Origin: an uncultured Methanosarcinaceae archaeon
GTDB taxonomy: Archaea; Halobacteriota; Methanosarcinia; Methanosarcinales; Methanosarcinaceae
Assembly (NCBI GenBank): GCA_963727895.1
Contig: CAVSHT010000009.1
Span: 192,001-256,000, forward strand
Length of the DNA stretch: 64,000 nt
Reading direction: 5' to 3'
Below, one piece after another: positions 1-64,000 of the stretch (position 1 is the stretch's first letter; the number at the start of each line of letters is the position of its first letter). A program made the position numbers and the translations under genes. Below the pieces are notes generated by a model. The model saw only the letters and a list, made by a program, of their open reading frames with translations. It was not told the DNA's origin and made no database searches.

Positions 1-243
1 TCAGAAGTTATAAAGGATGGAGCTTTAAGTGCAAAAATGAAAGAACTCATGATGGTTGCAATTGCTGTCTCCCTACGTTGTGAATATTGTCTCTGGAAGC
101 ATGTTCCTGAAGCTGTACGATTGGGAGCGACTCGTGAGGAAATCTTAGAGGCAGTCAGTACTGCCATAGTAATGGCTGGCGGCCCTGCAGTAGCGTATGG
201 ATCAGCAGTGATTCTTAATATTCTGGATGAACTGAACGCTTGA
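1..243 (+). CDS. Carboxymuconolactone decarboxylase/AhpD-family protein, 5' end cut by window edge
   Basis: Frame is open from base 1 (SEVIKDGALSAKMKELM...). Contains RCEYC (CxxC) and GATREEILEAV, typical of CMD/AhpD. Confidence 0.85.
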   Translation, partial: SEVIKDGALSAKMKELMMVAIAVSLRCEYCLWKHVPEAVRLGATREEILEAVSTAIVMAGGPAVAYGSAVILNILDELNA

Positions 244-262
244 AAAGGTGAGGTAAAGGAAG

Positions 263-660
263 TTGTCCAAAGGAAAAACTAGTACTATGAAATGCGAGAT
301 TTGTGGGTGTGAACTGGAAAAAGAAGACTGTATAGAAGAGGAAGGCAAAGTTTTCTGTGAAGACTGCTTTATAGAAGCCCATCATAAGATTCAGACCTGT
401 GACCCCTGGGCAGTTCGTTCCAAGAAAATCTTCAGGAAAGAAGCAGGGCTTGAAGGTACAGAAGGCTTGACTGAACTACAAAAAGCAATATATGAGTTTA
501 TTGTCTCCAGCGGAGGAGTAAAAAAGAGGAAATTGCAAAAAAATTAGGAATATCTCTTATAGAAACTGAAAACCAGTTTGCGCTCCTGAGGCATTGTGAG
601 CTAGTAAAAGGGCAAAAAAGAGCAGACGGCGTGTATCTGGTACCTTTTGAGAGTAAATAA
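263..660 (+). CDS. Cys-rich Zn-finger plus HTH-like hypothetical protein, frameshifted in an A-run near 520
   Basis: ORF 263-547 has CEIC..C..CEDC. Adding one A near 520 continues it as EEIAKKLGISLIETENQFALLRHCELVKGQKRADGVYLVPFESK* (stop 658-660). Confidence 0.7.
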
Positions 661-824
661 CTCCAAAAATACTTTATTTATCTCAAATTAAGAAAAATTG
701 AAGCAAATATAGTCCAAAATACCTAGAATTAGCATATGTAAAACCGAAAAAGTACTCAGAAAAGATTAACTAATTTCTGTTTTATAAAATGGAACTTGAG
801 GATGATTTACTTGAAGGAAAGATA

Positions 825-943
825 GGCTTTATAGAAAACCTATCTAAACCCATTTCAAGATGATGAAGACAAACAAGCAAAAATATCAGGTGATTAATTT
901 CGAGTTAATGGAGTTCGTTATTTCAGAGGAACTCTACATAGCC
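825..943. mobile_element. MITE-like element (~119 bp)
   Basis: Imperfect terminal inverted repeats ggctttatagaaaacc / ggaactctacatagcc. Shares tagaaaacctatctaaa and its 3' end with the element at 58886-59000. Confidence 0.6.
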
Positions 944-964
944 GAAAGAGATACTTTCCGAACC

Positions 965-1656
965 TTACTTAGGGCAAATTTCCTTGAGACCATCAGCTAC
1001 ATCAGCCAGAAGTTCAATGGGAATTCCCATAATCATTTCTTCATCTGCAGATCTTGGTGTATGTTCTGCTACCGCTGCAACCGACTGTAACTCCGATTTT
1101 GCCTTCTTTATATGCCTGTACGACCCCATCCGAGCACAAGCTCTGCTTTCCTGCAAAACTCGCTTCAATCCTGCCGCCTGTTTTATACATCATGGCCTGT
1201 GTAAGCAACATAATCTGTTTGGGGGTGCAGATAACCACAACAACATCCGGAATAAACGTGGCTTTTTCCAGGGGAGAATACAGAATAGCTTCTGTTGAGT
1301 TTGGGGGAAGCTTGGGAACTCTTTCAAGGGTACGTCTTGCAGCGCCCTGAGTGCTGAATTGTTTGAGTTTATTATAATAAAATTCTCCACTTGCAACTTT
1401 TGGAGGCATTTCGCCAAGACCCATTGCACCAGCACCGCCTTTGCACATTTGGTCTTCACCAAGGGTATAGAACTCTTCGCCAGTCCGCCTTACTCTATCA
1501 ACAAGCTGGCAGTGTCTCATAGCCTCATCTACTTTCTTCATCCCTGCCGGAACTTCCCCTCCTTTTGGAATCAGTTTTACTGCAACAGGAGAAGTCTTGA
1601 GTTTAAGGCACTCTACAAGTCTCCTGTCCATACTTGTTTATCTCTTTAACATCCAT
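965..1656 (-). CDS. DUF169 family protein, frameshifted
   Basis: Segments MDVKEINKYGQ (ATG 1656), ORF 1041-1631 (SPVAVKL, MRHCQ, CKGGAGAMG, GCSGSRTY) and C-terminus ADEEMIMGIP in ORF 965-1168. Confidence 0.8.
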
Positions 1657-1696
1657 ATTTTTGACTCCAGTTTTAAATATCGATTATTTACCTAAT

Positions 1697-2071
1697 TTAG
1701 TGATGAGAGCAATTACAGGTACCATCTATAGATAATTCTTGCAGCGATCCATTGTTATAGTCCTCAACTGCGTTGGAAACCTTACCCGTTATTCCTGCAA
1801 ATACTGTTATATTCTTTTGGTTAGTGACATTAATGGTCTTCCACCAATACCCGCAACGAGAACAGCATCGACATTATACGATTTCAAGATTATTGAAGGA
1901 GCAGCGCAATTATGTTCGACCTTCAGGAGACAGGTTGCTTATTGTCTTAACACTTTCAATATCTGTGTTGTTTACGTCTACAATTGTAAAATATTCGCAT
2001 GAGCCATAATGAAAACAAACATCGGATTCTAATCCAATATCACTCATCGATGGTATAGCAATTTTTGTCAT
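1697..2071 (-). CDS. NifB/NifX-family Fe-Mo cofactor-binding domain protein, frameshifted and absent from the ORF track
   Basis: Manual translation across frames: MTKIAIPSMSDIGLESDVCFHYGSCEYFTIVDV...HNCAAP...VDAVLVAGIGGRP...GTCNCSHH*. Confidence 0.8.
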
Positions 2072-2138
2072 TTTCTACTCTTCCTCTTTAGTATTTACTC
2101 ACTTTTTTTCCTTATTTTTGGGGCAGCAGTAATTGTTC

Positions 2139-2589
2139 TCAATGAACCTTTTTCCTCTTCCGTCGCCACCGTATTCGATAGATTATCCTGGAACCACACA
2201 TTGGACAGCTTGTTGGGCGTTCCTCATTACACTCTAATTCCCACGAATGCTCGCATCCATTACAATGGAATTCGACCCTGCATTCGCCACTATTCACATA
2301 TTCTCCCCCGGAAATCTCAATTCCTTTGCCATTGACAAGGGCATCAACCACTTTCTGGTCGGGCTTTTTGCAAGTCATTCCAGAAAGTTTTTCTGGAGAT
2401 TCCCATCATATCCGCGGCCTCGTTTTGCTCAACATGAAGGAGATCACAAAGACGAATAGCTTCAAGCTCTTCTATGGATAAGTTGACAATTTCGAGATCG
2501 CAGAGAGGGACTTCCCTGGGTTTATAATATGTGGCTTTTGGAAGACATGATACTCTGCGCTTAACTCTGTTCACCATCAAATTACACAT
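2139..2589 (-). CDS. DUF134 (UPF0251) putative DNA-binding protein with C-terminal Zn ribbon, frameshifted near 2360
   Basis: EELEAIRLCDL..QNEAADMMGISRKTFW, then KVVDALVNGKGIEISGG and CNGCEH..CPMCGS. Confidence 0.85.
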
Positions 2590-2751
2590 ATGCGAAGTAA
2601 TATAAGTAATTTATTATACGTCACAATATAATTCAAATTCAATCCAGAAAAACATGCTACGAGCTGTTAATCCACTTAAAAAAGTTCCATCTCTAAAGCT
2701 AATAAATAACAGGTTTTCTATATATTCTATTAGTTCAGTGAGGGTGTTTTT

Positions 2752-4109
2752 ATGGAGAACTCAAAACCTTATTTCAACCCTGAAATCGAAACTATGGACA
2801 GGGGAGAACTTGATGCTCTAATAGAAGAGCGAATTCGATACACGATAAAATATGCGGCAGAAAATTCTCCTTTTTACAGAAAATGGTTTGAACACAGGGT
2901 GTAGACCCACGTGAAATTAAAGCCCATGAGGATCTGCTGGATCTTCCTGTAATCTCGGGAAAGACTATTCGTGAAAACCAGCCTCCAGAAATGAAGGACT
3001 TTATGTTCAGGAGTGTAGGATGGGGAAAAGTTTTCACAGTTCATGAGACTAGTGGAACTAGCGGAATTCCAAAGAGTTTTTTCCTCACATGGGAAGACTG
3101 GGAACGTTATTCAGAGAAATATGCCCGGATTTTCAGGTCACAGGGTTTTGGTCCTGGAGACAGAGTTATTGTCTGTGCTTCTTACGGTATGAACGTAGGG
3201 GCTAATACCATGACCTTTGCGGCCAGGGAGCTTGGCATGAGCATTATTCCGGAGGGAAAATGTACATTTCCTCTGCGTGTTATCGAAATTTATAGACCTA
3301 CAGGCATAGTAGGTAGTGTATTCAAACTCCTAAATCTTGCCAGAAGGATAACAGCAGAGGGTAGAGATCCTCAGGAATCAAGTATAGATAAATTGGTTGT
3401 TGGAGGAGAAGCATTTGCTGACGAGTCCAGGTCTTATCTGTCCGAAATCTGGGGCTGTCCTGTGTATAATACATATGGGAGCACGGAAGGCACAATGTGC
3501 GGGGAATGTAGTGAGATGTCTGGACTCCACGTACCTGAAGATTTTGTCCATCTTGACATATATGATCCTCACCTCGAGAATTATGTACCCGAGGGAGAAT
3601 GCGGAAGAGTTGTTCTGAGCACCCTGCTACCTGTTGGGGCAAAAGCAGGAAACCTTCTTTTAAACTACGATACCGAAGATACAACTTTAGTACTTACACG
3701 CAAACAGTGCCCATGTGGGAGAACACATATGAAAATTATGAATCCACAAAGGGAAAACGAAACAGCGTGGATAGAGGGAGTTCCATTTAACCGCGTAGAC
3801 GTGGAAAGAGGCGTTTTCCAGCGTGAAAACATGGACTACTTGACCGGAGAATATGAGGCATTCCTTTATGGTGAAGAAAATGAAGGAGAAACCATACTCA
3901 GAATAAGTATGGAATGTGAAAATCCTGACATATGTGACCGGAATCTTATAGAAGAGAACTTTATCCGTGCTTTTTTTAGGTATAAACCCCCACTTTTCAG
4001 GGCTTATTCCGAAGGTACTTTCAAAATCGTATTTAACTTCACAGGTCCTATGGAGCTCGAATTAAACAGGATAAAAGGAAGACCCAAGAGACTTGTTGAT
4101 AGACGATGA
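2752..4109 (+). CDS. ftsA: Coenzyme F390 synthetase / phenylacetate-CoA ligase family, frameshifted near 2895
   Basis: N-terminus MENSKPYFNPEIETMDR..AAENSPFYRKWF from 2752. Adenylate-forming motifs TSGTSGIPK, YGSTEG and CPCGRTH in ORF 2991-4109. Confidence 0.8.
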
Positions 4110-4471
4110 AAATAAAAGCACAAAAATGCTGAAGCATGTTAATACAGATAAATTATAGTTACTCCGGAAAAATAAGTTTAAGCCGAAAATTTCATTTGTG
4201 CTGAAAAAATGAATTCATATTTGAGTGTATATTCAGTATAATTTTCAGAAAATATCATAAAAACTGATTAAACTTCCTTTTACTTTTTGTTTATTTACAA
4301 TATTTGTTATTAAATAAAGGAATATATTTATTTACGGAGTAAGAATATAAGTCGTTCCCAAAGATTAATATTAGTGGAGAATAATTATTTGGAGATTAAC
4401 TCTTTTATATTAGTAATTAAGTGAAAAAAACATATATAGTGATACTTACAATAAGATAAAGTAATATCTTG

Positions 4472-4497
4472 TAGTAAGATCTCATAGTAAGATCTCA
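4472..4497. repeat. 13-bp tandem duplication upstream of nikR
   Basis: tagtaagatctca at 4472-4484 and 4485-4497. Confidence 0.8.
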
Positions 4498-4541
4498 TAG
4501 ATAATTCTAAGTAGATAATGTTAAGATTACCTGGTGATACG

Positions 4542-4964
4542 ATGGAAACAGAACTTATGAGGATAGGGGTTTCCCTTCCCGATACCCTTCTGGGTAAATT
4601 TGATGAGATAATAGAAAAAAGAGGTTATTCTTCCCGTTCGGAAGGCATAAGGGACGCCATCAGGAATTACATATCCTATTATGAATGGATGGGCGACATT
4701 AAAGGGTACCGCGTTGGAACGATTTCAGTTATTTACGATCATACTAAAAGGGGGCTCTCAAATGCCCTTGCAGATATTCAGCACCAGTACTCGCACCTGA
4801 TAAAGTCTTCAGTACATATACACCTTGATCATGACAATTGTTTTGAAGTAATCGTTCTTGATGGGGAAGGTGAAGAAATTAAGGAACTTGCAGAAACTAT
4901 AATGGCCCTCAAAGGAGTAAAGTTTTCAAAACTCACAACTATAGCATCAAACGAGAAGATTTGA
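4542..4964 (+). CDS. nikR: Nickel-responsive regulator NikR
   Basis: RHH N-terminus [21 protein letters not shown] and Ni-binding HIHLDHDNC. Confidence 0.95.
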
Positions 4965-5096
4965 TCTTCTCTTAAAAGACAGAAGTTTACATTTGAAGTC
5001 GTGAGGAAAATCGACTGAAAAAGAGAACAGTATTCTAGAGAAAAAGTCTAAAAGGGAAAGAATCTCAAAGTCGAAAAACTTATTGATTCTTCTGAT

Positions 5097-5453
5097 TTAA
5101 GCTTTTTCAAAATGCTTCTCAATATATTCGAGGAGCAAGCTTCCGAACTCTGTGAGGTCGTATATCTGGAAACTGCGTTTTCTTCTAGAGTCAACCAGAC
5201 CTGCTTCTTTTAACAGCTTAAGGTGATAGGAAAGAGCTGAATGCTTTTGGTCCGTGCATTCTACAAGGACACAAACACAAAGGCTCTGGACCTCAAGTGC
5301 TTTGAGAACCCTGAGACGGGTTGGATCTGCAAGTACTTTAAATAAGCTAACGATTTCTTCCACATCTTCATTCATTGCCGTACGCACAGCTTCAAACACG
5401 TCTTCCGGAAGACAATATGCATCCTTTACTTCAATTATTTTTTTTTCAGACAT
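5097..5453 (-). CDS. ArsR/SmtB family regulator
   Basis: FKVLADPTRLRVL, LCVC and SALSYHLKLLKEAGLV. Confidence 0.9.
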   Translation of the reverse strand: MSEKKIIEVKDAYCLPEDVFEAVRTAMNEDVEEIVSLFKVLADPTRLRVLKALEVQSLCVCVLVECTDQKHSALSYHLKLLKEAGLVDSRRKRSFQIYDLTEFGSLLLEYIEKHFEKA

Positions 5454-5849
5454 TTATTCCACTTGACCGTCACTTCGAATAAAGCATGTGGTTATTATTT
5501 TAACCTTTTTGTTAATTTTCCTTACTTGTTAGATTCTCAAGTTTGAAAATATAAACTTAATTTATAATATCCTGTGATATCTTGCATTATAGAGATTATT
5601 CTATTTTATCGATTCAAAATATCCTTATCCGTGAAAAGCACTTATCTCCATCTAAGCCCCAGCTCCGATAGACAGAAAAATCCATAAATACATGTAGGAT
5701 TTGAAAATTGTATTTATGAATAGTTTTATCGTATCAGATTTATAAATGAAAAATCAATTAATTTTTTTATTTTCTTCTTTGGTTTTAAGTTATTTTTTAC
5801 AAGAATTAGCTTGTTATCTTAAAATAGGTCTTGGTAAATACTGATAGAT

Positions 5850-7280
5850 ATGAAAATGCAGATTAGTGGAAAACCTGTGGAAGCATGCAATGAGGATTTT
5901 TTTGACGTTATAAATCCAGCAACAGGTGAACTTATTGAAAGGATTCCAAAAGGCACAGAAGATGATGTAGTAGTAGCTGTTGAGGCTGCATCGTCAGCTT
6001 TTGATAGTTGGGCTTCCACATCTCCTCAACAAAGAGCCGGAGTCTTTTACAGAGCTGCGGGAATTGTAAGACAGAGAAAAGACGAACTTGCTGGCTTACT
6101 TACCAGGGAACAGGGTAAACCTCTTGCCGAAGCTAAAAACGAGCTTGAAGGTTTTTCAAATGTCCTTGAGTACTATTGTGGGCTTGCAAGTAGTTTTCAT
6201 GGAGATTTCATTACAGTTCCTCAAAATGGATATGCTTTTACCATAAAAAAACCTCTAGGTATCTGTGCAGCGATAATTCCCTGGAATATGCCTGCTCTTA
6301 TTATGGCATGGAAGATAAGCCCTGCCTTGATAACTGGGAATACAGTTGTTTTAAAACCTGCAAGCAATACTCCCCTTACTAATCTTACCCTGGCTTCTAT
6401 CCTGAATGAAGCAGGGCTTCCACCAGGTGTACTAAATATCGTTACAGGACCTGGGGAAATAGTAGGAGAAAATCTGGTTAAAAGCAATAAAGTAAAAAAA
6501 ATCTCTTTTACTGGTGAAGCTAGAACTGGAAAACGTGTAGCTGAACTTGCAGCCAGTGGGATGAAAAGAATAACTCTTGAGCTTGGAGGGAGTGATCCCA
6601 TGCTAGTATGTGATGATGCTAACCTTGAGGATGCAGTTATAGGGGCTCTCAGAGGAAGATTTTACAATTGCGGACAGGCCTGTACTGCTGTAAAGAGACT
6701 GTTTGTTTTTGAATCAGTAGCTGAAGAGTTCATAAAAAAGCTTGAAACAGGCATTGGGAACTTAAGAGTTGGAAACGGGATACATGAAAACGTTGATATG
6801 GGACCTCTTAACAACCGTAAACAGTGGGAATATATAAAAGAACTTGTAGCCGACGTTAAAGAGAAGAATGAAGGCAAAATAATTACAGGAGGTAATGTTC
6901 CAGAAGGCAGCGCTTACAGCAGGGGATATTTCTTCGAGCCCACGCTTGTTGTAGATGTTCCAGAGGATTCCAGATTATTGAAAGAAGAAATATTTGGTCC
7001 GGTGTTACCTATAGTGCGGGTAAAAAACCTTGATGAAGCAATTGAAGTAGCAAACAATAGCTGTTATGGACTTGGTGCTTCTATCTGGACAAAAAACATT
7101 GATCGAGCCCGTATAGGATGTGAACAATTGAATGCAGGAATTATCTGGGTAAATCAGCATCTGAAGGTTGCTCCTGAAGCTCCTTTTGGAGGCACCAAGG
7201 AGAGCGGAATAGGAAGAGAAAACGGGCCTGATGCCCTTTCAGAATATCTTGATCTGAAAACAGTAATGCTAAAAATCTGA
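5850..7280 (+). CDS. NAD(P)-dependent aldehyde dehydrogenase
   Basis: PWN, SFTGE, LELGGSDP, GQACTA, EEIFGP and PFGG motifs. Confidence 0.95.
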   Translation: MKMQISGKPVEACNEDFFDVINPATGELIERIPKGTEDDVVVAVEAASSAFDSWASTSPQQRAGVFYRAAGIVRQRKDELAGLLTREQGKPLAEAKNELEGFSNVLEYYCGLASSFHGDFITVPQNGYAFTIKKPLGICAAIIPWNMPALIMAWKISPALITGNTVVLKPASNTPLTNLTLASILNEAGLPPGVLNIVTGPGEIVGENLVKSNKVKKISFTGEARTGKRVAELAASGMKRITLELGGSDPMLVCDDANLEDAVIGALRGRFYNCGQACTAVKRLFVFESVAEEFIKKLETGIGNLRVGNGIHENVDMGPLNNRKQWEYIKELVADVKEKNEGKIITGGNVPEGSAYSRGYFFEPTLVVDVPEDSRLLKEEIFGPVLPIVRVKNLDEAIEVANNSCYGLGASIWTKNIDRARIGCEQLNAGIIWVNQHLKVAPEAPFGGTKESGIGRENGPDALSEYLDLKTVMLKI

Positions 7281-7438
7281 TATACGAATAAAAATAAGAC
7301 CTGATGTCTGAGCAAAAATAAGCTATGAAAAAACCCTGGACTTTGAGAACAATAAAATAAAGAGATTTTTGATGAGCCAGTTAACATGCAGCTCATCGGA
7401 CTTTTTTTCTGTAAAATCTGATATGTAAGTTATAAAAC

Positions 7439-7711
7439 TTACTTTTTCTGATATTTGGGCAGAAGCTGCATGAATTCGGAAGCTTCCATAACCGGCACGC
7501 TGTCAATCACACAGATATCCGACCAGGGCAGATTGAAAGCTCCGTAAGCTTCGGCACTTTCTGCTTCGTAAAGGATGTAATAACGGTTTCCGGAAAGGTC
7601 AATCCACTGGTTAATGACATCGATTCCGTCTGGAATTTCCAGTTTCTTAAAATGTTCAAGGATCTTATCGCGGTTCGAAGGGTCCCAGGTACTAACGTCC
7701 ATGAATAACAT
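7439..7711 (-). CDS. DUF3303/GYD-like small protein
   Basis: 90 aa with QWIDLSGNR and PWSD..IDSVPVM pattern. Confidence 0.7.
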   Translation of the reverse strand: MLFMDVSTWDPSNRDKILEHFKKLEIPDGIDVINQWIDLSGNRYYILYEAESAEAYGAFNLPWSDICVIDSVPVMEASEFMQLLPKYQKK

Positions 7712-8129
7712 CTTTTACCACTCCTCTTATTTCTACGCTGCCAATACCCCTTCCCGGAAGCTAAGGCAGCTTTTTACAGCATCCGGGATATTTTTTGAGA
7801 GCCAAGCCTCAAGGGAAAACAAATCTATTCTCCTGTGCCATCCCCGCAAACGCGGATTTGACCAGCAAGCCCCCAAAACGCCGATTAACGGCAGAATCCA
7901 GATTATTTTAGATTTTTACTGTCTTTTCCTTATTTATCATTGCTAAATCCCCATGAATGACAAATCCGGAAGGACAGGTAATCATGCAGAAAGAAATTCT
8001 GCATGCAGATACAGACAGTATATTATCATCCCTTAGACTATATAATAGTTCGTCCTGAAAGACTATATTAAGTCAGGTGACTTATTCAGGTATACAAAAA
8101 TTTTAATGAAAATACAGGATGTAGCTTTC

Positions 8130-9468
8130 TCAGTCGAGCCAGCAAACCTCGCAATTGTCTTCTTTTTTCATGAAGAAGTTTGCAGCTTCAAACCCGGCTT
8201 TTACAGAGCCGTTCATGCTTCTTTCCGGGTAATTGGTTGATGAGAACATTCCTGCCAGGTAAAGTCCGGACGGGCCCGGAGCAAATGGCAGAACTTTTTC
8301 AAGGTACCCCTGTTCATATACAGGCGCAGTATCCATTCTGCGGAAGAGTTTCCCCAGTGGATATCGGTCCTTGAAAAATCAGGAAACATCTTTTCCAGGC
8401 CCTTCAGGTAAGAATCCAGGACTTCTTCTTCCTTCTTCAGCCAGAGAGCATCTTTTCGTCCTGGAAATAGGAGGTTACATAGACAAGGTGTTCTCCATAA
8501 TCCTCAAAAGGCAAAAAATTGGTGTGCTCAATTACGGCTCCAAAAGGCACGTCAGCTTTTATGTTCAACCAGTAATTTCCATCTTCCATAAGCCCTTTGT
8601 CAAGTCCTATAAGGGCACATGCAGTCCCCTGATAACGAATGCTTTGCAGGGTTTCGTGAAGAGCTCCAAGCTTGCCTTTTGTGATTGCATCCAGTACTCT
8701 GGGTTCAACAGTTGAAATCACGGCATCGCAGGGTATAAAATCCCCGTCAGTAACCACTCCCTGCACTGCATTGTCTTTGATTACAATTTCTGTTATTGCT
8801 TTGTTTCGCAAGATCCTGCCCCCCTGTGCAGTGATTTCCCTTGCCAGAGCTTCTATCAGGGAGTTAAACCCTCCTCTCAGGTACCCCAGTTTTTCTCCTT
8901 CTTTTCCCCTATCTGACCTTATTTTCACCCGCCCTATAAGCCAGGCTGCAGAAACATTTTCGGCATTTTCACCGAATTTGCTTTTCATCAGAGGAGCAAA
9001 AAAGTTTTCATATACGGATTTTCCCGCAGTATCAAGAATCCAGTCTTTTGCTTTTATTCTGTCATAGGAAGTCGTATCATTTATCAGCTTAATCCTGAGA
9101 ACCAGCAGGCCAAGTTTTACCAGATCCGTAAAAGAAAGAGGGTTAAACCTTAGAATTTCAGCAGGAGTATTCATAGGATAGTTTTTTCCGTCCACAAAAT
9201 AGGCGTTTTTTCCCTTAAGCCACAGCATTTGATCTTCAAGCCCCAGTTCCCTTATCAGGTCAAGAAGTTCCGAATCGCTCCTGAATATATGGTGGTAGTA
9301 CTTTTCTATAAAGTATTTCTTTCCGGAAAACTCCAGACAATAGCTTGCTGCCATTCCCCCAATTTCAGCATCTTTTTCAAAAATAACAATCTCATTAGAT
9401 TTACAGAGCTTATACCCGGCTGACAGACCTGCAAGCCCGCTTCCGATTATTACGATTTTCATACCCAC
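8130..9468 (-). CDS. FAD-dependent oxidoreductase (protoporphyrinogen oxidase/amine oxidase-like), frameshifted near 8440-8340
   Basis: GSGLAGL dinucleotide motif and IEKYYHHIF. C-terminus GLYLAGM..YPERSMNGSVKAG is in a separate ORF (8130-8336). Confidence 0.85.
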
Positions 9469-9723
9469 TTTTTCCTTATCTATCTAACTTTTAACCCAAA
9501 TTTGGCTGTTCCTTAAGATTTCAAACCCCTATCTATATATAAAAAAAGTAAAGTGTTATATCTCTTTTTCCACAAAAGTTTGTAGAACCCAGATTCCTTT
9601 AAAAATCACTAATATATCGATATGCTTAACCGCTATATATATTTTAAACTAACTTATATTAGAGAAGCGAATATATTAATTGAGAAATATCTCTGGTAAT
9701 CCAGAGGCTTGAGGGGTAAAGGG

Positions 9724-12469
9724 GTGTATTACGATCAGGAAATCAACTCAGTTTTTGAGGACTTTGGAGTATCAGAAGCAGGTTTGAGTTCTGAGGAAGC
9801 AGAAAAGAGACTTAAAGAGTATGGTGAAAATGAACTTAAAGAAAAAGAAAAAGTCTCAATCCTGCAGCTCTTTCTCTCACAATTTAAAAGTATATTGATT
9901 CTTATCTTGATAATTGCCTCTATTGTTTCTGCCTTGCTTGGGGAGCTAATTGACGCAATAGTGATTATTTTTACGGTTTTTCTTGCAGGCATTCTCAGTT
10001 TTGTGCAGGAATATCGAGCCGAAAAAGCAATTGAGCTTTTAAGATCCCTTACCTCTCCAGAAGCTACTGTAATAAGGGACGGAGTAGAAAAAAAAATTCC
10101 CTCAAAAGAACTTGTTCCCGGCGATCTTATTCTGATTCAAACCGGAGATCGCATTCCTGCGGATGCCAGGGTAATTAAAGAGTTCAATCTCAAAATTGAC
10201 GAATCTTCCCTTACAGGAGAATCCGTGCCAGTCCAGAAGAGCATCGAAGCTCTGCCTTCAGAAACTCCTGAAGCTGACAGGACAAATATGGTCTATGCAG
10301 GAACTGCAGTTGCTTACGGAAGAGGAAATGCGATTGTTACTGCAACCGGAATGAAAACGGCTTTTGGGGAACTGGCCGGGCTTCTGGGAACAATAGAGAG
10401 ATCCAGAACTCCCTTACAGGAAAGCCTTGACAAGTTCGGCAGATGGATTGGGGCTGCAACTCTTATAATTGTGGCTTTTGTCGCAATGCTTGGCGTTTTT
10501 TACGGCTTTCCTCTTCTTGATATGTTTCTCTGGGGAGTTGCCCTTGCGTTGCTGCTATTCCTGAAGCTCTCCCTGCGGTTGTTACGGTAGGACTTGGGCT
10601 TGGAGTAAGGCGTATGGTCAAAAGGCATGCCCTTGTGAGGAAACTACCATCTGTAGAAACTCTTGGAGCCACAAATGTTATCTGTTCGGATAAGACAGGC
10701 ACACTTACCCAGAACAAAATGACGGTTGAAAGAATATGCGCCAATAAGCAGATTTTTAAAGTTACGGGAGCCGGGTACTCTCCTTCAGGAGAGTTCTTCA
10801 AAAGGAGATGAAAAAGCTTCTACTGACGATATTCATCTTCATGTTCTCTTGCTAGGGGCTGTTCTTTGCAATGATGCAGGTCTTTTCAAGAAGAATGAGA
10901 AGTGGAAAATTAAAGGAGATCCTACGGAGGCAGCTCTTCTGGTTGCTGCCGCGAAGGCAGGGCTTAATAAAGTCGAGCTTGATCAAAAGTATCCGCGTCT
11001 TGCGGAAATACCCTTTTCCTCCGAAAGAAAAAGAATGACCACCTTCAGTAAACTGGAAGCCGATTCCGACAGTTTTCCTGTTAGAGGACTGATTGCTTTT
11101 TCAAAGGGAGCACCTGAAGTAATTCTCGGTTCATGTACGAAAATTTTTCTTGATGGTGAAATAAAATCTTTATCTCCTGAAGTAAAGCAGTTGATTGCAG
11201 GTAAAGTCAGGGAAATGGCTGACCAGGCCCTAAGGGTTATGGCTCTCTCTTTCCGTCCTCTTGCTGAAAATACCTCTCTTGAAAAAATTTCTTTCGGAGA
11301 ACATACTATCAGAAGAAATTGAAGATGAGATGGTCTTTTCAGGTTTAATGGGCATGAGAGACCCTCCAAGAGAGGAAGTAAAAGTTGCAATCCAGAAATG
11401 TGCAGACGCAGGCATTAAAACCGTAATGATAACAGGAGACCATAAGATTACAGCGTCTGCAATTGCAAAGGAACTCGGGATTTTAAAGGAAAACGATCTC
11501 ACTCTTACAGGTTCGGAGCTTGATAGCCTTGGGGATACTGAGTTTGAAGACAAAGTTGAAAAGATCTCGGTTTATGCCAGGGTCTATCCTATCCATAAGT
11601 TGAGGGTAATAGATGCTTTTAAGAAAAAAGGCTACGTCGTGGCAATGACCGGAGACGGGGTAAACGATGCCCCTGCCCTTAAAGCTGCAGATATGGGCAT
11701 AGCTATGGGCATTACAGGCACGGATGTCAGTAAAGAAGCTTCAAGCATGATCCTTACGGATGACAATTTTGCGTCCATTGTCGCAGCGGTTGAGGAAGGG
11801 CGAAACATATTTAAAAACATTAGAAATTTTATCACTTATGGACTCTCAGCTCATATCGGGGAGGTTCTCATAGTCCTCATCTCGATCCTGGGATGGCAAA
11901 TCCTGCCTCTTCTTGCGGTTCAGATCCTCTGGATTAACCTGATTACAGATGGACTTCCTCCAATGGCTCTGTCTGTTGAACCTCCTGACAGCGGACTTAT
12001 GAGACAGAAACCAAGAAAACGTTGAGGAAGGGCTTATTACCCGCCGAGAAATTGCAGCCGGGCTGGGAATTGGAGGATTGATTGCTCTTCAGGCTCTTAT
12101 CGTTTTAACCTGGGCTCTTGAAAGAGATTTCCCCATTGAGAAACTGCAGACTCTGATTTTTACACTTGTGGTCTTTTCAGAGATGTTTAACGCCTTTAAC
12201 TGGCGTTCTGATCGATACTCGATTTTTTCCCTTGGGCTTTTTACAAACAAATCTCTGGTTTATGCAGTCCTGACTACAATAATTCTGCAACTGATAGTAA
12301 TTTATGTTCCTTTTTTCCAAACTGCTTTTAGAACAGTTCCACTTTCTCTTTTTGAATGGGAATAGTACTGACTCTTGCTTCTACCACTCTTATTTCTATG
12401 GAAATTGTAAAATACTTTATAGGAGACAGCTATCAGGAGAAAAAACATGGAAAAACGAATTTCGATTAA
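9724..12469 (+). CDS. P-type (type II, Ca2+-like) cation-transporting ATPase, split by about five frameshifts
   Basis: [34 protein letters not shown] and [11 protein letters not shown] motifs spread over consecutive ORFs. Confidence 0.9.
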
Positions 12470-12600
12470 ATTTAAGGTGTTAAATTCCGGTTTTTAGATT
12501 TTGAATTTTAATCAATCTTCTGAAGGATAACTAAGGTTTCAATTTCTCGTTTACAATGAAACTAAAGCATTAATTACCTTTTCGTTCAGTTTTTCCTTTT

Positions 12601-13027
12601 TTATTCCGCATTTTCAAGACTTTTATTATAGTACAGAGTGAATTCCTTTCCAGGACGTAAGGAAAAATTATAAGAGGCGTACCTTTCGGTAGGAATTTTA
12701 ATATACATCCGAGATGTTGCAGACACAATTATTGCATCGTATTCCTTGTTCACAGGAGGCTCTGTATAATAAGATGCTTTTTCATAGTTCCTTAAATACT
12801 AGGGCAAAGGCCAATAAAGATTTTCAGTATCTACAACGGTTATCTTTAGATTTTCAGGCCCAAGATTAAATACTTCAATTTTCATCATGATGAAAAACTC
12901 GTTCCCCAAGGTTAAACAACCTTATTAGCAGGGCAAATGAGAGAATCAGAAATCCAAGTATTTTATATTTTTCCCCAGAAAGCCTTTTTGAGTTTTCAGA
13001 ATTGTATCCCTGACCTTGATACTTCAT
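12601..13027 (-). pseudogene. Internally deleted remnant of a TIGR03663/Agl23-like glycosylation membrane protein
   Basis: N-terminus ..FALLIRLFNLGERVFHHDE is fused near 12882 to C-terminus ..LYWPLP*YLRNY..LRPGKEFTLYYNKSLENAE*. TAG at 12799-12801. Confidence 0.7.
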
Positions 13028-13105
13028 TCCCCAAAACTTCCCATCATAACTGTTTCTTTATGAGGTATAGATATATTTAAGGGATAAGATGAAATAGTTT
13101 ATCTC

Positions 13106-13399
13106 ATGGCTGATGTAAAAATCAAATTATTTGCCAATTTGCGTGAAAAGGCAGGTACATCGGAACTGCATCTGTCGGGAAAAAAAGTTGTAGACGTACT
13201 TTTATCCCTTACTGAAAAATATCCTGAGTTAGAGGATCTTATTTTTGAAAAACCTGACGTAGAAAGTGAAGCTCCTATTATGCGTGGTTCAATTAACGTT
13301 CTTATAAATGGAAATAATGTCCGGCATCTTGAAGAAATGGATACCCTTCTTTCTGAAGCTGATGAACTTGCAATCCTGCCGCCTGTATCAGGAGGATAA
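13106..13399 (+). CDS. moaD: MoaD/ThiS/SAMP ubiquitin-like sulfur carrier
   Basis: KLFANLRE and C-terminal PPVSGG. Confidence 0.9.
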   Translation: MADVKIKLFANLREKAGTSELHLSGKKVVDVLLSLTEKYPELEDLIFEKPDVESEAPIMRGSINVLINGNNVRHLEEMDTLLSEADELAILPPVSGG

Positions 13400-13419
13400 C
13401 CTTTCAGGAAGGAAAAACA

Positions 13420-14613
13420 ATGGGCAAGATATTCAAAAAACGGACTTTGATTGATGAAGCTTTAAAAATTTTTCTTGAGAATATTTCTACTACAAGAAAA
13501 ACAGAAGAAGTTCCACTCGAAGTCTGCACAGATAGAGTGCTGGCAGAATCTATAACTTCGGAAAGAAATGTACCTCATTACCGGCGTGCTGCCATGGATG
13601 GATACGCATTAAAGGCTTCTGATACTCTGGGAGCTGCACCATCAAATCCGATAATGCTCCAACTTTCTGACAGAATAGAAGAAGGAAGCTTGACCTGGGT
13701 CCATACCGGGGATGTAATGCCTGAAGGAGCTGATGCTGTTATAACAGTTGAGGATACTATTTCCGCAGGAAATCTTATTGAGATCCAGGCTCAAGCTTAT
13801 CCGAACAGGAATGTGGGACAGATTGGAGAGGACATAAAGAAAGGGGAACGAATTTTTGAAACAGGTCATCTTCTTCGTCCATGTGATGCAGCTGTGCTTG
13901 CATCGATTGGGATTGACAGAATAAAGGTTTTCAAAAAGCCTGTTGTTGCCGTCATTCCGACAGGAGACGAACTCGTAAGTCGTAAAAAAAGAATGGATGT
14001 CCCCCTTCCGGGTATGGTGCTTGAGACTAATGGATTGATGTCGAATCTTTATGTAAAGAAATGGGGTGGAATTCCTCGAGATGTCGAAATAGTTCCTGAC
14101 AATCCAGATTGTATAAAAAAGGCCATAGAAGAAAATCTGGATGCCGATATGATTCTTCTTTCAGGCGGGACATCAGTAGGGAAAAGAGACTATGCTCCTG
14201 AGGTCGTAGCAAATCTTGGAGAACTGCTCGTACATGGTATAGGAGTAAGCCCTGGAAAACCTGCAGCTATTGGGGTAATAAAAAATATCCCTGTTGTTTG
14301 CCTGCCAGGTTATCCTGTAGCAGGACTAGTTGGCCTTTATTTATTTGTTCGCCCAGGTATAAGGAAACTGGCAGCAATTCAAGAGATTCCAAAGCTGATT
14401 CTTAAAAAACGCCTGGCTGCAAAAATCAGTTCGAAAATAGGATATGTAAGTTTTGTCCGTGTTGTCTTCGAAAGGGATAAAGTGCATCCTTTGGCAGGAG
14501 CCTTATCAGGGGCACTTAGTTCCGTTGCAAAGGCTGACGGATATGTACTGGTACCAGAAAATGTTGAAGGGTATGAAGAAGGAGAAGAAGTGGACGTCTT
14601 TTTAATCGAGTGA
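13420..14613 (+). CDS. moeA: Molybdopterin molybdenumtransferase
   Basis: AAMDGYA, TGDEL, SGGTSVG..DY, PGKP and LPGYP motifs. Confidence 0.95.
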   Translation: MGKIFKKRTLIDEALKIFLENISTTRKTEEVPLEVCTDRVLAESITSERNVPHYRRAAMDGYALKASDTLGAAPSNPIMLQLSDRIEEGSLTWVHTGDVMPEGADAVITVEDTISAGNLIEIQAQAYPNRNVGQIGEDIKKGERIFETGHLLRPCDAAVLASIGIDRIKVFKKPVVAVIPTGDELVSRKKRMDVPLPGMVLETNGLMSNLYVKKWGGIPRDVEIVPDNPDCIKKAIEENLDADMILLSGGTSVGKRDYAPEVVANLGELLVHGIGVSPGKPAAIGVIKNIPVVCLPGYPVAGLVGLYLFVRPGIRKLAAIQEIPKLILKKRLAAKISSKIGYVSFVRVVFERDKVHPLAGALSGALSSVAKADGYVLVPENVEGYEEGEEVDVFLIE

Positions 14614-15050
14614 CACACCGCAAGCCACTCAAGGTTAAAAATATCCCTACTAGCATTATGATAGTGAAATTTTAACACTATCTGCTACTCTTCGAACTTA
14701 CTTTTTTACTTATTTTGAGCCAAAAAAGGGTTTATTTCTTGAGAGAAGAGTTTTGAAATAGTATAGAAGTTTGTATCTTCGAAAAAGAAACTCTAAAAAC
14801 CCTTGAACAAGAGCAAAAATTCTCCCTTTTCTGAATATTGCATTTTGGATTTTTCAGGATTTGTTAAGAAAGAAATCACATTTAGAAAAAAGGGACATCA
14901 TAAAAAGTGTATGGTAGAAAAATTTGTAACAGAAAATCCATTACAGAAAAAGTTGATTAAAAACATTATCTGTAAAATATTGTTTTACAAAAAAATTTAT
15001 GAATACTTAAAAAGAAAATTGGAATAAGGTTTAATTAAAAACCCTTTAAA

Positions 15051-15233
<183 letters not shown>

Positions 15234-15576
15234 TCACTAAGTTTTGATTTTAATATTCTTTAAATTTAGCTGTAATTTATTACTTTATATACCCAAGTAT
15301 TCGCTTATTGCTGGACACTGCCGGTTGCCGCGGATTTTTATCTCCTCGACAGAGTCTCAATAAACAGATATTCAAACAGAAGTTACCTGTTCGATGATGT
15401 AGAATTGATAATTCTCAATGATACTTGAAGAATACTCTATTCCTTGAAGCCTGAAAGTGCGAAAGTATAAATGTCATCAAGCCTTGGATTTGTTATTAAA
15501 AGAAATGCTAGTAATTAAATGTTACGGATATCAGATTGAAATAAGGTAAACTTAAAAAATTCTGTTTTTAAAAAAG

Positions 15577-16296
15577 GTGATTAGCGTAATAAAAAATATA
15601 CAATCAATGCTTGCAGATATACGAGAAGAACTTGCAAGCATAAAAGAATTTCCTGATCCTGAATTTGTTGGCATTATTAAAGAGCTGGGATTTAGATGTG
15701 AACTCTGTGCACGCTGCTGCACTAAAGAGTTTAATGACCACGTTTTTCTGCTCGATGCAGACCTGACCGTTATAAGGCAAATAAATCCTGATGCTATTAT
15801 TCCTGCACCTTGCCCTGAGTTTTGCGATCAGAAGGGCAGGTTCTATGTCTCAGGTTATGCCCTGAAAACAAAGCCTGACGGTTCCTGTGTTTTCCTTGAG
15901 AATAAACGCTGCAAAATATATGATAGCCGACCTTCAATCTGCAGGGTTTATCCTTATATGCTTCATCGAGAAGCAGATGATTCAGGCAAAGTAGACTGGC
16001 GCCAGATAAGCGGCTTAAACGAACACGGAAGCTACAATTTTGAACTAGAAGATTCTGAATGTGAAGTAATTGCGCGGGAAACTAGAACTTATGAAGAGTC
16101 TTACCTGAAACAGATGATCGGTTTTTTTGAAGCTGTGGATGCCTATTTCAGAAAAAACGGCTTGAAACATGTTCAAAGTATATATGACCGCAAAATGCGA
16201 GAATTTCTTAAAGGCAAGTCTGAACTTGAAATTTTCGTATACAATAAGAGCGAATTTGAAAAATATAATTTTAAGTTAGATACCAATAAACAGTGA
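15577..16296 (+). CDS. YkgJ-family cysteine cluster protein
   Basis: FRCELCARCC, CVFL..RCKIYDSRPSICRVYPY. Confidence 0.9.
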   Translation: MISVIKNIQSMLADIREELASIKEFPDPEFVGIIKELGFRCELCARCCTKEFNDHVFLLDADLTVIRQINPDAIIPAPCPEFCDQKGRFYVSGYALKTKPDGSCVFLENKRCKIYDSRPSICRVYPYMLHREADDSGKVDWRQISGLNEHGSYNFELEDSECEVIARETRTYEESYLKQMIGFFEAVDAYFRKNGLKHVQSIYDRKMREFLKGKSELEIFVYNKSEFEKYNFKLDTNKQ

Positions 16297-16556
16297 AGTA
16301 AAATGAATTAATGAATGACCCAAAAAGCAACCATATCAGTCCTAATTTAGACAAAAAATTAAATTTAAAATTAAATAGCAGTGTTAATATTTTTTGCACT
16401 TAATTTATGATGAAACAAACCTAAAATAGAGAAATAGCAACGCTATAGGATAAAACGTTGCTATCCAAAGATATTCATATTTTTAATTTAAGTGCAAAAT
16501 CAAACAATTTCAATATAACAATTCAATGTAATTACGTTGAATATAGAGAGTTAATT

Positions 16557-16775
16557 TTATTTCTTGAGAATTTTGACTATTGGTTTAGTTACTGGTTTTT
16601 TGGTAACTTTAACTACTTGTTTAGTTACTGGTTTTTTGACAACTTTAGTTACTAGATTAACTAGTTTGTGATGTACATTGTCATTTACTTGTGCGCTTAC
16701 TGCTCCAGCTGTCACTGTAACCATAAAACATACTGCAAGCAAAACAGCAAGTGTTTTCTTGATTTGTTTTAACAT
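16557..16775 (-). CDS. Small secreted Lys/Val-rich protein
   Basis: Signal peptide ending AVSA, AGGAG SD, and a mature part with KKPVTK repeats. Confidence 0.75.
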   Translation of the reverse strand: MLKQIKKTLAVLLAVCFMVTVTAGAVSAQVNDNVHHKLVNLVTKVVKKPVTKQVVKVTKKPVTKPIVKILKK

Positions 16776-17370
16776 TTTTTAACTCCTTATTGAATTATTG
16801 ATTAATTAATGACATTTTAGACAATCGCAGTGGAAAAATAATAGAACATTATTTTTTAGAACACTATTTTCTTCAACTGCAATTATCTAGAGGTTGTCTT
16901 GCTGACTTTTGCACCAACGATTCATAAATCAGAATTAAAAAATATAACGTTACTTATATACTAAGAGAATAATCTAATTTATTTTTAAAAAAAGCTTTAT
17001 CCAACTGTGAATCTCAAAAAAACATTAAATAAAGAAATTAATACTTATTAAGCTCTATTAAGAGCGGATAAAATAGAAGAAAAAAGAATTTTATTTCAAA
17101 AAATATGTAATAATATAGCTTAAATATTGAAAAAAGAATAGAATATAAGGATTAATGTTTTTTTGAGTCATAGAATAGGTTATTTAGGAAAGAGGACGTA
17201 AATTTTCCACATATTAGATAAATATGAGTATTTAATAACTGAAAAAACAAAATAAAGAAATAGAACGGCCAATCATGAATATAAAAAACTCAAAGGATTT
17301 CAATAAAACCAAAATGGTGAGTTATAAGAAAAGTATAAAACTTCCAATATAAGTATTTAAATAAAAATTT

Positions 17371-18110
17371 GGCTTTGATACTTAAACATAGTTATATACT
17401 ATTAGAAAGTATATTTCTTCATGAACTGCCCCAGATGCAATAGTTCCAGTCACAAAAAGAACGGTATAGTTGGCGGGCGTCAACGGTACAAATGCTCTGA
17501 TTGTGGCTATAACTATACAGTAGAGCTAAAATCAACTGCTTTTTCCGCTTTTGTAAAAAGACAGGCTTTACAACTCTATCTTGAAGGATTGGGCTTTCGT
17601 TCAATAGGACGATTTTTAGGGGTGAGTCATGTTTCTGTCCAAAGATGGATAAAGAAATTTGGTCAGGAGTTAGAGGACCTAAAAAGTGAAAATGAGATAT
17701 CTATTGTTGAAATGGATGAAATGCACACTTACATCGGTAACAAAAAAAATATTGCTGGATCTGGATTGCTGTTGATAGAGTTGGGAAAAAGTTCATCAAC
17801 TGCTCTTTTGGTAGCAGAGGAACAGAAACTGGAAAACTACTCTGGGAAAAAGTGAAGAAAAAAGAGATTGGAGAAGTAATGACAGATCACTGGAGAGCAT
17901 ATGCAGAGTTTCTTCCAGAAAAGAGTCATACTCAATCAAAAGCAGAAACATTTACAGTTGAGGGATATAACAGCATATTGAGGCATTTTCTAGCAAGATT
18001 GAGAAGAAAGACAAAGTGTTATACAAAAAGTCTTGAAATGCTAAAGTACTCGGTTATTCTATTGATGAAATACAGAAATAAAGAGTTAACTATGTTTAAT
18101 TAACAATGCC
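17371..18110 (+). mobile_element. IS1-family element, apparently intact (InsA 17421 plus -1 frameshift into InsB, stop 18103)
   Basis: Imperfect TIRs ggctttgatacttaaacatagtta / taactatgtttaattaacaatgcc. 8-bp TSD aaaaattt at 17363-70 and 18111-18. Zn-finger CPRC..CSDC, A8 run 17742-49, and DE/TD..AY motifs. Confidence 0.95.
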
Positions 18111-18622
18111 AAAAATTTTAAAGCGGACATAAATTAACTGACAGTATGCCTTTTTTAAGATTATTTGATATTAAGTAACCAAAAAACAAAAACAACGGAG
18201 AAATTGTAAGAAAAAACTTAGTTGCTGTGTTTAGATATCCAAGTTACTTTGCAATTTAGTCGTTCAATATTAAAAATACCACAAAAAAGATAATTTTGAT
18301 TAAAAACTTGTGCTTATTAATAAAAAAGCCATTCTCAAAGTCGAATATGTCATATTGTGACATAATAATCAGTATGACATCAGACCATAAAATACCGCAC
18401 TTTACTTCTCGCCGTAAGTAAAATCTGGTGTCGCATCTGCTCAAGTAGTCGTTTTCGGAAAGAATTCAAAAATTTATGTTTATGATGATAAATGAATATT
18501 GATTACTTGCTTAAAACAAAGGGAAAACAATTAGTACTAAATATATTTAGTTGGAACACTTAAATGCAGTTCAAAAATTACACTTATAACATGATAAGAA
18601 ATGCTGGAGATAAGTTAAAGCC

Positions 18623-18892
18623 ATGAACATTGATCTAGATGAAATGCTTCAATTAGCATCAAGTTTTTTAGCGTTTTTTCTTTTTATTATTTCTTTTCTT
18701 GCATATATGCGAGAACGGAGGAAAAAACTATTTCTGTTATCTGCAGCATTTTTTTTCTATTCGCTAATGGAGTTTTTAGATGCAGGTGATATATTTTCTC
18801 CTAAAATAGGCGAATATTTTGAAATAGCGGGCAACTCTTTGAATTTTGTTATATTGGCGCTGTTTTTTCTTTCCATGATTACAAAAGAGTAG
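18623..18892 (+). CDS. Small three-TM membrane protein
   Basis: 89 aa with three hydrophobic segments, 7 bp upstream of the HTH gene. Confidence 0.8.
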   Translation: MNIDLDEMLQLASSFLAFFLFIISFLAYMRERRKKLFLLSAAFFFYSLMEFLDAGDIFSPKIGEYFEIAGNSLNFVILALFFLSMITKE

Positions 18893-18899
18893 GGTTGAA

Positions 18900-19424
18900 A
18901 TGGAATTTGAACTCGATACTAGAAGGAGAATCTACGAACAAATAAAAAAATCTCCTGGAATCCACTTCAGAGAAATCGAGCGAAGGCTGAACGTGGTAGT
19001 GGGCAATTTGCAGTATCACCTCCAGTATCTAGAAAAGAAAAAACTGATAGTAGCTTCAAATGACGATGATTACGTCCGCTATTTTGCAGTAGATAAGAAC
19101 TTAAACGAAAAAAAGAGAAAAATATTGTCTCTGTTAAGAAGATCCAGCTGCAGGCACATTCTCGTTCAACTACTTAAGAATCCTGACCTTAATAATAAAG
19201 ATATTTCTTCAGCTGTTGGTCTCTCACCTTCAACCATTTCCTGGAATCTAAACAAACTTGTTGAAACTGGAGTAATTGAAAGAAAAAAAACCGGAAGGGT
19301 AAGTAACTTTATAATCATCGATCCTACCACAGTTGTCGAACTTCTTATCTGCTACAAAGAAAGCTTTCTTGATACTCTAGTTGATGGTTTTATTGAAATG
19401 TGGGAATTCAAGAACTCTAAGTAG
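18900..19424 (+). CDS. Double winged-HTH transcriptional regulator (ArsR/MarR-like)
   Basis: RRRIYEQIKKSPGIHFREI..LQYHL and LSPSTISWNLNKL. Confidence 0.9.
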   Translation: MEFELDTRRRIYEQIKKSPGIHFREIERRLNVVVGNLQYHLQYLEKKKLIVASNDDDYVRYFAVDKNLNEKKRKILSLLRRSSCRHILVQLLKNPDLNNKDISSAVGLSPSTISWNLNKLVETGVIERKKTGRVSNFIIIDPTTVVELLICYKESFLDTLVDGFIEMWEFKNSK

Positions 19425-19844
19425 TTTGATCGTCTATATTTTGGTTGATATTATTCCAAGGATAGAAATACACCTTTTAGCTATTCTTTTCTGGTAAACT
19501 TATCACTTTATTAAGAACCCTTCAGTATGACATTAAACTGAATCACAAGCCATATTCTAAGTAACGTAAGAAAAACATCAATAAGGGATTGCTGGATAAT
19601 CAAAGTGTTGTGTTAGTCTCGTTCTCCGAATTTTGTTTCATTGATTTTTTTACTATATTGAGACATCTTGGTTAATTTAATGTGGATGATATATACATTA
19701 AATTCAAAATACGCTTGCAAGAGAATGTTGACTTGTGACTTAAAATATCATAGAGATCAGCTTAATTATACGTTTTTAACAATTTACTGACTAAAAATAC
19801 ATGAAAACTTATATGGTTACTGAATAAAAGTTTAAATTATTTAT

Positions 19845-19929
19845 TGTGGCGGGAAACATGGAAGAAACTTGGAAAAACCCGCCACATTCTCACATGGAAG
19901 AAAGCCGCCACATTCTCACATGGAGGAAG
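19845..19929 (+). repeat. 26-bp-period direct repeats plus hairpin, sRNA candidate
   Basis: ccgccacattctcacatgga at 19879-98 and 19905-24. tgtggcggg (19845-53) pairs with cccgccaca (19878-86). Confidence 0.7.
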
Positions 19930-20016
19930 GCCTAAAACATTTTGCAGTGTTGATCCCGATTTATCACCGCAATAACCTTCATTTTTCAGTCCTCATATGA
20001 CATAATATATATTCTG

Positions 20017-20093
20017 GTACATTATTCGAAAAGTAGTACAATTGTCGAATAATAGTACAATATTCGAATAGTCAAAATAGTATATAGTTGGAA
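20017..20093 (+). promoter_or_regulatory. Putative S-layer promoter with three 19-bp-period repeats upstream of a TATA-like box
   Basis: gtacattattcgaa (20017), gtacaattgtcgaa (20036), gtacaatattcgaa (20055), then caaaatagtatatag. Confidence 0.65.
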
Positions 20094-20361
20094 GGTTTAA
20101 ACGATTTACAATGGCAATGCGTATCGAAAATTTTTTAAATTCATTTAGATTACATAAATCAAGGACCACAACAGAGTTATAAGGAGCTATTTTATAAGAG
20201 GCTGTAAACTAATTTTCGGGGTGAGAAGACACGAAACAATCTTCGACAATTAACGAAATTCAAGATTTGGTTGATGAAGAATGGGGAAACCCCTTCATTA
20301 TTGATCCCGATAATTCTTCTTACATATAATAATTCTTAACAAATATGGAGGAAACAATAAA

Positions 20362-22407
20362 ATGAAGAGATTTGTAGCAGTTACACTGGCTACTCTCATG
20401 CTTCTGACTGTATTTGCATCCGCTGCAATGGCTGATGATAATAATACAACCTCAGCAGTGAGTACAATTGAGATCCGTGGTCCAGTGTATAACGGCTCTA
20501 ATATTGCCGATATTCTTAACCAGAATGACGGTAACGTTACAATGGATGCTAATAAATTTGCAGCATTCTATTACGACCTTAACAACAATGTGACAACCGA
20601 GTCTCTTTCTATTAAGAATATTGCTGGCACTTCTGGCAGGACTATAGGAGAGAATGGTTTAGTATATACAACAACGATTGGACAGACCGATTACAAGTAC
20701 GGAGATTGGGGCAACTACAGTGTGCTCGGTTTCTTCGCAGACAAGTATATCCCACTCAAATATAACGACGCTAGCAAGCTTGCAAAGCTTGTTCTTGACA
20801 GCGATGACAAGTACACTCTGAAGACCGGAGATAAACTTGACCTTGGTGACGGATACACTCTCGAAGCCAAGCAAGTAGATGTTGATGGTAAGAAAGTCTG
20901 GCTTGAATTCGACAAGGATGGACAGTATGTGGATGACCAGATTGTCTCAACTGACTCTGGAGATAGCACCTGGACCTGTAAAGTTGACAACGTGCAGGGC
21001 GAAGATAATGTTCCTGTCCTGAAAGTCCACGTCAACCAGGTCTTCCAGGGTGCGGTCGACAGCATTGCTCAGGTCGATGGTCTCTGGCTAATTGACTACG
21101 CAAACGCTATTAAGATTGATACTAGCGATGAATTCGGCAAACTAAACAATGTAGCCATTAATGGCCCCACCATTACCATCAACAACAAAGATACATTCAC
21201 TCTGACTAGAGACTCTGATCAGGAAATTGGACAGGGATTATACTTCAGGGTTGCTGATTCCGATGCGCTCAGATTCTATGCCTTTAAGCAGCAAACAACT
21301 TCTGGAACCTATGATATAAGAGGAACCGTTGTTTCCGGCGAACAGTCTTACAATTGGACTTCAAACAACTTTGCTGGTTTCTTCTACGACCTAAATAAGA
21401 ATGTTGGAACCGAAACTTTGAGCGTCTCTGGCGTTAGCGGAAGAACTATTCCAAAATATGGCCTCAACTACAGCACCACTATAAAAAGTGTTGATTATAA
21501 GGCCAGTGATGTTTTCAATGGAACTTACCCAGTTCTCGGCTTCTTTGCGCAGAAGTATGTTCCTCTGAAATCCAATGATGCCAGCAAGCTTGCCAAGCTC
21601 GTTCTTGACAGTGATGACAAGTACACTCTAAAGACCGGAGATAAACTTGACCTTGGTGACGGATACACTCTCGAAGCCAAGCAGGTAGATGTTGACGGTA
21701 AGAAAGTCTGGCTTGAATTCGACAAGGACGGACAGTATGTGGACGACCAGATTGTCTCAACTGACTCTGGAGATGGAGTCTGGACCTCTAAAATTGACAA
21801 TGTACAGGGCGAAGACAATGTTCCTGTTCTGAAAGTCCATATCAACCAAGTATTCCAGGGCGCAGTCGACAGCATTGCACAGATTGATGGTCTCTGGCTC
21901 ATTGACTACGCAAACGCTATTAAGATCGATACTAGCAATGAATTCGGCAAACTTGATAATGTAGCTATCAATGGACCTACAATTACCATCAACAACAAAG
22001 ATACATTCAGTCTGACTAGAGATTCTGATCAGGAAATTGGGCAGGGAATGTACTTCAAGGTCGCCGACTCCGATGCACTCAGATATTACCCATACGTTCA
22101 GCAGACCCTCAGTAATGGGACAGTTGCAACCAGCTCGGGTAATACAAGCATCGATAACACAACAAGCGTCAATAGTACAACAAGTATCAATAACACGACT
22201 ACTCCAGCTGTAGGCAATGAAACCGCCCCGTCTGACAATATGACCAACGGAACACCAAGTGCACCTACAACTCCAGAAGAGACTCCTGCTACAAATAATA
22301 CAACAGCAACAAACACCTCTACTAAGAGTAAAACACCAGGATTCGAGATTCTACCTGGAATTATTGGACTTCTTGCAGTTGTCTACTTTGTCAGGAGGAA
22401 CAAGTAA
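20362..22407 (+). CDS. Methanosarcina-type S-layer protein (two DUF1608 repeats, Thr-rich linker, PGF-CTERM)
   Basis: Signal peptide, a near-identical internal duplication (FAxFxYDL..KLAKLVLDSDDKYTL), and C-terminal TPGFE-TM-RRNK. Confidence 0.95.
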   Translation: MKRFVAVTLATLMLLTVFASAAMADDNNTTSAVSTIEIRGPVYNGSNIADILNQNDGNVTMDANKFAAFYYDLNNNVTTESLSIKNIAGTSGRTIGENGLVYTTTIGQTDYKYGDWGNYSVLGFFADKYIPLKYNDASKLAKLVLDSDDKYTLKTGDKLDLGDGYTLEAKQVDVDGKKVWLEFDKDGQYVDDQIVSTDSGDSTWTCKVDNVQGEDNVPVLKVHVNQVFQGAVDSIAQVDGLWLIDYANAIKIDTSDEFGKLNNVAINGPTITINNKDTFTLTRDSDQEIGQGLYFRVADSDALRFYAFKQQTTSGTYDIRGTVVSGEQSYNWTSNNFAGFFYDLNKNVGTETLSVSGVSGRTIPKYGLNYSTTIKSVDYKASDVFNGTYPVLGFFAQKYVPLKSNDASKLAKLVLDSDDKYTLKTGDKLDLGDGYTLEAKQVDVDGKKVWLEFDKDGQYVDDQIVSTDSGDGVWTSKIDNVQGEDNVPVLKVHINQVFQGAVDSIAQIDGLWLIDYANAIKIDTSNEFGKLDNVAINGPTITINNKDTFSLTRDSDQEIGQGMYFKVADSDALRYYPYVQQTLSNGTVATSSGNTSIDNTTSVNSTTSINNTTTPAVGNETAPSDNMTNGTPSAPTTPEETPATNNTTATNTSTKSKTPGFEILPGIIGLLAVVYFVRRNK

Positions 22408-22418
22408 ATTTTCAGAGT

Positions 22419-22456
22419 GAAGGATTTTCTTAATCCTTCTTTCTTTTACTTTTTTA
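22419..22456 (+). terminator. Hairpin plus T-tract after S-layer gene
   Basis: gaaggatt..aatccttc followed by tttcttttactttttt. Confidence 0.6.
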
Positions 22457-22644
22457 CTAAAATTCTAATTGAATGATAGAATTCTACATTTGCCATCTTT
22501 TCCTATATAAAAATCAATAACTACATACATCGAGAAAAAGCAACTACATGTTTCGGAATATTTTTTACATATCCTAGTATTAGAAAAACAAGTTCCAAGG
22601 TAAAATTAGAAAAGTTACAAAGGCAAGAAAAATTAAGAAACAAT

Positions 22645-23331
22645 CTAATTTATTTTTCCTTTGACCTTCCACTTAAGAAGCAATCCTTCCTCGACTTTTT
22701 CAGCAGAAATAAGTTCAAGCCCAAGAAGTTCGGCTTCCGTGAATCCTTCTCCATCAGTAAAAGTTGGAGCTGTTTTTCCTCCTATTATAAGATTTCCAAC
22801 GAAAGTATAGACTTCATCAACAAGACCAGCTGAAAGCATTCCCCAATTCAAAGTTGCTCCTCCTTCAACCATTAGGGTGTTTATTCCTATTTCTTTTAAT
22901 TTTACCGTAAGCTCTGTAAGGTCAACTCTAAGAGTTCCTGTTTTAATAACTAAAGCCTTTTCTTCAAGGAGTTTAATCTTTTCTGTTGGAGCTGAATTTG
23001 AAATCGCAATTATTCTGAGACCTTCGCCTTTTTTAAATACATCAGCATCTAAAGGAATCCTTGCTCTGCTGTCAACAATAATCCTTGCTGGATTTTCACT
23101 TTTTCCTGCGGCTTTTCTGGATGCCTGTCTCTCTACAGACTTTACAGTTAAGCTTGGATCATCCGAAAGGACAGTTCCTATCCCTACCATAACTGCATCT
23201 ACCTGGGCTCGGAGTTCATCAACTCTTTCAAAATCTAGTTTTCCGGAGATTCGGACCTGTTTTCTTTCTTTTGTTGAAAGTTTCCCATCAGCGGACATTG
23301 CGGAATTAATAAAAATAAAAGGTCTATCCAT
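22645..23331 (-). CDS. arfC: 2,5-diamino-6-ribosylamino-4(3H)-pyrimidinone 5'-phosphate reductase (RibD C-terminal type)
   Basis: AMSADGK, VGIGTVLSDDPSL and VEGGATL. Confidence 0.9.
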   Translation of the reverse strand: MDRPFIFINSAMSADGKLSTKERKQVRISGKLDFERVDELRAQVDAVMVGIGTVLSDDPSLTVKSVERQASRKAAGKSENPARIIVDSRARIPLDADVFKKGEGLRIIAISNSAPTEKIKLLEEKALVIKTGTLRVDLTELTVKLKEIGINTLMVEGGATLNWGMLSAGLVDEVYTFVGNLIIGGKTAPTFTDGEGFTEAELLGLELISAEKVEEGLLLKWKVKGKIN

Positions 23332-23471
23332 TTTTTGGACTCCTGAAAAAGTAGTTTTAAGAGAAGTATTTCTCGAAAAAACTTCCTATTTGAAGGATTC
23401 TTAACAGGTTTCAAATATTCTTAATCAATCAGCATCTCATTAAAAAAGTATAATAAGAAAATTTGATTTAT

Positions 23472-24326
23472 TTATTCCATTTCTATTAAAGGCTTCAGTA
23501 GATCATGGTCTCTTAAAAGCCCTTGAAGCTTCCTGTTTGAGTTAATGATAGGAACCTGATCAATTCTGTTTCTCTTCATTTTACGTGCGCAGTCGCTGAC
23601 AGATGTAATATATGTAGCTGTAACTGGTTCCTTGATCATTATATCACTTCCAATAAGATTAGGAACCTTAATCCTGGAGACGCTGTAGTAGATGCTCATA
23701 GTATCTCGCATAGACTCCCAGGTCCAAGCATCGTCATCCTGACCTGCAGACATATTTGACATCTCTACACTATCTTCAATTACGCTGGAAGCAATAACGT
23801 CACGATCCGATATTATTCCTACGAGCTCCAAGTTTGCATCAAGTACCGGGACAGCCTTGACACCTGAAAGCTCCATAATTCTAGCAGCAACGGGGAGTGG
23901 TGTTCCACTGTAAACAGCAACTACTTCCTTTTCTACATAATCCTTTATTGGAATATCGATATTCATATCTGCAATTGCACCCACAATGTCTGCCACAGTA
24001 ACAAGTCCCACAAGTTTCCCGTCATCTACTACTGGAAGCCTTCTGATGTTGTGTTCTAAAAGCAAGCGTGCTGCAATCTGCAGATCCGATCCAGAAGATA
24101 TAGTTATTGGATCTCTTGTCATAAGAAGAGCCAATTGTTCTTCTTCAGGGTTTTGTAAAAGGTTTGTTCTGGTTACAACTCCCACAACTTTAGAGTCTTT
24201 AAGTACCGGCACTCCAGAAATATGTTTATTTTTAAGAATTTTTAAAACTTCGTCCCTTGAGCCTGGAAGCGTTGCACTAGCTACGTCCCTTACCATAATA
24301 TCTTCAATGAAGATGCTTTTTGGCAT
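23472..24326 (-). CDS. CBS domain protein (four CBS)
   Basis: Repeated ISGVPV / IRRLPVVD / IDQVPI CBS motifs. Confidence 0.9.
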   Translation of the reverse strand: MPKSIFIEDIMVRDVASATLPGSRDEVLKILKNKHISGVPVLKDSKVVGVVTRTNLLQNPEEEQLALLMTRDPITISSGSDLQIAARLLLEHNIRRLPVVDDGKLVGLVTVADIVGAIADMNIDIPIKDYVEKEVVAVYSGTPLPVAARIMELSGVKAVPVLDANLELVGIISDRDVIASSVIEDSVEMSNMSAGQDDDAWTWESMRDTMSIYYSVSRIKVPNLIGSDIMIKEPVTATYITSVSDCARKMKRNRIDQVPIINSNRKLQGLLRDHDLLKPLIEME

Positions 24327-24405
24327 GTAATCTACACCTATCTCTAAATCCTAGTTTTGTTCTCCCACGTTTTATTTCTCAAAAGGCTTTAATTGACAGA
24401 AAGTC

Positions 24406-24855
24406 TTAACTCTGCTTTTCACTCCGGACAACCATAACCGGAACTTTTGAGTTTCTCACTACATTCTCTGCAACACTTCCCATCAAAAATCTGTCGAGAC
24501 CTGTTTTGCCGAGAGTACCCACAACTATTAGGTCAATATCATTATTCTCAGCGAAATTTATAATCTCATTGCTTGGGTGACCTTCCAACAGGACTCCTCT
24601 TACCTCAACCCCTGAAGCTTCTCCGCATTCCTTAACTTCGGATATTGCTTTCTCTCCCTCCTCTTTCAGAGTGTCATACATTGTTTCCCAGCCAGCATCC
24701 ATAGGTAGCGAAGAAAAAGAAGTCATATCTACCACGTAAAGACCATGTACCGTAGCCCCACTAAGTTTTGCAATCTCAATACCATATGAGATAGCTTTAA
24801 GGCTATTTTTGGATCCGTCTGTTGCAATCAATATATTCCTGTAAAATTCACTCAT
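24406..24855 (-). CDS. Universal stress protein
   Basis: ILIATDGS and DLIVVGTLG..GSVAENVVR. Confidence 0.95.
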   Translation of the reverse strand: MSEFYRNILIATDGSKNSLKAISYGIEIAKLSGATVHGLYVVDMTSFSSLPMDAGWETMYDTLKEEGEKAISEVKECGEASGVEVRGVLLEGHPSNEIINFAENNDIDLIVVGTLGKTGLDRFLMGSVAENVVRNSKVPVMVVRSEKQS

Positions 24856-24876
24856 CTTATTTGTTCTCCATTTTCT

Positions 24877-25986
24877 TTAAGAATGAAATACTGATAATAT
24901 GTCATCGGGTCTTGCCCGCCTTGTGATTCCATTTATAGGGTTCTTTATCCCTAAAAGATTATTGGAATTTCCATTAAGGATCATAAGATTAGCTTTATTC
25001 CCCTTTTGTATCGAATTTATAGAATCATGCCCCATTACAAAAGACCCATTAAGTGTGCAAATTTTAAATACTTGTCTATCGTCAAGTGAAAAAACTTTGG
25101 ACATAAATTCCATTTCAGCAAACATATTTACAGAATTTAACATTACATTATCTGTTCCTGCAGCTACTTGTATTCCAGCTTCGAGCATATCGGCTATAGG
25201 TGCCATTCCGACTCCTGTAATGAAGTTAGACCTGGGGCAGACAACAACTGGAATTTTCGCATCAGCCACAGATTCCAGATCTCTTTTTGTAGCTTTTGTC
25301 AGATGAATAAGAAGATCAGGTTCGAGTGATAATGCTTTTTCTATGTCGCTTGTATCTTTTTCTCCTGCATGAATCGCAAAGAATTTATTATGTTGGCGTG
25401 TAAAGGTAGCTATATTCTCCAATAGTTCGAGATCAAGATCATTTGTCCCACTCATTCCGAGACCATTAGAACTTAACAAAATTCTTTGGACTTCCGCCAG
25501 TACTACCTGAAGAGGTAATTCAGGTTCTGCAGGTCTACTCAATACCATAGAACGAAGTTTAATTTCTTCGAGAGCTTTATTCAAAGCCGCTACACCTACA
25601 ACACCCCCCTCTCTGAAATCCGCAAAAGCACATGTACCTGTTTCTACCATATCCATTAGGGACTTTTTCATACACTCGATAATGGTTTTGTATGGCGTTT
25701 CTCTTAAAATTTTATGTTTTAACCCATCAGGAGGCTTTACCAAGGCATCCAGATCTTTTTGAATTTTGAATCCAGAAACTTTTCCCAGTGTGGGATCTTT
25801 GAATACTGAATCTCCAAGGTGAGTATGAGCATTGACAAAACAGGGAGCTATTATGTTGGTAGAGTGTGTATGTTCCTCTCCAATCTCTGTAATAATCCCT
25901 TTATTTATACAGATATACCCTTCAATAGGTTCTAGGTCAGAACCTGCAATAATTGTTCCAGAAATTATCTGTTCAGTGCCATACAT
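24877..25986 (-). CDS. Amidohydrolase/deaminase family protein
   Basis: NAHTH, IHAGE, CPRSN and GTDN. Confidence 0.9.
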   Translation of the reverse strand: MYGTEQIISGTIIAGSDLEPIEGYICINKGIITEIGEEHTHSTNIIAPCFVNAHTHLGDSVFKDPTLGKVSGFKIQKDLDALVKPPDGLKHKILRETPYKTIIECMKKSLMDMVETGTCAFADFREGGVVGVAALNKALEEIKLRSMVLSRPAEPELPLQVVLAEVQRILLSSNGLGMSGTNDLDLELLENIATFTRQHNKFFAIHAGEKDTSDIEKALSLEPDLLIHLTKATKRDLESVADAKIPVVVCPRSNFITGVGMAPIADMLEAGIQVAAGTDNVMLNSVNMFAEMEFMSKVFSLDDRQVFKICTLNGSFVMGHDSINSIQKGNKANLMILNGNSNNLLGIKNPINGITRRARPDDILSVFHS

Positions 25987-26270
25987 ATCTACGCACCTCA
26001 GCTATTCATTAAATATAATACTTAACTTGCGAAAGAGCAAATATCTAAATAATATAAAATATTTTTTGATAGTTTTAAAAATGTAATAATTTTTATAATA
26101 ATGCAATATAAATAGGATGCAAATTAAGTTTTATTGCTTTTATGAAAGGTTGCTCGTTTTTATGAGAAACTGACCTTTAATCTAAATATCTCCTATAAAT
26201 ATATATGCAATAGAGTTAAACCATACATCACCGATATTTATATATATTAATGGAGATATAATGGGACTTT

Positions 26271-26443
26271 AGCGCATTGTATAGGTCCTTGCACGAGATA
26301 ATGGAAAATCCTGACTATGAGTGTATAGACAACCCCAATGCGGTACATTGATAGTGTAACATTGCCCGGCACGAGGGTAACTGAAAGTGACTGCGGAAAA
26401 CCAGAGGATGAACTTTCGGAGTTAGTGCGCCAGGGCTACAGCA
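26271..26443 (+). ncRNA. Candidate two-hairpin box H/ACA guide RNA
   Basis: Stem cgcattg/caatgcg then ACA (26345-47). Stems gccc,gcac/gtgc,gggc then ACA (26438-40). GA..TGA K-turn-like motifs in both hairpins, a TATA upstream and a T-tract downstream. Confidence 0.75.
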
Positions 26444-26592
26444 CTATTTCTTTTGATATTAAAAAATCCAGGTGGGGACTTTAGTAATTAAAGTTAAAAC
26501 TTTAGTAATCAAATTTCAGTTTTCCTTCTTTAATTGGTTAATAAATAAATTCGTTATTGAGATATAGAATACCTCGAGAAAGGTAAAAGAAT

Positions 26593-26910
26593 ATGGCTTT
26601 CGAAGAGGCAATAACAGATCTAGGTTCTAACATAATCATTGATATTGAGGTTACTCCCGGTTCTAAGTCAATTTCGGTTCCTAGCAGTTATAATGAGTGG
26701 CGTAAACGAATTGAAGTAAAACTAACTAAAAATGCCCAGAAAGGAAAGGCAAATGAACAGCTTGTGGAATGTCTTGCTGATCTCTTCGGGATTAGTAGCT
26801 CGAATATTCAGATAAATAGTGGGGCAACGAGCAGTAAAAAGTCTTTATTGATAAGAGGAGTTTCATATCAACAGGCAGTTTCAATTCTAGAAGCCCATTT
26901 AAAGAAATAA
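26593..26910 (+). CDS. DUF167/UPF0235 (YggU-like) protein
   Basis: IEVTPGS, KGKANEQL and SGATSSKK. Confidence 0.9.
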   Translation: MAFEEAITDLGSNIIIDIEVTPGSKSISVPSSYNEWRKRIEVKLTKNAQKGKANEQLVECLADLFGISSSNIQINSGATSSKKSLLIRGVSYQQAVSILEAHLKK

Positions 26911-27044
26911 AACCAAGTTATCAAGAAAAATAAAATATTATGAAAGAATCATGTTTAAAATAAATTTTTAGTTATTTTATAAGTGAAATATGGTATCCTT
27001 GAAATTCTAATAATAAAAGGAATAATAAAAGGATTCCAGAAAAC

Positions 27045-27476
27045 GTGACTGATTTAGAAATTTATAGAAAGAGACTTGAAAGAATTGAAGAACTGCTTTC
27101 CGAAATCTCCGAATACGCTGAAAAGGGAGCAATTATCATCGTTGAAGGAAAAAAAGATGTTCTCTCACTGAAAAAGCTTGGAATTGAAGGCAATTTTGAA
27201 CTTGCAACTCGAGACTCTCTTTTTAATTTTTCAGAGAGAATTACCCAGCTTGGTAGCGAAGTAGTTATATTGACTGATTGGGATAGAAGAGGTGACCTTC
27301 TGGCTACAAAGCTTTCAGGATACTTTGAAAGTTTTGGTCTGAACCCTGAACTTGATATTCGAAATAAACTCAGGTTCATAGTTCAAAAAGACATTAAAGA
27401 TGTTGAAAGTCTGTATACCTATGTTTCGAAGTTGAGATTGAAAACAGGCTCCTGCTCAAATCAGGATTTCCAATAA
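27045..27476 (+). CDS. Toprim domain protein (UPF0292)
   Basis: IIVEGKKD and LTDWDRRG. Confidence 0.9.
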
Positions 27477-27567
27477 GTATATTAAAAAAGGGAAATTAAA
27501 AGGTAAATTTTAAGAGATTAAGTTCAAAAACTAATATTAAAGCTGATATTAATTTTTGAAGGCGTTT

Positions 27568-27984
27568 TTATTCTTTATGCATGGGACTTGAAGATTCTCT
27601 GCTCTCCTGAATGATTTCCATATTTTGTGGACTTTTTTGATGGTTAAACGTCCGATCAAATTCTGGATACTTTGGAAACTTAACAGACAGTTCCTCAAAC
27701 ATTTTATGCCTGGGACTAATAATTATTATATGAGCAGGAGGATGAATTTTCTTCAGCCTGCTAATTGCCGCCCCTGCATGATTATTCAACTCAACTAGTG
27801 CTGCAGAGTTACATTTTGATTTGAGGGATACTCCCATCACATTAACAAGAAGCTCATCAGCATAGTTTGGCTCTATACATTTTGGAGTAGCCGAAAATTG
27901 AATATGTCCATATCGTTCTAGATCATGTAAGGCTATTTTTACTTTGTCCGAATCGTCTGCCCGGACTAATGCGAATGATTTCAT
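27568..27984 (-). CDS. DUF356 family protein
   Basis: LVRADD..ALHDLERYG and KIHPPAHIIIIS. Confidence 0.8.
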   Translation of the reverse strand: MKSFALVRADDSDKVKIALHDLERYGHIQFSATPKCIEPNYADELLVNVMGVSLKSKCNSAALVELNNHAGAAISRLKKIHPPAHIIIISPRHKMFEELSVKFPKYPEFDRTFNHQKSPQNMEIIQESRESSSPMHKE

Positions 27985-29195
27985 TTTTTACACACCACCA
28001 ATTACTGAAGTTATCCCCATTTGGATATGGATCTACCCCTATAATAATCTTTGTGTATCAAAGATGCTGAACAGCCAAGTTTTTTCATAAATTTCGGGTC
28101 ATTTATGTTTTTATAATCGCTTTTAAAGCGCTATAAATGGTCTGTCCACTAGTTATAATACTAGATATTTTAGAGAAGATATTCTCAAAATTATAAGGGG
28201 TACCATGAAATTTCTTTTTTCAGATATAGTATATGCTTCCAGGTTATGAAGCAAAGTTATTTTGTAGTTAGATTCATCGTATATATATTCGTTTTGAAAT
28301 AATATCAAGTAAAAAAAGATGTTTAAAAATTATAAGTGTGTATATAAATTAAATAATTTTTTTATTAATACCACCCTTTGGCAAAAGAAAATTAAATAAG
28401 TAATGTTAAGCAAATGTTTACAAAAAATTAATTTATATGAATAGCTAATTGGGTAAGACCTGTACAGAATAAGTTAAAATTTTTTAATAAAAGATAGAAG
28501 TTTGGATACAAAGTGTTTTATTTCTTTTTTATAAGAACTTTATTAATTAAAAATACTAAGTGATAATATATATTCAAAATGATCAAAAAATTCAAAGATA
28601 AAATATCAACCACTTATTTATGGACGACTGATTGATTGAAAGTAAACATTAATAAGACAAGAGCTTACTTCAGATAAGTTTAAAATAAAGAACGTGTTTT
28701 AAAACACTCGATTTTCATAAAAATCAGGGTAAAACATCAAGAGTTAAATTTTTAAATTATAACATTGCAGCTAAAATGTACTTTATAAGTATGCTTTATA
28801 ATATGAGATCTATTAATTGGAACTTCTGTATTATACCTTAAAGAAGGTACAAAAAAGAAATAAAGATACCACAAAACGGTCTTTACTCTTTTTTCGTCAC
28901 ACATATTATTTCTAATGTAGTGGAAAGGATTAATAGATACATAATGATTATGAATATACCCTTGATATTTAACGAAAAATGAATCTTTAGTTTAATTCCA
29001 ATATACAATCAAACTTCAATTATTATTCAATATTAAATTCCATTACTCAGAATTCAAAAATAAGATCCACTATTTACACAACCAATACCTAACATTGAAC
29101 CTTCAATAGTAAATTGAGTGACGCAGTTACAAAGCTTGATTGTCCTGCTCTCAAATTAGAATATTCAGAGTTAATATATCAGATGGTGTGAGTAT

Positions 29196-30540
29196 ATGGC
29201 TGAAGATATTAAAACTAAGGTAATACAGGCAAAAAAGGCATCAATAGAACTTTCCAGTGTAAACACAGAAATAAAAAACAGAGCTCTTGAGACCATGGCT
29301 CAAGCTCTGGACAAAGAAAGGAAAGCCATAATAGAAGCAAACGCAAAAGATCTTGAATATGCAGCGGAACTGAAAAAGAAAGGAAAGCTAACTCAGGCGC
29401 TTGTGGACAGACTTAAAGTAAGCGACTCAAAGATTGATGGAATGATTGCAGGAATTAGAGATGTAATAAAGTTAAAAGATCCAGTAGGAGATACCCTGTC
29501 TACTCTTGAACTGGACAAAAATCTGATACTTTATCAAGTGAGTTGTCCAATTGGCCTTATAGGAGTTATCTTTGAATCCCGACCTGATGTGGTGCCTCAG
29601 GTTATGTCTCTTTGCCTTAAGAGCGGGAACGCGACAATCTTTAAAGGTGGAAGCGAAGCTCGAGAGTCTAACCGCACTATATTTCAAATTCTTGTAAAAG
29701 CAATAGAATCTACCGACGGTATGCCAGCAGATGCGTTCCAGCTTATGGAAACCAGAGAAGAAATAATGGATCTTTTGAGCCTGGATGCCTACGTAGACCT
29801 CCTGATTCCCAGAGGATCAAACGAGTTTGTAAAGTTCATCCAGGAAAATACGAAGATTCCGGTACTCGGGCATACAAGTGGGATCTGCCATATCTATGTG
29901 GATGAGTATGCAGATCTCGATATAGCCTGGAAAGTCTGCTTCGATGCGAAAGTACAATATCCTGCTGTGTGCAATGCTATTGAAACCCTTCTGATAAACC
30001 GTAAGATTGCAGACGCTTTCCTGCCGAAAATGGCAGAGATGTACCTTGGTGCAGAGGTCGAACTGCGCTGTGATCAGGATACATACTCACTACTTGAAAA
30101 AAGAGGGACTTTCTCCTTTATCAAAGGCTACGGAAGAAGACTGGAGCCTGGAATACAATGACCTAATTCTTTCAATAAAAGTAGTTGACAATATAAAAGA
30201 AGCAATTGATCACATAAACACATTCGGTTCCCACCATACCGATGGAATAATAACTGAAGATGCCTTAAGAAGAAAAAAGTTTACAGGGCTTGTTGATTCT
30301 TCGAGTGTTATGGTAAACGCATCAACCCGTTTTGCGGACGGTTATCGCTATGGAAAAGGAGCTGAGGTTGGGATCAGCACAAACAAAATTCATTCTCGTG
30401 GACCTGTAGGCATGGAAGGACTACTGATCTACAAATATATATTACTTGGAAAAGGGCAAATTGTTGCAGATTATGCAGGAGAAAATGCAAAGCCCTATAC
30501 TCACAAGAAACTTAACCTTAAGTTTGAAGATGTAAACTGA
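29196..30540 (+). CDS. proA: Gamma-glutamyl phosphate reductase, frameshifted in an A-run near 30100
   Basis: IFESRP, LKSGNA, PRG and CNAIET. C-terminus [21 protein letters not shown] is in the second ORF. Confidence 0.95.
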
Positions 30541-30667
30541 ACCCTTACAGAATAGTTATATATATGAATAGAAAATATCAGCGCAAATTGATTGCACCAA
30601 TGGAAATCAGGATTGTGACTGTAGTGATCTGAGCCACATTTTCAAAATACTTTACGGGGCCTTGTGA

Positions 30668-31825
30668 TTGACAGATAGAAATCAATTTCTCAATGATGTT
30701 AATAAAATCGTAATCAAGATCGGCACTTCCTCAATTACAAAAAATAACTGTGATAGTACGAAAGAAAACTGCAGTATTGATCCTACATTTATGGAAAACA
30801 TTGCAGCTCAGGTTTCCGAACTTAGAAAACGTGGAAAAGAAGTAATTATAGTAAGTTCGGGGGCAATAGGTGTGGGGCTATATGAATTGGGCATTGCCCC
30901 AAAACCTCGTGAAATTCCTATACGGCAGGCAGCTGCATCTGTGGGGCAGAGCATTCTAATGCAATACTGGAGTGAAGCATTTTCAAAATACGGAATAAAA
31001 GTTGCTCAGATCCTACTTACATATGAATTTTATTCTGATCGAGTATCTTACCTTAACCTCAGAAACAGTATATCCACTCTTCTGGAGTATGGGGTAGTTC
31101 CCATAATAAATGAAAACGACTGTACCTGTACAAACGAGATTGACGCCATTTTCGGAGATAACGACAAACTCTCCGCAATGGTTGCAAGTAAGATTGATGC
31201 TGATCTTCTGATTATTCTTTCGGATATTGACGGCCTTTTTGACAAGAATCCAAAAACACATAAAGATGCCAGACTTATTTCTCTCGTCGAAAAAATTACT
31301 CCTGAAATCGAAAGCTATGGTGGCGATCCTACAAGCTTTAAGGGAGTAGGAGGAATGAGGACCAAGATAAAGGCCGCAAAGATCTGCAGTATGGCAGGAT
31401 GCTATGTTTTGATCACAAATAGTGAGATTAAGGATGTAATTTTAAAAATTATATATGGGGATGAAATCGGAACTCTTTTCTTAGCTGAAAGGCATATCCA
31501 GAAAAACCGTGCACGTTGGATTATTCTTGCAAGAGCCTCAGGTACTATTCGTGTAGATGCAGGAGCAAAAGCCGCAATCCTGGAAAAAAACAGCCTTCTT
31601 CCAGCAGGAATTACAGATGTAGATGGGAGTTTTGACAGAGGAGATGTGGTGAGACTAGAATGTGAAGGCAGGATCTTTGCAAAAGGGATTACAGATTATA
31701 CATCAGAAGAACTTATGAAAATTAAAGGAGCGCATACAGACGAAATAGAGGGACTTCTGGGCTATAATAATTACAGCAATGTAATAAAAAAAGAAAACAT
31801 AGGCCTACTGGAAGAATTTAATTAA
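30668..31825 (+). CDS. proB: Glutamate 5-kinase with PUA domain
   Basis: IKIGTSS, VSSGA, INEND, FGDND and GGMRTK. Confidence 0.95.
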   Translation: MTDRNQFLNDVNKIVIKIGTSSITKNNCDSTKENCSIDPTFMENIAAQVSELRKRGKEVIIVSSGAIGVGLYELGIAPKPREIPIRQAAASVGQSILMQYWSEAFSKYGIKVAQILLTYEFYSDRVSYLNLRNSISTLLEYGVVPIINENDCTCTNEIDAIFGDNDKLSAMVASKIDADLLIILSDIDGLFDKNPKTHKDARLISLVEKITPEIESYGGDPTSFKGVGGMRTKIKAAKICSMAGCYVLITNSEIKDVILKIIYGDEIGTLFLAERHIQKNRARWIILARASGTIRVDAGAKAAILEKNSLLPAGITDVDGSFDRGDVVRLECEGRIFAKGITDYTSEELMKIKGAHTDEIEGLLGYNNYSNVIKKENIGLLEEFN

Positions 31826-32043
31826 GTTTCCAGAATATCCAAAGAACTAAAATGGATTTTCAAGCTTTTTGAAAAATTTAAATAAATTTTTTGTATTTCG
31901 GGAGCTTTTATTAATTTAGATTGTTCTTTAAAAGAATCAAACTTCGAAATTTCTTTAAATTACTCAATACTAACCAAGAATAAGTTTTGAGACAATCGCC
32001 TCAAATGATTATTACATTTATTTTGAAAGATAGGAGAAATTAT

Positions 32044-32862
32044 ATGGTAGATCAAAACCAAAAAATAGGGTTTATCGGAGCAGGAAAAATGGGCTCTGCT
32101 CTTATGCAGGGAATTATAAAGGCTGGAATTGTAGAGCCTGAAAATCTTGGTGCAAGCGACGTTTATGAGCCTTTTTTAAATGAGCTAAAAGCAAAGCTGG
32201 GCATTACTGTATCGACTGACAATGCGATTATTGTCCAGGCATCCGATATTCTTATTCTGGCGGTAAAACCTCAAACTCTGGGTTTGGTACTTGAAAATCT
32301 TAAAGCTCAAATAACCGCCGAGAAACTTATTATTTCAATTGCAGCAGGCGTTCCTCTTTCAACTTACGAAAATGCTCTCCCCGCGGGAACAAGAGTTATA
32401 CGTGTAATGCCAAACATTGCAGCTACAGTTTCCGAAGCCGCTTCAGGCATTGCTTCAGGCAAAAATGCTACTCCGAAAGACGTGAAAACCGCTCTTGAGA
32501 TTTTTTCGGCGGTAGGCACTGCAGTTCAAGTTTCTGAGTATATAATGGACGCTGTTACAGGCCTTTCAGGAAGCGGCCCTGCATTCATATTTCCAGTAAT
32601 TGAGGCAATGGCCGATGGAGCTGTCCTTGAAGGAATGGATAGAAAAAGTGCCCTAACTCTTTCAGCCCAAACCGTACTTGGAGCTGCGAAAATGATGCTT
32701 GAAACAGGCCTGCACCCCGGAGAACTCAAGGATATGGTTACTTCTCCCGCTGGAACTACAATTCAGGGAGTTCATGCCCTTGAAGAAGCCGGAATCAGGG
32801 CTGCATTTATGAATGCAGTTATAAGGGCAACCGAACGCTCAAAAGAACTTGGAAAGAAGTAA
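32044..32862 (+). CDS. proC: Pyrroline-5-carboxylate reductase
   Basis: GFIGAGKMG, AVKPQ, RVMPN, SGSGPA and VTSPAGTT. Confidence 0.95.
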   Translation: MVDQNQKIGFIGAGKMGSALMQGIIKAGIVEPENLGASDVYEPFLNELKAKLGITVSTDNAIIVQASDILILAVKPQTLGLVLENLKAQITAEKLIISIAAGVPLSTYENALPAGTRVIRVMPNIAATVSEAASGIASGKNATPKDVKTALEIFSAVGTAVQVSEYIMDAVTGLSGSGPAFIFPVIEAMADGAVLEGMDRKSALTLSAQTVLGAAKMMLETGLHPGELKDMVTSPAGTTIQGVHALEEAGIRAAFMNAVIRATERSKELGKK

Positions 32863-33048
32863 ATTCCTTTTTTCCATATATTTTTTATTTGTTTTTTAAT
32901 GGACCAAAACTTATTCAACATAACGTTTCTGCATAAATAAAAGGAAAAATGTTTTTTGCTAGAAATTTATGTCCCAAAAAAGCTCTATTTTAAAAAATAT
33001 GAGGGATTAATAAAATAGATTTTGTGAAAAGAAATTTTAGACTTCAGA

Positions 33049-33737
33049 TTATTTTTTACTATTTTTTTTCAGGCATAAGAACCAGTCAAGACAGTACATA
33101 CCCTCTTCAGACTTACTAAGTCTTTCTTTTACTGTTTCCATTGAACTTGGAGCTGAGATAATGACGTCATCTCCAGGCTGCCAGTTTGCCGGAGTTGCTA
33201 CTTTTTCAGCTTCATTTTTCTGCAGGGCAGAAACAAGTCTCTTTATTTTCTGCATATTTCTTCCGGCTGATTGTGGATAATAAAGAATTGCTCTTATCTT
33301 TGACTCAGGATCTATAATAAATACAGCTCTTACAGCCTGAGTAGTTGAGGCATTTGGCTGGATCATTCCATATTTTTTTGCAACATCCATCTTTAGATCA
33401 GCGATTACCGGGAACTTGACCTCTACATTTTTCATTCCTTTGTACTCAATTTTTTCCTCAATCCTCTTACCATGCAATATGAGAGAACACACTATCGATA
33501 GAAAGCCCTATAAGCTCAGTGTTCATAACTTTGAATTCATCTTGCATACTGGCAAAAGTCAAAAATTCGGTAGTACATACAGGTGTAAAGTCTGCAGGAT
33601 GACTGAAGAGTACTACCCATTTACCCTTGTAATCATCCGGAAAATTGATTGGTCCCTGAGTCGTTATGGCTTGTAAAGGAAGGTGCATCATCCCCTATAA
33701 GAGGCATGCTTACGTGTTCACATTCGGCTTCTACCAT
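33049..33737 (-). CDS. Peroxiredoxin (Prx6-type), two frameshifts
   Basis: [35 protein letters not shown] and CLDWFLC. Confidence 0.9.
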
Positions 33738-34149
33738 ATTATCACCTATTTTTAAGACATTGCCGTTTTTAGGGATTATTAAAAGGTCTGGAGACGAAGT
33801 TAAACGAATAAAACTTAAAAATCATTATTATCCCTTAACCGATCCCCAAAACTAGTTTATAGATATTTTCATTCTTATTTATCAATTACGAAATAGAGGA
33901 AAAGATTTAGATTGTAATAAGAAATTTTTAATAAATATATATTGTTAGAGATTAATACCTAATAAATAATGTATTTCTTATTTTGATTTAGTTTCCCCAA
34001 TACATTTATGATATATTTTTAAAGAGCTGGTAAAGTCTTTTTTAAAAAATTCATGTTTTCTAACTTATTATTTTTAAAAAAGAAGTATTTAAAGCCCTTC
34101 TTTTAGAAAATAATTTATTCTCAGAATCCTTTCATATAGTGGGGGTTAA

Positions 34150-35163
34150 ATGAGGGAGTTTATTAGGCCAAAGGTTGCAGTTAGTAGATGCCTTGGGTTT
34201 GATCACTGCCGATATAATGGGGGCATCATAAACAGTCCGATAGTATCAAATCTCATGGAATATGTTAATTTCCTGCCTGTTTGCCCAGAAGTAGAGATGG
34301 GGCTAGGTATTCCAAGAGATCCAGTAAGAATAATTCTCAAAAATGGAAAACAGAGTCTTTTCCAGTCAGCAAGTGGCAAACAGAGTCTTATCCAGTCAGC
34401 AAGTGGCAGAGACTTAACAGAAGTTATGGAGGCATTTTGCACTGATTTTCTAGGTTCCACAGGAGAAATTGACGGTTTCATTCTAAAATACCGATCTCCT
34501 TCCTGCGGCATTAAAGATGTAAAAGTTTACCCAAATACAGCACTCAAATCAGCAGCAATTGGAAAAACTTCAGGATATTTTGGGGGGGCAGTTCTGAAGA
34601 AATTTCCGTACCTTCCTATCGAAGATGAAGGACGGCTAAGAAATAAACGCATAAAAGAACATTTCATGACCAGGCTCTTTATGATTGCAGCTTTTCGGAA
34701 AGTAAAATCCGAAGGTCGCATGAGGAATCTTATTGCATTCCATACTGAAAATAAGTATATTCTCATGGCATATAGCCAAAAAGAACTCAGAATATTAGGC
34801 ACAATTGTTGCAAATAAAGAACAAAAAGACTTTAAGGAACTGGTCTCTGAATACGAAAAACATCTTTACAGCGCCATTTCAAGAGCTCCTAGATATACTT
34901 CAACTATTAACGTGCTCATGCACGCTTTTGGTCATTTTTCAGAAAATCTCTCGAATCAGGAAAAATTGCTATTTTTTAACTGGATCCAGAAATACAGAGA
35001 AGGAAAAGTTACCCTTTGCCCTGCAATTAATACAATTAGGTCATGGGCCGTGCGCTTTGAAGACCAGTACATTACGAATCAGACTTTTTTTGAACCTTAT
35101 CCAGAAGACCTGATGGAAGTTGACTCTACAAATTCTCACCTCAGGGAAGATCTCTGGGAATGA
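34150..35163 (+). CDS. DUF523 (2-thiouracil desulfurase-like) plus DUF1722/YbgA protein
   Basis: SRCLG..CRYNG, CPEVE.GLG.PR, SPSCG and EDEGRL. Confidence 0.9.
   Translation: MREFIRPKVAVSRCLGFDHCRYNGGIINSPIVSNLMEYVNFLPVCPEVEMGLGIPRDPVRIILKNGKQSLFQSASGKQSLIQSASGRDLTEVMEAFCTDFLGSTGEIDGFILKYRSPSCGIKDVKVYPNTALKSAAIGKTSGYFGGAVLKKFPYLPIEDEGRLRNKRIKEHFMTRLFMIAAFRKVKSEGRMRNLIAFHTENKYILMAYSQKELRILGTIVANKEQKDFKELVSEYEKHLYSAISRAPRYTSTINVLMHAFGHFSENLSNQEKLLFFNWIQKYREGKVTLCPAINTIRSWAVRFEDQYITNQTFFEPYPEDLMEVDSTNSHLREDLWE
34348..34407 (+). repeat. In-frame 30-bp tandem duplication
   Basis: aaacagagtctt(t/a)tccagtcagcaagtggc twice, encoding KQSL(F/I)QSASG x2. Confidence 0.9.
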
Positions 35164-35200
35164 AACTCTTAAATTTGATATTCTGGATGGGGGAAATTTT

Positions 35201-36292
35201 ATGAAAATTATAACCTCTTTGCTTTATTCCTTGTTACTCACGTGTCTTATCGGATCATTTTTAACTTGGAATTGTTCTGAAACGGCAACTAATTCCAATA
35301 TAGAAGATGTTGGAGAAAACCTGATCGGAGAAGATTATTTAAATTCTAATCCATGTAATGTTTCGATTACAGATAAGTCAACTAATCCTGGAACGCTGTC
35401 TCGAACTTATTCATGGGAGTATGAAGGTCGTTGCTGGCATCTGACTCTACCCCTTGATGATAAACTTTATGAAACGTATCAGTCCAGAACCCGAAACAGG
35501 GACTATGACCTGTTTGCTTCAGATCCATACGATGATCAGTTAATCAAAGAGATTGCGAATGCTTTATTATCTCTTTCAAAAACTTACGGGTTTGAGGGGA
35601 TGCAGATTTCAGGACTTTGTATTTCTTTTGTCCAATCATTAAATTATACTTCGGATCTTGAAAGTTCAGGTTATGCTCAGTATCCTCGTTTTCCTTATGA
35701 AACTCTCTACGAAAACGGCGGAGACTGTGAAGATACTGCAATTCTTTCCGTTGCAATACTTCAAGAGATGGGCTACGATGCAGTCCTTCTGGAACTTCCT
35801 GACCATATGGCTCTTGGGATAAAATGCAGTCCTGAACAGAAAGATAAGAGTTTCGAATACGAAGGCAGCAATCATTATTATGTGGAGACCACTGGTAGTG
35901 ACTGGCAGATAGGGGAAATCCCTGACGAATATAAAGACCAGCCCATACAAGTTATTCCTGTTTACAGGAGACCCATGATTAATCTTGATTTCAATGCTCG
36001 ATGCGAATACTCAAAAAAAGAGGGAGTTGTCGATATTAACGTAAGTGTAAGAAACGTGGGTTCGGAAAAAGCTGAAAATACAACCCTTTACATTGCTCTT
36101 CAGGACGAAGATGAAACTAATGCATGGGCCGAAATTAAAAGTTCTCCAGTTACAATTGAGCCTGAAGGAGTTTACAATTACACTGCAAAAAGTCTTACTA
36201 TTCCTGCAGGGAAAAAGTTCAGGGTATATGTACAATCATCAGGGGAGAATTTGGAATATGAAAACACAACCAGCGAGTGGGCAAAGATCTGA
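35201..36292 (+). CDS. Secreted transglutaminase-like cysteine protease domain protein with CARDB-like C-terminus
   Basis: Signal peptide, YPRFPYETL..GGDCED, HMALG, YVETT and VSVRNVG. Confidence 0.8.
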   Translation: MKIITSLLYSLLLTCLIGSFLTWNCSETATNSNIEDVGENLIGEDYLNSNPCNVSITDKSTNPGTLSRTYSWEYEGRCWHLTLPLDDKLYETYQSRTRNRDYDLFASDPYDDQLIKEIANALLSLSKTYGFEGMQISGLCISFVQSLNYTSDLESSGYAQYPRFPYETLYENGGDCEDTAILSVAILQEMGYDAVLLELPDHMALGIKCSPEQKDKSFEYEGSNHYYVETTGSDWQIGEIPDEYKDQPIQVIPVYRRPMINLDFNARCEYSKKEGVVDINVSVRNVGSEKAENTTLYIALQDEDETNAWAEIKSSPVTIEPEGVYNYTAKSLTIPAGKKFRVYVQSSGENLEYENTTSEWAKI

Positions 36293-36395
36293 ATTTCTTC
36301 ATACTTAAAGTTACGTATAAAAGAAAATAAAAAAATATATCATTGAGTATAATTAATATATTGTAATTAAGCATTTTACAATTGGGGGCGATCAA

Positions 36396-36581
36396 ATGAA
36401 TAAACTCTATAGATCAAAAAGTAATAAGATGATCGCAGGCGTATGTGGGGGGATAGGTGAATATCTTAAGATTGATCCTACGCTTGTGAGGCTTTTATGG
36501 GTGCTCATTTCTTTAATGAGTGCTGGAGGGGGAGTAGTTGCTTATATAGTAGCATGGATTATAGTCCCACAGGAGCTTTGA
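36396..36581 (+). CDS. PspC domain protein
   Basis: KLYRS..MIAGVCGGIGEY..IDPTLVRL. Confidence 0.9.
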   Translation: MNKLYRSKSNKMIAGVCGGIGEYLKIDPTLVRLLWVLISLMSAGGGVVAYIVAWIIVPQEL

Positions 36582-36657
36582 ACCATTAAAAGCAATTGAA
36601 GTTATAAAAAGGTATGAATTTACCCAATAATATTTTCAGTAGATTTTATGAAATAGT

Positions 36658-36679
36658 TCTCCCGAAGCAATTCGGGAGA
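36658..36679. terminator. Hairpin between convergent pspC-like gene and ftsY
   Basis: tctcccgaa-gcaa-ttcgggaga. Confidence 0.55.
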
Positions 36680-36718
36680 TTGACTATTTTCAGTTGACTA
36701 AAAGAGTATGGTTAAAAG

Positions 36719-37984
36719 TTAACCATTTTGATTGAAAAGCTGGTCTATAAACCAGTTGGGATCAAACTTTTTTAAATCATCATAACCCTGTCCTATTCCG
36801 AAAAAGAGAATGGGTTTGCCTGTGATATAGGCAATGGATATTGCAGCGCCTCCTTTGGCATCAGCATCTATTTTTGTCAGAATGGATCCGTCAATTGGTA
36901 CAGCTTCATTAAACTGTGCAGCCCTTTCAACGGCATCGTTCCCTGCGACGGCTTCATCAACAAAAATAATAAGGTCCGGAGTACTTACTCTACAGATCTT
37001 TTCCATCTGTGACATAAGGTTAAGGTTAGTATGCATGCGACCTGCTGTGTCGGAAAGCACGAAATCGATATTGTGGGCTTTTGCATACTGAACAGCGTCG
37101 TAAATAACTGCTGCAGGATCGGCTCCAGGCTGATGTTTGATCATTTTTACTCCGAGCCTATCTGCATGAATTCCAAGCTGATCGATAGCACCTGCCCTGA
37201 AAGTATCCCCTGCAGCCAGGACTACCGAGTAATCAGATTTAAGCAATCTGTGTGTCAGTTTTGAAATAGATGTTGTTTTCCCGGTTCCGTTAATTCCAAC
37301 AAAGACAATATGCACAGGTTTTTCCTTATTCTTTATGTACTCATCAAAATCGAAAGTATTAGCAGACATTACATCAAGTATGGCTGTTTTTAAGGCTTCC
37401 TCTACAATTTCTCCAGTATTGCTACCAATGTGTTTTGTAGTACCTGTGAGCTGCTTTTTTACTGATTCTACGATTGCCTCAGAAACCGAAAGAGCAAGAT
37501 CGCTTTCAAGAAGCCCCATTTCAAGTTCCCATAGAGGTTCTTCCAGGTCTTTGCTATCTAGATAGACCTCTCTATTAAAAACTAGAGCCTTTGCTTTCTG
37601 TTTGAATCCAATCTTAGAAGAAAATTTCTTAAAAAAAGGCTTTTTTTCTTCAGATGCCGTTTCTTCTTCAGGTTTGCTCTCTACTACCTTTTTACGGTCT
37701 TCCAGTTTTTTCCTGTATTCAGCCTTTTTTCGATTTTCGAGATCGATAGTTGAAGGTTTCTCCATTGCAGGTTTGATTTCTGCCTGTACAACCTCATGAC
37801 TTTCGTCTTCCAGTGGTGTTTCAAGAGCTTCTTCCTCAGGAATGGGCTCAATGTCCTCTTCAAAATCCTCTTCAGCCTCAGGCACAGGTTCAACAACCGG
37901 TTCGATAGCTACTGCCTTATCGTCAATAGTTTTGCTGAGCGCCTTTTTAAAATTTCCAAGTTTCTCTTTGAATTTGTTGAACAC
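36719..37984 (-). CDS. ftsY: SRP receptor FtsY
   Basis: Acidic N-terminus, GINGTGKTT, DTFRAGA, DTAGR and TKID. Confidence 0.97.
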   Translation of the reverse strand: MFNKFKEKLGNFKKALSKTIDDKAVAIEPVVEPVPEAEEDFEEDIEPIPEEEALETPLEDESHEVVQAEIKPAMEKPSTIDLENRKKAEYRKKLEDRKKVVESKPEEETASEEKKPFFKKFSSKIGFKQKAKALVFNREVYLDSKDLEEPLWELEMGLLESDLALSVSEAIVESVKKQLTGTTKHIGSNTGEIVEEALKTAILDVMSANTFDFDEYIKNKEKPVHIVFVGINGTGKTTSISKLTHRLLKSDYSVVLAAGDTFRAGAIDQLGIHADRLGVKMIKHQPGADPAAVIYDAVQYAKAHNIDFVLSDTAGRMHTNLNLMSQMEKICRVSTPDLIIFVDEAVAGNDAVERAAQFNEAVPIDGSILTKIDADAKGGAAISIAYITGKPILFFGIGQGYDDLKKFDPNWFIDQLFNQNG

Positions 37985-38106
37985 AGAATCCCATCCCAAA
38001 AAAATCTAAAAAAAATAGATAATTAAAAAAATAAAAAATTTGTTTTCAAATAAGAGAGTTTTGAGTCCTAATCTTTATAATTAGAGTCAGATAGTGTCAG
38101 ATATCT

Positions 38107-38538
38107 TCATACCTGACCAGGTTGCTGAAGCTTTGAAGCCTCGGATTCTAAGGCTTGCATGCTCTGAAGATATTTAGTCAGTGAAGAATTCATTTGTTCA
38201 AGAATTTTAGTAAGCTGTTCTTTACGGCGGTTAAGTGTTTCAATGGAGTCATCTATTGATTTCTCTGCACTGAAACCTGCTCCGAGATCGACAATAACCT
38301 TATCTGCATTTTTTACTTCAGCGTGAACAAACGATCCAAAACCTACAGGAACCATCGTTTCAACAGTATTACCTTCTGCTGAGGCAGTCTTAAGCTCGTT
38401 AATAGTTATAATTGTCTGATCACAACTCGTAATTGAAGCCTGAACCATGTTCATCTGCTGCCTTAAGGCTTCAGCCTGTCTCTGAAGTTCCTGAAACCTG
38501 GCTGCCATATTTTTGAGATCTTCACTGACTTCTGCCAT
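38107..38538 (-). CDS. pfdA: Prefoldin alpha subunit
   Basis: MVPVGFGSFV and VIVDLGAG, plus synteny. Confidence 0.95.
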   Translation of the reverse strand: MAEVSEDLKNMAARFQELQRQAEALRQQMNMVQASITSCDQTIITINELKTASAEGNTVETMVPVGFGSFVHAEVKNADKVIVDLGAGFSAEKSIDDSIETLNRRKEQLTKILEQMNSSLTKYLQSMQALESEASKLQQPGQV

Positions 38539-38543
38539 ATCTT

Positions 38544-38720
38544 TCACTCCTCAGCAACACTTTCAATCTGGATCTGGCTCCTCTTAATACCATGCTTGCT
38601 TCCAAAGACAGAATATACCTTATCCGTTGCGTTCTTTTCATTCTGACTTTCGATCTGCTTTGTGAACTTTTCCCAGGAATTTCCTGCTTTAAATTTACCT
38701 TTAACAATAAAACTCTTCAT
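38544..38720 (-). CDS. rpl18a: 50S ribosomal protein L18Ae/LX
   Basis: [18 protein letters not shown]. Confidence 0.95.
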
Positions 38721-38770
38721 CTTGGTCACCACTCTTGCTGTAGCTCTAGTATGGAACAGATGGATTAATA

Positions 38771-39430
38771 TCACTCTATGAATCCAAGGGCTTCTTCAAT
38801 TCTCCCTAGTTCGGGTCCTGTAGTGTCTGAACCTGCCAGATAACTCTTTGAATTAGCAAGCAGACCTGAGCCGAGCATCTGAGTCCCGAAGTTCGTAGTC
38901 CCTATATTTACCGGAAGATTGAAAATCTGTTCCAGAATTTCTCTTTCAGAAGATGTTACTTTCGGGTGCACCAGAAGCCCTTTATTGGTAACAGCTCCTG
39001 CCATTCCTACATTTTTTATTCCGGCAATTGTTCCCCTATAAACTTCGACTTTCAGGGTACTGGTAATTGTCTCAATAGCTCTGTCTGACAAGTCGGGGTG
39101 AACAAGTGCTGCAAAATCATTTGCAAGTATAACGTTCCCAACTGCATTCAATCTTTCCGGAAGGATTTCAGCCTTAACCCCTGTCAGTTCTTGCATTTCC
39201 CTGGCGTCGGTTCCGTATGAAAAAAGGAAGCCGTTAGAGTTTCCTCTAGAAAGGGCTCCAATAACAACGCTTCCGTTTACAAGAGTCTCAATTACCCTTG
39301 CATCCAGCGAATCCTCAAGTATAGCACAGATCTCGGGCTTTGTCCCAGTAGGGACGAGAACAACGTTTTCTGTACAGGTCGCAAAGACACCGATCATTGG
39401 GGTGTCGTATATATCCATCGTTCGAATCAT
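38771..39430 (-). CDS. eif6: Translation initiation factor aIF6
   Basis: [17 protein letters not shown] and [10 protein letters not shown]. Confidence 0.97.
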
Positions 39431-39462
39431 ATTCTTTGAAGCTTCGCGTTTTATGTTATATT

Positions 39463-39935
<473 letters not shown>

Positions 39936-40163
39936 TTAATTCCATTAACTTCCGGTTATATCCGATAATTAGCTGATTGTGATTTAAACCCTTGCATAAT
40001 TGAGGTTTTACCCTGCCGGATTAAACGGCAATTTTTTAAAACCATATCCAGCAAATTCTATGAGGGTATCGGTTAATCTGCAGCAATATAAGGGTTGAAT
40101 ATAACTCGATTATTGTATAAATCTTTATTCCAGAATTTTCCCCTTCCAGAAGACTTCCTGATT

Positions 40164-40781
40164 TTAAGGCACGTCTTCTCCAGGACATTTTTTTCTGGAA
40201 AGCACATGGGACTGAATATGGGATGGAAACAGTTCCTTTATTTTTTCGTCACCGTCTCTCTGCCTGATTAACTCCCTTAGCTCAGTTTCGTAATCCGCTT
40301 TAGGAGTATTCTCACTCGGTCCCTCTTCAATTTTTAGATAATGTTCTACAAGAATACTCACGGTTTTTTTGCCATATCCCTTCAAAGGGCAGAGATACTG
40401 AATTCCCAATCGGTCTTCGATACTTCGTATCTGCGAGATTGAGAGCACAGGGACTCTATCATCCCTTCTAGTTCCATCAGCAATTAGCTGAACTTCAGGA
40501 TCCAAAGCAAGAGTTTCTACAGCTTTTTCATGAATATAGTTAATAGCACTTCTTGGGAAACCCTCTTTGAGAATTTTCTCGTAAGCCTTTTCAAGAATTT
40601 CCCCTTCTAGAGAAAGAACTCTGTGTGGAAACCCCAGGTTTTTTGCAGTTTTTGCAGCCAACTCACCATTAGGAAGCAGACCAAAACTGCAGGTTACGAG
40701 TTCTACCTCAAAAAACGGTTCCATCAAAAGAGCAGAGAGAGAACTGTCTTTGCCTCCGCTAAAAAGAACTGAAATTCTCAT
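40164..40781 (-). CDS. PP-loop (adenine nucleotide alpha hydrolase) family protein
   Basis: LFSGGKDSSL and ADGTRRDD. Confidence 0.85.
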   Translation of the reverse strand: MRISVLFSGGKDSSLSALLMEPFFEVELVTCSFGLLPNGELAAKTAKNLGFPHRVLSLEGEILEKAYEKILKEGFPRSAINYIHEKAVETLALDPEVQLIADGTRRDDRVPVLSISQIRSIEDRLGIQYLCPLKGYGKKTVSILVEHYLKIEEGPSENTPKADYETELRELIRQRDGDEKIKELFPSHIQSHVLSRKKCPGEDVP

Positions 40782-40786
40782 TGCTT

Positions 40787-41155
40787 TTAAACCCGAGTTA
40801 TAGACGTCTTACGCTTTTTTGGCTGCATCTTCATCAGGAGATTTTTAAGCTGTTCGTCGTCAATTTGAGACTGGAGCCTTCCACTCTGAGCAAGTGAGAT
40901 CAGCTGCATTTCAAGCTGTTCCCCAAGAGCCGATCTTGACATTTTTAGAGTTGTAAGACGTTCTCTAGCTTCAGGAGTCAGGATCTGCCTTAGAATGGCC
41001 TGCTTTTGAGCTTCCATCTCAGCGTTAGCCTGTTCTTGTTGGTAAGCTGCCTGGATGTCAGAAGGCTGGTTCTGTGCCTGCTGTCTTTGGATTTCTGCAA
41101 GCCGTCTCTTTCGGATTTCGTTGAGTTCGTCATCCATTGTAGACATGACAATCAT
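40787..41155 (-). CDS. PDCD5/TFAR19-like DNA-binding protein
   Basis: [19 protein letters not shown] and LISLAQSG. Confidence 0.9.
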
Positions 41156-41254
41156 CTAAAAAACCGGTTTTTCCGGAGCAATCTGAATTATGATTAATAA
41201 TATTTGTAAGGGAATCCTAAGAAATTTCTAGGTTCCCCTCCATATAGAAGTTTC

Positions 41255-41704
41255 TCAGTATTTTGCAAGTTCAGGGATCTTCTCAAGAAGCTCATTCTTG
41301 AGCTCATTGGCTGCGTTATCAAGCATGGAACGTCCCTTTGCAGATACTGTTCTTCCGTCCTTTACTTTTTGCAGGTAACCTGCAGCTTCAAGCTGCTGTA
41401 CTGCTTTTCGGGCAATCGAACCGCTACCTTTTGCTTTGTGACCTGGCTTTGATCCATTGTCCTTCTTTCCACCATATACCGATCTGAGCCTTTCAATACC
41501 TATAGGTCCATCAGTATAGATTTTCCTCAGGATCGCTGCAGTTCTGATATACCACCAATCATCATTGGTTGGAGGGAGTTCCTTATGGACTCCTGTCTTT
41601 ACGTTCTGTGCCCACTCAGGGGGAACGATATTTTCATTTTCTTCAAGTATGCCTGCAACTTTCTCGATAAACTCCATTGCAGGGACATCAAATACTGTTG
41701 TCAT
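41255..41704 (-). CDS. rps19e: 30S ribosomal protein S19e
   Basis: [28 protein letters not shown] and GSGSIARK. Confidence 0.97.
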
Positions 41705-41990
41705 ACTCTCCACCTTTTCTAAATTAGGTTATCTTTGCAGATCCTGAGAGAAAGTGCCGATTCTTCTCCCGGGCTGCCAAAAATTTATTTTTCCCGAAAC
41801 GAGGTAACTCTTTCTCTTTCGAGAGGTCCTTTCCGATCTTTATAGCTGGATTTGCGAACTCTTATGGTTTGGGCTTTCATGCCCGATAAGCCGGTAAACG
41901 TGATTTTAGTTTTAACTGGAAGGAGGTTGATGTATTTATCAATTACTGTGTTTGATAAAATCATATACAATCGATCAAGTGATTTATAGG

Positions 41991-42185
41991 ATGAAAAACT
42001 TCAAACTGAAAAACGATCTAATTGTATTGAATTGGCTCTTGTCAATTGACGCAAGTACCAACACTGAGCGTAATTACTTTCAAGCTATAAAAGCATTTTG
42101 CGAATTCACAAAGAACGTCAGTTGAACTTATTCGGGAAGCTGAAAATAAAAGAAAAGCTGGTCTATGTATGAGAAGTGTATTAGA
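41991..42185 (+). pseudogene. N-terminal stub of a Methanosarcina-type tyrosine recombinase/integrase
   Basis: MKNFKLKNDLIVLNWLLSIDASTNTERNYFQAIKAFCEFT, frameshift, then ELIREAENKRKAGLCMR. Resembles the SAM-like N-domain; no catalytic domain present. Confidence 0.55.
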
Positions 42186-42247
42186 ATAGATTTCATTATT
42201 TTCACAGTAAAAATATCATATTTCAGAATATTTCATGCTATCAATTT

Positions 42248-43772
42248 AGCATGAAAGTACATGAGGAAATTATCCTCACGTGCTCTCTTGATCCTTTTTC
42301 CCCATAATCGCAAATATTCCACTAATTATTTTAATCAGTTCATCAACCGAAAAAATCTCAGTTTCAATAATCTTTCTCTTTTGGATTTCTCCCTTTTGAT
42401 ATCCGGTTTCATCTTCGTCCATCTCATCGTTTGTAATAAGATGCCATAATATCGTTGCAATTTTCCTTGCTAAGGCAATAATTGCTTTTGCATGTCCAAT
42501 CGACTTCTTTTTTCTGTTAAAAAACTATTTTAACCTGCTATTCTTCTTTCTTGCTGCTGCTTGAGCAATCTGTGTCAGAATCCACCTTGCTACTTTTGAT
42601 TCCCTCTTTGTGATTCTGCCGTTATAGTATTTATCTGCAGATTGATACACATTAAGAACTAGACCAAGCCAAGAAGCAAGCTTATTTCCAGAAGAAAAAT
42701 CCTTAAAGTTGCCTATTTCAGCAAGTAAAATTGCCGCACCAAGTTTCCCTATACCTGGAACTGACATTAAAATCTCCATTTCTCGCTTATGATTTCGAGA
42801 AGCATAATTGAAAATTTCTTTTTCTAAAGCTTCGAGTTCATCATCAAGACTTTTTATGAGTTTCAGACAGATCTGAAGTCTAAATGCAGCACTTTGAGAA
42901 ATTTCTCGATCAAAAATTTCTCTTATCTGAGCAGCTTTTTTCCGAACATTTGGAGAGAGGCTTGCAATAATCTGATCAACACTCTTACCTGAAGAGATTC
43001 CTAATAAGATCATTCTGCCATTCTTGCCAAAAACGTCTGTCAGAACATTATTCAGGTGTAGCATTTCAGATGCAAGAATTGAATTTCAGATGCAAGAATT
43101 GAGTGAGCTTTATTTTTTAAATCTGTTCTTTTTTGTACAAGTGTTAACCGAAGTCGAACATATGATCTAAAATCTATATGATCCTTTGGAAAAACTCTTG
43201 ATGGCTGAATCATATTATTAAGTGCAAGTTGTGCAATGACTTCTGAGTCAATCTTATCTGTTTTTGTATGGGTAAATACCTTCATATCTCGCGCATTTCC
43301 AACTATCACAGTTAGATGCTTTACCAATGAATCATGAATCGGAACCCAAAAGTCGCTGGTTGATTCACATGCAACAACATCACATTTTTCTGATATTACC
43401 CAATTTTTAAGGGCTAAAATTCCTTCATCATCTCTGTTGAAACGTTGCTGTTGTTTTTCACCAGATATACTGAGAATTGTAGCAATGAAAAAGAGTTTGT
43501 GAATGTCTAAACCACAAGCTTTGTTTATGACTTCAATCAAATTAGATCACCAAATTTATTTGGGCAGTGGAATTGCCTAAAAGGCCAATTTAGCATCCGT
43601 GATCAAAGTCACACTTGAGCCTTCGATGGCAATTCACTGATTAGTTTTAGGACGGTTTTGATAAACCAAAATCGAGACAACCTTACTGCCCAAGGTAATG
43701 AGGACTTAATAGTCAAAAAAAAGAACGGAGAGTACTGTCATTAGTTGTGCTTGTTATTCGAAGAAAAGCATG
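42248..43772 (-). mobile_element. IS110-family element with inactivated transposase (ATG 43540 to about 42270)
   Basis: RuvC-like GLDIHK, CEST and KTDKID motifs, and SVPGIG..AEIG..LASWLGL..QSA. AGCATG directly repeated at both ends (42248-53, 43767-72), no TIRs. A 20-bp duplication frameshifts the gene and there is an in-frame TAG at 42525. Confidence 0.9.
43560..43693. ncRNA. Candidate IS110 bridge RNA in the non-coding end
   Basis: Closing stem ttgggcagt/actgcccaa, inner stems gaattgcc/ggcaattc, aaggc/gcctt and gtga/tcac. Loop strand caatttagcat is identical to the insertion flank at 42242-52. Confidence 0.7.
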
Positions 43773-43780
43773 TGCGTTGT

Positions 43781-44273
43781 AGGGGTAAGTCACGTTTCTG
43801 TCCAAAAATGGATAAAGAAATTTGGTAAGGAGTTAGAGGCTCTAAAAAGTGAAAATGAGATATCTATTGTTGAAATGGATGAAATGCACACGTACATCGG
43901 TAACAAAAAAAAATATTGCTGGATCTGGATTGCTGTTGATAGAGTTGGGAAAAAGTTCATCAACTGCTCTTTTGGTAGCAGAGGAACGGAAACTGGAAAA
44001 CTACTCTGGGAAAAAGTGAAGAAAAAAGAGATTGGAGAAGTGATGACAGATCACTGGAGAGCATATGCAGAGTTTATTCCAGAAAAGAGTCATACTCAAT
44101 CCAAAGCAGAAACATTTACAGTTGAGGGATATAACAGCATATTGAGGCATTTCCTGGTAGATTGAGAAGAAAAACAAAGTGTTATACAAAAAGTCTTGAA
44201 ATGCTAAAGTACTCGGTTATTCTATTGATGAAATACAGAAATAAAGAACTAGATATAGTTAAGTAACAATGCC
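43781..44273 (+). mobile_element. 5'-truncated IS1 copy
   Basis: Near-identical to 17618-18110 and ends in right TIR taacaatgcc. A9 at the slip site and a frameshift near 44158. Confidence 0.9.
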
Positions 44274-44649
44274 AATTTACCTTCTGAGAAATCAAGCTGT
44301 AAATTTCAATATTTAATTATTGAATATATTTATAGTTTTATTTTTTGAGAATTGCAAGATCTGTTATAATAGAAAGAGTGAAAATAGTATAGATTATTTT
44401 ATATAAATTTTAATATATACAATTTTTATTATATATAATGTCATTATATAGATAGAAGGATTTATGTAATATAGCGTTTTCAACTATTTTTCATTACAGA
44501 TTAAACATTAATTTACTGAGGTACTACGCACTAGAGAAAATAAGGAGTTAACGTACTTTATGCACGCAACTACCTTTATAGTAACACACCGAGAGTGCCT
44601 TGACCACGGTACCGCCTGAAGAACAACAAATCGAAAAAGAGGCATACCA

Positions 44650-46020
44650 TTGACGAAAGTTGTAGAAATATCTCCAAACACGAGACTTGAAGGTCACTCC
44701 AAACTCACCCTGAAAGTGAATGATGAGGGTATTGTCGAGCGAGGAGACTGGCTCTCTATCACCCCGGTCAGGGGTATTGAAAAGCTCGCCATAGGTAAGA
44801 CAATGGAACAGGTCCCGAAGATTTCCTCTCGGGTCTGTGGTATCTGTCCCATTGCCCACACTCTGGCAAGCACCGAGGCCATGGAAGCTTCAATCGGCTG
44901 CGAAATTCCCACGGATGCAAAGCTCCTGCGGATCATTCTCCATGCCGCAAACCGTATCCATAGCATCGCCCTGCACAACATCTTGATCCTGCCGGACTTT
45001 TACATACCGGGGACAGAGAAAAAATTCAATATGTTCGCAAATGAGCAGCCTGCCAGAAGCGTTATGGCGAGAATTGTCCGCATTCGTGAGATTGGACAGA
45101 CCATTGGAGCCATCGCAGGTGGCGAGGCGATTCATCCTTCCAACCCAAGAATCGGGGGGATGTATCACAACGTAAGTCCACGGGCAAAGCAGAAAATGGC
45201 TGATCTGGCAAAAGAAGGACTTGTCCTTGCCCACGAGCAGATGGATTTCATGCTCGATGTCATCAGGAATATGCAGAACCGAGAATTTGTCGAGGTTGCA
45301 GGCAAGCAGATCCCACTTCCCAAGACACTTGGATACCACAACCAGGGAGTTATGGCTACATCCACGATGTACGGCTCATCCAGTCTGGACGAGAATCCCA
45401 CATGGGACTTCACCAGATGGAAGGAAACCAGACCATGGGACTGGTATATGGGTGAGGTAACGATAGATCTTGAAGATCCAACTTATCCATCAGGAGGTAC
45501 CACAAAAGTCGGGACCAAAGCTAACCCCCAGATGGAAGCCTGCACCGGTGTTCCTACATACGACGGTCAGCCGGTAGAGGTCGGCCCAAGAGCAAGGCTT
45601 TCTGCCTTCAAGAACTTCGACGAAAAAGGAACCTTCGCTCAACACATTGCCAGGCAAATGGAGTATCCCGATTGCTGTTACACCATTTTCAAGTGCCTTG
45701 ACAACTTGAATACCTCAGGGAAGGTCATCGCCGACAACATCCCTCTGGGGGACGGATCCATGGGTTGGGCCGCAAATGAAGCACCGCGTGGAACCAATGT
45801 CCACCTCGCAAGGGTGAAGGACGGAAAAGTGTTGTGGTATGAGATGCTTGTGCCTACGACCTGGAATTTCCCTACCTGTAGCCGTGCTCTGACAGGAGCG
45901 CCCTGGCAGATAGCCGAAATGGTTGTCCGGGCTTATGACCCTTGCGTCTCGTGTGCAACCCACATGATCGTGATGAACGAGGAGAACAAGATAGTCACCC
46001 AGAAGCTTATGCAGTGGTGA
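44650..46020 (+). CDS. frhA: F420-reducing [NiFe] hydrogenase large subunit
   Basis: RLEGH, RVCGICP and DPCVSCATH with C-terminal extension. Confidence 0.95.
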   Translation: MTKVVEISPNTRLEGHSKLTLKVNDEGIVERGDWLSITPVRGIEKLAIGKTMEQVPKISSRVCGICPIAHTLASTEAMEASIGCEIPTDAKLLRIILHAANRIHSIALHNILILPDFYIPGTEKKFNMFANEQPARSVMARIVRIREIGQTIGAIAGGEAIHPSNPRIGGMYHNVSPRAKQKMADLAKEGLVLAHEQMDFMLDVIRNMQNREFVEVAGKQIPLPKTLGYHNQGVMATSTMYGSSSLDENPTWDFTRWKETRPWDWYMGEVTIDLEDPTYPSGGTTKVGTKANPQMEACTGVPTYDGQPVEVGPRARLSAFKNFDEKGTFAQHIARQMEYPDCCYTIFKCLDNLNTSGKVIADNIPLGDGSMGWAANEAPRGTNVHLARVKDGKVLWYEMLVPTTWNFPTCSRALTGAPWQIAEMVVRAYDPCVSCATHMIVMNEENKIVTQKLMQW

Positions 46021-46024
46021 AGAA

Positions 46025-46504
46025 ATGGAAACGCTGTACTCCGAGATCGTAGTGGCAGGCTGCGGCAACCCTCTATATGCTGACGATGGGTTTGGACCCG
46101 CAGTAGTGGAGAAACTTAAAGACCTCAAAATTCCAGAAAAAGTCACAGTCGTTGACGCGGGACTTGGAGGTCCACATTTTATATTTACACTCCTCAACCC
46201 TGAGTCTACAAAGACCCTTATAATCGTGGATATTGCGGACTTTGGAGGGAAACCCGGCGAGCTCAGATGGCTCTCCGTTGACGAGCTTCCTGTAGGGAGC
46301 TACCGGGACGCCCACTCCTGGGATCTTACCGAACCTCTCCAGTATATCAAGAATGATATACGGATCAGAGTTCTTGCATGCCAGAAGAAGTATGTCTCTG
46401 CCCCTAATATGGTCATTGGGATTACAGACGAAGTACAGAGAGCCATTCCAGAAGCTGTATCTGAGATACTGAAAGAAATTGGGATGAACTATGGGACTGC
46501 TTAA
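46025..46504 (+). CDS. frhD: Hydrogenase maturation protease
   Basis: GCGNPLYADDGFG, VDAG and DAH. Confidence 0.93.
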   Translation: METLYSEIVVAGCGNPLYADDGFGPAVVEKLKDLKIPEKVTVVDAGLGGPHFIFTLLNPESTKTLIIVDIADFGGKPGELRWLSVDELPVGSYRDAHSWDLTEPLQYIKNDIRIRVLACQKKYVSAPNMVIGITDEVQRAIPEAVSEILKEIGMNYGTA

Positions 46505-47369
46505 CTTCATCAAGAAAACTATGAGTGTGGAAACTAGGCCCTCTCAGGTTACGATGGAGAAGGTGGAAGCTACAAAGGAGACAAAACCAGTGACAAATAA
46601 GATCAAGCTCGGACACGTACACATGAGCGGCTGTACAGGTTGTCTTGTGTCCATAGCCGACAACAACTTAGGACTCATCAAGATCCTGGATGACTATGCC
46701 GACCTCGTCTACTGTCTCACACTCGCAGACGTTCGACATATCCCAGAAATGGATGTGGCACTCGTCGAAGGATCAGTATGCATTCAAGATCATGAATCAG
46801 TAGAAGATATCAAAGAGGCTCGGAAAAAAGCCAAGATCGTGGTAGCCCTTGGATCCTGCGCGTGCTATGGGAATATCACCCGGTTTAGCCGCGGTGGACA
46901 GCACAACCAGCCACAGCACGAGTCTTTCCTCCCAATTGGGGATATTATCGACGTAGACATTTACATTCCCGGATGCCCTCCAAGCCCGGAGCTCATAAGG
47001 AACGTTGCTGTTATGGCATACCTGCTCCTGGAAGGAAACGATGACCAAAAAGCCCTTGCAGGCAAGTACTTAAAGCCTCTAATGGATCTTGCGAAGCGCG
47101 GCACGTTTGGATGTTTCTGCGACCTGATGTATGACGTGATTAACCAGGGCCTCTGTATGGGCTGCGGCACCTGCGCTGCATCCTGTCCAGTACATGCGAT
47201 CACCCTCGAGTTCGGGAAACCGCAGGGTGAGCGTGACCTCTGCATTAAGTGCGGTTCCTGCTACGGTGCATGTCCAAGATCGTTCTTCAATTTAGACGTG
47301 ATTCCTGAATTTGAGAACATCAGTGAAATAATCGCTGGAGCGCTTAAGGAAGGTGAGAGTGATGATTGA
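46491..47369 (+). CDS. frhG: F420-reducing hydrogenase small subunit
   Basis: CTGC, GSCACYG, PGCPP and two ferredoxin motifs. Confidence 0.95.
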   Translation: MGLLNFIKKTMSVETRPSQVTMEKVEATKETKPVTNKIKLGHVHMSGCTGCLVSIADNNLGLIKILDDYADLVYCLTLADVRHIPEMDVALVEGSVCIQDHESVEDIKEARKKAKIVVALGSCACYGNITRFSRGGQHNQPQHESFLPIGDIIDVDIYIPGCPPSPELIRNVAVMAYLLLEGNDDQKALAGKYLKPLMDLAKRGTFGCFCDLMYDVINQGLCMGCGTCAASCPVHAITLEFGKPQGERDLCIKCGSCYGACPRSFFNLDVIPEFENISEIIAGALKEGESDD

Positions 47370-48237
47370 AGATCCGTATCTCGGCAAATACATTACCTGT
47401 GTTTCGGCACGAAGCACGGATAAGGAGATTCTCAAGAAGGCACAGGACGGCGGCATCGCCACCACCCTTATGACATATGCTCTTGAAGAAGGGATTATTG
47501 ACGGGACAATTGTGGCAGGAGAGGGCGAGAAACCCTGGCAGCCAAAGCCAATAGTTGCAACAAGCCGCGAGGAAATTCTCGAGGCAAGAGGAACTAGATA
47601 CAGCATCAGCCCTCAGATTTCCGGGCTCAAGGAAGCAACCCGTTCATATGGCCTTGATAAAGTTGGAGTTACCGGCGTCTGCTGTCAGATGCAGGCAGTG
47701 AGAAAAGCTCAGCTCTATCCGATCAACATGCGAGATGTCCCAGGTAAGGTTGCACTTACAGTAGGGCTTTTCTGTATGGAGAATTTCCCGTACAAGTCCA
47801 TGCAGAGCATTGTTGAAGACCATGCAGCACAAAGCCTGGGTTCAGTAAAGAAAATGGAGATCACAAAAGGCAAGTTCTGGGTCTACACTGAACGCGGAAA
47901 CGTCGCTACTGTGCCTCTTAAGGATACACACAAGTACGAACAGCCCGGCTGCCACGTCTGCCTCGACTATGTTTCAAACCTCGCAGATATCTCTACCGGC
48001 TCAGTCGGTAGCCCAGACGGCTGGTCAACAGTTTTCATCCGCACCAAGGTTGGAAACGAAATCTGGTCCAAGGCTGTAGCTGCAGGTTTGTTCGAGACAA
48101 AGCCTATCGAGGATGTAAAACCTGGTCTCGATCTCCTCAGAAAGCTCGCAAAAGAGAAGATAGAAAAGAACCAGAAGACAGTTGAGGAGCGCAAGACCTT
48201 CGGCGTCAACAAAGCGCTGCGAAACCCTTACGCCTAA
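47362..48237 (+). CDS. frhB: F420-reducing hydrogenase FAD/F420-binding subunit
   Basis: AQDGGIAT, GVCCQ, GLFCMENF, GCHVC and ADISTGSVGSPDGWS. Confidence 0.95.
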   Translation: MIEDPYLGKYITCVSARSTDKEILKKAQDGGIATTLMTYALEEGIIDGTIVAGEGEKPWQPKPIVATSREEILEARGTRYSISPQISGLKEATRSYGLDKVGVTGVCCQMQAVRKAQLYPINMRDVPGKVALTVGLFCMENFPYKSMQSIVEDHAAQSLGSVKKMEITKGKFWVYTERGNVATVPLKDTHKYEQPGCHVCLDYVSNLADISTGSVGSPDGWSTVFIRTKVGNEIWSKAVAAGLFETKPIEDVKPGLDLLRKLAKEKIEKNQKTVEERKTFGVNKALRNPYA

Positions 48238-48287
48238 AACTCCTCTTTTTTCGTCATCGAAGCTATTGTGTTATCTACGCTGAATAA

Positions 48288-48311
48288 GGGGATGAGTTTT
48301 GTCTCATCCCC
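48288..48311 (+). terminator. Hairpin after frhB
   Basis: ggggatgag-ttttgt-ctcatcccc with T-rich tail. Confidence 0.6.
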
Positions 48312-48359
48312 AAGTTCTGATTTTATTTTTGTAACTTATCCATCAGTATATCTAAGTTA

Positions 48360-49099
48360 GGCATTGGTACACAAAAATAGATATATGTGCTTATAACATA
48401 TATTTCTTCATTAACTGCCCCAGATGCAATAGTTCTAATTACAAAAATAATGGTATAGTTGGCGGGCGTCAACGGTACAAATGCTCTGATTGTGGCTATA
48501 ACTATACAGTAGAGCTAAAATCAACTGCTTTTTCCGCTTCTGTAAAAAGACAGGCTTTACAACTTTACCTTGAAGGATTAGGCTTTCGTTCAATAGGAAG
48601 AGTTTTAGGGGTAAGTCATGTTTCTGTCCAAAAATGGATAAAGAAATTTGGTCAGGAGTTAGAGGCTCTAAAAAGTGAAAATGAGATATCTATTGTTGAA
48701 CTGGATGAAATGCACACTTACATCGGTAATAAAAAAAATATTGCTGGATCTAGATTGCTGTTGATAGAGTTAGGAAAAAGTTCATCAACTGCTCTTTTGG
48801 TAGCAGAGGAACAGAAACTGGAAAACTACTCTAGGAAAAAATGAAGAAAAAAGAGATTGGAGAAGTGATGACCGATCACTGGAGAGCATATGCAGAGTTT
48901 CTTCCTGAAACGATTCATACTCAATCAAAAGCAGAAACATTTACAGTTGAGGGATATAACAGCATATTGAGGCACTTTTTGGCAAGGTTGAGAAGAAAGA
49001 CAAAGTGTTATACGAAGAGTCTTGAAATGCTAAAGTACTCGGTTATTTTATAGATGAAATACAGAAATAAAGAGGTAACTATATTTAGTTAACAATACC
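48360..49099 (+). mobile_element. IS1 copy, full-length but inactivated
   Basis: TIRs ggcattggtac.. / ..ttaacaatacc. Start ATG mutated to ATT, TAG stops at 48751, 48832 and 49051, no TSD. Confidence 0.9.
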
Positions 49100-49219
49100 T
49101 CCATATTTTAGATATAATTCCATTTTTAATCTGAAAATTAATGCTTAAAATACCGCTAAAGTTTGAGATAAAAAAATAAGTAAATAAGTAAATAAATTAG
49201 AATGATATAACTAAACTCC

Positions 49220-49750
49220 ATGTATTTTACAATCCGACCCGAAACTCCCGCCGACTACCTGGCAATTAAAGAGGTAAATGACCTTGCCTTCGAGCGACTC
49301 GATGAAGGTGAACTCGTTGAAAACCTCAGGAAAAACCCAAAATTTGTCAAGGAACTGTCTCTTGTAGCTGAAACTAATAAAAAAATAGTTGGTCATATTC
49401 TTTTTTTCCCTATAGTCATCAGATCAGAGGCAGGAAAGGAAAAGGAAACTATTTCTCTTGCCCCGCTTGCAGTTAAGCCTGAGTTCCAGAAACAAGGTAT
49501 TGGAGGCAAGCTAATACGAGAAGGACTTAAGGCTTGCCAACAATTGGGACATGGTTCCGTGATAGTCTATGGTCATCCTGGGTATTATCCAAAATTTGGG
49601 TTTAGACCAGTAGCTGGCACATGGAGCATAAAAGATCCCTATGGAGCACCTGCCGAAGCATTTATGGCACTGGAATTAAAGGAAGGCGGACTTGAAAATG
49701 CCGACGGGGAAGTGGAATTACCAGAAGAATTCAAAGTTAAGCGTTTATAA
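49220..49750 (+). CDS. GNAT N-acetyltransferase (YhbS-like)
   Basis: IVGHILF, LAPLAVKPEFQKQGIG and GHPGYYPKFGF. Confidence 0.9.
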   Translation: MYFTIRPETPADYLAIKEVNDLAFERLDEGELVENLRKNPKFVKELSLVAETNKKIVGHILFFPIVIRSEAGKEKETISLAPLAVKPEFQKQGIGGKLIREGLKACQQLGHGSVIVYGHPGYYPKFGFRPVAGTWSIKDPYGAPAEAFMALELKEGGLENADGEVELPEEFKVKRL

Positions 49751-50309
49751 AGCTCTGGATTTAGGCATCTATTTTCAGTATGTTATACTTTAATGGAAAG
49801 TTTTTTACATAACCGTAATAAGAGAAAGCATAGGTTTTCTCCAGAGTCCTAAAAAGAAATTTGATAACTCTTTCAGAGTCAACAAGGTGCTGAGAAACCC
49901 TGCACCTAAAATCTTTTTTACCCTCAATTTTTGAAATTTTCATAAATTAAGACCAACATCAACAGACACTGAGGAAAGTGCCGATGTGTTTTTTACACTC
50001 TCTTTACATTTGATAGAGAGCAAATCGATCAAGATTTCCAGATTCATATATGATATAGAACAACTGAGTTTAGAAAAGCATACCTTAAAGAAATGCAGAA
50101 AAATAAAGAGTTACGGAAAAATGGTTCTTGTCGTTTATCCCGCCCTCTTCGATATATATTTCAACAAGCTAGAATTGAAAACAGGAAAAATCATATCCAG
50201 GCATTTTAAGACCAGATCCACACAAAAGATGATCACAAGAGTGTGTGGTAAAGTCTTTTCTGGATAACTATTAGTCCGGATTTAAGCAAACGTTAATTCT
50301 ATTTTTCAA

Positions 50310-51803
50310 TCAATTCGGGGGCTCTCCTCTTTTCATCCTCTTCAAATACTTGTTCATTGCCACGTCTGCAATAAGGGTAATCCCTTTATGAACTGCATGA
50401 ACCCCAGGTCCTACGGTCATCCTCTCACTATAAAATCGGTGCAGAGTCTTCAGGTGCCGAAGGTTGTACTCTAGGCAAAGTCCCACCAGTTCCCAGTGCT
50501 CAGGAAAGGCCTGATCCTTTCCAAAGCCGGTCATGCCACCAAGCTTCGTTTCAGATATGGGGCTGAAGAATAGCGGCATCAGCAGCCCGGTGTAATCCTT
50601 CAACGACTCCAAGAGTTCAATGGTCTTCAGCACATCCTCTGCAGTCTCGCCAGGGAGACCAAGCACAAGGCTGCCAACAGGAAGCCAGGACTCTTCTCCA
50701 AAAAGCTGATAGCAATCTCTGACTATCTCGGGCCAGTTCTCGGGGTTTTTCGGCGAAGCTTTTCTTGGCATATGCATTTGAAGAATTCTGCAGCTTCCTG
50801 TCTCTATCCCTACCCAGGCAGACATGTACTTCTGATCTCTACCAACTCCTACTATCTTGGACACTTCCCGAAGAAGGTCCTGATTTTGATTAACTGTGGC
50901 GAGACTGACATGGGATATATCCACCGTCCTCGGCCCCAGCCGCTTAACCTCTCTGAACAGTTTCTTGACCTTTTCTCCATTTGGCTTGGCACCTGATGAG
51001 CCGTAGGTAAAGACATCTTCGGAATGAAGAACCACGTCCCTTTGACCCGCCTTTATGTTCATCGCTACGTCATCGAGGATTTTATCCAAAGGTCTGTAAC
51101 GGAGAGTACGCATGTTAGGGGAGCAGAAAGAACACCCACGCCAACAGCCCCTGCCAACCTCCACGATCCCGGCAATGGTTGGACCCCTGTTCACAGGTAT
51201 GTCCCCTCCTGCCACAGCTGTTCCTCGGATTACCTTTGGAACCTCATCGCCGTTAATAATAGATCGGCAGATTCTAGGAAAATCGCCCTCCCCCTCCCCC
51301 AGGAAAATATGATCCACTGGTACATCCTCCCCCACCAGCTCCCACGCTCCCATACCGCCGACCACTAGCTTTGGCATATGCTCTTTGATCAGTGGATGGT
51401 TTATTAGGGATAAGAAATTGGACCTGTTATGAGGCTCACCTCGCCCGATTATCTCCTCGATCTCGCGTAAAGCGATTTTTCCGAGGGGATCGTCGTGGGT
51501 GATTCCCACGATCTCAGTTTCTGGTCCTATGGCTTTGTCAAGGTGATCAGGATGGGCAACCATCACATCAGACCGATCAAAACCTGCCTCCAACAAGGCT
51601 GCCTCCACTTTTCTCATGCCGCAGGGAGCGAGCAGGGCTGAGCCATTCGAGGCTGCAGCTATGGGAGGGCAAAAAAGCCTCTTGAAAGCAAAATCGGGGA
51701 GCACCGACTTTGGCATAGTCGCTGTAAATCCAAGAACCGCACCCCCGTGATATGTGCTCATCATGGTAGAATCACTTGTCAGAACGATTTTTTTGCCTTG
51801 CAT
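50310..51803 (-). CDS. Radical SAM protein with B12-binding-like N-terminal domain
   Basis: GMRKVEAALL, VVGGMGAW, EVGRGCWRGCSFC (CxxxCxxC), GIETGS and GLPGET. Confidence 0.9.
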   Translation of the reverse strand: MQGKKIVLTSDSTMMSTYHGGAVLGFTATMPKSVLPDFAFKRLFCPPIAAASNGSALLAPCGMRKVEAALLEAGFDRSDVMVAHPDHLDKAIGPETEIVGITHDDPLGKIALREIEEIIGRGEPHNRSNFLSLINHPLIKEHMPKLVVGGMGAWELVGEDVPVDHIFLGEGEGDFPRICRSIINGDEVPKVIRGTAVAGGDIPVNRGPTIAGIVEVGRGCWRGCSFCSPNMRTLRYRPLDKILDDVAMNIKAGQRDVVLHSEDVFTYGSSGAKPNGEKVKKLFREVKRLGPRTVDISHVSLATVNQNQDLLREVSKIVGVGRDQKYMSAWVGIETGSCRILQMHMPRKASPKNPENWPEIVRDCYQLFGEESWLPVGSLVLGLPGETAEDVLKTIELLESLKDYTGLLMPLFFSPISETKLGGMTGFGKDQAFPEHWELVGLCLEYNLRHLKTLHRFYSERMTVGPGVHAVHKGITLIADVAMNKYLKRMKRGEPPN

Positions 51804-52008
51804 TGTAAAGCCAACTTTTCCGCCATTTACAGTATAATTTCTATTTATTTGTTATACATAAAAAGTTTATGTGGTAAAAACTTCACCAAAATTACCACCA
51901 CTACTTTTCCTTGATGTTTTTTACTTAAGCCTTTTGATTTAGTGGTTCTGGTGCAAAAAATCTGGATTTGTTGTAAAATCAGTTTAAATCTTCACAATTA
52001 AGAAATTT

Positions 52009-52750
52009 GGTATTGTTAACTGAATATATCTAGTTCTTTATTTCTTTATTTCATCAATAGAATAACCGAGTACTTTAGCATTTCAAGACTTTTTGTATAA
52101 CACTTTGTCTTTCTTCTCAATTTTGCCAGAAAATGCCTCAATATGCTGTTATATCCTTCAACAGTATACGTTTCTGCTTTGGATTGAGTATGGATCTTTT
52201 CTGGAATAAACTCTGCATATGCTCTCCAGTGATCTGTCATCACTTCTCCAATCTCTTTTTTCTTCACTTTTTCCCAGAGAGTAGTTTTCCAGTTTCCGTT
52301 CCTCTGATGCCAAAAGAGCAGTTGATAAACTTTTTCCCAACTCTATCAACAGCAATCCAGATCCAGCAATATTTTTTTTGTTACCGATTTAAGTGTGCAT
52401 CTCATCCATTTCAACAATAGATATCTCACTTTCACTTTTTAGGTTCTCTCACTCTTGACCAAATTTCTTTATCCATTTTTGGACAGAAACATGACTTACC
52501 CCTAAAACTCTTCCTATTGAGCGAAAGCCCAATCCTTCAAGATAGAGTTGTAAAGCCTGTCTTTTTACAGAAGCGGAAAAAGCAGTTGATTTTAGCTCTA
52601 CTATATAGTTATAGCCACAATCAGAGCATTTATACCGTTGACGCCCGCCAACTATACCATTATTTTTGTGACTGGAACTATTACATTTTGGGTAGTTCAT
52701 GAAGAAATATATGGTATAAGCATATATATCTATTTTTGTGTACCAATGCC
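52009..52750 (-). mobile_element. IS1 copy, inverted and inactivated
   Basis: Ends ggtattgttaac (52009) and gtaccaatgcc (52750). Internal TGA/TAA stops and frameshifts, no TSD. Confidence 0.9.
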
Positions 52751-52944
52751 TTAAATAGTTCTGATAATCTAGTGAGGTCCTTAGTAAATTGGTTATAATC
52801 TGCAAAATTTGGTGAACTTAGTGGACTAAAATGGCTACACCCTTTGCAATTTAAATTACAATGATCTACTAAATGAGTTTCGAGCTTGGGAAGAACATTC
52901 TTATAATACATTAACTTTGCTCTATATTTATAAATGTTTGACAT
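52751..52944 (-). pseudogene. Radical SAM gene truncated by IS1
   Basis: MSNIYK..LETHLVDHCNLNCKGCSHFSP..RLSELFK runs directly into the IS1 end. Confidence 0.8.
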
Positions 52945-53145
52945 TATAAATACAGCTTTAGGATCGGTTAGATGCTGGTATATTATAGTGCGGTATGCCA
53001 CATTAGAATATATATGAGACTGTGCATATAATTTTATCATATACACAGTCATCTTTGGAAAAAGCTGCAAATAGAATTGTCTGCATTCTAGACGCGAATG
53101 GAAATACCGTTAACATGGATGCAATTCAATTTGAAGTTTGGATAT

Positions 53146-54006
53146 TCAATTCTGTGATACTTTTCTCGCAGCTATCGCGATCCAATCTCCGATTTCCTGA
53201 TAATGTTTTTTTCCAGAAAGACTATTCCAGACATTTTCAATTTTAAATCCATTCTGCTCAAGGACCACGCTGATTGTTTCAAAGGAATAATCATGCATCA
53301 AGAGCCTATAAGTCTTAACTGTGTAGTCTTTATCAATAACAATATACTGATTTAGCCATGTGTCATTTTCTGGGTAATCAAAACCTTCTTTCAAAACAAG
53401 GTGTTTTCCTTGTCTCCAAAATACGGCTTCTGAAACATACCACCTGTTTTTACGTCCTTCCCGCAGGCGAAGTGCCCGTGTAGATACATCAAAAACAAAA
53501 ATTCCACCGTCTTTAAGTGCTCTGTAGATAATGTTCAAAAGTAAGTCCCTTTTTTCATCAGAAAAAGTACATACTTCTCCATATACTTGAAGAACAACAT
53601 CAAAGATCTGGTCATATTCAATGTTGAAAAAATCAGTGCAAATGTACTCAATATTCAGCCCATCTTTTTTAGCTTGGGAACGAGCATAATTAATGGATCG
53701 AGGAGAAATATCGATGCATGTCAAGTTCATACCTTTCTGGCATAGCCTGTTGCTATATAATCCAGGACCACAACCCAAATCAAGTACTCTGTCTCCAGCT
53801 TTAAGGAGACATGAAGCAGTCAGATGATTAATTGTTTTCTCGATTTCAGTATTTTTTCGGCTTGCTTCATTATGTGTCTGGTCAAGATGGGCTTTAAGCA
53901 TACTACTTGAAATATAAGGATCATCCCAGAATTTAGGCTCCCCTGGTTCAAAAAGAGGAGGTTTTGAAGTCTTGGCAAATATTGATAAAATAGAATTTTG
54001 GGACAT
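53146..54006 (-). CDS. Class I SAM-dependent methyltransferase
   Basis: VLDLGCGPGLY, IDIS and LKDGGIFVFD. Confidence 0.9.
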   Translation of the reverse strand: MSQNSILSIFAKTSKPPLFEPGEPKFWDDPYISSSMLKAHLDQTHNEASRKNTEIEKTINHLTASCLLKAGDRVLDLGCGPGLYSNRLCQKGMNLTCIDISPRSINYARSQAKKDGLNIEYICTDFFNIEYDQIFDVVLQVYGEVCTFSDEKRDLLLNIIYRALKDGGIFVFDVSTRALRLREGRKNRWYVSEAVFWRQGKHLVLKEGFDYPENDTWLNQYIVIDKDYTVKTYRLLMHDYSFETISVVLEQNGFKIENVWNSLSGKKHYQEIGDWIAIAARKVSQN

Positions 54007-54248
54007 TTAAAACACATCCTTAAAAATACTATGTATAAAATTATGTTTTAGTCTGAAATAATTTCGCTTTTTTAGAAAGTAATCTTACGATTTTATTCAT
54101 CTACGAAATACACTATTTTACCATAAACAATTTTCAGGTATGCTTAACTTAGTTTCGTACATAGTACCGGCTAATATTCCATTAGGCAAGCTATCCAAAA
54201 AAAGAAAAAACATAAACTTGAGAAGAACACAATATGGGAAAATTAAGA

Positions 54249-54812
54249 TTACTTCCTTTCAAGAAATTCTATGAAAGATTCTAAATTATGCTCTTTTATT
54301 TGAATACAGAAATCATTGTTTTTGTCAATGTATTTGTACTGTTCATATAAGGCATTTAATTGATTATACATTGTTAAGTTTACAGATTTATACCATTGTA
54401 CATAATCTTGAAGTATGTCAACAGACATCGGACACAATAATAACGTTAAACCAAATTCTGTATCCTCATCAGAGAAAATTACAAAAGGAAAATTTCTACA
54501 TGCTTCAGGCCTATTATCATATATTCTGCATTTTGAGTTTATCAATAACGGGCACTGATCAACAGCATTTATTGCTTTATAACATCCTTCCAGCTCCGAT
54601 TTCACCACATTCGATTTTAAAAGATTCGCACTTTCTTTATCGACATTCTTGAAGATGTTCTCATATTCTTTTCTATGAAAATCGATAATATGATGTTTGC
54701 AGCAACTCGCATTACATGATTCAGGACAGCTATAATGTTTAAGTATGCTTTGAGTTTTTGAGATTAACCAGTCGTATTTTTCAAAACGTTGTCTTTTGGC
54801 CATAGCAGTCAC
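54249..54812 (-). CDS. YkgJ-family cysteine cluster protein
   Basis: CPESCNASCC, CPLL..CRIYDNRPEACRNFPF. Confidence 0.85.
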   Translation of the reverse strand: MTAMAKRQRFEKYDWLISKTQSILKHYSCPESCNASCCKHHIIDFHRKEYENIFKNVDKESANLLKSNVVKSELEGCYKAINAVDQCPLLINSKCRIYDNRPEACRNFPFVIFSDEDTEFGLTLLLCPMSVDILQDYVQWYKSVNLTMYNQLNALYEQYKYIDKNNDFCIQIKEHNLESFIEFLERK

Positions 54813-54954
54813 CCAATTGAAAGAAAAAAGAAATGTTAAGTATAGTAAGAGATATAAATTGCCCTATTTTAGGATAACTTAATATAGCATTTTAAATATT
54901 TTTGATTTTACGGAAAATTGGTATTCTGTTTCTTCATTGAAGCCAGAGTTTTAA

Positions 54955-55623
54955 TTACTTATTTATTGCTCTAAATGTTTCCTCATGCAAATAAATATCG
55001 TTATGAAAAGCAGCATCTATTTCCTGCACATTAAATCCCTGAGCCTGGAGTTTCCTGCAGTCCTGAACGATTTCTGGAACATCTCGAATTCCAAATATAA
55101 TTAACGTTGGCTGGGATGTATTGGGCTGCCATACTGGTAATTGACCCATGATTTTTATGAACAAATTGAAGGAACTCTCACTCACACGATAGCTTCTGAT
55201 AATTTCAAGCCTATCACAAGCTGTTTCACTATATCTGGTATTTAGAGCAGGTGAGATACCAATAGCAAAATCAGCGCTGCTTAAAAGTGACAGACGCCCT
55301 CTGAGTGAATAGCCAACGGCGGCTACTTTTCCGTATTGTCGGCAGTGTTCTATAGCTGTCTCCAGTTCTGCCAACATATCTTTGTGCAAGACCGAAAGAT
55401 TCTCACCATGGCCTCACAGGTCTATAGCGCAGACTACCAGACCTGTTTCAGCTATGCGCCAGGCCAACCCCAGTTCTTCCTCTTTACAGCCTCCATAACC
55501 GTGCACTAAAACAACACTACCCGCTGGCTTCAAAGGAACGATCTTCACCGCTGGAATAGTTTTTTCCTTTTCCTGCACAAGTAACAGCCGTTCAATTTTC
55601 ATAGTTTTTTCCTCTGGTCTCAT
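54955..55623 (-). pseudogene. Alpha/beta hydrolase, frameshifted near 55415
   Basis: VHGYGG, AIDL(R)GHGE, GYSLRG nucleophile-like motif and C-terminal H. Confidence 0.75.
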
Positions 55624-55812
55624 ATTTCACCTGAAAATTATCCTTAGTCATTTTTGTAAAAGTACATCCTTTTACAAAAATCATTTTACCTTTTACACCT
55701 AGACAGATTTGAGTTATCATCTTCACTTTACTAAATACACCAGATATACCAAAGAAAGTACATAAATCAGAAGTTTCAATAACGGAATCAAATAACCTTG
55801 AGGTAATATAAC

Positions 55813-56147
55813 ATGCTTCATTATCCAGAAGATTTGACGGCTATCCCGTACCTAATCGAAAAAACAATCACATTGATCGGGAACAAGTGAACTCTATTAT
55901 TAATAAGAGAATTTTATCTCTCAGATGGTCCTTTGCGATTCAATGATTTACTAAAGTCCCTGAAACCAATAAGCTCGAAAACACTGTCTTCAAAGCTCAA
56001 GGATCTTGTGTCATATGGAATTATAGAAAGAAATGTTGAGAATACAAGCCTATAAAAGTAAAATATTCCCTAACGGAAAAAGGCAAAGACCTTAGAGATG
56101 TTTTACTTTCTATGGCTGAATGGAGTAAGAGATGGTATAGTTCCTAA
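55813..56147 (+). pseudogene. HxlR-family regulator pseudogene (not in ORF track)
   Basis: IEKTITLIGNK*TLLLIRE..GPLRFNDL..ISSKTLSSKLKDL..GIIER, frameshift, KVKYSLTEKGKDL..WSKRW*. TGA sits at the conserved Trp. Confidence 0.85.
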
Positions 56148-56183
56148 AGATCGTGCAGGCATGGAAATCACCTTATTGAGAAA

Positions 56184-56750
56184 TTAAAGGCAACCTTTCG
56201 TTTGTTCTTTCTTTATTTTTGACATCACAACCATTTTTACCAGATAATCATATTTTTTCCAGCTATGTTCATCGATTTCTGGCATTGAGACAATGTGAGC
56301 TTCACTTCTTTTCTTGCCGGTGCAGGAGTCGATAGATTTCTGGATGGCAGCAGGGTTTTTATTTCCGACCATGTATACAATTTTTATTTCCCTGATAAAA
56401 CGGGAGATTGCAGTCATAGGAATTTCATTCAAGTAGGACAACGGGGACTTTGAGCCGATTATTTTTCGTGATCCTGCCATTGTAGAGACTCCATTTTCGG
56501 CAAGTGAGATTAAAGACTGACCTGCCCAGTGAGCACTTTCTGCTCCGCAGACGATCAGGTAGTTTATGTTTGGATTTGCGAGCACATTGGTTATTATTTT
56601 TTCAATCCCAAAGTTTGCAGTAAAGCAAGTTCCACAAATTGCATAGTTCTGAAGCCCCCATTCTTTATGGTCAGAGGCAAGAGTTACTACAGCTACACTC
56701 GAGTCTGTATCTCCTATTACGTAGTTTCCGGAAGTTAGAGGCCATACCAT
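56184..56750 (-). CDS. Stand-alone MtrA/MtxA-like corrinoid protein lacking a membrane anchor
   Basis: WPLTSGNYVIGD..VAVVTLAS, AICGTCFTANFGIEKIITNVLANPNINYLIVCG and H..GQSL. Confidence 0.85.
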   Translation of the reverse strand: MVWPLTSGNYVIGDTDSSVAVVTLASDHKEWGLQNYAICGTCFTANFGIEKIITNVLANPNINYLIVCGAESAHWAGQSLISLAENGVSTMAGSRKIIGSKSPLSYLNEIPMTAISRFIREIKIVYMVGNKNPAAIQKSIDSCTGKKRSEAHIVSMPEIDEHSWKKYDYLVKMVVMSKIKKEQTKGCL

Positions 56751-57285
56751 ATCGTTTTGCTCCTATATATAATGGATTTTTATTGGTTTTTAATAGGGTT
56801 CATCTTTTAATTCGAATATACAAGTTAATTCTCCCTTGTAAAATCGAATTTGATATTAAGCTAGGTTCTTAACATGTCCTGACCAATTTAACATAATATT
56901 TATGGAATACTGCATGATTGAAAAGATATATGTCTGGTCTGCAGCAAATTCTTTACTGCACTGGCTATGTATATTACAATTTTAAAGTGAATAGATATCG
57001 TAATATTTTCGTATAAACTCCAGTCAAGACTGGCTCTCATAGACGCTGCTAACATGTGCCATTTACACACGTTTTTTGTGGCAACTGCCAATTTCCTTTT
57101 CTAATATATCATCAGTGAAAGCGCGATATCTGTTCACCTTGTGAGCATATAGGCATTGAGAGAAAATTTTCAGATGAATTCAAAAAAGAAAGTTTCTGCA
57201 AAATCTAGATTGATTTTGTAGTCTTTGTATATAATAAAAAAGTTAAAATGGGGTTTATATTAGAATTACATGAATCGTTGTTACT

Positions 57286-58701
57286 TTAAGTTTGTAATGG
57301 AGTTAGTTTACCTCCGTTGGTCAATGTATAAGTCTTGTTACCGAGCCAGGCGTTTGTACTGGAATTTGAGTCATAGTATATGGTATTTCCATTGTCTTTG
57401 ATATTAGACAACGTGGAATCTTCATCTTTCAAGCTTGTCAGGTATGAAGGTCCTGTTACGTTCCAGTTGCTGGTCGAATCCAGAGTCAAATTCATCGATT
57501 TTGCTTTATTGTTTGCATTAATAGATCCTGTCAAAGCAGTATTATTTTGCAATATAGCAGTGATTGAGCTGACATTATCACAGGTAATGTTACCGTTAAG
57601 AGTTTCATTTTCTGCCTTAAAGGTCACAGTACCACCATTTGATCCTGTATTGCCCCACCTGTCTGCATTTGCTTTCAAAAGCGTACCTGATGTAGCAGTC
57701 AAATTCGCATCTTTTACCTCGATTATAGATTGCGTGTTTGTGATATAGAAGAGAGGACCAACTTCTGCCTTGAGTGAGCCACCATTCATCGTAAAGCTGC
57801 TGGTTCCGACGTCGGCATCTCCTGAAAAACTCTGATAAAGCATAGCTCCACATTTTTTCATGCCTGAAAGAGTAACATTATTAAGGGATATTGAATTCTT
57901 TCCTTCTATTACTGCTGCTTCTGAGCCTGTTGCTAATAGTGTAGCGTTAGAGACTGTTATGTTGCCTGTTGAATAAATACCAGGAGAACCGTCTCCGGCT
58001 GTGTTCATTGTTCCACCAATGACAACAACGGTTCCTTGACCGCGGTCTGTTGCAATGGCTGCACAATGTTGCCCTTTTGTGTTAATGTAAACATTTGTAC
58101 AGGTTATATTACCGGTTTGAGTTGCATCTACACCGCGGGAGCCATCGGAAGAAGTCTTAATCGTAACATTGGACAGAGTTATTGAAGAACCCGTACCTGT
58201 AGAAAAGACACCATTGGCATTTGTAGTTATCGTACAGTTAGTTAGCTTTATTATGCTTCCAGATTCTGCCAGTACACCAGCGTCGAGACCATAAAAATCG
58301 CTGTTGTCATTTGAAGAGGTAGCTCCTGTTTTTAGTATTGTAGAATCCGATAAGGTGAATGTGCCATTGTTTTTAACTAAAATACCACTTTCGTCTTTAT
58401 TAGACGCGTTGAAGATCTGACTTGAGTTAGTCTCAGATCCCCCATTTTGTGAATATACACCACTTGCATTAATGGTTGCACTGCCTGAGCTTTGAGGACC
58501 AGATTAACCATTATTAGAGGAAGGTGGCATGTTAGTTGAACCATTATTAGGCGACGGTGGCATGTTGGCTGAACCGTTGGCTGGATTTACACTCCCATTT
58601 GATTTATTTTCTGAATTCTTTGTTGTTCCAGCACAGCCAGCAGAAAAAACAATTGTAAAAACTAAACAGAATATTGTTACTGTCTGTAATAATTTCCTCA
58701 T
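57286..58701 (-). pseudogene. Lipoprotein with autotransporter-like beta-helix repeats, interrupted by in-frame TAA
   Basis: Lipobox FSAGC. TAA at 58504-06 is in frame with the downstream open frame to 57286 (AIATDRG, SPGIYSTG, LYQSFSGDA, WNVTGPSYL). Confidence 0.8.
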
Positions 58702-58885
58702 ATTAAAACCTCTTGAGTTTTCGATCTTTTTTAAATATGGCCACACAAATAGATCCCCAAAAGAAGGGTAGTTTTTTAAGGAAGAGTATTCTGTATTTAC
58801 CTAAATAAATATATTTTTAGCCCTCTTTAAAAAATCCTCGAAAATCTGCTTTTCCTCAAAACATTATGAAAAAGAATATTAAAAA

Positions 58886-59000
58886 GACTCTGTAGAAAAC
58901 CTATCTAAATCAGTATTAGGAAAGCTTTAAAAAATAAAAAGTTTGATTATTTACCTCAAATAAGTTGAGGTCAGTTCTTATAGAGAAGTTTTACAGAGCC
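58886..59000. mobile_element. MITE-like element (~115 bp)
   Basis: TIR gactctgtagaa / ttttacagagcc, related to 825-943. Confidence 0.65.
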
Positions 59001-59019
59001 TGTTTTTCAAGTTAAGCAT

Positions 59020-60424
59020 TCATTTTGCTACTGCAATATATCCAGACACAGTTTTAGTGTTACTTCCAGCATTGTTCTTTACTGTTAAGCTGACAGTGAT
59101 ATTTTCCTGCTTTACTGTATTTGTGTGCAGGATTCTTGGCTGTTGAATATGTTCCATCTCCAAAACTCCATTTCCATGAAGTTGGACTATCTGTACTTTT
59201 GTCCGTAAACTGAACCTTCAGTGGAGCTTTTCCTGAGCTTGGAGACGCTGAAAAAGCAGCAACTGGTTTTATCGGGGCGGCTTTTACAGTTATATAATTC
59301 TTTATTGTTTTCGTATTTGTTCCAGCTGCATTCTTTACTGTTAAGCTGACAGTATATTTTCCTGCTTTACTGTATGTGTATGTAGGATTCTTTGACTGTT
59401 GAAGTTTTTCCATCTCCAAAGCTCCATTTCCAGCTAGTAGGGGTATTTGTGCTTTTATCCGTAAACTGTACCTTCAGTGGAGCATTTCCTGAGGTTGGAG
59501 ATGCCGAAAATGCAGCAACTGGGGCTTTTAAAGTTGTAACATTTATATAATTATTTATTGTTTTCGTGTTTGTTCCTGCAGCATTCTTTACTGTTAAGCT
59601 GACTGTATATTTCCCCGCTTCATCGTATGTGTATGACGGATTTTTCTTAGTTGAATATGTTCCATCTCCAAAATTCCATTTCCATGAAGTTGGGTGTTCC
59701 TGTACTTTTATCAGTAAATGTTACTTTCAGTGGTGCATTTCCTGAAGTTGGAGATGCAGTAAACGCAGCAACAGGTTTTGGTGTAGCTGTTGTGACATTT
59801 ATATACTTGGATTTTGTTACCGTATTGCTACCGCCAGCATTGCTTGCTGTCAAGTGCTACTGTGTAAGTTCCTGCTTTGGTATACTTGTGAGTTGGATTC
59901 TGAACTGTTGAATTTGTTCCATCTCCAAAACTCCATTTCCATGAAGTTGGTGTTCCTGTACTTTTGTCAGTAAATGTTACATTCAGAGGAACATTTCCTG
60001 AAGTCGGGGACGCAGAAAAGGCAGCAACAGGTGGGTTCGGTTTTTCGGGTCTTGTTTCTACATTGTCTATTTTGAAGCCATATGCAGTGTTATATCCATT
60101 TGTTGTAAATTTGACTTTTATAGTGTCTCCAGTGTACCAATCTGCCCAGAAATCATCGCTGTTATATTCATCATCGTAAGTTGCAAGTACATTTCCATCT
60201 TTGTCTAAAAGAGTTACTTTGTCAACATGATCAGAAGCAATGTCCAATTTCGTAAAATGCAACCTCATTTGAGTAGCGCCAGATTCGCTTATTGCAGGCC
60301 ATGTATGCTCAAAATGATTTGCATAAGGGTGATCTGATTCTGGTAAAGATTCAGCCGCAGAAGCAAATGTGCATGTAATAATGCTTATTAATAAACAACA
60401 CACTAAAATTTTCGAAAAATTCAT
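59020..60424 (-). CDS. Surface protein with CUB-like domain and four PKD repeats, several frameshifts
   Basis: Signal peptide, ESDHPY..MRLHFTK..YGFKID, and repeated PVAAFSASPTSG..FTDKSTG.PTSWKWSFGDG. Confidence 0.85.
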
Positions 60425-61031
60425 ATCAAATTATTCCTCCATGTTTTAATTGGAATGAAATGATGTCACAAAAATAGCGTGTTAGCAGGCAATACCATGA
60501 TACTCAAAATAAGAGATTTTTCATAATTTATTGGTTTTTTAATTGAAGTCACAGAGTACACATAATGCGGAAAATAATTACAAATCTTGGTGACTTTATA
60601 AAATATTTTAAAAGTCCTTGCTTTACAAAACTAAACTCATACTATTTTTTCATCATTTATTTTTTTCAAAAAATAATATTATTAAACAGAATTCATTAAT
60701 CTTCTTTAAACTTCTCTATTTTTATCGAAAATTCCATAAAAACCAGTGAAGAAATACAATTTAGCTAGAAAGATTTAAACATAAAAAAGTAAATCAAAAT
60801 ATTTAGCGTCTTAAATAAGTTAAGATCTAAGTTGCAAACCTAGATGCTGAATATGGAAATCAAAAGGTTACACTTAAATTTGCCCAAAAACACAGATTTC
60901 TCTTTTTATGAAATTTGATCAACAAGCCTGTTCACTACATAAAAATGATATGAAGAAACAAAGAAAAAGAAAAGAGCACAAAATTTCAAAAATAATAGTT
61001 CTAAGAAAAAACTAATTAAAGAATATATTAA

Positions 61032-61106
61032 TGGGATAGCGCGGATTTGAACCGCGGTCCAAGCGTCCCAAACGCTCGAGGATGGACCAAGCTACCCTAC
61101 TATCCC
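61032..61106 (-). tRNA. tRNA-Pro(TGG), CCA not encoded
   Basis: GGGATAG/CTATCCC acceptor stem, anticodon arm GAGCG-TTTGGGA-CGCTT, and GGTTCAAATCC T-arm. Confidence 0.97.
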
Positions 61107-61258
61107 AAGAGGTACTTTTTCACAAAGGAAGTAATCGTTTATATAGTTTTCGTTTGAAAATGGATATGTAACGTTTTTTCTAAAAAACTTTTATTGAAAA
61201 GCTAAAATTTTATCTATCTGCGCTTTCCAAGTTTTCAATCTCATATGAGGTTGTTTTT

Positions 61259-61810
61259 TCATTTCCAGCGATGATAGATCTCGTTTTCTATTCCGAGCAA
61301 ATCCAGAGTTCTTCCTACCATAACATCTATGAGATCTTCAAGAGTTTGGGGCCGTGAATAAAAGCCCGGACAGGCTGGAAGGATGCTTGCCCCTGCTCTT
61401 TTAGCCTTAAGCATATTTTCGATATGTATCAGGTTAAGAGGAGTTTCCCGGGTCATCAGGATAAGTTTTCTTTCCTCCTTGAGGCAGACGTCTGCAGCTC
61501 TTGTAAGAAGGGTATCGGATACCCCGTTTGCTACAGCTGCAAGAGTTTTCATGCTGCAGGGAGCGATAACCATTCCTCCTGTCCTGTAAGATCCACTGGC
61601 TATTGGTGCTGAAAAATCTTTCTGGGCATAGCTCCAGGTTGCAAGTTTCTCTACTGCTTCGGAGGTGTAATTAGTTTCGATTTTTATTATCTGGCTTGCA
61701 GCATCCGTCAAAACCAGATGGGTTTTAATTCCTTTCTCCGCCAGTACTTCAAGAAGGCGAATTCCATACTGGACCCCTGAGGCCCCGCTGATCCCTACCG
61801 TTATCTCCAT
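61259..61810 (-). CDS. ubiX: Flavin prenyltransferase
   Basis: GISGASG, IASGS, PCSMKTL, RAADV.LKE and RETP. Confidence 0.95.
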   Translation of the reverse strand: MEITVGISGASGVQYGIRLLEVLAEKGIKTHLVLTDAASQIIKIETNYTSEAVEKLATWSYAQKDFSAPIASGSYRTGGMVIAPCSMKTLAAVANGVSDTLLTRAADVCLKEERKLILMTRETPLNLIHIENMLKAKRAGASILPACPGFYSRPQTLEDLIDVMVGRTLDLLGIENEIYHRWK

Positions 61811-61883
61811 TTTATCCTGCCGTTGATGGTTTGCCGTTATTTCCAGTTATACATCATCTCTTGCCGTAATTTAATTAATTCTT

Positions 61884-62234
61884 TTACCCTGCCAGTTCGT
61901 CTCCTTTTTTATAAAAGGCAATGAAGCTTTCCACCATTTCCCCTGCGGCTGAGACTATATCTCTTATTTCCTCAGGGCTGATATTATCCTGATGTATTCC
62001 GACAACAAATACCGAGGTCTTCTTTGTTGCCTTGCTCACCTGTCTTGCTCCTTGCAGGGCAAGATATTCTTCCCGGTGCCCTGGCATTGTTATCACCGAT
62101 GAACTTGCTCTCTGGCTTTTCTCATCAAAGAGCCCAACGGCAACAGCTCCCACATGTTCCTCTCCACCTGTAAGGGTCAGCAGATAATCTTCTCCAATCT
62201 TTTTTACCTCAAGTACTATCTCGATTTTCCCCAC
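61884..62234 (-). CDS. LpdD-like small protein (putative prenylated-flavin chaperone)
   Basis: LTGGEEHVGAVA, PGHREE and GIH.DN, adjacent to ubiX. Confidence 0.65.
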   Translation of the reverse strand: MGKIEIVLEVKKIGEDYLLTLTGGEEHVGAVAVGLFDEKSQRASSSVITMPGHREEYLALQGARQVSKATKKTSVFVVGIHQDNISPEEIRDIVSAAGEMVESFIAFYKKGDELAG

Positions 62235-62374
62235 GTTTCCGTTTAATCTGAAACAAATTCCTACCTCAATTCTTCAAATTTTAAGAAAAATTTCATTTTT
62301 ATATTCTTTAAAGTTTTCTGATAAGTTTTTCATTTAAATGTTTCATTTAAATTCTATTTTTCCTTCCTTTTAAT

Positions 62375-63571
62375 TCAGATATCACTCAGTTTAAACTGTT
62401 TAAGGGATTTTTTAACATCAAAATAGTCTCGAGCGGCCTTTCCAACGGCTTCGCAGTGCTCTTTCGGGCTGTACACACCCATTCTCCAATTATCCATATG
62501 CGCTTCCTTCAGGATGGATACAAAATGAGAAGCTTCGTTAATAGGAATCATTTTATGATCAGTTTTTATCATGACCTGCATTTCCAGCATTTCAGGCGTC
62601 TTAGGAATGTCAACAAGCACATACTCAGGCTCAACCTCAGCCAATTCTGCAATTTCGTTTTCGACCCGTCGAATACGGTCACGGTGTTTTAGTACAGATT
62701 TTCCTACGTCTGCAAGACCCCCGTAAAGTGCCCGCTTGTAGAGATTACGGGTATCCAGCAAACGCGAAAGTTTTTCTGCATATCCAGTTGCATTTCGCAT
62801 GGCTGAGATGATGTCTATATCATCCATCTGCCTGAGCCTGAACGGATCAAGCTCTTTATTTTCGATCATATACTCCACTGATCTGGAACACATAGCTTCT
62901 GAAATCCTGGTTACATGATGGTAGTAAACCGATGTGTTCATCCAGAAACGTGATACTAAAAGAGATTCAGCGGCTTTTAAGCCACCATATTCTACAACAA
63001 GCCTATCTTCGTAAAAATTCATTTTATTGATTAGGCGATTGTAATCCACAACCCCAAAAGAGACACCCGTGTAATGGGCATCCCGAACAAGATAGTCCAT
63101 TCTATCCACGTCAATCTCGCTACTAAGGATCTGCCCTAAAGAAGTCTCTCCCTTTATATGCTTCACAAGGTTTCCTGGAGAAATTCCGTATTTGCTCAAA
63201 ACTTCCTTTATTTCCCCTTTTTCTAGGATTTCTTTTACATCATCGTGCCTGCGCCGTGTATATTTGTCAATAACATTCTCGGTAACATGAGAAAAAGGTC
63301 CGTGACCAACATCGTGCAAAAGAGCAGCAGCTTTTATTTCGGTTTTCTTGTCCTCTTCAATCGAGTCGATACTTCTGGTTAGCATAGATGCAAGGTGCAT
63401 TGCTCCAAGCGAGTGTTCAAAACGTGAATGATTTGCTCCTGGATATACAAGGTTTGAAAATCCAAGCTGTTTTACCCTCCTGAGGCGCTGCATCTGGGGA
63501 GTAGAAAGAAGGTCCTGAGCTAAATCATCCAGCTCGATGTAACCATGTACGGGATCAAGGACAACTTTCAT
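62375..63571 (-). CDS. HD-domain dNTPase-like phosphohydrolase
   Basis: DPVHG, QRLRRVKQLG, HSRFEHS, LLHDVGHGPFSH and DVDRMDYL. Confidence 0.93.
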   Translation of the reverse strand: MKVVLDPVHGYIELDDLAQDLLSTPQMQRLRRVKQLGFSNLVYPGANHSRFEHSLGAMHLASMLTRSIDSIEEDKKTEIKAAALLHDVGHGPFSHVTENVIDKYTRRRHDDVKEILEKGEIKEVLSKYGISPGNLVKHIKGETSLGQILSSEIDVDRMDYLVRDAHYTGVSFGVVDYNRLINKMNFYEDRLVVEYGGLKAAESLLVSRFWMNTSVYYHHVTRISEAMCSRSVEYMIENKELDPFRLRQMDDIDIISAMRNATGYAEKLSRLLDTRNLYKRALYGGLADVGKSVLKHRDRIRRVENEIAELAEVEPEYVLVDIPKTPEMLEMQVMIKTDHKMIPINEASHFVSILKEAHMDNWRMGVYSPKEHCEAVGKAARDYFDVKKSLKQFKLSDI

Positions 63572-63684
63572 TATTCTTTAAAGAGATTTCATTATATATT
63601 GCTATTACTAATACTCTTATACTGTAGATTTGCAGAAATACCAGCTACCCGAAAGTTTAAAAGAAAACCGGATAAGGTATTATC

Positions 63685-64000
63685 ATGATTATATTTTCAG
63701 GCGGCACCGGAACTCCAAAACTCCTTGATGGACTCAAGGAAATCCTCCCAGCGGAGGAACTGACCGTTGTTGTAAATACTGCCGAAGACCTGTGGGTTTC
63801 GGGAAATTTGATTTGTCCTGACCTGGATACAGTGCTCTATCTGTTATCAGACCAGATCGACCGAAAAAGATGGTGGGGCATAAAGGACGACACCTTTCTG
63901 ACTTATGAGCGTATGCAGGAACTGGGCATTACGGAAAGCATGAAACTTGGGGACCTGGACAGGGCAACCCATATCATCCGCTCGAATTTTATCCGAAATG
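63685..64000 (+). CDS. cofD: 2-phospho-L-lactate transferase, cut by window edge
   Basis: [48 protein letters not shown]. Confidence 0.93.

Follow-up and report, generated by a model that had tools for sequence, protein, structure and literature searches.

A probable Methanosarcina orthologue of the haloarchaeal box H/ACA guide RNA sR-h45, with predicted targets in helix 69 and the peptidyl-transferase loop of 23S rRNA

An intergenic segment of the window, the 64,000-nucleotide stretch of DNA that was analysed, carries on its plus strand a candidate two-hairpin guide sRNA of approximately 173 nt (26272..26444), whose extent is delimited by RNA-library contigs, BLAST conservation and a covariance-model match. 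A transcript, as expected from an earlier note on this DNA, is represented by RNA-library contigs from four runs in four studies; they cover, and are confined to, 26272-26460, and as assembled metatranscriptome contigs they cannot prove the ends, strand or level of the RNA. The neighbouring segments 26150-26261 and 26472-26560 have no contig coverage in the same four RNA libraries. Sequencing adapter adjoins the RNA at 26272/26273 on one side and at 26441/26444 on the other, the latter corresponding to 1-4 nt past the 3' ACA. In these libraries the RNA at 26272-26444 appears as a discrete unit. BLAST conservation among relatives spans approximately 26273-26449, and the covariance-model match extends from 26267 to 26451.

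The flanks of this RNA contain a putative promoter and a putative terminator on the plus strand. An A/T-rich, TATA-like box, TTTATATATATT (26237..26248), which includes TTTATATA (26237-26244), precedes the RNA 5' end by about 25-35 nt, and a similar A/T-rich box is found at the same distance upstream in 23 of the 23 same-genus loci listed. Downstream, the T-rich tract TTTCTTTT (26447..26454) is likely to be the transcription stop, and same-genus loci also have T-rich tails after the RNA. A scan for sigma-70 promoters and intrinsic terminators was set aside as unsuited to archaea.

The architecture of the RNA was analysed with an alignment of 34 relatives (A1) and an alignment of 28 distant relatives (A2), the latter having been fitted to the covariance model. 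In each hairpin, a pocket separates the lower stem from an upper stem containing tandem G·A pairs, and an ACA box is present as well. In hairpin 1, the 5' strand of the lower stem (P1a, CGCATTG, 26273..26279) pairs with CAATGCG (26336-26342) of the 3' strand (P1b, CAATGCGGT, 26336..26344), as judged from the alignment and covariation; both sides of this lower helix change in 4 of 9 pairs in A1 and in 9 of 9 in A2. The pocket comprises a 5' strand, TATAGGTCC(T) (26280..26289), in which GGTC (26284-26287) is complementary to GACC of 23S rRNA (E. coli 2588-2591), and a 3' strand, TAGACAACCC (26326..26335), in which AACCC (26331-26335) is complementary to GGGUU (E. coli 2581-2585). On the 5' side, all 34 of 34 sequences agree at T16-C26 of the aligned row (26282-26292), and they do so on the 3' side at C64, A65, A66, C67 and C68. 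The guide bases GUC are also able to pair with GAC of the opposite pocket strand, and RNAalifold favours such strand-to-strand pairing in this hairpin.

The upper stem and apical part of hairpin 1 (26290..26325) begin with TGCAC (26290-26294) paired with GTGTA (26321-26325), followed by the tandem G·A pairs, in which GA (26295-26296) lies opposite (T)GA (26319-26320). Above them, a single G-C closing pair leads to a small apical stem-loop, whose GG (26303-04) pairs with CC (26310-11); this apical stem varies by genus, being GG/CC, GAC/GTC or GGC/GCC. GAG and TGA are invariant in A1, and the stem pairs beside the G·A pairs covary, from AU to GC in seven sequences and from CG to GC in eight. The second G·A pair occupies position 9-10 from the base of the upper stem. 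Hairpin 1 is irregular, with two mismatched upper-stem positions, and its G·A motif is not a strict K-turn. An ACA box (26345..26347), identified from the alignment, occupies the place of the H box. A79 and A81 of this box are invariant in A1 and C80 is at least 90% conserved; since the variants are ATA, the box reads ANA. Counted from the first A of AACCC (26331), the ACA follows after exactly 14 nt, and this distance from the box to the top of the AACCC duplex places U2586 at n+15.

In hairpin 2, the 5' strand of the lower stem, GCCCGGCAC (26364..26372), pairs with 26425-26428 and 26432-26436 of the 3' strand (26425..26436; alignment and covariation). The intervening GCC (26429-26431) forms a 3-nt bulge, which is missing in four loci of relatives (L032, L033, L036 and L037), and both sides change in three of the five outer pairs in A1. 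Within the pocket, GAGGGT (26373-26378) of the 5' strand GAGGGTAA (26373..26380) is complementary to 23S ACCCUC (E. coli 1919-1924), while GTTA (26421-26424) of the 3' strand AGTTA (26420..26424) is complementary to UAAC (E. coli 1911-1914). Positions A108-T112 (AGGGT) and G155-T160 are invariant in 34/34 sequences, and, as counted from the table of loci, 24 of 25 distant relatives having hairpin 2 retain GTTA. The upper stem of 8 bp and a canonical-looking K-turn extend over 26381..26419. CTGAAAGT (26381-26388) pairs with ACTTTCGG (26412-26419), and six of these eight pairs have changed on both sides in A1. GA (26389-26390) lies opposite GA (26410-26411), the latter being part of GATGA (26407-26411), whose GAT (26407-26409) constitutes the 3-nt bulge of the K-turn. 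GAC and TGA are invariant in A1, the second G·A pair is at the 10th position from the stem base, and the apex is formed by the stem CT..GG/CC..AG with an AAAA loop. The 3' ACA box (26438..26440) is invariant in 34/34 sequences (A172, C173 and A174). With the 3-nt bulge counted, U1915 and U1917 are positioned at n+18 and n+20 from the ACA; without it, they are at n+15 and n+17, the same as in relatives lacking the bulge.

The two hairpins are connected by a 16-nt linker (26348..26363), in which ATAGTG (26352-26357) is complementary to CACTAT of the tail (26442-26447), and these segments are paired in the MFE fold. Both strands of this putative linker-tail helix occur unchanged throughout the genus and are missing from sequences outside it. 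The earlier note had described two hairpins, each with a K-turn-like GA/TGA motif and an ACA, a spacing of 14 nt between the start of the first 3' pocket strand and its ACA, a TATA upstream and a T-tract downstream. All of these elements are present in the sequence, the spacing being exact when counted from 26331 and the flanking elements corresponding to TTTATATA and TTTCTTTT.

The plus strand folds better than shuffled sequences (z -2.37; 3 of 200 shuffles fold as well), whereas the minus strand shows no comparable fold advantage over its shuffles (z -1.11). In A1, in which 95.4% of cells are paired, double-sided changes were counted in 17 of the 41 pairs. The mean for shuffles was 9.7, with 0 of 500 attaining 17, and controls with slid pairing gave 1-8 such pairs. 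In the model-fitted A2, such changes affect 39 of 41 pairs, compared with 25.7 in shuffles (0/500) and 14-25 in slid controls. RNAalifold, applied independently to A1, reproduces both lower stems, the hairpin 1 upper stem in part and the entire upper part of hairpin 2. The stem conservation implied by the earlier note is found, the stems being kept and covarying in other Methanosarcina and well beyond. The stems are variable in sequence, the pocket bases and G·A motifs are invariant in 34/34, and the first box is either ACA or ATA. This conservation pattern is of the guide RNA type. To judge from the primary sequence, the G·A/K-turn feature of archaeal box H/ACA sRNAs is present in both hairpins, and the G·A positions and the 14-nt spacing of hairpin 1 fit the rules quoted in the available part of PMC7075261.

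The target scan for hairpins 1 and 2 covered 23S rRNA. GGGTT-TA-GACC and TAAC-TATG-ACCCTC occur once each in the genome's own 23S rRNA. The former contains own U2606, equivalent to E. coli U2586, with 4+5 bp around an unpaired U-A; the latter is located in helix 69 and contains own U1945 and U1947, equivalent to E. coli 1915 and 1917, with 6+4 bp around an unpaired UAUG (own 1945-1948). The earlier note had assigned pocket 1 to GGGUU-UA-GACC near E. coli U2586 and pocket 2 to UAAC-UAUG-ACCCUC at U1915/U1917 of helix 69. Each assignment turned out to be the best 23S site of its pocket, with 9 bp for pocket 1 (next best 6) and 10 bp for pocket 2 (next best 8). Its further statement that these are known pseudouridine regions in euryarchaea agrees with the accessible text of PMC7075261 and PMC2584109, according to which an H/ACA RNA of Haloferax volcanii is responsible for pseudouridines at these sites. 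In a permissive scan, 87 of 500 shuffled versions of pocket 1 reach 9 bp somewhere in 23S, and 6 of 500 shuffled versions of pocket 2 reach 10 bp.

Among 23 further genomes of the phylum whose rRNA was retrieved, all 23 have identical paired target flanks. The only variable target base is E. coli 1918, with G in 17 of these genomes and A in the remaining 6. No clean guide-target co-variation was seen, and the guide does not track the base at 1918, which fits 1918 being unpaired and is no positive proof. A co-variation of the guide with 1918 had been considered, as four A1918 relatives have a guide U where Methanosarcina has A, but was dropped: four other A1918 genomes keep the guide A, and several G1918 genomes have U. 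In five relatives the exact helix-69 pattern is missing because the sequence differs at 1918, and a DNA search matched helix 69 in four of the five. Since no Methanosarcina rRNA pseudouridine map was found in the open-access literature, the pseudouridines at 1915, 1917 and 2586 in Methanosarcina are regarded as predicted by analogy.

The RNA sR-h45 of Haloferax volcanii, reportedly the subject of Blaby et al. 2011 and treated by Majumder et al. 2020 (PMC7075261), shares with the Methanosarcina RNA the order of the hairpins, all three targets and the pairing mode. In hairpin 1, both have an AACCC 3' guide, a GUC-containing 5' guide, and U2586 of the PTC at n+15; in hairpin 2, both combine the GUUA and GAGGGU guides with U1915/U1917 and an unpaired UNUN. 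Further common features are the G·A motifs in both upper stems and a bulged hairpin 2 lower stem. Haloarchaeal loci likewise have the hairpin 1 guides AACCC and GUC, together with GAGGGU and GUUA as the guides of hairpin 2, and the homology with sR-h45 is detectable by a covariance model (R1, described below).

The function of sR-h45 has been established by deletion and rescue: as described in the available part of PMC7075261, its SL1 makes Psi2605, and its SL2 makes both Psi1940 and Psi1942. The matching sites of Haloarcula marismortui are E. coli 2586, 1915 and 1917 (PMC2584109, available part). The same portion of PMC7075261 reports that the 5' hairpin reaches the PTC site through 3+5 bp with n+15 spacing, that the 3' hairpin reaches two helix-69 sites via an unpaired UNUN, that SL2 works at spacings of 17 and 19, and that lengthening the spacing by 3 nt reduced activity. 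It also describes short spacers in other archaeal H/ACA RNAs, and consequently a long spacer marks the haloarchaeal subgroup only.

The two RNAs differ in several respects. The linker is 16 nt in Methanosarcina, whereas it is approximately 56 nt in haloarchaea, with a possible pseudoknot. The hairpin 1 box is ACA in Methanosarcina instead of the AUA of the AUAGCUA H box in sR-h45, and the 5' guide of this hairpin forms 4 bp rather than 3. In hairpin 2, the Methanosarcina spacing is one nucleotide longer (n+18/n+20 versus 17/19). Furthermore, the Methanosarcina RNA is AT-rich and possesses the genus-specific linker-tail complementarity.

More distant relatives and analogues are found among other helix-69 guides. 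In the accessible portion of PMC2584109, Grosjean et al. 2008 consider haloarchaeal HP1 and HP2 homologous to Pf7 stems II and III. The same two stems of Pyrococcus Pf7/Pab40 are related to sR-h45. The three-motif sRNA represented by Pyrococcus Pf7/Pab40 and Archaeoglobus Afu4 (HgcG, RF00064) has the helix-69 target in common with the Methanosarcina RNA, as far as the available parts of PMC2377435, PMC2584109 and PMC4652768 extend. In contrast to that sRNA, the Methanosarcina RNA has two hairpins only, and RF00064 gave no match either in 26100-26600 (E up to 10) or in the whole genome (E up to 1). Eukaryotic helix-69 guides include human U19 and yeast snR191 (PMC2584109, available part). According to the part of PMC8763049 that was available, eukaryotic helix-69 and dual-guide pockets resemble the present case in that a single pocket acts on two neighbouring uridines, using unpaired configurations that are alternative or extended. 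The eukaryotic guides differ in being snoRNAs with an H box and in using Nhp2 instead of L7Ae and a K-turn.

The covariance model R1, built solely from Methanosarcinales sequences, yielded full-length matches in 89 of 151 genomes and 36 of 62 genera of the phylum, haloarchaea included. Its calibration was short, so the following E-values are rough: a Natrinema altunense locus (L218) was matched over its full length with 31.5 bits (E 8e-8), a Haloferax prahovense locus (L249) with 22.1 bits (E 1.8e-5), and the haloarchaeal loci L266 and L226 (hairpin 2) with E about 1e-5. Four loci (L027 and L029-L031) have a third H/ACA-like hairpin upstream, giving a three-motif layout. The genome encodes Nop10, Gar1, Cbf5 and L7Ae, all above curated cut-offs; the Gar1 match has one TGA within the matched stretch. 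The description of the RNA as unannotated in the earlier note holds for Rfam, which gave zero matches at gathering thresholds in the whole window. At E up to 10, the segment 26100-26600 returned chance-level rows only (mir-1277, Evf-2, ceN67 and MIR7723) and no archaeal H/ACA family. No paper describing an H/ACA RNA in Methanosarcina was found in the open-access literature.

We consider it very probable that 26272-26444 of the plus strand is a box H/ACA guide sRNA gene and the Methanosarcina orthologue of Haloferax volcanii sR-h45. A genuine H/ACA RNA could nevertheless have real substrates that differ from or exceed the three rRNA sites, such as only one of the helix-69 uridines or a tRNA or other RNA, or it could serve as a 23S-folding chaperone without catalysis. 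The scan for both hairpins covered 23S only, the complementarity of hairpin 1 is statistically weak in view of the 87 shuffled pockets among 500 that attain its 9 bp, and the n+18/n+20 spacing of the bulged hairpin 2 recalls the reduced activity upon 3-nt lengthening (PMC7075261, available part). However, the single best 23S site of each pocket is the very site proven for sR-h45, the guide bases are invariant in 34/34 relatives and nearly so across the phylum, and relatives without the bulge have n+15/n+17. We judge this alternative as a whole improbable.

The match of the bipartite pockets to known Psi sites, together with conserved ANA/ACA boxes that follow both lower stems with the correct spacing, also argues against another type of K-turn RNA, for example a regulatory RNA bound by L7Ae or a degenerate RNA of the C/D type, in place of a pseudouridylation guide. 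Such an identity, which we judge very improbable, would be compatible with the two G·A motifs, with the GATGA and CTGA strings in hairpin 2 and with the lack of an Rfam H/ACA family match. Yet GATGA is the bulged K-turn strand inside hairpin 2 and not a terminus facing a D box, and no C/D family was matched, the sole snoRNA row being at chance level (E 6.4), on the other strand and upstream. A box C/D sRNA was rejected, as the terminal C (RUGAUGA)/D (CUGA) layout with a guide of 10-12 nt is not present. It is hardly credible that the segment acts as the 5' leader or a cis-element of the DUF167/YggU gene (26593-26910), or that it encodes a 48-codon ORF (26338-26484), even though that gene lies on the same strand 149 nt downstream and the 48-aa frame is open in most same-genus sequences. 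The RNA contigs end at 26444-26460 with no coverage of 26472-26560, a T-tract follows the ACA, and the substitutions are compensatory in the stems; the ORF has no Pfam match and is broken by stops or frameshifts in three loci within the genus (L006, L008 and L019) and in most loci outside it. A coding reading was dropped, both small ORFs being without a Pfam match and not conserved.

As an orthologue of sR-h45, the RNA would be transcribed from its own TATA promoter, with transcription ending at the T-tract, and the transcript would be trimmed to a few nucleotides beyond the 3' ACA. By comparison with the family, L7Ae is expected to bind the G·A (K-turn) motif of each hairpin, and Cbf5-Nop10-Gar1 to bind the lower stem and ACA box of each hairpin. 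Hairpin 1 would pair with the nascent 23S rRNA through AACCC with GGGUU (5 bp) and GGUC with GACC (4 bp). In this arrangement, U-A would be left unpaired at the active site, so that own U2606 (E. coli U2586, in the peptidyl-transferase loop) would be converted to pseudouridine. Hairpin 2 would pair with helix 69 through GUUA with UAAC (4 bp) and GAGGGU with ACCCUC (6 bp), leaving UAUG unpaired, and own U1945 and U1947 would both be converted, as for stem-loop 2 of sR-h45.

The Methanosarcina RNA is most likely the counterpart of a proven haloarchaeal guide, a sound but ordinary find, and its relation to the already characterised sR-h45 lowers its novelty. A wider reading, which we regard as possible and rather doubtful, is that it belongs to a phylum-wide, uncatalogued guide family representing the ancestral helix-69/PTC guide of Halobacteriota, perhaps the only H/ACA guide of many of these organisms. 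If this were so, the family would switch between two- and three-hairpin forms, and some sister families would keep a third upstream hairpin aimed at approximately E. coli 2496. The 3-nt bulge of Methanosarcina (n+18/n+20) would stretch the n+15 rule, and the linker-tail helix might serve to clamp the precursor or to draw the two RNPs towards each other. The pseudoknot spacer of haloarchaea presumably brings the two RNPs together.

As the counterpart of sR-h45, the RNA leaves the known working of such guides unchanged and fills an annotation gap in a widely used methanogen model genus with a full H/ACA protein set. The three predicted pseudouridines lie at central ribosomal sites, in the intersubunit bridge helix 69 and the peptidyl-transferase loop. 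The alignment and the model provide a search tool that can find the RNA across most of the phylum. Compared with sR-h45, the short linker, the bulged lower stem and the ACA in place of AUA amount to a natural experiment, relevant to the rules on spacing and boxes that were established in Haloferax.

A 606-nt intergenic gap, bordered by an amidohydrolase gene (24877–25986, − strand) and a DUF167/YggU gene (26593–26910, + strand), harbours two hairpins of a common design at 26272–26444 (+). Hairpin 1 comprises a lower stem, CGCATTG/CAATGCG (26273–79 with 26336–42), an internal loop forming the pocket (TATAGGTCCT/TAGACAACCC), an upper stem (TGCAC/GTGTA), a GA at 26295–96 opposite a GA at 26319–20, a small apical stem-loop, and an ACA at 26345–47. 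In hairpin 2, a 9-bp lower stem with a 3-nt bulge (26364–72 with 26425–36) is followed by the pocket (GAGGGTAA/AGTTA), an 8-bp upper stem, a K-turn-like motif (GA/GAT-GA), an apical stem capped by an AAAA loop, and an ACA at 26438–40. A TTTATATA box lies at 26237–44 and a TTTCTTTT tract at 26447–54, all on the + strand. The folding energy of this strand is −54.6 kcal/mol (z = −2.37; equalled by 3 of 200 shuffles), and the fold of the − strand is not notable (z = −1.11). The linker ATAGTG (26352–26357) is complementary to CACTAT (26442–26447), just past the 3′ ACA, and their pairing would make a third helix around hairpin 2; both elements are invariant in the genus and missing outside it. Other neighbours in the window, a universal stress protein gene (24406–24855, −), a small Toprim-domain protein (27045–27476, +), and a DUF356 protein (27568–27984, −), have no apparent link to the RNA.

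A DNA search matched the stretch in 36 of 41 genomes, including its own. Matches were found in all 24 genomes of the same genus, one of which, 60% complete, gave a 22-nt match only, and in 11 of 16 genomes from other families of the order; among the 41 genomes, none was found in family f5 (0/1) or f6 (0/3). The part matched in less close relatives (query 34–210, window 26273–26449) is exactly the proposed RNA. Among the matches listed, the hairpin 1 signature occurs in Methanosarcina, whose species are the named loci closest to the window, and in Methanoperedens, ANME-2, Methanosaeta, Methanocellales, and other Methanosarcinales. Of the 35 matched loci, 34 were aligned; the remaining same-genus locus (L023) was excluded owing to a run of N, which breaks its RNA (1539–1702) after hairpin 2. 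A partial second copy of hairpin 2 at 1808–1894 of that locus is most likely a scaffolding artefact. Under the proposed structure, standard pairs occupy 95.4% of the alignment cells, and both partners have changed in 17 of 41 pairs (shuffle mean 9.7; none of 500 shuffles reaches 17), with 1–8 such pairs in controls whose partners were slid by 1–3 columns. When no structure was supplied, RNAalifold recovered hairpin 2 in full and, for hairpin 1, the lower stem and the top of the upper stem. The program also joined the pocket strands of hairpin 1 to each other; these do not vary, so that covariation is uninformative there. The alignment shows conservation of the guide-RNA type: the stems vary, and the pocket strands TAGGTCCTTGC, CAACC, AGGGT, and GTTAGT are invariant in 34 of 34 loci, together with the GA motifs and ACA boxes. 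The earlier note had described the two hairpins with their coordinates, which the sequence reading and fold statistics show to be accurate, and had looked to stem conservation in other Methanosarcina, which the same-genus matches and both-sided changes bear out.

The genome has two copies of the 23S rRNA gene, differing at one position. As the earlier note anticipated from conserved archaeal 23S sequence, the pockets are complementary to the host 23S rRNA near E. coli U2586 and U1915/U1917. GGGTT-TA-GACC occurs once, with its U at position 2606 of this genome's numbering, and TAAC-TATG-ACCCTC occurs once, with U at 1945 and 1947; alignment to an annotated E. coli 23S record equates these with E. 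coli U2586, U1915, and U1917, respectively. In a scan of every U in the 23S rRNA, requiring at least 3 + 3 Watson–Crick pairs and permitting unpaired guide bases at the pocket top, the predicted sites ranked first for both hairpin 1 (9 bp; runner-up 6) and hairpin 2 (10 bp; runner-up 8). For both targets, the flanks that pair with the guide show no differences in 23 of 23 other genomes of the phylum (rRNA was retrieved for 23 of 28 rows). The sole variable target base is E. coli 1918, in the unpaired stretch (G in 17 and A in 6 of the 23), and the guide does not follow this variation. The same base, in the helix 69 loop, is A in three further relatives.

The RNA is a two-hairpin guide sRNA of the box H/ACA type and, for Methanosarcina, the orthologue of sR-h45 from Haloferax volcanii. 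According to PMC7075261, stem-loop 1 (SL1) of sR-h45 is responsible for Psi2605, and stem-loop 2, acting on an unpaired UNUN, for Psi1940 and Psi1942; deletion of sR-h45 removes these pseudouridines, and a plasmid copy restores them. SL1 normally pairs through 3 bp (5′ side) and 5 bp (3′ side), with 15 nt to the box and the two uppermost guide bases of the 3′ strand unpaired (PMC7075261). The corresponding values for hairpin 1 of the window are 4 + 5 bp and 14 nt from the AACCC duplex to the ACA, and its predicted pairing mode agrees in detail with that of SL1. The RNA is also related to stems II and III of Pf7/Pab40, for which PMC2584109 proposed homology to the haloarchaeal hairpins.

The guide reading does not fit perfectly. 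The upper stem of hairpin 1 has two mismatched positions, a single G-C pair stands above its G·A pairs, and an alternative pairing across the pocket joins guide bases GUC with GAC. In hairpin 2, the uridines lie at n+18 and n+20 if the bases of the 3-nt bulge are counted, and at n+15 and n+17 in bulge-less relatives (L032, L033, L036, and L037). A search of Rfam, which the earlier note had suggested, found no model matching the RNA. Shuffled pockets reach equal base pairing somewhere in the 23S rRNA in 87 of 500 cases for pocket 1 and 6 of 500 for pocket 2. The pairing score by itself is therefore not rare, and the weight rests on the coincidence of the match positions with the three pseudouridines of haloarchaeal 23S rRNA, which PMC2584109 gives as H. 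marismortui 1956, 1958, and 2621 (E. coli 1915, 1917, and 2586). Substrates other than, or beyond, these three sites are unlikely. A K-turn RNA devoid of a guide role is less probable still. The least plausible alternative is a DUF167-gene leader or a small ORF; in three same-genus loci and most of those outside the genus this ORF is interrupted, and no protein family matches it.

Matches above curated cut-offs identify Nop10, Gar1, Cbf5, and two L7Ae-family proteins in the genome; L7Ae and Cbf5 would bind the RNA, and the three pseudouridines are likewise predicted. The Gar1 match (G000:C2:1073–1261, −; L089; 33.2 bits) exceeds its cut-off and contains one TGA, with a 91-aa open frame. Of 22 runs listed, 18 RNA runs contain part of the stretch, with a per-run share of at most 0.44 of the 411-nt query, roughly the RNA length. 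Contigs from four runs of four studies confine coverage to 26272–26460, with none at 26150–26261 and 26472–26560. In two studies the insert meets adapter sequence directly at 26272 or 26273, and in three it does so at 26441 or 26444; the adapter has the same orientation at all listed junctions. Under the usual stranded-library convention, such an orientation indicates + strand RNA, which points to a + strand transcript if these libraries were stranded in that way. Contigs cannot establish RNA ends, strand, or abundance, but they do suggest a discrete RNA of about 173 nt, starting with the first nucleotide of the lower stem of hairpin 1 and ending 1–4 nt past the 3′ ACA, as in H/ACA RNAs. With RNA ends at the 26441–26444 junctions, little of the 3′ strand of the linker–tail helix would be left, and this helix may thus be confined to the precursor.

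A covariance model built from Methanosarcinales sequences (R1) gave full-length matches in 89 of 151 genomes sampled from the phylum, spanning 36 of 62 genera and 65 of 117 good-quality genomes; 62 of the 151 were unmatched under Infernal's stricter filters. In 28 diverse matches, 39 of 41 pairs show both-sided changes (shuffle mean 25.7, 0 of 500 reaching 39; slid controls 14–25), in an alignment that was fitted to R1 and is thereby biased toward the structure. The weakest matches come from GC-rich genomes of 3.5–4.2 Mb, with a long insert separating the hairpins, and a pattern from their hairpin 2 retrieved more than 120 records titled haloarchaea, a lower bound. R1 itself matched haloarchaeal loci of Natrinema altunense (E = 8e-8, full length) and Haloferax prahovense (E = 1.8e-5). 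The latter shows the published sR-h45 layout, its two hairpins separated by nearly 60 nt, and its box reads ACAGCTA, versus AUAGCUA in H. volcanii. In family f16 (L074, L075, and five further loci), matches span only about 100–120 nt; L074 and L075 align as a hairpin-1-like unit (pockets CACGGTCCC/AACCA) with no aligning hairpin 2, and the hairpins may be unlinked or hairpin 2 lost.

Additional hairpins were observed in relatives. Four loci of one sister family of the order (L027, L029, L030, and L031) carry a third H/ACA-like hairpin in the roughly 70 nt that precede hairpin 1, so that the RNA has three hairpins, as in Pf7/Pab40. The lower stem of this extra hairpin is CCCTTC/GAAGGG and its upper stem CTGATG/CATCGG, covarying with CTGGTG/CACCGG; it also has a TGA...GAT loop and an ACA followed by 3 nt. 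When Methanosarcina 23S rRNA stands in for that of these relatives, the best match of the pocket is UUGC-UA-CCUCGA, at U2516 (E. coli 2496, a C). The bulge-less loci keep a 6-bp hairpin, CCAGAC ... GTCTGG, 5–6 nt upstream of hairpin 1, with no evident ACA box.

A search of open-access literature found neither an H/ACA RNA nor an rRNA pseudouridine map described for Methanosarcina; the supplement of PMC2584109 lists 'some homologous sequences'. The kind of RNA, its targets, and its mechanism are already known; this member and its phylum-wide reach appear to be new. In this archaeon, hairpin 1 would most likely direct Cbf5 to 23S U2586, and hairpin 2 to U1915 and U1917.

Follow-up and report, generated by a model that had tools for sequence, protein, structure and literature searches.

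A decayed ISMba20-like IS110 element in an uncultured methanogen, and evidence that its left end encodes a bridge RNA with target- and donor-binding loops

The 64-kb stretch of archaeal DNA analysed here (the window) carries on its minus strand, at 42245-43776, what comparison with relatives shows to be a decayed copy of an IS110-family insertion sequence from Methanosarcina, with ISMba20, ISMma5 and ISMac14 as its closest kin, and the left end of this copy very probably encodes a bridge RNA, sense to the transposase gene, with a target-binding and a donor-binding loop. Apart from bridge and seek RNAs, no RNA is known to us to specify both partners of a DNA recombination, and the examples characterised so far are, to our knowledge, bacterial. 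The methanogens that carry these elements are genetically tractable, such that the natural series of guide variants described below constitutes a ready-made set of tests of RNA-guided recombination in archaea. For annotation, the analysis accounts for the presence of these insertion sequences at a single codon position of an IS1-type gene, and corrects the boundaries of the element. An initial annotation of the locus, made from its sequence, had proposed a methanogen bridge RNA; an IS110 element with a guide-loop structured RNA in its non-coding end is retained here, and the ends, the assignment of the loops and the strand are revised.

Identity of the element

Pfam searches with the two open reading frame fragments of the transposase pseudogene (Table 1) returned PF01548 (E = 1.3e-20) and PF02371 (E = 6.6e-24), and the frame is not intact, unlike those of relatives, which encode 414-416 aa. 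No fully intact transposase was found among the copies in the same genome, the best of which is open over 392 of some 414-416 codons; stops or the duplication interrupt the frame in the remaining copies. An intact relative scores 277 bits against NF033542, 'IS110 family RNA-guided transposase' (cut-off 140), and against the IS621 structure 8wt6 it aligns over the Tnp domain only (E = 2.9e-10), placing GLVPNVYQS opposite GLTPRRYES in a shared G--P----S motif. Of 301 genomes sampled across the class, 101, G000 included, contain homologues of the 390-aa ORF of the best own-genome copy (E <= 1e-30), as do 26 of 39 from the same genus. When five same-genus relatives were compared with NCBI, the intact 414-416-aa proteins of four proved letter-identical to existing records. 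For three of these four records, the name 'IS110-like element ISMba20 / ISMma5 / ISMac14 family transposase' is carried by the record itself or by another protein in its cluster, the organisms being Methanosarcina barkeri, M. mazei and M. acetivorans; the fourth belongs to the ISMma5-type cluster under its own title 'IS110 family transposase'. A sixth relative, from another genus, matches a Methanolobus record. The protein family of the window element shares 89% amino-acid identity with the ISMba20-type protein and, in contrast to the intact transposases of relatives assigned to ISMba20, ISMma5 and ISMac14 of ISfinder, the window copy is a pseudogene.

Table 1. Features of the element and its flanks, in window coordinates; RNA features are predicted
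Feature	Position	Strand	Remarks
IS110-family element (ISMba20-like)	42245..43776	-	1532 bp including the 20-bp duplication; from flank comparison, uninterrupted targets and relatives
Transposase pseudogene (PF01548 DEDD_Tnp_IS110 + PF02371 Transposase_20)	42276..43540	-	TTG start at 43540; frame interrupted by the 20-bp duplication and by an early stop codon (42525-42527)
20-bp unit in tandem duplication, frame shifted	43063..43102		Common to 16 of 18 full (both-ended) copies in the own genome; absent from relatives' contigs
Bridge-RNA scaffold	43560..43693	-	Closed by helix P1 (43685-43693 with 43560-43568)
Target-binding loop with closing stem	43639..43682	-	Stem GGUUG (43678-82) / UAAUC (43639-43), 100% paired in 23 sequences
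Right target guide	43668..43676	-	RNA CUCGAUUUU; reverse complement of core + right flank, AAAATC...
Small hairpin P2 between the target guides	43654..43667	-	Pair 46:50 is C-G in 15, U-A in 6, U-G in 1
Left target guide	43645..43651	-	RNA CCUAAAA; identical to left flank + core; 3' end at the inferred cleavage point
Long hairpin P3	43570..43635	-	Stems 43628-35/43570-77 and 43619-24/43580-85; holds the donor-binding loop and its hairpin 43599-43612
Donor loop 5' strand	43610..43618	-	Includes cacacttg; candidate right donor guide only
Left donor guide	43589..43596	-	RNA AUGCUAAA; RE terminus + core; 'caatttagcat' minus three flank bases
Left target half + core	43777..43783	-	Reads CCTACAA here; inside IS1-family transposase gene
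Interrupted IS1-family transposase gene (PF03400), 3' part	43777..44165	+	Domain match and comparison with free IS1 sites
Right flank of the window copy	42237..42244	-	TTGATAGC; without IS1 sequence; poor match to the right target guide (predicted ATC...)

Ends, copies and target sites

The ends were located from copies in the same genome (3.67 Mb in 19 contigs, 84% complete), 223 uninterrupted IS1-type target sites and 21 relatives. The genome yields 23 alignments to the element of at least 1 kb, at 92-100% identity, and 24 copies of the non-coding RNA region by covariance model; probes placed just inside the element recovered 21 left and 20 right ends. On the + strand (carets mark boundaries), all 21 left ends read NN[A/T/G]TTTAG^CATGAAAGTA, with homology extending to TTTAG^CATG, and all 20 right ends read ...AAGCATGTGCG^TTTTAG, with homology extending to ...GCG^TTTTAG and G as the next base in 19 of 20. 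The initial annotation had taken the hexamer AGCATG, which is indeed present at 42248-53 and 43767-72, as a repeated core bounding the element; since every right end reads alike to TTTTAG, homology passes the right boundary so drawn by about 10 bp. In transposase orientation, the left end (LE) starts CGCACATGC at 43776 and the right end (RE) finishes CATGCTAAA at 42245, its final AA being the core, which gives junctions CCTAAAA^CGCACATG... (LE) and ...CATGCTAAA^flank (RE) with an AA core (TT on the + strand).

Many flanks of the element are the two halves of an abundant IS1-family element, and own-genome sites of the proposed target form lie mostly in the helix-turn-helix-coding part of that very abundant element. 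Its 223 uninterrupted sites read CCCCTAAAA(A)NTC, with AGCATG in none; in transposase orientation the forms are CCCC-TAAAA-CTCTT (136), TAAAAA-TCGT (46) and TAAAAA-TCTT (12), others being rarer. At occupied sites the left junction is CCCCTAAAA^CGCACATG..., and at the right junction ...CATGCTAAA is followed by ATCTTCC, CTCTTCC or TCGTCC. The counts of A residues are compatible with one scheme only, a donor junction GCT-AAA^CGC and a target cut directly after CCTAAAA. The core is therefore AA, with no further duplication, and this scheme together with the comparison of ends sets the window element at 42245-43776. The empty target previously written as caattt-AGCATG-tgcg thus dissolves largely into the element itself, 'tgcg' being the first 4 nt of LE and 'ttt' the last 3 nt of the element.

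IS1 sequence flanks both sides of 8 of the 18 full copies, neither side of 4, the left-target side only of 3 and the right-target side only of 3; the window copy is among those with IS1 on the left-target side alone. This mixture of IS1 and non-IS1 flanks is what reciprocal exchange between copies would leave and, because the window copy is one of the three with only the left-target side in IS1, its right flank has probably been swapped by recombination between copies. Among the IS1-embedded copies, 9 of 12 IS1-type right flanks derive from ATC-type site variants; such variants make up about 63 of the 223 free sites. The left flank of the window copy carries a T>G change at 43779 (+ strand), given that the other copies and the guide read CCTAAAA.

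A predicted structured RNA in the long non-coding end

Some 30 nt follow the transposase stop on the short side of the element, and about 236-240 nt lie upstream of the gene. Comparative evidence supports the view that this long left end (~240 nt from terminus to transposase start) encodes a bridge-RNA-like structured RNA with guide loops. The 330 nt upstream of the start codon were aligned for the window and 22 relatives (alignment A1, 23 sequences), omitting L050 for an 80-nt insertion in the small hairpin, L053-L055 and L059 for truncation, and L056-L060 for excessive distance. What emerges is a conserved scaffold, broken by two hypervariable blocks of 6-7 nt that flank the small hairpin. 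Over 38 pairs in six helices, 94.7% of 873 cells are paired and 6 pairs show compensatory change; the covariation score of this structure was reached by none of 500 shuffles, and slid controls pair at 24-48%. The closing stem of 43560-68 with 43685-93, drawn in the initial annotation around a long hairpin with an internal loop, exists, does enclose such a hairpin and corresponds to helix P1, whose pair 19:146 has G-C in 11 of the 23 sequences and A-U in 8.

A covariance model of the kind that the initial annotation had called for was built from A1, and finds a full-length match in 15 of 18 sources, some of them loci with no more than 33-47% protein identity; the three sources without a match lack the upstream region. 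The matches adjoin the transposase gene on its upstream side where coordinates were checked (L056, L081). Among 19 matches of this diverse set, compensatory change is seen in 23 of 38 pairs, at least one per helix, in an alignment that was itself fitted to the model. Within the window the model matches 43556-43705 at 169 bits, and the scaffold differs from that of the best own-genome copy only in the loop of the small hairpin; on this comparison the window copy is one in which the transposase is dead and the predicted RNA scaffold intact. A search of 41500-44500 against Rfam 15 (E <= 1) returned no bridge-RNA family; an sR1 C/D-box match at 41509-41569 was set aside as chance-level, scoring 16.6 bits against a gathering score of 45 inside a protein-coding ORF. 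The 24 RNA-library runs listed all contained only about 6% of the sampled words; in four of them, contigs from relatives that are 85-99% similar span the element, one of 179 nt over 43546-43701 among them, although such contigs are no proof of strand, ends or transcription.

Target guides

The two hypervariable blocks track the DNA on either side of the insertion. The block 3' of the small hairpin equals the left flank plus the A-run, reading CCTAAAA in the window family and TCCAAAA, CAGAAAA, AGAAAAA and GATAAAA in L039, L041, L042 and L045, respectively, and in these last four the left guide is an exact 7-mer. The block 5' of the hairpin, with its adjoining UUU, is the reverse complement of the A-run plus right flank (L045 AAAATAAGT, L036 AAAGAAAA, L041 AAATCGG, L039 AAATCTA). 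In RNA letters the two blocks are GAUAAAA / ACUUAU for the ISMac14 type and CAAAAAA / UUUUAC for the ISMma5 type. The window copy itself fits less well, its right flank (TTG...) misfitting the right guide and its left flank bearing one mismatch to the left guide. To these were added 20 extra copies from complete genomes, and a regular expression applied to the loci and the own genome gave 68 hits in 64 distinct junction sets. Left guides score 6.25 of 7 positions against their own left flanks, where other guide classes score 4.47, and are best or tied in 40 of 51; right guides match their own right flanks at 6.29 of 8 positions, against 5.19, and are best or tied in 31 of 55. None of 10,000 label shuffles equalled the observed guide-flank total for either guide (51 and 55 unique junctions), although these tests overstate independence because elements within one genome are related. 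At least 16 left and at least 20 right guide variants occur with matching insertion sites. The initial annotation had suggested that loop sequence should covary with target across copies; guide blocks do track flanks, but they lie at 43668-76 and 43645-51, and the loop that it had singled out tracks the RE end instead.

The covarying blocks might conceivably act without any RNA, as DNA sites read by the transposase or as copies of the flanks, with the fold serving as a 5' UTR or promoter element. A likely ribosome-binding site, GGTGAT at 43546-51, does lie in the region. We nonetheless consider this reading very improbable: both blocks fall in the single-stranded strands of one internal loop within a fold supported by covariation, one is in the same sense as its flank and the other complementary, they converge on the core just as the guides of IS621 and the seekRNAs do, and the protein belongs to a family shown by experiment to be RNA-guided.

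Probable donor-binding loop

The repeat that had first drawn attention to the locus is real. The 11-mer caatttagcat occurs at 42242-52 and 43586-96 and nowhere else in the window, where 0.15 matches are expected and 1 of 100 shuffles reached two. Written in the sense of the proposed RNA, the 11-mer is AUGCUAAAUUG; it belongs to the 3' strand of the second hairpin's internal loop and opens with 8 nt that equal the RE terminus plus core. Across elements this left donor guide follows the RE end, CATGC[T/C/A]AAA, in 55 of 56 cases, and the fifth base changes in step: CATGCTAAA goes with AUGCU in 37, CATGCCAAA with AUGCC in 17 and CATGCAAAA with AUGCA in 1. The discordant case, L080, comes from a pair of tandem elements, and the regular expression probably took the end of the neighbour. 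The same rule is seen in distant families, with an RE of ...CATGGGAAA alongside AUGGGAAA in G036 and of ...CATGTGAAG alongside AUGUGAAG in G050; for L083 (G050) a left donor match ATGTGAAG was read by eye from junctions and alignment. Because its 3' strand tracks the RE terminus, distant families included, the second-hairpin loop is best read as donor-binding. The loop at 43586-43617 had been taken for the target-binding loop, a role that we assign to the adjoining loop with the guides at 43668-76 and 43645-51. The last three bases of the 11-mer (UUG) probably match the flank of the window copy by chance, as other copies differ there and a 3-nt coincidence is unremarkable among some nine distinct flanks.

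The opposite strand of this loop is less readily interpreted. The 6/8 match of cacacttg (43610-17) to cgcacatg holds as described, but the octamer lies opposite the LE terminus CGCACATG and not a target flank. A right donor guide was sought in the donor loop as the reverse complement of core plus CGCACATG, and none with convincing covariation was found. The best candidate is CAAGUGUG, in which 6 of 8 positions, plus one U.G, fit the reverse complement of CGCACATG; it overlaps the donor-loop hairpin, itself supported by compensatory change, does not track LE variants, and is kept as a candidate only. A donor loop strand also resembles LE in the same sense (GC.CA..ATG), a likeness confounded by the CATG palindrome.

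Probable strand of the RNA

Several observations point to transcription from the transposase-sense (window minus) strand, which on modelling of the fold we take as the strand of the RNA. The RNAalifold consensus of the 23 sequences reaches -26.8 kcal/mol in sense and -15.7 in antisense, where the structure is fragmented. Cells within helices hold 67 G.U against 10 A.C in alignment A1, and 48 against 19 in A3; the G.U at pair 30:66 is present in 23 of 23 sequences, and that at pair 85:130 in 20 of 23. On the sense strand both target guides run from flank to core, and on the antisense strand from core to flank. Published RNAs that co-purify with these transposases are, as described in PMC11187229, sense to the gene.

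An antisense (+ strand) transcript using the same guide blocks draws some support from the fold of the single window copy, which is slightly more stable on the + strand (-46.2 kcal/mol, z -4.2) than on the minus strand (-42.5, z -3.1), and from the fact that covariation at the DNA level is blind to strand. Set against these are the poorer, fragmented consensus, the excess of G.U over A.C in both alignments, the inverted polarity of the guides, and the sense orientation of the co-purifying RNAs just cited, and we would rate such a transcript as slightly less probable even than the reading without RNA. The + strand transcript of the initial annotation, antisense to the transposase, was disfavoured on the same grounds. 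Its full model, in which the internal loop at 43586-43617 of an antisense bridge RNA targets caattt-AGCATG-tgcg, is barely credible, since for all that the exact 11-nt repeat, the 6/8 match and the good + strand fold of the window copy are genuine, none of the 223 uninterrupted targets contains AGCATG, most relatives lack it in LE, the 11-mer takes 8 of its bases from element plus core and these covary with the RE terminus, other copies differ at the three flank positions, guides on the + strand would run core-to-flank as in no characterised system, and the 67 G.U cells would become C.A mismatches.

Proposed mechanism

In the preferred reading, a sense-strand bridge RNA, helix P1 would close a target-binding loop composed of the stem GGUUG/UAAUC, the right guide CUCGAUUUU, the small hairpin and the left guide CCUAAAA. 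The donor-binding loop would belong to the second hairpin, with a 3' strand, AUGCUAAA, that matches the right-end terminus and AA core. If the system works as IS621 does, the recombinase would use the RNA to bring the circle junction ...CATGCTA-AA-CGCACATG... together with targets of the form CCTAA-AA-ATC..., with top-strand cleavage immediately after the core; the circle junction itself is predicted to read ...TTTCATGCTAAA-CGCACATG..., with three A. The comparisons above show the ends, the core, the fold and the tracking of flanks by guides; we infer that RNA is the active molecule, and with it the strand and ends of that RNA, the formation of the circle, and catalysis.

Comparison with known systems

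The arrangement resembles that of IS621 in many respects, as described by Durrant et al. 2024 (PMC11208160) and Hiraizumi et al. 2024 (PMC11208158). In both, the RNA, a predicted one in the present case, is encoded in the long left end, ahead of a DEDD/Ser recombinase gene; of its loops, the variable first one is target-binding and the conserved second one donor-binding; the left guide reads as the top strand does and the right guide is complementary to that strand, each including the core; target guides run from flank to core on the sense strand, as in all characterised systems; and the inferred top-strand cut falls directly after a 2-nt core. Differences are equally apparent. The IS621 RNA is ordered stem, LTG, stem-loop, RTG (PMC11208160, PMC11208158), with LTG at 50-58 before RTG at 77-80, whereas here the right guide is 5' and the left guide 3' in both loops, in the donor loop apparently so; and the core is CT and the recombinase 326 aa in IS621, against AA and 414-416 aa here. 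The order of right guide, hairpin, left guide holds in all 23 aligned elements. A search with 6-mers in three distant families found matches resembling the left guide in all three, the right guide in one and the left donor guide in one (L091 only); L083 (G050), the sole distant family with both guide-like matches, likewise has the right guide before the left. Guide order in ISEc21, an IS110-type element with an upstream non-coding region (NCR), is opposite to that of the Methanosarcina element, the bottom-strand match being described as 5' of the top-strand match (PMC11187229).

In guide order the element is closer to the IS1111 seekRNAs of ISEc11, ISPa11 and ISKpn4, in which, by the account of Siddiquee et al. 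2024 (PMC11187229), the segment complementary to the top strand is 5' of that complementary to the bottom strand. Unlike here, IS1111 elements encode the RNA in the right end, downstream of tnp, and have transposases of 330-350 aa rather than 414-416; rare exceptions with an upstream NCR (ISMtsp17) are mentioned in that paper, which leaves their RNA undescribed in the parts consulted. Guide order and the position of the RNA within the element can therefore be uncoupled. We put forward tentatively, and with confidence that falls a little short of an even balance, the view that these elements form an archaeal IS110 clade with a left-end bridge RNA, both loops of which are circularly permuted relative to those of IS621, so as to combine an IS110-type gene position with an IS1111-type guide order. 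Such a clade would extend over Methanosarcina, Methanolobus and members of another family of the same class at 33-47% protein identity, and would have been naturally reprogrammed to many AT-rich sites, to the IS1 transposase gene and, apparently, to the 3' ends of CRISPR repeats in two genomes. If true, it would provide an evolutionary link between the IS110 and IS1111 groups.

Among the papers listed by our literature search, none joins Methanosarcina with bridge RNA or IS110. In the searchable text of the supplements to PMC11208160 and PMC11187229, ISMac14, ISMba20, ISMba7 and ISMma5 figure as entries in trees or identity matrices only, with no description of an RNA. The RNA may nevertheless already have been modelled in a 2026 preprint (10.64898/2026.10.21.760802), whose set of 86 covariance models covers 32,190 bridge RNAs, many of them unlike that of IS621. 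A possible further likeness to IS1111 elements, whose short subterminal inverted repeats span 7-17 bp (PMC11187229), is the 7-bp repeat of the relatives, CATGAAA in LE and TTTCATG in RE, of which, in alignments read by eye, the subfamily of the window copy has kept little beyond CATG.

IS1 load and spread of a defective IS110 form

The 3.67-Mb assembly to which the window belongs (G000) carries an unusually heavy IS1-family load, with approximately 223-230 copies of the element or a derivative, and it is this element that forms the main landing site of the IS110-family element there. Both flanks lie in IS1 sequence for eight IS110 copies and neither does for four, while the remaining classes, with IS1 on one side only, comprise three copies each; this symmetry suggests reciprocal exchanges between IS110 copies, which may have arisen through homologous recombination or through half-site RNA-guided recombination. 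A single frameshifting tandem duplication of 20 bp is common to 16 of the 18 full copies, which indicates that a defective form of the element has multiplied in this genome. Mobilisation in trans, passive carriage within IS1 copies, or gene conversion could each account for its spread.

Coordinates of the features discussed, as window positions
Feature	Position	Strand	Remarks
20-bp tandem duplication	43063-43102		Also in 15 other G000 copies
IS1-family element	43777-44165		Example in window
Rfam sR1 C/D-box match	41509-41569	-	
152-aa ORF	41255-41713		

IS110 relatives in CRISPR-like arrays

IS110-family copies reside in CRISPR-like arrays of two genomes, G036 (L089, L090) and G182 (L092-L094). 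Their proteins share 33-36% identity with the window family, and they carry that family's predicted bridge-RNA scaffold, on which its covariance model (R1) scores 27-35 bits. The repeats, of 25 nt in one array and 36 nt in the other, both end in ATTGAAAC and are spaced at 72-75 bp on either side of the insertion; in G036, the left end of the element begins directly after a repeat, with L091 having one repeat-like flank only (...ATGAAAC) and no array. As CGAUUGAAAC occupies the left-target-guide position of the predicted RNA in G036, and likewise in G182, where it was placed by model alignment, these array-embedded copies suggest RNA-guided homing to CRISPR repeat ends.

Other variants and a weak sR1 match

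At locus L050 (G129), the loop of the small hairpin separating the two target guides contains an insertion of ~90 nt, despite which R1 still returns 123 bits. L032 and L080 (G203) form a head-to-tail pair of related but non-identical elements ~400 bp apart, with different guides and proteins 89% and 84% identical to the window family. Finally, a weak Rfam sR1 C/D-box match in the window (16.6 bits against a gathering score of 45; E = 0.37) falls within the 152-aa ORF, and is probably due to chance.
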